A stretch of 4,613 nucleotides of DNA from a virus (taxonomy: Duplodnaviria > Heunggongvirae > Uroviricota > Caudoviricetes). The notes under the pieces were generated by a model. It was not told the origin of the DNA, did not search any database, and saw only the letters and a list, made by a program, of their open reading frames with translations. A program made the position numbers and the translations under genes. The stretch spans positions 1 to 4,613 of the IMG/VR virus record IMGVR_UViG_2731957954_000006; one strand, given 5' to 3'. Positions 1 to 4,613 of this stretch are shown piece after piece; positions within the stretch are counted from its first letter, which is position 1, and each line of letters starts with the position of its first letter.

Positions 1-404
1 CCAACAACCAGTTCGGTCTGGGAATTTATCTGTATACCGATGTAGCGTTACCTGACGTCGTGGCGATGACCGGGACTGGTAACCCGTTCCTGATGTCGTT
101 CTTCACCCAGACCACAGACGGCAAACTGAATCTGATGCATCACAAGAAAGCCGGAAACACAAAGTTGGGCGAGTTCGGGAATTACAGTAACGACTGGCAG
201 ACGCTGGAGCTGGTGTTCACCGCCGGCAGTGCCACGGTTACTCCGAAACTGAATGGAGTGGCTGGCCCGGCATTCCAGGTCATAAAAGACAGTCTGACAG
301 TGGGACTAAATGCACTGACGCTGACGGATATTACCAAAAATGCAACGTATGGCGTTGAGATAGAAAGTCTGGTGCTGGAGATAAATGCACCGGCATCATC
401 ATAA
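1..404 (+). CDS. 3' end of a larger late-region ORF (5' end lies outside the window); function not assignable
   Basis: The frame ending at TAA 402-404 is open back to the window edge (hand translation of 3-59 gives NNQFGLGIYLYTDVALPDVV with no stop), so the GTG at 60 in the ORF track is not the real start. The translation is protein-like but I recognise no motif. Its position directly upstream of the holin matches the large ORF that lambdoid prophages carry between Q and S. Confidence 0.6.
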   Translation, partial: NNQFGLGIYLYTDVALPDVVAMTGTGNPFLMSFFTQTTDGKLNLMHHKKAGNTKLGEFGNYSNDWQTLELVFTAGSATVTPKLNGVAGPAFQVIKDSLTVGLNALTLTDITKNATYGVEIESLVLEINAPASS

Positions 405-489
405 AAAGTGAGCCAGTCAAATGGAAGGTATCGTTAAACTCACCGGTAGTGTCAGTGGGTCGTCTGAGATGCCTGCATGAGTTATCAGA

Positions 490-519
490 GCCATCAGTAC
501 TTAACTGGTGGCTTTTTTT
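490..519 (+). terminator. Rho-independent terminator-like hairpin upstream of the holin
   Basis: GCCATCAGT (490-498), loop ACTTA, ACTGGTGGC (504-512): a 9-bp stem with one G-U pair, followed directly by TTTTTTT (513-519). It lies 86 bp after the upstream ORF stop and 36 bp before the holin start. Confidence 0.55.
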
Positions 520-554
520 ATTGTTGTCAGCTTCCGGATAACGGGAGACGGGGT

Positions 555-770
555 ATGTACCAGATGGAAAAAATCACAACAGGTGTGTCATACACCACGT
601 CAGCGGTGGGAACGGGCTACTGGTTCCTGCAGTTGCTGGACAGGGTTTCCCCGTCTCAGTGGGCGGCAATAGGCGTGCTGGGGAGTCTGCTGTTTGGGCT
701 GCTGACATATCTGACTAACCTGTATTTCAAAATCAGAGAGGACCGTCGTAAGGCGGCGCGGGGGGAGTAA
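555..770 (+). CDS. S: Class II holin, phage 21 S21-type pinholin (71 aa), with dual-start motif
   Basis: The translation [71 protein letters not shown] closely resembles S21 as I recall it (two TM segments, charged C-terminal tail [13 protein letters not shown]). ATG 555 and ATG 564 form the M-x-x-M dual start typical of antiholin/holin pairs. SD GGAGA at 544-548. The track ORF starting at 477 would run through the terminator hairpin and is rejected as the start. Confidence 0.9.
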
Positions 771-774
771 AGCG

Positions 775-1416
775 ATGAAGAAAAAATACGAACTGGGTGT
801 TAAAGGGATAAATAATTATCCGGATAAGATTACTGTTACTGTGGCACTGGAAATTGGTGGGTATCCGTCACTGTTGTTGCCAGATGTGGCGATTAGTCTT
901 GACCGTACTGAAGGTGCCACGCTGGAGTTTTACGAAGCTGAGGCGAAAAAGCAGGCGAAGCAGTTTTTCATGGATGTTGCTGCCGGGTTATGTGAAGGGA
1001 ACGAACCGTTGCCGGAAAAGCGCCCCATAATTTTAGAGGCGCAGGATGTGTTGATAACCTACAAAGGAAAGCTACCGGGAAGAATTACTGGTTCTCTGAA
1101 GATGCCGCCGTCAACACTGCGGTCAGAAAAAGAGGCGTCTTGTCTGCAGTCTGAGTACTCCATTACGGTTAAAAGTGCCGGAGAGGAAGGAAATAAACGT
1201 TATTTTATTGCGTCTGCACCTGATAAAGATCAGGAATGGGAGTGTAACCGGCCATCCTTTGTTGTATACGGAGATGGCGGGAAAATAACCATCTCAGAAA
1301 ATGGGAAATTAACACCGCCATCGCACCAGCATAGTGAGGCGCTCATTGAATTTGCCATTGATTACCTGAAGAACAATAAAAAGCAGGGGCTGATGAAGCG
1401 CCATGGGCTGTGTTAA
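775..1416 (+). CDS. Hypothetical 213-aa soluble protein inserted between holin and endolysin (possibly DUF1327/YdfR-like; unverified)
   Basis: ATG 775 lies 4 nt after the holin stop, with SD GGGGAG (762-767) inside the holin 3' end. The ORF is long and uninterrupted with a balanced, hydrophilic composition and no N-terminal signal peptide or TM segment. The same position in E. coli Qin prophage is occupied by ydfR, but I cannot confirm homology from memory. Confidence 0.75.
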   Translation: MKKKYELGVKGINNYPDKITVTVALEIGGYPSLLLPDVAISLDRTEGATLEFYEAEAKKQAKQFFMDVAAGLCEGNEPLPEKRPIILEAQDVLITYKGKLPGRITGSLKMPPSTLRSEKEASCLQSEYSITVKSAGEEGNKRYFIASAPDKDQEWECNRPSFVVYGDGGKITISENGKLTPPSHQHSEALIEFAIDYLKNNKKQGLMKRHGLC

Positions 1417-1584
1417 TGCTCTGGCGATAATGCCGAGAGTCACAGGTGTGAGATGTCCATACGGCTCAGCCTGAATGGATTTTACTGCATCGTGTTCTTG
1501 TGGGAGGAGTAAGAGGCACTCTGATTTTACCCGCTCATTTATGGCTTGCAGGCATAAATCATAATTATGTTGATCGTTATGCAT
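1309..1584 (-). CDS. Candidate small convergent ORF (91 aa) in the holin-endolysin spacer
   Basis: Minus-strand ATG at 1582-1584 is preceded by AGAGGA with a 6-nt spacer (reverse complement of 1585-1597). The first 55 codons or so lie in otherwise non-coding DNA; the last 36 overlap the 3' end of the 213-aa ORF. No recognisable family. Confidence 0.3.
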   Translation of the reverse strand: MHNDQHNYDLCLQAINERVKSECLLLLPQEHDAVKSIQAEPYGHLTPVTLGIIARALTQPMALHQPLLFIVLQVINGKFNERLTMLVRWRC

Positions 1585-1712
1585 GGTTAATCCTCTACTG
1601 AAATTGTCAGATATATTTCAGCCATCAGGAAAAACGCCAGTGTCCTACCGCTGGCGGGCTGAAGATTTAACATATCCAGGGATTCGGAACCGATAAATCC
1701 TGATAAATATCC

Positions 1713-2246
1713 ATGAACACCAAAATCAAATATGGCCTGTCGGCTGCCGTTCTGGCGTTGATTGCCATCGGTGCGCCTGCGCCTGATATTCTCGACCAGT
1801 TTCTGGATGAAAAAGAAGGTAACCACACAACGGCATACCGTGATGGTGCGGGTATCTGGACCATCTGCCGCGGTGCCACAATGGTGGATGGTAAACCTGT
1901 TATTCCGGGCATGAAACTGTCGAAGGAAAAATGCGACCAGGTTAATGCCATTGAACGGGATAAGGCGCTGGCATGGGTGGAGCGCAATATTAAAGTTCCA
2001 CTGACCGAACCACAGAAAGCGGGTATAGCGTCATTCTGTCCCTATAACATTGGCCCCGGTAAGTGTTTCCCGTCGACGTTTTATAAGCGGCTGAATGCTG
2101 GTGACCGCAGGGGAGCGTGTGAGGCGATTCGCTGGTGGATTAAGGACGGTGGCAGAGACTGCCGTATCCGCTCAAATAACTGTTATGGTCAGGTATCCCG
2201 TCGTGACCAGGAGAGCGCGCTGGCGTGCTGGGGAATCGACAGATAA
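1713..2246 (+). CDS. R: SAR endolysin, T4-lysozyme-type muramidase (GH24), 177 aa
   Basis: The N-terminus KYGLSAAVLALIAIGAPAP is a Gly/Ala-rich weakly hydrophobic signal-anchor-release segment. The catalytic triad spacing E-x8-D-x5-T is present (EGNHTTAYRDGAGIWT). Overall layout resembles R21. No convincing SD upstream of ATG 1713. Confidence 0.9.
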   Translation: MNTKIKYGLSAAVLALIAIGAPAPDILDQFLDEKEGNHTTAYRDGAGIWTICRGATMVDGKPVIPGMKLSKEKCDQVNAIERDKALAWVERNIKVPLTEPQKAGIASFCPYNIGPGKCFPSTFYKRLNAGDRRGACEAIRWWIKDGGRDCRIRSNNCYGQVSRRDQESALACWGIDR

Positions 2247-2340
2247 GCAGAATATTTTGCTGAAAAATAAGGTATGGCCACGCGGGCGGATAACACGAAA
2301 TCCTGCGAACTGGCGAAACGTAAGTGAATAAAAGTAAAAA

Positions 2341-2372
2341 CCCCGTTTGTTGGCACCAAGCGGGGTTTTGTG
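2341..2372 (+). terminator. Terminator-like hairpin after the endolysin (possibly bidirectional)
   Basis: CCCCG (2341-2345) pairs with CGGGG (2361-2365), with partial extra pairing TTGG/CCAA inside; followed by TTTTGTGTTT and preceded by AAAAA (2336-2340). Confidence 0.5.
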
Positions 2373-2402
2373 TTTCTGACCTTGAGTAAGGCAAGGGAGA
2401 AC

Positions 2403-2585
2403 ATGGCGAAGTATAAACGAATTCTGTTGAGGTTGACTATGAAAAATGGCCTTGAACTGAAAGCGCCTGTAACTGATGACATCAGCAGAGCACTGGCTTT
2501 TGCCATTAAGTGGGTGGCGGTCGGTGTTGCTGTGTTCCCGATGCTGTATGGGCTGGCAAAACTGGTCATTGCGTTGAAATCGTGA
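2403..2585 (+). CDS. Small membrane protein, 60 aa, basic N-terminus and one C-terminal TM segment
   Basis: Strong SD AAGGGAGA (2391-2398) 4 nt before ATG 2403. Translation [60 protein letters not shown]. The GTG at 2370 used by the track lies inside the hairpin and is rejected as the start. Confidence 0.55.
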
Positions 2586-2599
2586 AGGGAGGATTAAGC

Positions 2600-2731
2600 A
2601 TGTCAGACAAACTCATAACGCTGGCGAAGATCCTCTGTGTAATTGTCGGCATTTCATTTTCACTAATGCTGGTTGCTCTTTTTCTTTCCATGGCCTGGAT
2701 GATGTTGTCTTCGTCGGGGTTGCTGGGGTGA
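2600..2731 (+). CDS. Small membrane protein, 43 aa, single TM segment
   Basis: SD GAAGGGAGGA (2585-2594) overlaps the stop of the preceding small ORF, with ATG at 2600. Translation [43 protein letters not shown]. Its TGA stop (2729-2731) overlaps the Rz GTG start (2728-2730) as GTGA. Confidence 0.5.
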
Positions 2732-3201
2732 ACATAAACCGAATGCTTTCCGCGTTTATCGTTATTCTGCTGGTGGCCTGTGGTGCGCTGTGGATGGCAA
2801 CAGACCATTACCGTGATAACGCGATTACCTACAAAGCGCAGCGCGATAACAAAGCCAGTGAACTGAAGCTGGCGAACGCAACCATTACTGATATGCAGGT
2901 GCGCCAGCGCGATGTTGCTGCGCTCGATGCAAAATACTCGAGGGAATTATCCGATGCGAGAGCTGAAAATGAAACTCTGCGCGCTGATGTTGCCGCTGGT
3001 CGTAAGCGCCTGCGGATCAACGCCACCTGTCCAGGCTCCGTGCGTGAAGCCCCCACCACCTCCGGCGTGGATAATGCAACCGGCCCCCAACTGGCAGACA
3101 CCGTTACACGGGATTATTTCACCCTCAGAGAGCGGCTGATGACGATGCACAAGCAACTGGAAGGGGCACAGGACTATATCCGCACTCAGTGCCTGAAATA
3201 A
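2728..3201 (+). CDS. Rz: Rz inner-membrane spanin (i-spanin)
   Basis: Strong resemblance to lambda Rz as recalled ([45 protein letters not shown] ... [27 protein letters not shown]), with an N-terminal TM segment and coiled-coil body. The start could be GTG 2728 (coupled) or ATG 2743. Confidence 0.9.
2954..3139 (+). CDS. Rz1: Rz1 outer-membrane lipoprotein spanin (o-spanin), embedded in the +1 frame of Rz
   Basis: Translation [61 protein letters not shown] has a lipobox (VSAC), a proline-rich stretch and the conserved [14 protein letters not shown] core of lambda Rz1. It lies wholly inside Rz. Confidence 0.85.
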
Positions 3202-3551
3202 GTTTTGTTGATGCGCCGTATCGTCGCTGTATTCCCTCATTAACAGAGACCGCAGCCCGACAGGGAGACTCCTCTGCGCGAGTGTGCGGGGATAATCAAA
3301 AACGATACACACCGGGGTTTACCGCGTTAACGGAGCGCGGCGTTGTCCCCTCATAGTCGCCTGTCCGGTGCGATGGTGGAAGAAGCCGGATGTTTATCAC
3401 TATTAATTGATGACACAGAAATGGATTCATTGAATTTCAGCACGTTTTTGTATTCGTGTTATTGAACATCTGTTAATTTTACTTTTAACATATTGATAAT
3501 AAAAAGAGCTGTAAATCTTTAGATGAGTCGATTTTGTCCGGGGAAGTTCAA

Positions 3552-3692
3552 ATGGATTTTATGCTGACGGTTTCTGGTGTGGTTATCCTGTCCATTGCTT
3601 ATACTGCAGATAAATATGGCTGCCATTTGTTATCACGTATTGGCGCTTATTGTTCGTTGATGCTGATTTTCTCGTCGCTTTTTTTTGAGTAA
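3552..3692 (+). CDS. Candidate 46-aa hydrophobic small protein in AT-rich island
   Basis: ATG 3552 is preceded by GGGGAAG with a 5-nt spacer. Translation MDFMLTVSGVVILSIAYTADKYGCHLLSRIGAYCSLMLIFSSLFFE. The ORF is followed by a T-run and sits in a locally AT-rich segment (about 3400-3720). Confidence 0.25.
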   Translation: MDFMLTVSGVVILSIAYTADKYGCHLLSRIGAYCSLMLIFSSLFFE

Positions 3693-3824
3693 GTTATATT
3701 AATTATAACAAATAATTTTCTGTGTTATTTTTTCAGGCTATCCCGTCAGAGGGGAAGCCTGTACTGCCGGGGAGCAAATGGAAAACTGATGTGTCCGGTA
3801 ACTGCGTGTTCTGTGAACACCATG

Positions 3825-4010
3825 TTACTTAATTATGTAATTCATACCCGAACTCTCTGTTGACAGCCTTCTTCTGCAGGCTTCAATAACCCACGCTGAA
3901 AAGTTTCCTGAACCTTTCAGATCAAGAGCGATGTTAATTTGTTCAATCATCTGGTTTGGAAATCGGATGTTGCGGGTTGTTGTTCTGCGGGTTCTGTTCT
4001 TTGATGACAT
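3825..4010 (-). CDS. Small YlcI/YnfO-like (DUF3950-type) prophage protein, 61 aa
   Basis: Translation MSSKNRTRRTTTRNIRFPNQMIEQINIALDLKGSGNFSAWVIEACRRRLSTESSGMNYIIK resembles, from memory, the small proteins encoded next to Nu1 homologues in E. coli cryptic prophages (ylcI by nohD, ynfO by nohQ). A ribbon-helix-helix-like fold is possible. Confidence 0.6.
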   Translation of the reverse strand: MSSKNRTRRTTTRNIRFPNQMIEQINIALDLKGSGNFSAWVIEACRRRLSTESSGMNYIIK

Positions 4011-4165
4011 AACGTTTCCCCATATTCAGTGTTGCTGATTTGTATTATCTGAAGTTGCTTTTACGTTAATTTGACGCAGATCAATTAATACGATACCTGC
4101 GTCATAATTGATTATTTCTCGTGGTTTGATGGCGTACACACATGTTGTGATAAACCTTATATAGA

Positions 4166-4180
4166 TGATAATCATTATCA
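4166..4180. promoter_or_regulatory. Perfect 7-1-7 palindrome TGATAATCATTATCA, Fur-box-like
   Basis: Seen directly in the sequence; matches the Fur operator inverted-repeat model tGATAATnATTATCa. Further GATAA-type hexamers lie just upstream (TGTGATAAACC, TAGATGATAAT). It is about 37 bp left of cosN. Confidence 0.3.
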
Positions 4181-4204
4181 TTTCGTGGGTCCTTTCCGGC
4201 GATC

Positions 4205-4404
4205 CGACCGGTTACGGGGCGGCGACCTCGCGGTTTTTCACTATTTATGAAAATTTTTCAGGGAAAATCGTGTCGGTACTTCTCGAATATAACTTTTTGT
4301 TTTTTTTAATATTACATCCGTAAAGGTCCGACATGAAAGTGTCCGAAAATGCCTTTTTCTGGCGTTTTCATGTCGGGCCTTGTATTTGATAATGGGTTGT
4401 TTTC
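4205..4404 (+). other. cos: Lambda-type cohesive end site (cosN with flanking cosB)
   Basis: CGGTTACG|GGGCGGCGACCT|CGCGG matches the lambda cos junction, with the 12-nt cohesive end GGGCGGCGACCT at 4217-4228. The downstream CACTATTTATGAAAATTTTTCAGG matches the lambda cosB proximal region. The nu1 start follows at 4405. Confidence 0.85.
4324..4380. promoter_or_regulatory. Inverted repeat in cosB (candidate terminase small-subunit binding sites or RNA hairpin)
   Basis: AGGTCCGACATGAAA (4324-4338) and TTTCATGTCGGGCCT (4366-4380) are reverse complements at 14 of 15 positions, separated by 27 nt, about 25 bp upstream of the nu1 start. Confidence 0.35.
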
Positions 4405-4613
4405 ATGAAGGTTAATAAAAAGAGGCTTGCCGAAATTTTCAACGTGGACCCGCGGACGATTGAACGCTGGCAGTCTCAGGGACTCCCTTGCGCCTCCAAA
4501 GGTAGTAAGGGCATTGAATCTGTATTTGATACTGCCATGGCAATTCAGTGGTATGCGCAGAGGGAAACTGATATCGAAAACGAAAAGCTCCGCAAAGAAC
4601 TGGACGATTTGCG
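4405..4613 (+). CDS. nu1: Terminase small subunit Nu1 (N-terminal part; continues beyond window)
   Basis: Translation [69 protein letters not shown] aligns by eye with lambda Nu1 (MEVNKKQLADIFGASIRTIQNWQEQGMP ... IENEKLRREVEELR), including the winged-HTH region. Absent from the ORF track because it runs off the window end. Confidence 0.9.

Follow-up and report, generated by a model that had tools for sequence, protein, structure and literature searches.

The closest described relatives of the open reading frame studied here are gp05 of Stx2 phage 86 (YP_794052, 268 aa) and an ORF in the prophage of Escherichia coli O104:H4 2011C-3493 (L005:6076-6882), which represent the same gene at the same position. 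In phage 86, the genes are arranged in the order S - gp05 - convergent orf6 - R. YdfR of E. coli K-12 (Qin prophage, P76160, 103 aa) occupies the same slot, essQ-ydfR-rrrQ, consists of the N-terminal domain (N-domain) only and overlaps the endolysin start (ATGA). Moreover, ORF47 of phage BP-4795 and the 114-aa YdfR of Stx1a and Stx2c phages are found directly after S; they end right after the N-domain ('...GSLKTPPLA'), 50 nt from R, and have neither a C-terminal domain (C-domain) nor a convergent gene. Phage-encoded modulators of RNase E are known in T4 Srd, phiKZ Dip and T7 gp0.7, all of them products of early or middle genes of virulent phages. T4 RIII is a soluble cytoplasmic antiholin cofactor that has been proposed to act with the holin and is not encoded beside it.

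The DUF1327 family, to which YdfR belongs, had been called functionally uncharacterised in the original prediction. This is almost the case, i.e., one experimental lead to RNase E and RNA exists for K-12 YdfR, which was recovered in a two-hybrid (BACTH) screen with residues 1-72 being sufficient (Gopel et al., RNA Biol 2026, PMC13232886). For the full-length protein, a two-hybrid signal was obtained with Rne1-597; in purification, Rne1-598 eluted together with Strep-YdfR, as did DNase-resistant nucleic acid (RNA), whilst on ydfR overexpression few transcripts changed and growth was unaffected (PMC13232886). The interaction was shown for K-12 YdfR only, from overexpression, and could be RNA-bridged (PMC13232886). 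A literature search for DUF1327 returned nothing useful, and YdfR or DUF1327 are unmentioned in the passages of a Stx-phage lysis-cassette survey that were retrieved by term search.

The window, i.e., the whole stretch of 4,613 bp that we analyzed, is the complete contig LJZY01000082.1 of draft assembly GCA_001440495.1. From the ORF list together with Pfam, phrog and NCBIfam profile searches, it is the late region of a lambdoid prophage with the following features:

First in window order, before the pinholin: NanS-p/SASA-type esterase gene, 3' end only
555-770, plus strand: S21-type pinholin gene, 71 aa (PF04971, E=2.3e-32; phrog_9876/phrog_20, holin; 555-770 is also the annotation of the source contig)
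760-767, plus strand: Shine-Dalgarno-like GGGGGGAG of the YdfR-family ORF, inside the last holin codons, read from the sequence
775-1416, plus strand: YdfR-family ORF, 213 aa, ATG start
1309-1584, minus strand: convergent truncated ORF, 91 aa (phrog_1853)
1713-2246, plus strand: R21-type SAR endolysin (lysozyme), the next late gene (PF00959, E=2.8e-25; phrog_7)
2403-2585 and 2600-2731, plus strand: two small hydrophobic (membrane) ORFs of 60 and 43 aa (phrog_1115, phrog_4906)
3825-4010, minus strand: YlcI/YnfO-family DUF3950 gene, just upstream of Nu1

A hydrophobic stretch is visible in the translated N-terminus of the endolysin. Past the small membrane ORFs, the order is Rz/Rz1, the YlcI/YnfO gene and the start of Nu1.

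The ORF at 775-1416 exists between pinholin and SAR endolysin as originally described, with both neighbors identified by Pfam matches. Its start geometry was also read correctly: the holin stop TAA (768-770) is followed by the spacer AGCG (771-774) and the ATG at 775, i.e., the ORF starts 4 nt past the holin stop, and the G-rich GGGGGGAG containing GGAG lies in the holin coding sequence. GGAG and a spacer of 3-4 nt after the holin stop are shared by eight related loci including K-12 essQ-ydfR, where the spacer is 4 nt long as in the window. From this geometry we infer that translation of the ORF is coupled to that of the pinholin. In agreement with the absence of a transmembrane segment stated before, the maximal Kyte-Doolittle mean over 19 residues was 1.18 and the GRAVY score -0.48; the protein has a pI of 6.8 and is soluble by hydropathy. 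Holins and antiholins have at least one transmembrane segment. Since the 213-aa protein has none by Kyte-Doolittle analysis, it is predicted to be neither holin nor antiholin.

Membership in the YdfR/DUF1327 group, initially a guess, was verified. The ORF matched PF07041 over aa 1-100 (model positions 1-88 of 93) with 149.3 bits and E=3.7e-44 at a gathering cutoff of 25 bits, and phrog_1085 with E=1.3e-116, which is far beyond chance. Homologues in phage 86, BP-4795 and RefSeq genomes are named 'YdfR family protein' in GenBank/RefSeq. The position between a class II (S21-type) holin and an R21-type lysozyme, with a start 3-4 nt after the holin stop, is likewise that of the family, and the same layout is found in K-12 Qin, BP-4795, phage 86, PhiR5_1 and a further locus (L011). 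N-domain DNA occurs in 3,105 of 5,426 complete E. coli genomes (~57%), with a median of two and up to eight DUF1327 loci; among 50,697 phage records it was found in 101, mostly Stx1a and Stx2c phages. In Pfam, DUF1327 was the only match, and NCBIfam and PADLOC scans of the ORF and its convergent neighbor gave none; neither protein matched a defence or toxin-antitoxin component model in the three collections. The suggestion of a superinfection or defence cargo thus found no PADLOC defence-system signal behind it. Moreover, Pfam, phrog and NCBIfam profiles revealed no similarity of the ORF to known antiholins or lysis regulators. The family of the ORF is hence already known and annotated, and what the window holds is an ordinary, damaged allele, not a new lysis factor.

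The damage became apparent in comparison with the closest relatives. In blastn searches, the best matches, i.e., Stx2 phage 86 and the prophage of O104:H4 and related strains, aligned to the window in two parts, separated by 321 bases that the window lacks. Window positions 1-1401 are 100% and positions 1402-4613 are 99.94% identical to the O104:H4 2011C-3493 prophage, and the segment missing from the window corresponds to L005:6703-7023. The ORF accordingly divides into the following parts:

775-1113, plus strand: DUF1327/YdfR N-domain, aa 1-113, intact (PF07041; 100% identical to the O104:H4 copy)
1114-1242, plus strand: variable acidic linker or middle module, aa 114-156, pI 4.8 (from alignments of relatives)
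1243-1401, plus strand: retained first half of the C-domain, aa 157-209, beta-meander and first helix (alignments A3/A4/A6)
1401/1402, no strand: deletion junction, where 321 bp of all close relatives are absent (blastn against phage 86 and O104:H4 2011C-3493)
1402-1416, plus strand: non-native tail of the ORF, HGLC and TAA, antisense of the convergent gene (protein alignment, DNA junction)

Residues 1-209 are identical to the O104:H4 268-aa ORF and differ from phage 86 gp05 by one substitution, G8V; N-domain and linker are thereby collinear with a full-length two-domain member, and past R209 the window protein departs from the 268-aa form. The intact locus has the 268-aa YdfR-family ORF, then a 9-nt gap and a convergent 104-aa ORF. 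Compared with phage 86 and O104:H4, the plus-strand gene of the window has lost its final 59 codons with the stop, the spacer of 9 nt is missing, and on the minus strand the final 43 codons are gone, again with the stop. A single 321-bp deletion has thus joined codon 209 to antisense sequence of the convergent gene, leaving both genes truncated. The original prediction had missed that the last four codons and the stop are non-native and that the 3' 108 nt of the ORF overlap the convergent 91-aa ORF at 1309-1584; this overlap exists because, after the deletion, each frame runs into the antisense of the other. These alignments show that the window ORF is an allele, truncated at its 3' end, of a two-domain late gene of the YdfR family, and that its lambdoid prophage is essentially identical to one of O104:H4.

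The prediction had also implicitly treated the 213-aa ORF as an intact, purpose-built protein. The open frame and the good start context agree with this, but the last four codons are antisense-derived and 59 conserved codons are gone. At least 54 complete genomes with at least 99% identity all have the full version, the best 40 of 55 full-coverage genome matches all contain the 321 bp (40/40), and a 60-nt junction probe was absent from the 5,426 complete E. coli genomes. We therefore regard an intact 213-aa protein as scarcely credible. Decay to a pseudogene in close homologues had been named beforehand as a finding that would count against the prediction; our result comes near to this, since the window copy itself is the 3'-deleted allele and the homologues are full-length. 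The inverse derivation, in which the 268-aa form would have arisen by insertion, was rejected, because relatives with 31-40% identity already have both the C-domain and the 104-aa partner in full length.

We also considered that the deletion is not biological, i.e., that the source strain has an intact 268-aa gene and that the contig was mis-assembled or stems from a chimeric library molecule. The exact 213-aa protein and the junction are on record only on this one short 4,613-bp draft contig, and the several DUF1327 loci per E. coli genome complicate assembly. However, both flanks match the same O104:H4-type prophage, and the index lists the contig in two samples. Near the breakpoints there are no repeats longer than 7 nt, and the 7-mers present are out of register, so a graph assembler would have had no path to join. 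A de Bruijn mis-join is thus an unlikely source of the junction, documented as it is on a single short draft contig, and we consider an artefact distinctly unlikely overall. The junction GCGC|CATGG (1397-1406) creates an NcoI site, CCATGG, which is absent in the parental sequence, and has no flanking microhomology; the site is probably a coincidence. An engineered origin suggested by this site was dropped, as no evidence supports it.

To judge what the deletion removed, we compared homologue collections, in which the family is modular, i.e., composed of the DUF1327 N-domain (~aa 1-113), a variable middle and a conserved C-domain. The N-domain of the window is 93% identical to that of BP-4795 ORF47 and the 114-aa proteins and 45% identical to K-12 YdfR over aa 1-77. 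Its AF2 model is a beta-beta-beta-helix fold, with 10-residue block means of pLDDT between 64 and 87 over aa 1-70. The linker is swapped for other modules, a coiled coil among them, in relatives of 211, 287, 296 and 325-333 aa. In contrast to K-12 YdfR, the window protein has the linker and half a C-domain, and 296 nt with an antisense gene precede R.

The C-domain has ~110 aa and the pattern ...PSHQHSE.LIEFAIDYLKNNKKQGLMKRIGRCMGYLQVAAEIEALA...DF..PPFK..P..W..PGLTYLK.RI, and no Pfam model covers it. With a diverse alignment, AF2 modeled it as a three-stranded meander and four helices (pLDDT 82.8, pTM 0.74). The model confidence and a dN/dS of 0.17-0.42 indicate that this is a real conserved domain. 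Structural relatives of the C-domain were found neither in the PDB nor in BFVD, and no sequence or fold relative of either domain indicated a biochemical function. The window is cut where helix 2 of the model begins. Of the invariant pattern H..I..L...GR....LQ.AA...P.K...W..PG..YL, H, I and L are all that remains in the window; the 59 deleted residues include 13 of the 16 invariant columns, and three of the four helices are gone. With this loss, the remaining half is predicted to be unable to fold as in its relatives. The window ORF is a descendant of the long two-domain subgroup (268-333 aa), but no longer an intact member of it. C-domain DNA was detected in 777 complete genomes, all of which cover at least 80% of the domain. 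The majority of this DNA lies outside any annotated feature, and RefSeq/PGAP calls the open 268-aa frame of O104:H4 a 336-bp pseudogene, 'YdfR family protein, incomplete, missing C-terminus'.

Among 1.84 billion representatives, an exhaustive HMMER scan found only 71 clusters. These include proteins of 266-314 aa with 31-40% identity, and because such distant relatives keep the order of N-domain, middle and C-domain, the two-domain form appears to be the old, ancestral architecture. The proteins of 103-117 aa, including K-12 YdfR, would then be N-domain-only derivatives. Most loci encode N- and C-domain in one fused protein. L006-L010 have them as two neighboring ORFs in reverse order (4001-4642, 4670-4897), and this fission with retained adjacency argues that they work together. 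There, a 213-aa protein of middle and C-domain begins 3 nt past the holin stop, and a complete, divergent DUF1327 ORF of 75 aa comes next; the loci also have an additional, different minus-strand ORF of 95 aa. More than 200 contigs, Stx prophages among them, have the split, order-swapped arrangement. Another variant, P0049 (305 aa; 275 contigs), carries an unrelated C-terminal module, ...THLASDCFIAHSFGGFHEAIKHDVERSPG..., instead of the conserved C-domain. The S-R slot is a hotspot of module exchange. In L018, the most distant full-length relative, the gene is located upstream of the holin, not downstream; what is conserved is the association with lysis genes, and not the exact slot. Between this YdfR-like gene and the pinholin is an ORF of 189 aa (L018:963-1532) that has predicted membrane segments and matches no Pfam family.

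The second gene hit by the deletion is the convergent one. In the window, its native codons 1-61 (1402-1584) are followed by 30 antisense-derived codons (1312-1401) and a stop (1309-1311); AGAGGA is located 6 nt upstream of its ATG. The intact gene (L005:6892-7206, minus strand, O104:H4 2011C-3493) encodes a soluble 104-aa protein of phrog_1853 without a Pfam match. A scan for a sigma-70-like promoter of the minus-strand gene was negative, and two hairpins upstream of it were no better than shuffles (z -1.0 and -1.6). In the distant metagenomic locus L019, a full-length homologue of the 104-aa protein (40% identity) is again encoded convergent to a C-domain gene, with a 6-nt gap, and the pair adjoins a holin-like ORF and a GH108 endolysin. 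The pairing is thus conserved, but not obligatory: in the common 296-aa form, the gene directly adjoins R and an antisense gene is absent, and only 90 genomes have the 104-aa gene compared with 777 for the C-domain, at megablast sensitivity.

These data bear on the possibility that C-domain and convergent gene are an accessory pair, of a toxin/antidote or a lysogen-expressed moron type, that was lost together because neither is dispensable alone. The convergent arrangement with a gap of 6-9 nt recurs in a distant locus where the partners are ~35% and 40% identical, one deletion truncates both genes in the window, and, as a minus-strand gene in a late operon, the 104-aa partner is reminiscent of bor and similar morons expressed in lysogens. 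The genome counts, the 296-aa form, the promoter scan and the PADLOC result speak against it, and we judge an accessory pair improbable.

On the Q-dependent late transcript, the YdfR-family gene would be transcribed with the lysis genes, and its start 4 nt past the holin stop, with the Shine-Dalgarno sequence inside the holin, would have it translated in step with the pinholin, yielding, as infection ends, a soluble protein of the cytoplasm. The N-domain of this protein would then engage the catalytic N-terminal half of RNase E, or RNA. As the window N-domain corresponds to the RNase E-binding stretch of K-12 YdfR, aa 1-72, we tentatively suggest that YdfR may be a late-infection modulator of host RNase E or RNA turnover rather than part of the lysis machinery in the membrane. 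If this lead holds, the concept of a phage protein retuning host RNA decay would be shared with T4 Srd, phiKZ Dip and T7 gp0.7. In contrast to these, YdfR is the product of a late gene in the lysis cassette, and no sequence or fold similarity was detected.

An alternative would be that YdfR proteins are cytoplasmic lysis-timing regulators that act on the C-terminal tail of the pinholin like an antiholin cofactor, in a fixed ratio set by translational coupling. T4 RIII would be the analogue in position and concept, without homology. In favor of this, the gene is invariably found beside lysis genes, its start in E. coli is 3-4 nt past the holin stop whichever module leads, and its distant relatives L018 and L019 lie just upstream of a holin. 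Yet phage 21 and most Stx2a phages lyse without YdfR, the N-domain is rare among phage records, similarity to known lysis regulators was absent from the profile searches, and the sole interaction data concern RNase E (PMC13232886). A timing regulator hence appears unlikely to us. For the window as a whole, we favor with good confidence the 3'-truncated YdfR-family allele and, far more tentatively, a late RNase E/RNA role as the mechanism. The window copy could retain N-domain activity, as the natural N-domain-only forms of 103-117 aa presumably do, and any contribution of the C-domain and of the 104-aa partner is gone from it.

A broader and more doubtful proposal is that YdfR was ancestrally a two-domain lysis-cassette factor in which the N-domain docks to RNase E or RNA and the C-domain acts with the ~104-aa partner, and which, produced together with the pinholin, retunes host RNA decay or lysis. 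If true, over half of the E. coli strains, including those with Stx phages, would undergo such retuning as infection ends, and the window would be a naturally occurring double knockout that affects the C-domain as well as its partner. Taken alone, the window ORF adds little, being a damaged copy of an annotated gene; of interest is the family, i.e., a soluble protein tied to the pinholin in ~57% of complete E. coli genomes and in many Stx1a/Stx2c phages, with one recent link to RNase E. Experiments may be guided by the apparent ancestral two-domain form, by a C-domain outside Pfam that is mostly unannotated in RefSeq, and by the conserved convergent partner. As the late transcript also includes stx, the release of Shiga toxin could change if YdfR has a role in the stability of late mRNAs or in the timing of lysis.

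Some further observations concern the neighboring genes. The holin frame is open from the ATG at 477, corresponding to 97 aa, and its family-matching part begins with M-Y-Q-M (555/564). The S71 holin of phage 21 has a basic residue in its dual-start motif; the M-Y-Q-M sequence is a possible dual-start motif without this residue. Strong hairpins with T-runs that resemble intrinsic terminators are located on the plus strand in the late operon, just upstream of the holin (487-515) and just after the endolysin (2337-2369), and are presumably read through by Q-modified polymerase. An Rfam scan of the window matched no family. The two small membrane ORFs occupy the interval between endolysin and Rz, where phage 86 and BP-4795 have an ant gene, and the second one overlaps the GTG start of Rz. 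The neighborhood of the DUF3950 gene is the same as in K-12 Qin, where ynfO is next to nohA.

What the first reader, a model, noticed from the sequence alone, without database searches (positions are those of the whole stretch)
1309..1712. Convergent small ORF with strong RBS in an unusually long spacer before the endolysin
A 296-bp non-coding gap inside a late lysis operon is unusual. On the minus strand an ATG at 1582-1584 has a near-ideal SD (AGAGGA, 6-nt spacer) and opens a 91-codon frame running antisense into the 3' end of the 213-aa ORF. A gene convergent to the late transcript could be expressed in the lysogen and silenced, or produce antisense interference, during lytic growth. That arrangement is reminiscent of moron, toxin-antitoxin or abortive-infection layouts. 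The overlap with the + strand ORF makes it uncertain which strand is really coding at 1309-1416.
Basis: seen in the sequence. Interest (0 to 1): 0.5.

Follow-up and report, generated by a model that had tools for sequence, protein, structure and literature searches.

The report
Deletion-truncated antisense prophage gene remnant
The 91-codon minus-strand ORF is a hybrid made by a 321-bp deletion that joined the first 61 codons of a real but uncharacterised small prophage gene to meaningless antisense sequence of its neighbour, so this copy is most likely a dead remnant of an ordinary moron-type gene.

Summary
The coordinates, ATG, AGAGGA Shine-Dalgarno with 6-nt spacer and 296-bp gap are all as described. 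The window is a whole 4,613-bp draft contig (LJZY01000082.1). It is 100% identical to the Stx2 prophage of E. coli O104:H4, except that 321 bp are missing between 1401 and 1402.

In every intact relative the late-strand YdfR-family gene is 268 aa. A minus-strand gene of 104 aa (Stx2 phage 86 orf6, WP_000551290.1, PHROG 1853) converges on it, 9 bp apart, without overlap. The deletion removes both 3' ends.

- 1402-1584 (-) is genuine orf6 coding sequence, 61 codons.
- 1309-1401 (-) is accidental read-through. Homologues carry stops in that frame while the + frame is conserved.
- The junction and both truncated proteins were found only on this contig.

The orf6 family is a real protein gene: the only open frame, dN/dS 0.24-0.44, confident five-helix model. 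No function or fold match was found.

It always faces the late operon. A conserved hairpin-containing leader (1585-1712) precedes it, and the same leader heads at least ten unrelated small ORFs in other enterobacterial phages. This fits a moron, but expression is untested. Toxin-antitoxin or abortive-infection roles have no support.

The parts
775..1401 (+). First 209 codons of the late-strand YdfR-family gene (N-terminal DUF1327 domain). The intact gene is 268 aa; here it is cut by the deletion.
   Evidence: Pfam DUF1327, E 3.7e-44. 99.4% identical to L001 1302-2702. Intact 268-aa version in phage 86. The + frame is conserved in homologues.
1401..1402 (.). Deletion junction. 321 bp present in all relatives (L001 2703-3023) are missing. 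No microhomology. The junction reads CCATGG (1401-1406).
   Evidence: The junction 40-mer is absent from 5,426 complete E. coli genomes. The 34-mer is absent from genome contigs and from IMG/VR.
1402..1416 (+). Fortuitous last four codons (HGLC) and stop of the truncated + ORF, read from the antisense of orf6.
   Evidence: Translation comparison.
1402..1584 (-). Genuine first 61 codons of the orf6-family gene (104 aa when intact; PHROG 1853; WP_000551290.1 / YP_794053.1).
   Evidence: Identical to the phage 86 orf6 N-terminus. phrog_1853, E 1.3e-24. Only stop-free frame and dN/dS 0.24-0.44. AlphaFold2 pLDDT 88.8 for the intact protein.
1309..1401 (-). Accidental 30-codon tail plus stop of the chimeric ORF. 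It is the antisense of the YdfR-family coding sequence, not a conserved reading frame.
   Evidence: Stops in this frame in L031, L054 and L055, while the + frame is conserved. The 91-aa protein is a singleton among about 15 billion proteins.
1591..1596 (-). Shine-Dalgarno AGAGGA, 6 nt upstream of the ATG at 1584-1582. Conserved as (A/C)GAGGA in E. coli variants.
   Evidence: Sequence; alignment of spacers.
1618..1662 (-). Conserved leader structure. The outer stem pairs TCAGCC (read 1662 to 1657) with GGCTGA (read 1623 to 1618). The inner hairpin spans 1635-1656. In this allele the inner hairpin has one C.A mismatch on the minus strand.
   Evidence: Conserved in distant orf6 loci and upstream of unrelated small ORFs. 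RNAalifold predicts both stems with invariant pairs and no covariation. No Rfam family matches.
1669..1702 (-). Candidate promoter region for orf6. It has a -10-like TATGTT (read 1674 to 1669), a weak -35-like TTATCG (read 1696 to 1691) with a 16-nt spacer, and an imperfect palindrome at 1677-1702.
   Evidence: The TAnnnT element lies 8 nt before CAGCC in all leader variants. It falls below the consensus-scan threshold. This is inference only.
1713..2246 (+). Phage lysozyme R (177 aa), divergent from orf6.
   Evidence: Pfam Phage_lysozyme, E 2.8e-25; annotations.
555..770 (+). P21-type class II holin S, upstream of the YdfR-family gene.
   Evidence: Pfam Phage_holin_2_1, E 9e-33.

Best explanation
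Shown:
- The window is the lysis region of an O104:H4-type Stx2 prophage. A private 321-bp deletion has removed the facing 3' ends of two convergent genes.
- One gene is the late-strand YdfR-family gene, cut from 268 to 213 aa.
- The other is the anti-late small gene orf6, which keeps 61 of its 104 codons.
- The 91-codon ORF is the resulting chimera of 61 genuine codons and 30 codons of antisense read-through.
- It has lost helices 4-5 and the most conserved motif of the family (WLNEELSYLDCEWD).
- The intact orf6 family is a real protein-coding gene under purifying selection. It encodes a small five-helix protein with no recognisable family or fold.
- It always faces against the late operon, convergent with a YdfR-like gene.

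Inferred:
- This copy is very likely non-functional.
- orf6 is a moron. It would be transcribed from its own weak sigma-70-type promoter in the 128-bp spacer (-10-like TATGTT at 1674-1669, start near 1660-1662). The mRNA would begin with a conserved stem-loop leader.
- It would be expressed independently of Q-dependent late transcription, plausibly in the lysogen.
- During lytic growth the antiterminated late transcript runs antisense through it, which would oppose its expression.
- What the protein does is unknown.
For: - Deletion. Both flanks are 100% identical to NC_018658.1 and five other O104:H4 chromosomes, in two pieces spanning 4,934 bp against the 4,613-bp window.
- Intact gene pair in relatives.
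- Private junction. The 91-aa and 213-aa proteins are singletons seen only on this contig.
- Intact 315-bp orf6 in 95 of 5,426 complete E. coli genomes (132 places), always in one piece; annotated 'hypothetical protein' in all 30 listed rows.
- Coding status: only stop-free frame and dN/dS 0.24-0.44; length 103-107 aa kept down to 28-42% identity; pLDDT 88.8 and pTM 0.82.
- Tail not conserved.
- Moron-like presence and absence: BP-4795 lacks it, and PhiR5_1, Stx2_14040 and a Salmonella prophage carry different anti-late ORFs in the same slot.
- Conserved leader and -10-like element in front of orf6 and of at least ten unrelated small ORFs.
- Definition of a moron: PMC2629481.
Against: - No sigma-70 consensus promoter on the minus strand and no intrinsic terminator for orf6 by the scans.
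- No expression data of any kind were available.
- The leader stems are invariant, so there is no covariation support.
- Single-arm changes favour the minus strand in three variants and the plus strand in two.
- The window leader's fold is not better than shuffles (z = -1.49).
- The deletion has no microhomology and sits in a short draft contig, so an assembly error cannot be excluded.
- A residual function for the 61-residue N-terminal fragment cannot be excluded.
Confidence: 0.8

Rival explanations
1. The 321-bp gap is an assembly artefact. The real genome would carry the intact 104-aa orf6 and the 268-aa YdfR-family gene, and the 91-codon ORF would not exist in nature.
For: The junction occurs only in this 4,613-bp draft contig. 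It has no microhomology. Everything else is 100% identical to O104:H4.
Against: Graph assemblers need shared k-mers to make false joins, and none exist at this junction (inference). The identical contig is recorded for 2 samples. A comparable 339-bp deletion with a different junction is seen in an NCBI assembly and in an assembly of a separate SRA run, so real deletions do occur here.
Confidence: 0.15
2. The 91-codon ORF is an intact functional gene that truly overlaps the 3' end of the + strand gene.
For: Good Shine-Dalgarno and ATG. The open frame was called as a gene in the source assembly.
Against: It is a singleton protein. The last 30 codons have stops in homologues. All 95 complete genomes with the gene have the non-overlapping 104-codon form. 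The conserved C-terminal motif is lost.
Confidence: 0.03
3. orf6 and the conserved C-terminal domain of its convergent late-strand partner form a functional pair. This could be an effector with its immunity or inhibitor protein, or a toxin-antitoxin-like pair. In that case losing both together is tolerated.
For: The partner C-domain (RIGRCMGxLQVAAEIE...PPFK...YLKGRI) accompanies orf6 homologues down to 33-45% and 37-39% identity, even where the pair sits in a different place. Two independent deletions remove both 3' ends together.
Against: A Salmonella relative of the partner is paired with a DUF1883 ORF instead. An orf6 homologue sits next to a degenerate 65-aa partner remnant. The genes are convergent rather than co-transcribed. 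There is no toxin, antitoxin or defence domain. The partner model has only moderate confidence (pLDDT 71.9).
Confidence: 0.15
4. The conserved hairpin region is not an RNA leader. It would be a DNA-level module boundary, a short conserved linker at which lambdoid phages exchange cassettes by homologous recombination.
For: Homology between the window and phages lacking orf6 starts exactly at the hairpin (1635/1636). BP-4795 has a junction inside it. Different cargo genes abut it. There is no covariation, and the strand evidence is mixed.
Against: The cargo start codon keeps a fixed distance of 47-51 nt. The -10-like element, the GGCTG partner of the outer stem and the SD-like and anti-SD-like motifs are conserved in the cargo orientation. 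The two roles are not mutually exclusive.
Confidence: 0.3

Closest known systems
orf6 of Stx2-converting phage 86 (YP_794053.1 / BAF34038.1) = WP_000551290.1 'hypothetical protein'; PHROG 1853 (unknown function)
   Same: The first 61 residues, the Shine-Dalgarno, the 128-bp spacer to R and the orientation are identical. The window ORF matches phrog_1853 at E 1.3e-24.
   Different: The window copy lacks residues 62-104 and carries 30 unrelated residues instead. No function has been assigned to the family.
Morons of lambdoid phages (for example lambda bor and lom, the P22 'ant moron'), as defined in PMC2629481. The named lambda examples are from my own knowledge.
   Same: A small gene inserted in the late operon beside the lysis genes. 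It is present in some relatives and absent or replaced in others. It is oriented against late transcription, like bor (bor is annotated on the minus strand after Rz in phage 86).
   Different: Independent expression is not shown. No consensus promoter or terminator was found. There is no signal peptide or lipobox, and no host-phenotype data.
YdfR (E. coli K-12 Qin prophage, DUF1327)
   Same: The + strand neighbour shares the DUF1327 N-terminal domain and the position between holin and lysozyme.
   Different: K-12 YdfR is 103 aa. The O104:H4-type protein is 268 aa with an extra conserved C-terminal domain, which the window deletion removes. YdfR's reported binding to the RNase E catalytic domain and possibly to RNA (PMC13232886) has not been tested for this longer protein.
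Type I/II toxin-antitoxin and abortive-infection modules
   Same: Small genes on a prophage, convergent or overlapping transcripts, and a recurrent two-gene arrangement.
   Different: No toxin, antitoxin or defence-family match. No hydrophobic toxin-like peptide. The genes are not co-transcribed. Partner identity is not fixed.

Membership tests
orf6 / PHROG 1853 family | Significant profile match | tested here: met
   Window ORF: phrog_1853, E 1.3e-24, residues 1-84 matched to profile positions 57-133. Intact relative: E 8.4e-50.
orf6 / PHROG 1853 family | Full length of about 104 aa with the conserved C-terminal motif W72-LNEELSYLDC-x-WD and Q92-K93 | tested here: not met
   Residues 62-104 are deleted and replaced by an unrelated tail. 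The window copy is a truncated allele.
orf6 / PHROG 1853 family | Position: convergent with a YdfR-like late gene, with a leader hairpin upstream | tested here: met
Moron (independently expressed insert in a phage operon) | Present in some and absent or replaced in other related phages at the same position | tested here: met
   Present in 95 of 5,426 E. coli genomes. Absent in BP-4795 and replaced by other ORFs in PhiR5_1 and Stx2_14040.
Moron (independently expressed insert in a phage operon) | Own promoter | tested here: inconclusive
   No consensus hit. A conserved -10-like TAnnnT lies 8 nt upstream of the leader in all variants.
Moron (independently expressed insert in a phage operon) | Own terminator | tested here: not met
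   No terminator-like site downstream of orf6 in the window. In relatives the stop lies 9 bp from the partner's stop, or the genes overlap.
Moron (independently expressed insert in a phage operon) | Expression from the repressed prophage | not testable with these tools
   Needs strand-specific RNA-seq, TSS mapping or Ribo-seq.
Toxin-antitoxin or anti-phage defence system | Match to a known toxin, antitoxin or defence protein family | tested here: not met
   Pfam, NCBIfam and PADLOC: no family for orf6 or for the partner's C-terminal domain.
Toxin-antitoxin or anti-phage defence system | Fixed cognate gene pair | tested here: inconclusive
   The pair is kept in L055 and L056/57. It is broken in Salmonella L064 and in L058.
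Described RNA family (Rfam) for the leader | Covariance-model match | tested here: not met
   No relevant hit in the window at E <= 1. None in seven leader-bearing loci at E <= 0.1.

The most novel reading that the evidence does not exclude
The orf6 remnant may belong to an undescribed mobile cassette of enterobacterial lambdoid phages.

The cassette would consist of a conserved promoter and a structured 5' leader. The leader has an outer stem CAGCC/GGCTG, an 8-bp hairpin, and an SD-like GGAGG, anti-SD CCUCU and SD triad. It drives one of many unrelated small proteins of 70-104 aa. These fall in at least nine PHROGs, all of unknown function.

The cassette is always oriented against the late operon and convergent with a YdfR-like gene. 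It is found at several late-operon sites: between holin and lysozyme, upstream of the holin, and among tail genes.

If the leader is a regulatory RNA, the cargoes could be a diversifying set of lysogen-expressed factors, such as superinfection-exclusion, anti-defence or lysis-control proteins. This would be a new accessory-gene hotspot with a shared control element.
Probability: 0.3. Interest if true: 0.6.

Novelty: new member of a known kind. Interest (0 to 1): 0.3.

Why it matters
For the finding itself, little. It shows that an apparently odd overlapping antisense ORF in a lysis cassette is a deletion scar. It also resolves which strand codes where, and it warns against reading gene overlap in short draft contigs as biology.

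The intact gene is more interesting. It is one of many small, unrelated, function-unknown proteins that lambdoid prophages keep in an anti-late orientation behind a shared leader sequence. These prophages include Shiga-toxin phages of outbreak strains.

If these genes are expressed in lysogens, they are candidates for prophage-conferred host traits or for control of lysis. The shared leader would be a handle for finding and testing them as a group.

Tried and rejected
- Pfam, NCBIfam and PADLOC on orf6 and its partner gave nothing beyond DUF1327 on the partner's N-terminus.
- A profile search of 1.84 billion representatives found only about 21 clusters, with no annotated relatives.
- GTDB species representatives hold no relative and no junction. 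One alignment was too divergent for the locus finder.
- Rfam found nothing for the window or for the leader-bearing loci.
- The consensus promoter and terminator scan found no minus-strand promoter in 1585-1712 and no orf6 terminator.
- RNAalifold and single-sequence folding of the leader gave no covariation, and the window fold is not significant.
- A profile-profile comparison of orf6 with the other cargo proteins showed no homology.
- Literature searches found nothing on this gene or on the source assembly. The only relevant paper concerns K-12 YdfR.
- I considered that the hairpin with its T-run is a terminator. I rejected this as a general role because the T-run is absent in other cargo contexts.
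- I considered microhomology-mediated deletion. This holds for the second deletion (L046, an 11/12 repeat) but not for the window.

Full report
WHAT THE WINDOW IS

The ORF map and family scans show the end of a lambdoid late region.
- 3' end of a DUF6645/SASA esterase gene (up to 404).
- P21-type holin S (555-770).
- A DUF1327 (YdfR-family) ORF (775-1416).
- Phage lysozyme R (1713-2246).
- Two small ORFs, then Rz (2728-3201) with an embedded Rz1.
- A minus-strand DUF3950 ORF (3825-4010).
- A Nu1-type terminase small-subunit start at 4405.

The whole window is 100% identical to the Stx2 prophage of E. coli O104:H4 outbreak strains, for example NC_018658.1 2169300-2174233. However, it aligns in two pieces spanning 4,934 bp in the record against 4,613 bp here. 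The window is an entire NCBI draft contig, LJZY01000082.1 of GCA_001440495.1.

CHECKING THE OBSERVATION

The features are as described.
- The minus-strand ORF at 1309-1584 is 91 aa, with its ATG at 1584-1582.
- AGAGGA lies at 1596-1591 (minus strand), followed by a 6-nt spacer.
- The gap between the + ORF stop and the R start is 296 bp.
- The two ORFs overlap at 1309-1416.

ORF length alone carries no weight. Four other antisense ORFs of 90-126 aa lie over R and Rz in the same window.

THE KEY RESULT: A 321-BP DELETION

Alignment with Stx2-converting phage 86 (L001) and E. coli 55989 (L003) shows two blocks. Window 1-1401 matches L001 1302-2702, and window 1402 onward matches L001 3024 onward. 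So 321 bp (L001 2703-3023) are missing.

In phage 86, 55989 and the O104:H4 genomes the region holds two convergent genes.
- A 268-aa YdfR-family gene on the late strand.
- A 104-aa gene on the opposite strand: orf6, YP_794053.1, identical to WP_000551290.1, annotated 'hypothetical protein'.
- Their stops are 9 bp apart and they do not overlap.

The deletion removes the last 59 codons and the stop of the late-strand gene, the 9-bp spacer, and the last 43 codons and the stop of orf6. The consequences are:
- The + ORF becomes 209 genuine codons plus HGLC and a stop read from antisense orf6 (1402-1416).
- The minus ORF becomes 61 genuine codons (1402-1584) plus 30 codons and a stop read from the antisense of the YdfR-family gene (1309-1401).
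- The 296-bp gap, the overlap and the 91-codon length are therefore all deletion products.

The junction has no microhomology and happens to read CCATGG.

THE DELETION IS PRIVATE TO THIS CONTIG
- A 40-mer across the junction hits none of 5,426 complete E. coli genomes.
- A 34-mer hits nothing in 185,579 species-representative genomes or in IMG/VR.
- The 91-aa and 213-aa products are singletons among about 15 billion proteins, each seen only on this contig.
- The intact 315-bp orf6 is present in one piece in 95 of 5,426 complete E. coli genomes, at 132 places. It is annotated 'hypothetical protein' in all 30 listed rows.

I cannot rule out an assembly error. A false join without any shared k-mer is unusual, though, and the contig is recorded for two samples.

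A similar but distinct deletion exists elsewhere. It is 339 bp long and lies between an 11/12 direct repeat, AAGCA(G/T)GGGCTG. It occurs in another prophage, in both an NCBI assembly and an independent SRA-run assembly. A third allele has an IS21-family insertion. This gene pair therefore decays repeatedly.

WHICH STRAND CODES WHERE

For the orf6 part, I compared five divergent alleles at 68-92% amino-acid identity. The orf6 frame is the only one of six without stops; the others have 5-13. It also has the lowest dN/dS, 0.24-0.44.

For 1309-1401, the + frame is conserved as protein in all homologues. The minus frame used by the chimera carries stops in L031, L054 and L055.

WHAT ORF6 IS

It has no Pfam, NCBIfam or PADLOC family. 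It belongs to PHROG 1853, of unknown function.

An exhaustive profile search finds only about 21 clusters at 50% identity. These include members of 105-107 aa at 28-42% identity that keep the motif around W72, E76, Q92 and K93.

It is therefore a real small protein of unknown function. The window allele keeps helices 1-3 and loses helices 4-5 together with the most conserved segment, so I judge it non-functional. That judgement is inference.

CONTEXT AND ARCHITECTURE

In every locus examined orf6 is convergent with a late-strand gene. That gene's N-terminus varies: DUF1327, a coiled coil, or almost nothing. Its C-terminal domain of about 108 aa is conserved (RIGRCMGxLQVAAEIE...PPFK...YLKGRI).

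The pair persists in distant relatives at 37-39% (orf6) and 33-45% (partner) identity. In those relatives it lies upstream of the holin rather than between S and R. This suggests a mobile two-gene unit.

The pairing is not absolute. A Salmonella relative of the partner faces a DUF1883 ORF. One orf6 homologue faces only a degenerate 65-aa remnant.

The partner C-domain model has moderate confidence (pLDDT 71.9) and no family match.

THE 128-BP SPACER (1585-1712) AND A SHARED LEADER

The spacer is conserved among E. coli alleles. In the orf6 sense it contains TCAGCC-CGCCAG(T/C)G-loop-CACTGGCG...GGCTGA.

The same element sits upstream of distant orf6 homologues whose spacers have otherwise diverged. 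It also sits upstream of unrelated anti-late ORFs in PhiR5_1, Stx2_14040 and a Salmonella prophage. Homology between the window and phages lacking orf6 begins exactly at this hairpin.

A pattern scan of IMG/VR found 34 contigs, and 32 of them share one architecture:
- an imperfect palindrome;
- a -10-like TAnnnT 8 nt before CAGCC;
- the two stems;
- often a GGAGG...CCTCT pair;
- then a Shine-Dalgarno and a small ORF of 70-104 aa, starting 47-51 nt after the hairpin in most of them.

The ORFs are at least ten unrelated proteins. They fall in nine different PHROGs, all of unknown function, with no significant Pfam family, and none is related to orf6.

These units sit between S and R, upstream of holins, or among tail genes. 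They are always convergent with a YdfR-like or 'MTLEQRV' coiled-coil late gene, and the 3' ends often overlap by 8-53 bp.

No Rfam family matches.

The caveats are substantial.
- The stems are invariant, partly because of how the loci were selected, so there is no covariation.
- Single-arm substitutions favour the minus strand in three variants and the plus strand in two, one of which is the window.
- The window's own fold is not better than shuffles (z = -1.49).
- The consensus scan finds no minus-strand promoter.

The leader may therefore be a regulatory RNA, a recombination linker, or both.

MECHANISM, WITH SHOWN AND INFERRED STEPS MARKED

Shown:
- the deletion chimera;
- a real conserved anti-late gene;
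- moron-like presence and absence among related phages;
- a shared upstream element.

Inferred:
- Transcription starts from a weak promoter. The -10-like TATGTT lies at 1674-1669, the -35-like TTATCG at 1696-1691, and the predicted start is near 1660-1662.
- The mRNA begins with a stem-loop.
- Expression is independent of Q and plausibly occurs in the lysogen.
- Expression is opposed by antisense late transcription during lytic growth.

The protein's activity is unknown. Toxin-antitoxin, abortive-infection or defence roles have no positive evidence.

COMPARISON WITH KNOWN THINGS

The closest known entity is the annotated hypothetical gene orf6 of Stx2 phage 86, in PHROG 1853. The window ORF is a truncated allele of it.

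In kind it resembles lambdoid morons as defined in PMC2629481. From my own knowledge it is most like lambda bor in its orientation and its position by the lysis genes. Two defining features of a moron, its own promoter and its own terminator, are respectively inconclusive and not met here. Expression could not be tested.

The neighbour's N-terminal domain is that of K-12 YdfR. YdfR was recently reported to bind the RNase E catalytic domain and possibly RNA (PMC13232886). The relevance to this longer protein is untested.

VERDICT

It is wrong for this copy, which is most likely dead.

Interest in the finding itself is low. The shared-leader, variable-cargo cassette seen along the way is the part worth following up.

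Noticed in passing
window 1618-1702 (minus sense); L055, L056/57, L061, L062, L064, L066-L099: A conserved promoter-like region and stem-loop leader (CAGCC-CGCCAGTG-loop-CACTGGCG...GGCTG) precedes orf6. The same element precedes at least ten unrelated small ORFs (70-104 aa, nine different PHROGs of unknown function) in enterobacterial phage contigs. It occurs at several late-operon sites and is always anti-late. No Rfam family matches.
   Followed up: partly
L046 3001-3258 (GCA_014327235.1) and L047; L048 681-929: Two further damaged orf6 alleles exist. One is a 339-bp deletion between an 11/12 direct repeat, AAGCA(G/T)GGGCTG, which gives an 85-aa chimera with the same antisense tail. The other is an IS21-family insertion, which gives an 82-aa product.
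   Followed up: yes
window 1401-1406: The deletion junction creates CCATGG, an NcoI site, with no microhomology. This is probably coincidence, but it is the kind of junction an engineered deletion would leave.
   Followed up: no
window 775-1401; literature: K-12 YdfR has the same DUF1327 domain as the + strand neighbour. It was reported in 2026 to bind the catalytic N-terminal half of RNase E and to co-purify with RNA (PMC13232886). The late-strand partners of these cassettes are mosaics of DUF1327-like, coiled-coil and C-terminal modules.
   Followed up: partly
L070, L071, L082, L089, L096 versus L066, L098: Another cargo type (the 91-aa MSEENSKEN... protein) carries an internal deletion that removes its Shine-Dalgarno and the first 30 or so codons in 5 of the 7 contigs with this cargo type. 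This suggests these small cargo genes decay often.
   Followed up: no
window 487-515 and 2337-2369 (+): Strong intrinsic-terminator-like hairpins lie on the late strand just upstream of the holin and just downstream of the lysozyme gene. Late transcription would need Q antitermination to pass them.
   Followed up: no
window 2403-2585 and 2600-2731 (+): Two small hydrophobic ORFs of 60 and 43 aa lie between R and Rz (phrog_1115 and phrog_4906, unknown function). This stretch differs from phage 86, which has ant here.
   Followed up: no
window 3825-4010 (-): A second anti-late small gene (61 aa, DUF3950, phrog_949) lies between Rz and cos, in an AT-rich stretch.
   Followed up: no
window 4217-4228 and 4405-4613: A lambda-type cohesive-end sequence, GGGCGGCGACCT, lies upstream of the Nu1-type terminase small-subunit start (identified from my own knowledge of lambda cos). 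The contig ends inside Nu1.
   Followed up: no
window 1587-1826 (-): The frame upstream of orf6 is open for 79 codons through the leader and into antisense R. One database member is a contig-end extension through this region (P0007, 146 aa). That may explain why the PHROG 1853 profile is 159 positions long. It looks like an annotation artefact rather than a longer protein.
   Followed up: partly

Follow-up and report, generated by a model that had tools for sequence, protein, structure and literature searches.

A putative mobile module encoding two small membrane peptides behind an RNA leader between the endolysin and Rz genes of a phage lysis cassette

The lysis cassettes of Stx and related prophages control the timing of cell burst and hence the release of Shiga toxin and of the phage itself. 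They are usually described as being composed of holin, endolysin and Rz/Rz1 genes. What, then, is the role of two very small open reading frames that are wedged between the endolysin and Rz genes of an E. coli prophage, in the virus record IMGVR_UViG_2731957954_000006? We analyzed positions 1 to 4,613 of this record, a stretch of 4,613 nt to which we refer as the window. An earlier note on this DNA had described both ORFs as genes for single-pass membrane proteins and had listed holin/antiholin-like regulators, modulators of spanins or pinholins, membrane-depolarizing toxins and superinfection-exclusion factors as candidate roles.

Upstream of the junction, the plus strand carries an S21-type pinholin gene (positions 555 to 770; PF04971, E = 9e-33; holin PHROGs) and the endolysin gene R (1713 to 2246; PF00959, E = 2.8e-25; phrog_7; WP_001092910.1, a lysozyme), whose R21-like product has a hydrophobic N-terminus and is of the SAR type. 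Downstream of it lie the Rz i-spanin gene (2728 to 3201, plus strand; PF03245, E = 7e-47; phrog_13, E = 4e-73) and, embedded therein, the Rz1 o-spanin gene (2954 to 3139, plus strand), which was recognized in the ORF list from its translation with the lipobox LVVSAC and which we take to resemble Rz1 of lambda. ORF1 (2403 to 2585; ATG at 2403, TGA at 2585; WP_001151822.1) and ORF2 (2600 to 2731; ATG at 2600, TGA at 2731; WP_001280932.1) are located on the same strand as the lysis genes and are tightly packed with them; ORF1 and ORF2 are spaced by 14 nt, and ORF2 either overlaps Rz or is separated from it by 8-11 nt. Coordinates, hydropathy and AlphaFold models agree with the view that two single-helix mini-proteins of 60 and 43 amino acids are encoded at this position.

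Both ORFs are real genes that are under purifying selection in their own reading frames only. ORF1 was intact in each of 126 copies and ORF2 in each of 122 copies, and the dN/dS ratios (Nei-Gojobori) of 0.12-0.36 for ORF1 and 0.22-0.40 for ORF2 contrast with values of 0.7-2.2 in the shifted frames. Conservation of the reading frames and translation had been named in the earlier note as points on which its proposal could fail; the first came out clearly in favor of both genes, and for the second a weak Ribo-seq signal is available for the ORF2 homologue of E. coli O157:H7 Sakai. This homologue (XECs191/ECs_1966/EDL933_1392; about 70% identity, 48-49 amino acids as called) has a ribosome-footprint RPKM of 12.6 and a coverage of 0.55 in LB, its RNA and footprint signals being low-level or weak and derived from uninduced cultures. 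It was described as a novel translated small gene whose product has one predicted membrane helix (Hücker et al., 2017; PMC5597208). XECs191 is positioned immediately 5' of Rz in prophage Sp10, as ORF2 is in the window, but it is preceded by an antirepressor gene and not by ORF1; its product is now annotated as a hypothetical protein.

The ORF1 product is predicted to be a tail-anchored inner-membrane protein with a conserved motif, MKNGLExxAP, a basic helix at its N-terminus and a membrane helix at its C-terminus. Its hydropathy peak (Kyte-Doolittle, best 19-residue window) covers residues 38-56 with a mean of 2.07, AlphaFold places helices at residues 2-15 and 22-59 (pLDDT 78), and the N-terminal flank has a net charge of +4, while only about two residues (the C-terminal tail KS) are predicted to be periplasmic. 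By the same measure, ORF2 peaks at residues 11-29 with a mean of 2.89, and it is modelled as a single helix spanning residues 2-38 (pLDDT 87.5). It is predicted to be an inner-membrane peptide with its N-terminus in the cytoplasm and its C-terminus outside, where the uncharged tail LSSSGLLG would provide a periplasmic part of about eight residues; a core of 10 residues is retained among its homologues. For both proteins, the charge bias predicts a cytoplasmic N-terminus, and both helices contain conserved polar and small residues.

The claim that each ORF is preceded by a strong Shine-Dalgarno sequence holds for ORF2 (GGAGG at 2588-2592, 7 nt from the ATG); the site of ORF1 (AAGGGAG at 2393-2399) is only about 3 nt away from ATG 2403. 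A possible second start of ORF1 at Met13 (ATG 2439; 2439 to 2585, plus strand) is served by GAGG at 2429-2432 with an ideal spacing of 6 nt and would give rise to a 48-amino-acid isoform beginning with MKNGLE. Many gene callers, database entries and distant homologues use this start; the N-terminal extension in front of Met13 is nevertheless also kept in the distant family members P0245 and P0250. The two candidate isoforms, each with its own ribosome-binding-like element, would differ by a net charge of +4.

To which protein families do these peptides belong? ORF1 matched phrog_1115 (E = 7e-42), phrog_4493 and phrog_3246, and ORF2 matched phrog_4906 (E = 2e-23), all of them of unknown function, and the RefSeq and PHROGs entries for both ORFs comprise hypothetical proteins only. 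Since a profile search of 1.84 billion representative proteins yielded just 25 matches to ORF1, all of them small phage-like peptides, its family is narrow. Pfam, NCBIfam and PADLOC provided nothing useful for either ORF; the match of ORF2 to Pfam DUF3930 (13.2 bits, E = 0.08) missed the gathering threshold of 25 bits, and we treat it as a chance resemblance of hydrophobic segments. BLAST comparisons of ORF1 and ORF2 with HK97 gp15, the Rz N-terminus, the K-12 Qin region and with each other gave nothing significant, a contig scan with one genome per species revealed no confirmed relatives of either ORF, and no paper was retrieved by accession, locus tag or peptide string.

We likewise found no match of either ORF to a characterized lysis accessory protein, and no homology to holin, antiholin, releasin or spanin families; in particular, no Pfam, NCBIfam or holin-PHROG match to holin families was obtained at E values up to 1. 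Holins combine at least one membrane helix with a charged hydrophilic C-terminal tail in the cytoplasm, whereas ORF1 and ORF2 have one helix each and end in KS and in an uncharged tail, respectively. The dual-start holin/antiholin pairs S105/S107 of lambda and S68/S71 of phage 21 are small late membrane proteins of the lysis cassette as well, and ORF1 has two candidate starts (Met1 and Met13); however, there is neither sequence nor profile similarity, and the single-helix ORFs are devoid of the charged C-terminal tail. Moreover, a bona fide pinholin gene is already in place (555-770), and the pair occurs beside unrelated holins elsewhere. With about two and about eight residues, the predicted periplasmic parts are much too small for a spanin, and Cys13 of ORF2 has no lipobox in front of it. 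We also considered that ORF1, ORF2 and the 60-amino-acid lipoprotein encoded downstream of them in L091-type phages might jointly substitute for a spanin, but rejected this idea because of the short periplasmic parts and because phage phiP27 possesses the lipoprotein without ORF1 and ORF2. The releasin gp25 of phage Mu (DUF2730) is, like the products of the two ORFs, a small single-helix membrane protein from a lysis cluster. It is an accessory lysis factor that is not a holin, endolysin or spanin, and comprises 99 amino acids with the N-terminus outside and an acidic cytoplasmic domain of 73 residues (PMC9239132). ORF1 shows no DUF2730 match and has the reverse layout, a basic cytoplasmic N-terminus and a C-terminal anchor, and while the Mu cluster contains a SAR endolysin, the ORF1-ORF2 pair is also found beside a soluble GH108 endolysin.

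At the downstream border, the overlap GTGA had been put forward as a sign of translational coupling of ORF2 to Rz. It is present in the window (GTG at 2728, TGA at 2729-2731), but the start chosen by NCBI PGAP for Rz is ATG 2743, and in 13 of 79 related loci Rz begins with an ATG located 8 nt past the ORF2 stop codon; hence, the tight packing of ORF2 and Rz is conserved while the exact overlap is not. For the window itself, GTG 2728 is a better Rz start than ATG 2743, since it yields the N-terminus MNINRML, parallel to the MNRVL of other Rz proteins, and supplies the sole basic residue before the Rz membrane helix; the phrog_13 alignment starts at residue 4 of this GTG-started Rz. In all types of junction, Rz starts within 0-11 nt of the end of a small ORF, and the RWW-stop ending (CGC TGG TGG TGA) of several junction peptides is at the same time a GGTGGTGA ribosome-binding-like element for Rz. 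Both features would suit functionless peptides, the ORFs being translated leaders that couple ribosomes to Rz or stabilize the downstream mRNA and whose hydrophobicity is incidental. We consider this very improbable, given that the amino acid sequences are under purifying selection, that ORF2 owns a strong ribosome-binding site, and that the peptides persist in places without a downstream Rz (the GH108 cassette, Salmonella phage SEN34 and a Pseudomonas phage). It is also at odds with lambda, where R abuts or overlaps Rz directly and is coupled to it with no mini-gene in between. The Qin prophage of K-12 is without such genes, too; here rrrQ overlaps rzpQ.

How common is this arrangement? At least 80% of the segment 2247-2731 of the window is held by 990 of 5426 complete E. 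coli genomes. Full-length ORF2 homologues (tblastn) are present directly 5' of Rz in 276 phage records, mostly unannotated, and at every locus whose context we examined the gene following ORF2 is Rz or, in GH108 cassettes, a lipoprotein gene. The R-Rz junction had been regarded as a variable site, and it is: ORF1 and ORF2 are polymorphic for presence and absence, and several unrelated families of mini membrane proteins occupy the same junction in Stx phages. On the other hand, the pair is less unusual than had been assumed, as its products are already listed as hypothetical proteins in RefSeq and PHROGs and a mini membrane-protein ORF directly 5' of Rz is the rule in Stx phages. Most Stx-type cassettes thus contain at least one further conserved, selected and membrane-targeted gene right before Rz that usually lacks an annotation; annotation pipelines should call these mini-genes.

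The upstream border of the insertion can be placed with some precision. The non-coding spacer 3' of R (2247 to 2336, plus strand; GC content 0.43) is common to Stx phages without ORF1 and ORF2, and positions 2247-2401 (155 nt) are 87-90% identical to many Stx1a and Stx2a phages. A second type of cassette, which has Phage_holin_8 and 3TM holins and a soluble GH108 endolysin but lacks Rz, contains the ORF1-ORF2 pair as well, and homology to this cassette type starts at a hairpin located at 2337-2369, which, judged from these alignments, is the 5' boundary of a mobile module. The pair is thus independent of the type of holin and endolysin, and a role specific to the pinholin or the SAR endolysin is unlikely because the same pair is found with other holins, with the GH108 enzyme and without Rz. 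In keeping with such mobility, the median nucleotide identity is 98.4% for ORF1 and 99.2% for ORF2 but 90.1% for the adjacent R gene, and the GC content of the module (0.46-0.48) is lower than that of R and Rz (0.53-0.55).

The hairpin (2337 to 2369) is the top terminator-like site of the window. It comprises 13 bp (-18.9 kcal/mol, z = -2.5), is preceded by an A-run and followed by a T-run, both of which are conserved, and is thus terminator-like on both strands. A terminator-like hairpin in front of the pair had been reported before; it is not incidental but belongs to a conserved leader with which ORF1 always travels. The helix pairs in all cells across 17 diverse leaders, with compensatory changes at two pairs (11 cells), a score that was reached by none of 500 shuffles. 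The ATG of ORF1 follows the hairpin at a distance of only 33 nt, and the intervening segment (2370 to 2402, plus strand) can form a second stem (UUUCU/GGGAG and CCUUG/CAAGG) in which the ribosome-binding site of ORF1 is base-paired together with part of its AUG. The two alignment helices of the second stem pair in 96.5% and 92% of cells and are kept through one-sided changes only; a single-sequence fold of 2330-2420 gave -28.3 kcal/mol (z = -2.8). The conserved leader of about 65 nt that heads ORF1 thus consists of the hairpin and a second stem over the ribosome-binding site, and outside the hairpin loop and inner stem it is mostly nearly invariant, with four positions that vary. An Rfam search gave no noteworthy family at E values up to 1, and the AgvB/AsxR anti-sRNA consensus was not found in the window.

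This leader is recognizably conserved from E. coli to Pseudomonas phages, so that one class of the mini-genes carries a conserved RNA leader in phages of three host genera. In other Stx phages an ORF1-type leader precedes an unrelated tail-anchored peptide of 45 amino acids (DFSKLIRE type); Salmonella phage SEN34 carries the leader in its baseplate operon, and a Pseudomonas phage has it among its tail genes. In 120 IMG/VR matches, the leader is followed only by members of the ORF1 family or of the DFSKLIRE family. About 85% of these 120 viral contigs carry the module directly after an endolysin gene, which is of either of two unrelated types, whereas for about 12% of the leader-bearing modules the surroundings are a baseplate or tail operon, in SEN34-like and Pseudomonas phages. 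Collectively, these comparative data show a module that moves as a unit with its leader. We asked whether ORF1 and the DFSKLIRE-RWW peptides form one superfamily, but profile-profile comparison (hhalign) did not support this: the DFSKLIRE-RWW peptides aligned with RWW-ending ORF1 relatives over the last 15 residues only (56% probability), and with ORF1 itself not at all. Some ORF1-family members do end in RWW; the shared RWW-stop ending may partly reflect the ribosome-binding site of Rz.

A module that moves as a unit might be cargo. Its peptides could be made in the lysogen to the benefit of host or prophage, for instance through superinfection exclusion or by altering a host membrane protein, and we regard this as rather unlikely. 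In the sense of Juhala et al. (2000), morons are patchily present, deviate in composition, and possess their own promoter upstream and a terminator downstream. The module shares the first two properties: it is patchily present at a junction where several unrelated families of mini membrane proteins are found, it exceeds its flanks in conservation and has a lower GC content. It also has relatives in tail and baseplate regions, which are classic sites of morons; the RNA and footprint signal of the Sakai ORF2 homologue in uninduced cultures points in the same direction, although such a signal can stem from spontaneous induction. A simple consensus scan, however, detected no sigma-70-like sense site between R and ORF1, and a scan of the window found no terminator-like site between ORF2 and Rz. 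With no promoter and a hairpin upstream only, the module is without the promoter-gene-terminator layout that defines a moron, and its leader would occlude the ORF1 ribosome-binding site. For the same reasons, the superinfection exclusion from the prophage suggested in the earlier note is disfavored. A precedent is gp15 of HK97, an annotated moron product of 62 amino acids with a strongly hydrophobic N-terminal half (in translation) that is encoded by an accessory insertion in a lambdoid late operon and excludes superinfecting phages by blocking DNA entry at the inner membrane. Yet a putative terminator directly follows the gp15 gene, while the module has its hairpin in front and none after ORF2, and we found no similarity to gp15 or to any PADLOC defense model.

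The reading that we prefer, which we hold to be a serious possibility though still short of probable, is that the segment from the hairpin to ORF2 (2337-2731) is a mobile, promoter-less module whose accessory membrane peptides are expressed late and act during lysis. Having entered the lysis cassette 3' of the endolysin gene, it would depend entirely on Q-antiterminated late readthrough from S and R for its transcription, since it has no detectable sense promoter and a terminator-like hairpin in front. Translation of ORF1 would be further restrained by the leader, because the latter pairs with the ORF1 ribosome-binding site, whereas ORF2, with its own strong site, would pass ribosomes on to Rz. 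According to the predicted topologies, both products would enter the inner membrane, ORF1 as a tail anchor with a basic cytoplasmic N-terminus and ORF2 with its N-terminus in, its C-terminus out and almost no periplasmic tail, and would build up there alongside holin, endolysin and spanin. Neither an enzymatic activity nor an essential part in lysis seems likely for them; as lambda and K-12 Qin manage without mini-genes, their function would be dispensable, and we infer that they serve as accessory factors, adjusting when the envelope is disrupted or how completely, either by helix-helix contacts or by perturbing the membrane directly. The location of about one-eighth of the modules among baseplate and tail genes is not predicted by a strictly lysis-linked role, even though these, too, are late operons. 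Should the peptides modulate lysis timing or kill by way of the membrane, they would be candidate determinants of toxin release and burst size.

The hairpin can also be read on the opposite strand. Type I toxin-antitoxin loci such as symE/symR, hok/sok and ldr/rdl are controlled by antisense RNAs that overlap the 5' region of the toxin gene. By analogy, ORF1 and the DFSKLIRE-RWW peptides could be membrane-toxic and their translation could be blocked by a cis-antisense RNA of about 75 nt that starts inside the first codons, covers the ribosome-binding site and the leader, and ends at the bidirectional hairpin, which would travel with the gene because it serves as the terminator of the antisense RNA. 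Only late transcription strong enough to out-titrate the antisense RNA would then allow toxin synthesis, and the toxin could either aid lysis or serve addiction or abortive infection. A candidate minus-strand promoter (2410 to 2439; -35 TAGTCA at 2439-2434, -10 TATACT at 2415-2410) would indeed put a transcript start near 2403, at the ORF1 start codon; its hexamers are kept in 127 of 127 ORF1 copies, and the unrelated DFSKLIRE genes of E. coli, Salmonella and Pseudomonas phages have an extended -10 element, TGCTAAAAT, in the corresponding place. Synonymous diversity in ORF1 is 0.096 in codons 2-29 as compared with 0.174 in codons 30-60, and the predicted 78-nt antisense RNA folds like an sRNA, with two hairpins and a U-tail. 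ORF1, the putative toxin, is within the size (below about 60 amino acids) and hydrophobicity range of type I toxins, and its structured leader, which hides the ribosome-binding site, is recognizably conserved from E. coli to Pseudomonas phages and in the 120 IMG/VR matches precedes two peptide families only. On balance we nevertheless view a type I system with skepticism. The promoter matches the consensus at only 9 of 12 positions, and the window holds 6 matches of this quality where shuffles lead one to expect 6.2; the hexamers lie within coding sequence, so that their conservation may reflect the protein alone; and, in contrast to classical type I loci, the antisense RNA is a prediction, a consensus scan gave no sense promoter for the toxin, the gene resides in a phage late operon, and there is neither homology to known toxins nor an Rfam match.

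Should antisense control prove true, it would represent a new regulatory layer in phage late operons. In its most far-reaching form, which we regard as rather unlikely, this reading would make the module a new kind of mobile, promoter-less late cassette of bidirectional hairpin, occluding leader and tail-anchored peptide silenced by a cis-antisense RNA of about 75 nt. One such architecture serves two unrelated peptide families and has spread over lambdoid lysis cassettes of E. coli and Salmonella phages, a P2-like Salmonella phage baseplate operon and a Pseudomonas siphophage tail region. The ORF2-type peptides would be a separate, Rz-linked partner, and the whole would constitute a phage-borne, type I toxin-like accessory system for lysis or late killing that annotators have missed in Stx phage genomes by the hundreds.

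Among the 63 placeable Hfq-bound EcOnc sRNAs of O157:H7 Sakai (Hfq-CRAC), none maps to an R-Rz junction, a result that weighs against the antisense RNA. However, the one junction that was mapped exactly, that of prophage Sp10, is without the leader, and binding to Hfq is often not seen for cis-antisense RNAs. The nearest, EcOnc11, is located about 215 nt downstream of Rz in Sp10, and EcOnc33 follows an esterase gene in prophage Sp6. With regard to Rz itself, 673 records gave a match, and in 402 of them the identity to the Rz of the window was at least 60%.

ORF1 (2403-2585, 60 aa) and ORF2 (2600-2731, 43 aa) are real genes. The earlier note had described two mini membrane-protein genes between the endolysin gene R and Rz, and this finding is both real and more general than was thought. 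Its coordinates were exact, and across 145 fetched loci the reading frame was intact in 126 of 126 full-length copies of ORF1 and in 122 of 122 copies of ORF2. When compared with the most divergent alleles, ORF1 gave dN/dS values of 0.12-0.36 and ORF2 of 0.22-0.40, while these alignments gave 0.7-2.2 when read in either shifted frame. Both proteins are already known to the databases as hypothetical proteins (RefSeq WP_001151822.1 for ORF1 and WP_001280932.1 for ORF2) and match PHROG families of unknown function (E = 7e-42 and 2e-23, respectively); a literature search returned an assigned function for neither. Protein homologues, all of them unnamed, were found in Escherichia, Shigella and Salmonella only, and at least 80% of region 2247-2731 is present in 990 of 5426 complete E. 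coli genomes. Translation has been reported for the closest described relative, the ORF2 homologue XECs191 of E. coli O157:H7 Sakai, which has a weak Ribo-seq footprint signal: it was described as a new small gene that is translated, with an RNA RPKM of 30.0, a footprint RPKM of 12.6 and a coverage of 0.55 in LB, and as a predicted inner-membrane protein with one helix (PMC5597208). XECs191 is the current ECs_1966, adjoining the Rz gene of Sakai prophage Sp10; its EDL933 counterpart is EDL933_1392.

The window represents the late region of a prophage of the lambdoid type in E. coli, and its segment 2247-2731 matches E. coli O104:H4 2011C-3493 and a further six O104:H4 records at 100% identity. 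It carries the C-terminus of a SASA-family esterase (up to 404), an S21-type pinholin (555-770; PF04971), a DUF1327/YdfR-like gene (775-1416), the R21-like lysozyme gene R (1713-2246), ORF1 and ORF2, Rz with embedded Rz1 (start 2728 or 2743, end 3201), a 46-aa membrane ORF (3552-3692), a YlcI/DUF3950 gene on the minus strand (3825-4010), a cos-like sequence (~4200) and the terminase small subunit gene (from 4405). As proposed, ORF1 and ORF2 each contain a single strongly hydrophobic segment. AlphaFold models ORF1 as two helices, a short one at the N-terminus and one of 38 residues, joined by a loop, and ORF2 as one helix. Since net charge is +4 in the N-terminal flank of ORF1 and +1 in that of ORF2, and the C-terminal tails comprise 2 and 8 residues, respectively, both N-termini are predicted to be cytoplasmic. 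The strong Shine-Dalgarno site claimed for each ORF holds for ORF2, where it is well spaced, but that of ORF1 lies only ~3 nt from ATG 2403; an internal ATG (2439) with GAGG 6 nt away is the start used by many database entries. The GTGA overlap of ORF2 with Rz is present in the window, but PGAP prefers the Rz start ATG 2743. With the GTG start, the N-terminus parallels that of other Rz proteins and includes a basic residue, the only one ahead of the Rz membrane helix. In 13 of 79 related loci, an ATG 8 nt past the ORF2 stop serves as the Rz start.

Comparative data show that ORF1 and ORF2 travel together. Among 80 IMG/VR loci, the median nucleotide identity to the window was 98.4% for ORF1 and 99.2% for ORF2, as compared with 90.1% for the adjacent R and 96.2% for Rz, and the GC content of the pair is 0.46-0.48 versus 0.53-0.55 for R and Rz. 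Furthermore, 39 of the 47 loci L084-L130 carry the pair (83-90% amino-acid identity to the window for ORF1, 58-67% for ORF2) in a different cassette consisting of Phage_holin_8, a 3TM holin and a soluble GH108 endolysin, with no Rz and with a 60-aa lipoprotein gene directly 3' of ORF2. Because the pair occurs there with other holins and another endolysin, a function specific to the pinholin, among the roles envisaged earlier, or to the SAR endolysin is unlikely, and whatever the pair does cannot hinge on one type of holin or endolysin. This independence of holin and endolysin type is new.

The 60-aa lipoprotein (lipobox LLSGC or FLVGC; phrog_7528) closes cassettes with two holins and a GH108 or M15 endolysin (L091 3352-3534; phiP27 in L147 3527-3706; L095 3467-3649). 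No Rz or Rz1 homologue was found in these three cassettes within the ~6 kb fetched, and in such phages, which apparently have no spanin, the lipoprotein may be a hitherto unrecognised lysis factor that acts on the outer membrane.

ORF2 is far commoner than ORF1. Full-length ORF2 homologues (65-81% identity; tblastn) are present in 276 phage records, including 933W-like Stx2a phages, phi24B, Min27 and the EDL933 Stx phage, and most of these records leave the gene unannotated, while ORF1 was found in 14 records only; Rz matches occur in 673 records, 402 of which are at least 60% identical to the window Rz. In Min27 (L152 2498-2632) and Sakai Sp10 (L153 3625-3771), the homologue is flanked by an antirepressor gene and by Rz, whose ATG is 7-8 nt away. 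The R-Rz junction is indeed variable. Stx phages without ORF1 and ORF2, among them H-19B, still possess a mini-gene there: the same spacer, hairpin and ribosome-binding site are followed by an unannotated 45-aa tail-anchored MFDFSKLIREIRVMAEKLSTWKFILIWLVFVIMASGYFIGQIRWW ORF, whose stop is 1 nt from the Rz ATG. This peptide occurs in 53 phage records, most without an annotated feature at that place; carriers include Stx2a phage Stx2_95, between R and Rz (L146 2660-2797), SPN3UB (L150 2001-2138), TL-2011c, and Stx1a and Stx2c phages. Arrays of three or four different mini membrane-protein ORFs (28-50 aa) at the R-Rz or endolysin-lipoprotein junction (L135 2814-3363; L095 3233-3465) include chimeras in which other N-termini are joined to the ORF1 C-terminus. 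Frame-shifted ORF2-ORF1 fusions were also seen among the arrays (P0083, P0093). The frequency of mostly unannotated mini-ORFs directly upstream of Rz is new.

The terminator-like hairpin noticed ahead of the pair (2337-2369) is the best such site in the window (-18.9 kcal/mol, z = -2.5), and it is not incidental. In every context the leader is recognisably conserved in the order A-run, CCCCG-stem-CGGGG, T-run, TGTTTCTGAC, CCTTG-N7-CAAGG, GAGAAC and start codon, and between the two cassette types homology starts exactly at the hairpin. The same leader precedes a DFSKLIRE gene, a member of the MFDFSKLIREIRVMAEKLSTWKFILIWLVFVIMASGYFIGQIRWW family, in Salmonella phage SEN34, where baseplate genes V and W flank it, and another between tail genes of Pseudomonas phage YMC11/02/R656 (L148 1998-2144), where a 38-aa membrane ORF follows (2171-2287). 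In this distant host, the two genes thus make up a mini membrane-protein unit that is analogous to the ORF1-ORF2 pair. Scanning IMG/VR with the leader pattern gave at least 120 matches; in all matches listed the first gene encodes an ORF1-family or DFSKLIRE-family peptide (35 distinct sequences). Of the 120 listed, ~92 are placed between an R21-type endolysin and Rz and 7 follow a GH108 endolysin, while 11 belong to SEN34-type baseplate operons and 4 to tail regions of Pseudomonas phages. Homology between the two families was not demonstrable by profile comparison; what they share is their layout, in which the N-terminus is basic and amphipathic, a Met lies within the chain and a membrane helix forms the C-terminal part. 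In an alignment of 17 diverse leaders all cells of the hairpin helix pair, with compensatory changes at two pairs (11 cells) and a covariation score reached by none of 500 shuffles. A second stem (2370-2402) joins UUUCU to GGGAG in the ribosome-binding site; 92-96% of cells retain it, but through one-sided changes only, and it is therefore supported rather than proven. A conserved, covarying leader common to phages of three host genera is new.

Because no sense-strand sigma-70-like promoter was found between R and ORF1 and the hairpin stands in front, we infer that transcripts of the module would arise solely when antiterminated late transcription reads through into it. The predicted fold would partly hide the ORF1 ribosome-binding site, which looks like a safeguard against a product potentially harmful in the lysogen; both peptides would then be late products that enter the inner membrane beside the lysis proteins. 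An alternative form of control, new as a candidate but in our view improbable, is a minus-strand cis-antisense RNA covering the ORF1 ribosome-binding site and leader and ending at the hairpin. TAGTCA-18 nt-TATACT (minus strand, 2439-2410) would start such a transcript near the ORF1 start codon, and the hairpin followed by T5ACT4 on the minus strand would end it; the predicted 78-nt RNA folds into two hairpins and a U-tail. These hexamers are unchanged in 127 of 127 ORF1 copies, but they lie within coding sequence, and shuffled sequence yields 9/12 promoter matches about as often as the window does. The 5' half of ORF1 has about half the synonymous diversity of the 3' half, and in phages of E. 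coli, Salmonella and Pseudomonas the DFSKLIRE genes, although unrelated, have an extended -10 (TGCTAAAAT) at the same relative position. An antisense RNA would also explain why a gene that lacks a promoter carries a terminator along at its 5' end, even when it enters a P2-like operon without antitermination. However, the transcript is a candidate predicted from sequence, and none of the placeable Sakai Hfq-CRAC sRNAs maps to an R-Rz junction, the sole exactly mapped junction being one without the leader. The closest regulatory analogy would be with type I toxin loci such as symE/symR, whose antisense RNA overlaps the 5' end.

As to function, a dispensable, lysis-associated membrane role is the best single reading of ORF1 and ORF2, one we hold tentatively and at somewhat less than even confidence, because the products would be late inner-membrane proteins, ~85% of the modules among the matches listed follow an endolysin gene, and ORF2 is fixed before Rz. 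Late expression accommodates the ~12% of modules that, among these matches, lie in tail operons, whereas a role bound strictly to the cassette does not. The function cannot be an essential one, because neither lambda nor the K-12 Qin prophage has an R-Rz mini-gene. ORF1 and ORF2 gave no matches to holin, antiholin, releasin, spanin or defence models. The Mu releasin, gp25 (DUF2730), is oppositely oriented in the membrane and carries an acidic domain on the cytoplasmic side; HK97 gp15, an annotated moron product with a putative terminator past its gene, is similar in size and kind, but sequence similarity was not found. We rate the pair as accessory small membrane proteins of phage late operons, their function as such being a proposal.

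Several other features of the window deserve mention. In the post-R spacer (2247-2336), the block GCGGATAACACGAAATCCTGCGAACTGGC is conserved at window-type, Stx2_95 and L135 junctions, where the reading frame of a short ORF across it (MATRADNTKSCELAKRK) is not. The hydrophobic 46-aa ORF downstream of Rz (3552-3692) is hypothetical protein WP_000347013.1, without matches in Pfam, PHROG or NCBIfam. A strong terminator-like hairpin (487-515) lies directly 3' of the SASA esterase gene, and the Hfq-bound sRNA EcOnc33 (~71 nt, minus strand) of Sakai prophage Sp6 maps at the equivalent site; an AgvB/AsxR consensus was not found in the window. Relative to O104:H4 and IMG/VR relatives (L001, L004), ~321 bp are missing from the window between the YdfR-like gene and R (~1401-1713; offsets differ by 321). 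The YdfR-family gene, a PGAP pseudogene in NC_018658, is an intact 213-aa ORF in the window (775-1416) and overlaps a minus-strand ORF (1309-1584; phrog_1853).

Follow-up and report, generated by a model that had tools for sequence, protein, structure and literature searches.

The Rz-ynfO interval of a lambdoid phage appears to hold an empty bor site, a conserved structured RNA element and an AT-rich moron cassette

On balance, positions 3202-3824 of the window (the whole stretch of DNA that was analysed, 4,613 nucleotides) appear to be three separate things placed end to end, namely an empty bor site, a conserved structured RNA, and an AT-rich moron. The initial annotation had read this interval as a bor position filled by a different cargo, in which either a decayed gene or a structured RNA preceded an island reminiscent of type I toxin-antitoxin loci. 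The absence of bor, the mosaic nature of the interval and the structured-RNA option are retained here, whereas the bor-slot cargo, the decayed gene and the toxin-antitoxin likeness are not. The layout is as follows.

2743-3201, + strand: Rz spanin gene with Rz1 embedded, the left backbone boundary (Pfam Phage_lysis, 7e-47)
3202-3210, no strand: empty bor slot, a 9-bp junction from the Rz stop to the conserved RNA element
3211-3391, + strand: conserved structured RNA element of lambdoid late operons, 181 nt, recognised by covariation and sequence conservation
3392 to about 3800, no strand: AT-rich moron cassette in a second cargo slot, right of the RNA element (GC 0.29-0.39)
3825-4010, minus strand: YlcI/YnfO (DUF3950) gene, the right backbone boundary (Pfam DUF3950, 9e-19; NCBIfam YlcI_YnfO_N)
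4217-4230: cosN, GGGCGGCGACCTCG, right of the YlcI/YnfO gene

The Rz of the window is 84.5% identical to lambda Rz, and RefSeq names it "lysis protein" in a 99.7% identical O104:H4 prophage; the YlcI/YnfO region is 87% identical to lambda 48169-48502. Lambda aligns with the window in three blocks, i.e., Rz (window 2806-3179), 3212-3327 (lambda 46868-46981), and 3876-4216 (the ynfO-like region and cos), and nothing aligned between them. Among relatives, recurrent breakpoints fall at 3205/3211, approximately 3391, 4010, and just past cos. In segments of 150 nt, the GC content is 0.567-0.593 across 3201-3400 and 0.293-0.393 across 3351-3750, which bears out the succession of a GC-rich stretch and an AT-rich segment described in the initial annotation (57-59% GC at 3202-3400 versus 29-39% at approximately 3400-3750). 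The former is only mildly GC-rich because the 3' half of Rz is richer (0.62) and the rest of the window is mostly at approximately 0.44-0.56.

In lambda, ST2-8624, 933W-like phages, and K-12 DLP12, bor lies between Rz and the conserved element. Comparison with these bor-carrying relatives placed the bor slot of the window (Rz stop to 3211). As had been observed, no Bor-sized ORF is present, i.e., no ORF of approximately 97 aa exists within 3202-3824, and a tblastn search of the window with lambda Bor gave a best E value of 0.64, with no hit inside 3202-3824. None of the four + strand ORFs of 3189-3832, the strand to which the Pfam scan was confined, matched a family. The proposal that cargo occupies the bor position does not hold, since the bor slot is 9 bp here and the AT-rich island is located to the right of the RNA element, in a second slot. 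The left slot contains a 74-aa ORF or unrelated sequence in other relatives. That the GC-rich part is a remnant of bor was ruled out by tblastn, blastn, and tblastx against lambda.

A total of 398 phage records contain the RNA element, at 75-100% identity and with sharply defined, shared ends, and the lambda copy is located at 46868 to approximately 47035, right of bor. At least a partial match occurs in 4145 of 5426 complete E. coli genomes, K-12 DLP12 included, with up to 11 copies; in K-12 the element lies between borD and ybcV in DLP12 and is absent from Qin. Judged by sequence comparison, it is common to most lambda-like phages, including lambda and the E. coli K-12 prophage copy. The loci were gathered by sequence patterns and form a biased sample; a pattern scan of genome contigs returned mostly lambda control-DNA contamination and chance matches, and only the Escherichia and Raoultella loci were useful. 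Hypervariable cargo slots flank the element (15 left and 15 right flank types), and its downstream neighbour is either a moron or, at 36-300 nt, a small terminase. These small terminases fall into at least five sequence types that seem unrelated, three of which were identified by record annotation and the others by reading of the sequences. Few genomes have been studied as intensively as those of lambda and the Stx phages, yet the element is apparently undescribed: literature searches found no description of it, and the records examined annotate no function at lambda 46.9-47.0 kb or in the K-12 borD-ybcV spacer. A covarying RNA, at least partially matched in approximately three-quarters of complete E. 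coli genomes, sits exactly where virulence-related cargo (bor, HnrS) docks.

Seven helices make up the structure of the element.

3218-3224/3302-3308, + strand: helix P1
3230-3240/3284-3294, + strand: helix P2
3251-3255/3274-3278, + strand: helix P3
3256-3258/3263-3265, + strand: helix P3a
3314-3317/3347-3350, + strand: helix P4
3322-3326/3336-3340, + strand: helix P5
3363-3368/3386-3391, + strand: helix P6, with the invariant GGAAGAA in its loop

In the structure-agnostic MAFFT alignment A2 (alignment A3 was built by aligning to the structure model), 95.6% of the cells are paired, and 17 pairs show double-sided changes, compared with 6.0 ± 1.8 after shuffling and 5-10 when the partners were slid. 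Across 76 distinct sequences, 95.9% of the cells are paired and 22 of 41 pairs are compensatory (13.7 ± 1.6 shuffled, 4-14 slid). Cells that depart from the consensus are still paired in 77% of cases, compared with 31 ± 5% in other consensus-complementary column pairs of the same alignment, a null that preserves phylogeny; the corresponding values for A2 are 72% and 34.5 ± 5%. Compensatory base pairs are therefore present beyond the phylogenetic background, and the seven helices are kept. A 10-nt deletion in two lineages takes out just the tip of the P3a hairpin. On the + strand, 310 cells are G-U and 45 are A-C (approximately 7:1), and 95.9% of the cells pair on this strand compared with 87.2% on the minus strand. 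The G-U asymmetry points to the + strand, which is that of the late transcript, as the RNA strand.

The GC-rich part had been called structure-prone, which is not borne out by single-sequence thermodynamics (MFE against shuffles, z = -0.33 on the + strand and +0.46 on the minus strand; consensus fold a median of 7 kcal/mol above the MFE); the case for structure is carried by covariation. Since the sequences form a few recombining lineages, a compensatory look is shared by many lone column pairs that lie outside the structure, and the support consequently holds for the helices and the whole set and not for single pairs. For the same reason, a pairwise-covariation scan for pseudoknots and extra helices was uninformative, as lineage structure yields spurious pairs. 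The Rfam 15 scan of the window gave no match with E ≤ 1 in 3200-3400, and with lax filters over 3195-3410 only two eukaryotic miRNA models appeared (E = 0.47 and 7.1), far below gathering; no RNA family came near its gathering score in these stretches. ARAGORN found no tRNA or tmRNA.

A coding function for the same stretch is suggested by ORF 3189-3356, which matches phrog_6954 ("Rz-like spanin") at 1.4e-16 and corresponds to "orf48" in VT2-Sakai, and by the CDSs annotated over the element in several phage records. That the element encodes a small protein is nevertheless extremely unlikely. The + frame is open across the core in only 18 of the 76 distinct variants, the core length is not a multiple of 3 in 19 of them (indels of 1, 10, and 17 nt occur), the annotated CDSs differ in start and end, no Pfam or NCBIfam match was obtained, and the real spanins Rz and Rz1 are upstream. 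Most likely, phrog_6954 groups spurious ORF calls over conserved non-coding sequence. Of the two options given in the initial annotation for the GC-rich part, the decayed gene is at odds with this lack of a conserved frame, while the structured RNA is backed by it together with the covariation and the strand asymmetry.

On the other hand, the 181-bp element might act as DNA, either as a recombination linker for module exchange or as an additional site for packaging or termination in the vicinity of cos or pac. Its sharp shared boundaries, the swapping of flanks on both sides, and its position in some phages, where it ends approximately 15 nt before a cosQ-like sequence and approximately 70 nt before cosN, are consistent with such a role. 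We consider it quite unlikely, since a linker or protein-binding site predicts neither the compensatory upkeep of seven helices nor the 7:1 excess of G-U over A-C on one strand, and since the element is approximately 0.8-1.8 kb from cos in lambda, K-12 DLP12, and the window, outside the cos region, which is about 200 bp in size. Two observations weigh against the RNA reading itself. In lambda and in the window, the element is more than 1 kb from cos and Nu1, and at such a distance it cannot serve as a simple terminase-gene leader. Downstream of the element, no conserved expression platform was found.

The element lies within the late operon and shares its strand with S, R, Rz, and Nu1, a position that suggests that it is transcribed, and it would be made within the late (pR'-driven) transcript as a conserved, non-coding, structured segment. 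P1 and P2 would form a long bipartite stem that closes a small hairpin domain, P4 and P5 a second nested hairpin domain, and P6 a terminal hairpin with an invariant purine loop. In lambdoid phages of any terminase type, the element is positioned where the lysis cassette gives way to the packaging genes, and we infer that it would act in cis on the polycistronic late mRNA through processing, stability, or translational control between the lysis and packaging messages. The P1/P2 duplex, of roughly 20 bp, would suit RNase III. Similar to the T7 RNase III sites and the put antiterminator RNAs of HK022, the element is a conserved sense-strand structure in a long phage transcript at a boundary of gene blocks, and its P1/P2 duplex of approximately 18-20 bp with an internal loop is like that of RNase III sites. 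The T7 R site is about 50-60 nt and put is about 70 nt, whereas the element is much larger, at approximately 180 nt, and comprises three domains along with several single-stranded tracts that are invariant, and comparison by Rfam and sequence revealed no similarity to the T7 R site or put RNAs. A more far-reaching proposal, which we make tentatively and regard as rather unlikely, is that the element represents an unrecognised functional RNA class common to lambda, the Stx phages, and most E. coli prophages (a riboregulator or a processing/ribozyme-like module) that governs the hand-over from lysis to packaging on the late transcript, perhaps communicating with adjacent small regulatory cargo such as HnrS, with the 46-aa peptide of the cassette as one interchangeable payload at the junction. 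If confirmed, the element would be a new cis element in the model of lambdoid late gene expression and would provide a precise landmark for moron insertion sites.

HnrS (EcOnc10-12) is described as a prophage-encoded sRNA with hha as its repressed target (PMC13502914; PMC4104026 Table S2). HnrS is small regulatory cargo that, like the cargo of the window, takes the slot directly 3' of the RNA element (in Sakai Sp10), but it is encoded on the minus strand as an sRNA of 66 nt and has an intrinsic terminator, whereas the window cargo is a + strand ORF. The Sp10 HnrS sequence with its terminator (ACTGCTGTGACTCCAACACGGCAGTTTTTTT) gave only chance words of 8-9 nt in a blastn-short comparison with the window. 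Placement of HnrS inside the element, on the minus strand, was dropped, as the AgvB-calibrated v1-to-v2 shift applied to the table coordinates puts HnrS next to the element, on its right side. Among the other known EHEC prophage sRNAs, the Pas sRNAs, STnc100, and AgvB are located near pR' and the esterase gene, and EcOnc08/21/42 next to stx1B and the esterase gene, i.e., not in this interval.

Another possibility is that the element itself constitutes or gives rise to an RNA that acts in trans, either a processed sRNA or a sponge, and that could pair with HnrS via the invariant GGUGGAAGA loop or bind Hfq. The P6 loop (5'-GGUGGAAGA-3') and the HnrS seed as reconstructed (5'-UCUUCUACC-3') are complementary over 9 bp with one G-U, the HnrS gene adjoins the element in Sp10, and the whole-molecule duplex energy of the element and HnrS beats that of 97.8% of shuffles; the loop also has AAG repeats, of the A-R-N type that is bound by Hfq according to PMC4104026. 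Such a role is distinctly improbable, however. The complementarity is short and was found post hoc, the element is far commoner than HnrS, the terminator of which occurs in only 2 of 179 right flanks, and no + strand Hfq peak lies here among the Sakai EcOnc01-33 entries of Table S2 of PMC4104026; moreover, the HnrS coordinates derived from that table hinge on an inferred shift of approximately 128 bp between genome versions. The cis-acting, structured RNA is the reading that we retain for the element.

The AT-rich cassette begins where the element ends: identity between alleles falls from 97-99% to about 76% at approximately 3395. Its right end is at approximately 3800 in L326, in which a different terminase follows. 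The cassette is present in 734 of the 5426 E. coli genomes, compared with 4145 for the element, and in only 2 phage records. Lambda and the Stx phages share its flanks (the RNA element on one side, ynfO and cos on the other) without the island, and the right slot of other phages contains HnrS, lipoprotein genes, HNH genes, or cos. As expected of a moron, the island is absent from close relatives and has a distinct base composition. The description of the AT-rich part as a compositionally distinct insertion with a conserved small hydrophobic ORF agrees with its GC content, restricted spread, and three alleles.

Like bor of lambda, the cassette is a moron in the non-essential Rz-cos stretch that differs in composition from its surroundings, is missing from close relatives, and would be self-contained. 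However, bor occupies the minus strand on the left side of the RNA element and encodes the 97-aa Bor lipoprotein (lysogenic conversion to serum resistance), whereas the window cargo lies to the right on the + strand with a predicted 46-aa non-lipoprotein hairpin. In K-12, the cargo between Rz and ynfO/ylcI of Qin comprises cspI, ynfQ, ynfR, ynfN, gnsB, and ydfO, and that of the same backbone interval in DLP12 comprises borD, ybcV, and ybcW. Both cryptic prophages resemble the window in having a YlcI/YnfO gene and nohA/nohD on the right, and several of their genes are very small, but their cargo has no DNA or protein similarity to the island with the 46-aa ORF.

Three features of the cassette bear on its expression.

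3483-3506, + strand: putative promoter-like block TTTTAACATATTGATAATAAAAAG that includes an extended -10-like sequence, TGATAATAA, at 3494-3502
3540-3546, + strand: Shine-Dalgarno-like GGGGAAG, 5 nt upstream of the ATG
3552-3692, + strand: 46-codon ORF MDFMLTVSGVVILSIAYTADKYGCHLLSRIGAYCSLMLIFSSLFFE with an ATG start (RefSeq WP_000347013.1, "hypothetical protein")

The ORF and its Shine-Dalgarno sequence (SD) were thus found as initially annotated, and CGGGGAA is retained in the three alleles, with variation in the adjoining bases. The trailing T-run, on the other hand, is a T8 (3679-3686) that is inside the last codons of the ORF and is T6, T7, or T9 in relatives; the C-terminus is unstable because of slippage at this run. 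No canonical intrinsic terminator was found downstream of the ORF. The 24-nt promoter-like block is identical in the three alleles, the flanks of which differ by approximately 24%. A consensus promoter scan returned no + strand site at 3483-3506 and only an overlapping minus-strand site (3515-3487), and the promoter-like matches are at chance level (3 found, 3.2 expected).

This minus-strand site is back to back with the candidate + promoter, an arrangement that, along with the small hydrophobic peptide and the AT-rich island, recalls a type I toxin-antitoxin locus in which a 46-aa membrane toxin is restrained by an antisense or divergent sRNA. We judge this likeness, raised in the initial annotation, to be very unlikely to reflect such a locus, because the site is one of those found at chance frequency, its -35 is not kept in the SHP24 allele, and RNA from it, without a terminator, would miss an mRNA starting near 3508, leaving no predicted overlapping antisense unit. 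Pfam and NCBIfam gave no match to Hok, Ldr, TisB, Ibs, ShoB, Zor, or DinQ, nor did Rfam yield an antitoxin RNA. Similar to type I toxins (Hok, Ldr, TisB, Ibs, ShoB, ZorO, and DinQ), the peptide is short and hydrophobic and lies in horizontally acquired DNA, but it has no homology to them, is accompanied by no recognised antitoxin RNA, and lacks a long, structured 5' UTR, and it is a slightly acidic or neutral two-helix peptide (net charge -1 to +1) instead of the usual single-TM cationic toxin.

The cassette probably encodes a 46-residue membrane peptide, for which the coding evidence is moderate. The three ORF alleles (100, 91, and 71% identity) are all open, with the ATG, frame, stop, and SD kept, and dN/dS is 0.31 in the ORF frame compared with 0.55-0.70 in the other frames (permutation test, p = 0.06 for the window versus SHP24 and p = 0.002 for L326 versus SHP24). 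Within the major allele, there are four synonymous changes and one non-synonymous change in an intact copy, with one more non-synonymous change in a frameshifted copy; the window and the P0019-type allele differ by two synonymous and four non-synonymous changes. AlphaFold2 places helices at residues 2-22 and 24-45 (pLDDT = 76), and the GRAVY is 1.1 with a net charge of -1 in the window (-1 to +1 across alleles); the peptide is predicted to be a two-helix hydrophobic hairpin in the membrane.

It is possible, although not the case we favour, that the ORF is untranslated and incidental and that the island is cargo that encodes no protein, whether regulatory sequence, an unrecognised sRNA, or filler bound by H-NS. 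The length of the ORF alone is not beyond chance because an ATG ORF of 46 codons or more arises in 43.5% of the dinucleotide shuffles made from 3392-3824, and 24 random substitutions would leave the frame free of stops with a probability of about 0.5. The permutation value of 0.06, the excess of non-synonymous changes relative to the P0019 allele, the T-run frameshifts in at least 14 of 88 loci, the internal frameshift in one copy, and the lack of a protein family or distant homologue are in line with this possibility. Translation, which we prefer, is favoured by the low dN/dS with mostly conservative replacements (V/I, S/A, and M/I), the value of p = 0.002 for L326 versus SHP24, and the 4-to-1 excess of synonymous changes among intact copies of the major allele. 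The SD and start codon are also conserved (ATG; GTG in 3 loci), divergence is 17.8% in the ORF region compared with 24.4% in the 5' flank, and the two-helix hydrophobic pattern is present in every allele.

Searches of the interval at the protein and nucleotide levels placed the 46-aa peptide in no known family. Pfam, NCBIfam, PHROGs, PADLOC, a 5.8-billion-sequence search, and a 1.8-billion-representative HMMER search gave no homologue outside E. coli, the matches in these protein searches being near-identical E. coli copies alone, and literature searches found nothing on WP_000347013. The cassette would have been inserted in the right-hand slot with its own extended -10-like promoter block, SD, and 46-codon gene, and the peptide would be produced when late transcription reads through into the cassette and probably also in the prophage state, with lysogenic conversion, exclusion, or lysis modulation as candidate roles. 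Carriers of the ORF include O157:H7, O104:H4, and other pathogenic lineages, for which the 46-aa peptide is a concrete candidate small membrane protein.

The window covers the late region of a lambdoid prophage of E. coli and is 99.7% identical across 3150-3900 to a prophage of the O104:H4 strain 2011C-3493 and of many other strains.

Features of the late region, in window order
3' end of a SASA/NanS-p esterase gene, first in order
class II holin gene, after the esterase gene
775-1416, plus strand, YdfR/DUF1327 ORF (213 aa), after the holin gene
1713-2246, lysozyme gene
2403-2585 and 2600-2731, plus strand, two small hydrophobic ORFs between the lysozyme gene and Rz
2743-3201, Rz with Rz1
3552-3692, 46-codon ORF preceded by GGGGAAG (RefSeq WP_000347013.1, hypothetical protein)
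3825-4010, minus strand, YlcI/YnfO (DUF3950) gene
4217-4230, cosN GGGCGGCGACCTCG
from 4405, Nu1

The DUF1327/YdfR ORF is approximately twice the usual length, and its O104:H4 copy is a truncated pseudogene according to RefSeq. A 91-aa antisense ORF that is a RefSeq gene (1309-1584, minus strand; phrog_1853) lies over its 3' end. Downstream of the lysozyme gene and before the next small ORF, there is a strong terminator-like hairpin, AAAAACCCCGTTTGTTGGCACCAAGCGGGGTTTT (2337-2366), that would function in both directions and could be the terminator of a minus-strand sRNA or an insulator of the lysis genes; the minus strand at the same place (2327-2401) gives a sub-threshold Rfam match to the rimP leader (25.6 bits, E 0.48). 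The two small hydrophobic ORFs encode 60 and 43 aa, match phrog_1115 and phrog_4906 (function unknown), and are both labeled hypothetical in RefSeq. The lysis region as a whole seems to be a place where genes for small membrane peptides accumulate.

The interval between Rz and the YlcI/YnfO gene (3202-3824) has a GC content of 0.57-0.59 across 3201-3400 and of 0.29-0.39 across 3351-3750, in agreement with the GC-rich and then AT-rich composition described in the initial annotation. The absence of bor was also confirmed; i.e., tblastn of lambda Bor against the window gave a best E value of 0.64 and zero matches within the interval. The four plus-strand ORFs of the interval that were scanned gave zero Pfam matches. 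The alignment of the window with lambda consists of three blocks: Rz; 3212-3327, which corresponds to lambda 46868-46981 (78.6% identity), to the right of lambda bor (46459-46752); and 3876-4216, which corresponds to lambda 48169-48502. Among ninety-odd IMG/VR prophage loci with the 46-codon ORF, homology breaks recur at 3205/3211, at 4010, and just past cos. Stx phages match the window from 3151 to approximately 3390 and diverge beyond, and the rare SHP24 allele is 97-99% identical up to approximately 3395 and then only approximately 76% identical through approximately 3830. On the basis of these blocks, breaks, and divergence points, the region contains two cargo slots with a conserved block of approximately 180 bp between them.

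Slot 1, from the Rz stop codon to 3211, is empty in the window; its content is bor in lambda, in DLP12 of K-12, and in the 933W-like phage ST2-8624, and many relatives have a 74-aa ORF there. This ORF (MKKLRVTVEPFQGTIPFRILQRGRVLVEG...) has a good Shine-Dalgarno (SD) sequence, occurs in 37 of the 178 left flanks sampled (e.g., L011, L002, and L012), and is followed by a tandem repeat, AATGCCGCTA, of variable copy number. The AT-rich island (3392 to approximately 3800) is the cargo of slot 2 in the window, on the right-hand side of 3391. The initial annotation, which had a different cargo replacing bor, was therefore correct about the cargo but not about the bor position. Overall, its observation stands, as do the cargo, the small ORF, and the possible RNA of its interpretation, whereas the slot and the remnant do not.

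The conserved block, here called the element (3211-3391, plus strand), was found by blastn with 3205-3395 in 398 phage records at 75-100% identity, with common and sharp ends at approximately 3211/3212 and 3390/3391. These phages include lambda-like phages, VT1- and VT2-Sakai, 933W-like phages, mEp460, and Salmonella ES18. At least a partial copy is present in 4145 of the 5426 complete E. coli genomes and at least 80% of the element in 3095, with up to 11 copies per genome, the majority of which are unannotated. The copy in K-12 MG1655 (L330; NC_000913.3, 579008-579191, plus strand) is located between borD and ybcV of DLP12, scores 139 bits (E 6e-40), and is a convenient site for consulting existing K-12 transcriptome and structure-probing data. 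In six otherwise unrelated left flanks (L017, L055, L139, L169, L179, and L185), GATAAAGGTATTCAAGCCTGACACAT, which the window lacks, is found directly 5' of the element; in these lineages, the motif may extend farther in the 5' direction. In L093 (approximately 1167 onward, equivalent to window 3319 onward), a deletion joins an esterase-like ORF to the middle of the element and the entire lysis cassette is gone, which illustrates the decay of a defective prophage. Among the genome-contig matches, unrelated bacteria account for many "genomes" that contain 3.5-kb or 48-kb contigs matching the lambda right end (L105, L112, L117, L132, L137, L142, L144, L158, and others), which we take to be lambda control-DNA contamination from sequencing spike-ins in public assemblies.

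Covariation identifies the element as a predicted structured RNA with seven helices (P1, P2, P3, P3a, P4, P5, and P6), which were written by hand, in part after RNAalifold, and then counted. The two sides of P6 co-vary from CCGG/CCGG to CCTG/CAGG or TCGA/TCGA, and those of P5 co-vary from CCGCG/CGCGG to GCAGC/GCTGG or CTGTG/CGCAG. Fifty-one representatives were aligned with MAFFT; in this alignment, 95.6% of the cells are paired and 17 pairs have double-sided changes, compared with 6.0 ± 1.8 in column shuffles and 5-10 with the partner slid by 1-3 columns. A search with a covariance model derived from it yielded 102 copies, and the 76 distinct ones have 95.9% of the cells paired and compensatory changes in 22 of 41 pairs; the corresponding pair counts are 13.7 ± 1.6 in shuffles and 4-14 with slid partners, which leave 35-62% of the cells paired. 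Because the sequences represent a few recombining lineages, in which many unrelated column pairs look compensatory too, every other column pair with complementary consensus bases was used as the null. Non-consensus cells are still paired in 77% of cases in the structure versus 31 ± 5% in this null (maximum of 49% in 5000 resamples), and cells altered on both sides in 92% versus 37%. The corresponding values in the structure-agnostic MAFFT alignment are 72% versus 34.5 ± 5% and 81% versus 39%. G-U cells outnumber A-C cells (310 versus 45); therefore, the RNA reads on the plus strand, in the same sense as the late operon. The single-sequence fold energy is no better than that of shuffles (z = -0.33), and the consensus fold lies a median of 7 kcal/mol above the minimum free energy.

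This covariation supports the structured RNA that the initial annotation offered as a possibility for the GC-rich part. Its other proposal, a decayed gene, is contradicted by the reading frames, none of which is conserved across the element: the frame is open in only 18 of the 76 variants, with indels of 1, 10, and 17 nt. Since no frame is conserved, the match of ORF 3189-3356 to the PHROG "Rz-like spanin" and the CDSs that some records place over the element are best read as spurious calls. The element has no match in Rfam 15, no description of it was found in the literature searched, and it belongs to no described RNA family. It is the unexpected result here and merits experimental follow-up in lambda itself.

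At least 15 unrelated kinds of left flank precede the element, and conservation begins 7 nt before P1. The element has no room for a promoter of its own and must thus be part of a longer transcript, presumably the late one. Downstream of it, the neighbor is either a moron or, at a distance of 36-300 nt, a small-terminase gene. The small terminases 3' of the element comprise at least five sequence types that are apparently unrelated (H0025-like, 933W-like, P27-like, P22 gp3-like, and Nu1); record annotation identifies three, and the remainder, including the P27- and P22 gp3-like types, are what we take to be small terminases from a reading of the sequence. The moron is a lipoprotein, HNH, or HnrS in other loci and the island in the window. 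In some cos phages (right flanks of the L170 and L167 types), a cosQ-like sequence, ATGATAACCATTATCA, lies approximately 15 nt past the element end and cosN approximately 70 nt past it, with ynfO and morons absent between the element and cos; this may be the ancestral arrangement. Given the varied terminase and moron neighbors and the proximity of cosQ, the element is a fixed landmark of the lysis/packaging junction.

A simple leader role was rejected because more than 1 kb separates the element from Nu1 in both lambda and the window. The P1/P2 duplex is near-continuous and would suit RNase III, and the invariant single-stranded tracts, i.e., AUUAAC, AUCAAAAA, and GGAAGAA of the P6 loop, suggest specific recognition. 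We tentatively favor, with fairly low confidence, a cis-acting role on the late polycistronic mRNA, possibly through its processing or stability or through control of its translation. The element resembles T7 RNase III sites and HK022 put in kind only, as cis-acting structures in phage polycistronic transcripts.

In the entries of Table S2 of PMC4104026 used here, the Hfq peaks EcOnc10-12 are placed in Sakai Sp12, Sp10, and Sp9; they are now named HnrS, a 66-nt sRNA and hha repressor (PMC13502914). In NC_002695.2, the minus strand of the element at first appeared to contain the Sp10 peak. This was ruled out by a genome-version shift of approximately +128 to +146 nt, calibrated with AgvB from its Rfam match in version 2 versus its coordinates in those entries. 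The shifted peak falls on a perfect minus-strand terminator, ACTGCTGTGACTCCAACACGGCAGTTTTTTT, immediately to the right of the element, with a CUUCU-containing seed upstream. Because the corrected peak, as far as the table entries used go, sits on this terminator, HnrS is the slot 2 cargo in Sp10. It occupies approximately 3445-3510 of the Sp10 locus (L324, minus strand), where the terminator abuts the element end, and is also present in the right flanks of L174 and L235; the HnrS sequence was not found in the window. The HnrS seed UCUUCUACC is complementary to the invariant P6 loop GGUGGAAGA over 9 bp with one G-U, and the duplex energy beats 97.8% of shuffles, which is a weak, post hoc signal.

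The island is present in 734 of the 5426 E. coli genomes, mostly as a single copy, including O157:H7, O55:H7, O104:H4, O103:H2, O45:H2, and O111 strains, and in only 2 of 50,697 phage records. Its 46-codon ORF, for which the initial annotation correctly noted an SD sequence and a small hydrophobic product, carries no weight by length alone, since dinucleotide shuffling of the AT-rich stretch gave an ORF of this length in 43.5% of cases. Three alleles were found: the window type, the P0019 type (91% identity, 152 contigs), and the SHP24 type (71% protein identity). The P0019-type prophage (L326) has a different terminase and no ynfO, and the element and island move together (window 3212-3800). 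The start, frame, stop (apart from T-run slippage), and upstream CGGGGAA are kept in all three alleles, and an invariant 24-nt block with TGATAATAA (3483-3506) is consistent with a putative extended -10 promoter. Between the window and SHP24 types, dN/dS is 0.31 in frame and 0.55-0.70 in the other frames, with mostly conservative replacements; substitution permutation (counting outcomes that lack a stop and equal or exceed the observed BLOSUM score) gave p = 0.06 for this pair and p = 0.002 for the P0019/SHP24 pair. The major allele has four synonymous changes, one non-synonymous change in an intact copy and one in a frameshifted copy, and ATG>GTG at the start codon in three loci. Three points count against coding: the window and P0019 types differ by two synonymous and four non-synonymous changes; searches gave no homologue beyond E. 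coli and no family in any library searched; and the C-terminus is unstable, since the T8 run (3679-3686), described initially as trailing the ORF, is part of the final codons and undergoes slippage in relatives.

The suggested likeness to a type I toxin-antitoxin locus found no support. No homology to toxin families was found, promoter-like matches are at chance level (3 found versus 3.2 expected), the minus-strand match would give no overlapping RNA and has no terminator, and the predicted two-helix peptide is not cationic. An AlphaFold2 model places these helices at residues 2-22 and 24-45 (pLDDT 76), the peptide is strongly hydrophobic (GRAVY of 1.1-1.5), and a polar turn, ADKYG(C/Y)(H/P)LLSR, is conserved. 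The 46-aa peptide is probably a real small membrane protein, and this part of the interval is an ordinary result. The island behaves as a classical moron, as do bor and the cargo genes of Qin and DLP12, although it is unrelated to them.

Follow-up and report, generated by a model that had tools for sequence, protein, structure and literature searches.

A Fur operator at the left edge of a lambdoid packaging site is conserved across lambda-type cos sites

The packaging site of the lambdoid prophage studied here carries at its left edge a perfect 7-1-7 inverted repeat which, by its identity with sites bound in experiments, is a genuine Fur-binding sequence and an orthologue of the nohA and nohB operators of Escherichia coli K-12. 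Comparison of cos sites indicates that the palindrome is inherited with the cos module and not with the neighboring YlcI-like gene, a point that goes beyond the accessible literature. We favor, with modest confidence in the statement as a whole, the explanation that the palindrome is a high-affinity Fur operator that is kept by selection and silences stray transcription at the left edge of cos; within this explanation the binding of Fur is by far the firmer part, and the regulatory output is the more tentative one.

The window, i.e. the whole stretch of 4,613 nucleotides that was analyzed, has 100% identity with a lambdoid prophage of E. coli O104:H4, and this prophage appears to be intact rather than a cryptic remnant. 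According to the RefSeq annotation the gene order is holin, lysozyme, Rz-type lysis protein, a minus-strand gene of the YlcI/YnfO family, and the small and large subunits of terminase. On its left side the cos region resembles lambda (~87% identity to the lambda right end), and from position 4166 rightwards the window shares 98-99.7% identity with cos and gene 1 of phage 21 (Table 1). As compared with the lambda cos site studied by the Feiss laboratory, the cosQ sequence GGGTCCT, the cohesive end and the cosQ-cosN spacing are identical, the lambda record ending in GGTTACG, which directly precedes the cohesive-end sequence GGGCGGCGACCT, and lambda has the palindrome too. The terminase small subunit of the window corresponds to RefSeq entry WP_000867568.1, the same accession as that of C_RS07350 in strain CFT073.

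Table 1. Features of the cos region and its surroundings; positions refer to the window.
Feature	Position	Strand	Basis and remarks
YlcI/YnfO-family (DUF3950) gene	3825-4010	-	Pfam PF13132, E=9e-19, and RefSeq annotation; left neighbor of the palindrome
Sigma-70-like promoter candidate TTGTGA-16-GATAAT	4145-4172	+	9/12; -10 element = left arm of the operator
Weak partial half-site copy TGATAAACCTTATAT	4148-4162	.	10/14 against the 7-1-7 consensus
Fur operator, 7-1-7 inverted repeat TGATAAT-C-ATTATCA (TGATAATCATTATCA)	4166-4180	.	Exact match
cosQ (GGGTCCT), packaging-termination signal	4187-4193	+	Annotated as a 7-bp element in the phage 434 record; R4 of the phage 21 record maps to 4186-4197
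cosN cohesive-end sequence GGGCGGCGACCT	4217-4228	+	Cos cleavage/terminase region of phage 21 maps to 4200-4246
Phage-21-type cosB	I2 4246-4260, R3 4266-4281, I1 4288-4302, R2 4323-4338	+	M81255 annotation mapped with 0 mismatches
Phage-21-type cosB, remainder	R1 4366-4381, I0 4388-4402	+	M81255 annotation mapped with 0 mismatches
Terminase small subunit (phage 21 gp1 / Nu1 family)	4405-4613, cut by window end	+	Pfam Phage_Nu1, E=2.9e-28

The sequence TGATAATCATTATCA is identical on both strands apart from its centre base, and the perfect inverted repeat is wider than the 7-1-7 unit, extending as an 8-1-8 repeat over 4165-4181. The match to the 7-1-7 Fur consensus TGATAATNATTATCA is complete (14 of 14 specified positions), as had been claimed in a preliminary description of this DNA, and it lies far beyond chance, with 2.8e-5 exact sites expected per window from the base composition and none found when a 50-kb lambda prophage locus was shuffled 100 times. 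The best match of the window to the classical 19-bp Fur consensus GATAATGATAATCATTATC reaches 15/19, at 4161-4179. The palindrome lies 6 nt left of cosQ and about 36-37 nt left of the cohesive end at 4217, and its start is 156 nt from the ATG of the minus-strand YlcI-like gene, i.e. both distances given previously (~37 nt to cosN and ~156 nt to the ATG) are correct. The further claim that the palindrome is embedded in additional GATAA repeats holds for one partial copy, TGATAAACCTTAT, which lies 18 nt upstream at 4148-4160, and is slightly overstated in that this copy is weak. According to the alignment the copy arises from a 7-nt insertion relative to lambda, and it was missed in a scan for Fur sites that allowed up to 3 mismatches. 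Other kinds of element were considered and discarded at this position: Rfam returned nothing credible, and a loop of 1 nt does not allow a 7-bp A/U stem to form, ruling out an RNA element, and the three IHF sites of phage 21 (I2, I1 and I0 in Table 1) all map outside the palindrome. As a separate observation, the I0 site just upstream of gene 1 (4387-4402) starts with TGATAATG, an inverted copy of the right arm of the operator; this copy, 206 nt downstream of the operator, is half a Fur box only.

The same palindrome has been documented as a Fur site elsewhere. The window's exact 15-mer is found in lambda, at 48452-48466, and in the Qin prophage of K-12, and the variant in the K-12 prophage DLP12, which is carried by phage 434 as well (TGATAATTATTATCA), differs solely at the centre base. 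The 19-mer of the window, GATGATAATCATTATCATT, combines the centre base of Qin with the flank of DLP12 and has T rather than C at position +8. In the study of Chen et al. 2007 (PMC2189734) a Fur site of 22.3 bits was assigned to nohA at U00096.2 position 1634624, 233 nt from the nohA start at 1634391, and this position is exactly the centre C of the palindrome in Qin. The nohA oligonucleotide, with the identical 15-mer, was gel-shifted by 150 nM Fur, and the nohA fragment had been recovered earlier by the in vivo selection of Vassinova & Kozyrev 2000. The nohB site of DLP12, first found by the Fur titration assay of Stojiljkovic et al. 1994, scores 25.3 bits and forms the third strongest cluster in the K-12 genome, and a single 7-1-7 repeat is a sufficient, high-affinity site for a single Fur dimer, which shares its centre with the 19-bp model (all PMC2189734). 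The position is orthologous, too: like the sites of nohA and nohB (nohB/nohD), the palindrome lies between a DUF3950 gene and a gene for a Nu1 homologue, 232-233 nt from the ATG of the latter; what distinguishes the window is the 7-nt insertion that adjoins the site on the left, together with the phage-21-type cosB and terminase to its right. The identity of the Fur site is therefore already known, i.e. it is another copy of the nohA/nohB site documented from 1994 to 2007, and the palindrome is more than Fur-like, its 15-mer being identical with that of the gel-shifted and in vivo selected nohA site.

To compare cos sites, lambda-type sites were gathered from IMG/VR with the left half of cosN as anchor, a choice that is independent of the palindrome, and a panel of named phages was added; a scan of genome contigs with the cosN 15-mer GGTTACGGGGCGGCG gave chance hits only, in GC-rich genomes. 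Among 116 cos sites with a cosQ the 7-1-7 palindrome is perfect in 95, near-perfect (1-2 mismatches) in 16 and absent in 5, and the centre base of the 95 perfect sites is T in 75, C in 19 and A in one. In the named-phage panel the palindrome is kept in lambda and 434 and is perfect in phi80, mEp237 and mEp213, with one mismatch in HK225, two in phage 21 and three in N15. The left flanks of phi80, mEp237, mEp213, HK225, 21 and N15 are unrelated to that of lambda and mostly to one another, perfect copies thus occurring in at least four unrelated left contexts, no DUF3950 gene is found left of the palindrome in phi80, N15, 21, mEp237 or HK225, and BLAST alignments of diverged phages with the window start at the left edge of the palindrome. 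For nine lineage representatives the mean pairwise difference per site is 0.53 in the 5-nt left flank, 0.10 in the arms, 0.56 at the centre, 0.33 in the spacer between palindrome and cosQ, 0 in cosQ and 0.14 in the cosQ-cosN interval. Likewise, a single base substitution and two rare indel alleles were seen in the arms of 39 non-redundant lambda-type sequences, and the centre and four of the six spacer positions are variable, which corresponds to 1 of 14 variable columns in the arms versus 5 of 7 in centre plus spacer (p=0.0055). Conserved arms beside a free centre and a free spacer are the imprint of a dimer-binding site; a homology block that decays at its edge would leave another pattern. 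As the arms agree with the Fur consensus in full, the simplest reading of this lineage-independent conservation is selection for Fur binding, and the data fit the earlier suggestion that the packaging site has captured a host transcription-factor site.

A side result of the comparison concerns mEp213 and mEp237, which have the left flank, the palindrome and cosQ in common and diverge completely between cosQ and cosN as well as in the cohesive end, placing a recombination joint inside cos, right of cosQ.

The palindrome differs from the defined subsites of cos in how it is kept. GGGTCCT is invariant in all collected cos sites and is separated from cosN by 27 nt in 121 of 122 sites, and the distance from the palindrome to cosQ is 3, 5, 6, 7 or 8 nt, mostly 5-6. 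Moreover, the palindrome is absent, with cosQ-cosN kept, from phage 1W, whose cosB is of the same 21-type as that of the window, from a class of prophages with a lambda-type Nu1 and gpA (L047 and its relatives), from Salmonella Gifsy-1 and from the Enterobacter N15-like phage MStein-2023a, and no displaced Fur-like site was found within 600 nt in any of these. Since the spacing is loose and phages with an intact cosQ-cosN go without the palindrome, the alternative in the preliminary description that it is part of cosQ is not supported; it is a separate sequence outside the subsites defined for lambda. Conserved and found in lambda too, it is nevertheless an accessory that some natural lambda-type cos modules do without. 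In saturation mutagenesis Wieczorek and Feiss reportedly confined cosQ to 7 bp only in 2001, and the cosQ-cosN interval is said to tolerate substitutions.

Occupancy and expression in vivo can be followed in the accessible supplements of a nine-strain Fur ChIP-exo and RNA-seq study (PMC10164565). In CFT073 these list an iron-replete, single-copy Fur ChIP-exo peak at 1424699-1424711, which falls on the phage-21-type version of the palindrome (TGATAATTATTCTCG), 5 nt from cosQ. The genes on both sides of this peak were assigned to the Fur regulon, with log2 changes of +2.95, +2.33, +1.34 and +2.13 in the fur mutant, and the leftward unit adjoining the site (TU53 of the authors) is 5- to 8-fold up. 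The lists for MG1655 and W3110 hold no peak at the cos palindromes of DLP12 or Qin, and that for BL21(DE3) holds none at the palindrome of lambda DE3, the exact palindrome of this prophage, at 768425-768439, lying within a peak-free interval. Multimapping is an unlikely cause of the missing K-12 peaks, as the surroundings of the site in DLP12 and Qin can be told apart by a difference every 8-15 nt. Expression of adjacent genes in fur mutants, as given in the same supplements, is up in CFT073, unchanged in MG1655 (nohD and nohA) and down in W3110, where ybcV, ybcW, ylcI, nohD, ynfO and ydfO all fall by log2 -2 to -5 at very low counts (PMC10164565, Dataset 3). As appY changes greatly as well, being 16-fold down in the W3110 mutant (Dataset 3), the data suggest that the W3110 drops reflect a strain effect; they could be a strain artefact or could stem from Fur-dependent anti-silencing. 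The accessible MG1655 data are without such drops, except for borD, which is ~2-fold down. The CFT073 derepression, in turn, could be indirect, e.g. through more spontaneous prophage induction in the fur mutant. Counting the positive multicopy selections and the CFT073 peak, the capacity of the element to bind Fur is established; for occupancy in single copy and for a regulatory output the evidence is mixed. The classical Fur boxes at the promoters of iron-uptake genes (e.g. fhuA, fepA-fes, cirA, ryhB) share the 7-1-7 / 9-1-9 consensus with the cos palindrome, the information score of the latter being comparable or higher. However, these boxes overlap strong promoters, are bound in every ChIP-exo data set and show large derepression, whereas the cos palindrome has weak promoter-like neighbors, patchy occupancy and an inconsistent output.

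Close to the CFT073 peak we noticed a 108-aa open reading frame, C_RS07335 (L256 18655-18981), with a TonB C-terminal domain (Pfam PF03544, E=7e-13). It lies ~0.7 kb left of the cos site of the CFT073 prophage, in the phage-21-type left flank, and would be an iron-related extra gene beside the Fur site.

In the explanation we favor, one Fe2+-Fur dimer would occupy the 7-1-7 repeat, possibly accompanied by a second one on weak flanking hexamers, and the operator would constitute an accessory element at the left edge of lambda-type cos, Fur binding being, as we infer, the property under selection. Bound Fur would occlude weak AT-rich promoter-like sequences that overlap the arms, and the occluded transcription would run mainly rightward, through cosQ-cosN-cosB and into the terminase genes, and possibly leftward too. 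Stray transcription around cos would be low in an iron-replete lysogen and would be relieved upon inactivation of Fur. Besides the candidate in Table 1, which uses the left arm, the commonest variant of the palindrome, the DLP12/434 type, has a rightward match, GTGACA-16-TATCAT (10/12), which uses the right arm, and the sigma-70-like scan gave no candidate at the site in lambda/Qin or CFT073. The window contains 2 promoter-like matches, with 1.6 expected by chance. Because such matches are not more frequent than in shuffled sequence, the proposed promoter occlusion draws mainly on the CFT073 data and on the usual mode of Fur action. What speaks against the explanation we favor is that the accessible ChIP-exo lists of MG1655, W3110 and BL21(DE3) have no peaks at lambda-type sites, that loss of fur leaves nohD and nohA unchanged in MG1655 and lowers the flanking genes in W3110, that the promoters are weak and variant-specific, that the CFT073 derepression could be indirect, and that some phages are missing the element.

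Downstream of these candidates the 21-type cosN (CGGGGCGGCGACCTCG followed by CGGTTTTTCA; 4215-4230, with a T-run to 4240) was flagged as intrinsic-terminator-like on the plus strand, as was its counterpart at L006 743-758; the lambda/DLP12 version of cosN was not flagged. A transcript from the promoter candidates at the Fur box would reach this terminator-like element after ~45 nt.

Several other explanations deserve consideration, one of which assigns the palindrome to packaging itself. When bound by Fur, or by a phage protein of like specificity, the palindrome might modulate the recognition of the terminal cos, e.g. as a 'speed bump' for the motor, since terminase approaches cosQ from the side on which the site lies, immediately upstream, and transcriptional effects would then be incidental. 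This is in line with the inheritance of the palindrome together with cosQ-cosN rather than with flanking genes, always 3-8 nt left of cosQ, with the start of homology between diverged phages at its left edge, and with the plasmid inserts of the Feiss laboratory that represent a 'complete cos' and begin at lambda 48446, just left of the palindrome. Recognition of cosQ is also said to vary with the state of the packaging motor, as Cue and Feiss (in 1997) and Wieczorek and colleagues (in 2002) reportedly found. Nevertheless, we regard a role in packaging as rather unlikely: the spacing to cosQ varies by 1-5 nt where cosQ-cosN is fixed, phage 1W and the L047-class prophages with lambda Nu1 have the same terminase types and neither the palindrome nor a displaced copy, the palindrome goes unmentioned in the accessible packaging literature, and the mutagenesis that reportedly limited cosQ to 7 bp counts against it as well. 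More far-reaching, and in our view quite doubtful, is the proposal that host Fur is a hitherto overlooked accessory factor of lambdoid cos and that Fe2+-Fur, sitting 5-6 bp upstream of cosQ, couples virion production to iron status; it might do so by pausing the incoming packaging motor for the recognition of cosQ-cosN, or by controlling whether transcription passes through cos to the terminase and head genes, and the coupling to iron would be the reason why phages retain the operator. The titration of Fur by replicating phage DNA seems implausible on quantitative grounds, since about 100-200 phage genome copies would face thousands of Fur molecules per cell.

The palindrome might also be a functionless passenger which binds Fur and merely rides in a young, often exchanged cos block, its match to the Fur consensus being a historical accident. 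The absence of single-copy peaks at lambda-type sites from the accessible lists of three strains, the inconsistent effect on expression and the loss of the palindrome from several phages all agree with this, and the arms are about as conserved as the cosQ-cosN interval. We still consider a passenger unlikely, as the conservation profile is non-monotonic, with a variable centre and spacer between the conserved arms and cosQ, as the base that varies freely (T, C or A), that of the centre, is the very one on which Fur places no requirement, as an accidental 14/14 match to a host operator would arise only about 3e-5 times per window, and as perfect copies persist across the unrelated left contexts. 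The remaining explanation, put forward in the preliminary description, sees in the palindrome an iron-responsive operator of the minus-strand YlcI-like gene. Its location upstream of the ATG and the upregulation of the leftward TU53 next to the site in the CFT073 fur mutant, as listed in the accessible supplements, are what one would expect of such an operator. However, no minus-strand promoter toward the gene was found in the window, the palindrome is conserved in the five phages named above that have no adjacent DUF3950 gene, and ylcI and ynfO of K-12 are not derepressed in the accessible data, both falling, with very low counts, in the fur mutant of W3110; a specific tie to this gene is accordingly improbable. 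The persistence of the palindrome without a ylcI-like gene nearby also makes the YlcI-like protein an unlikely binder of the palindrome.

Concerning the YlcI-like protein itself, a sequence comparison with the PDB gave no relative; inspection by eye suggests a resemblance of the N-terminal strand and two helices to a ribbon-helix-helix DNA binder. In lambda, the minus strand at 48109-48303 (L003 1141-1335) codes for a 64-aa YlcI/YnfO (DUF3950) homologue, which lacks annotation in the RefSeq record NC_001416; the equivalent gene is annotated in the record of phage 434.

As a Fur site the palindrome is nothing new; what the comparison shows is that a strong E. coli Fur operator is located at the left edge of the lambda-type packaging site. 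The operator that lambda and many of its relatives retain beside cos is among the strongest Fur operators known from E. coli DNA, which is under-appreciated, and the accessible literature on packaging and on Fur does not draw the link between the operator and the packaging site. If Fur bound there affects the termination of packaging or late/terminase transcription, this would constitute a new host input into a textbook system, a point that could be tested cheaply with the existing genetics of lambda. If, on the other hand, the operator is functionless, it would usefully illustrate that a conserved transcription-factor site can score at the top and yet have no regulatory output.
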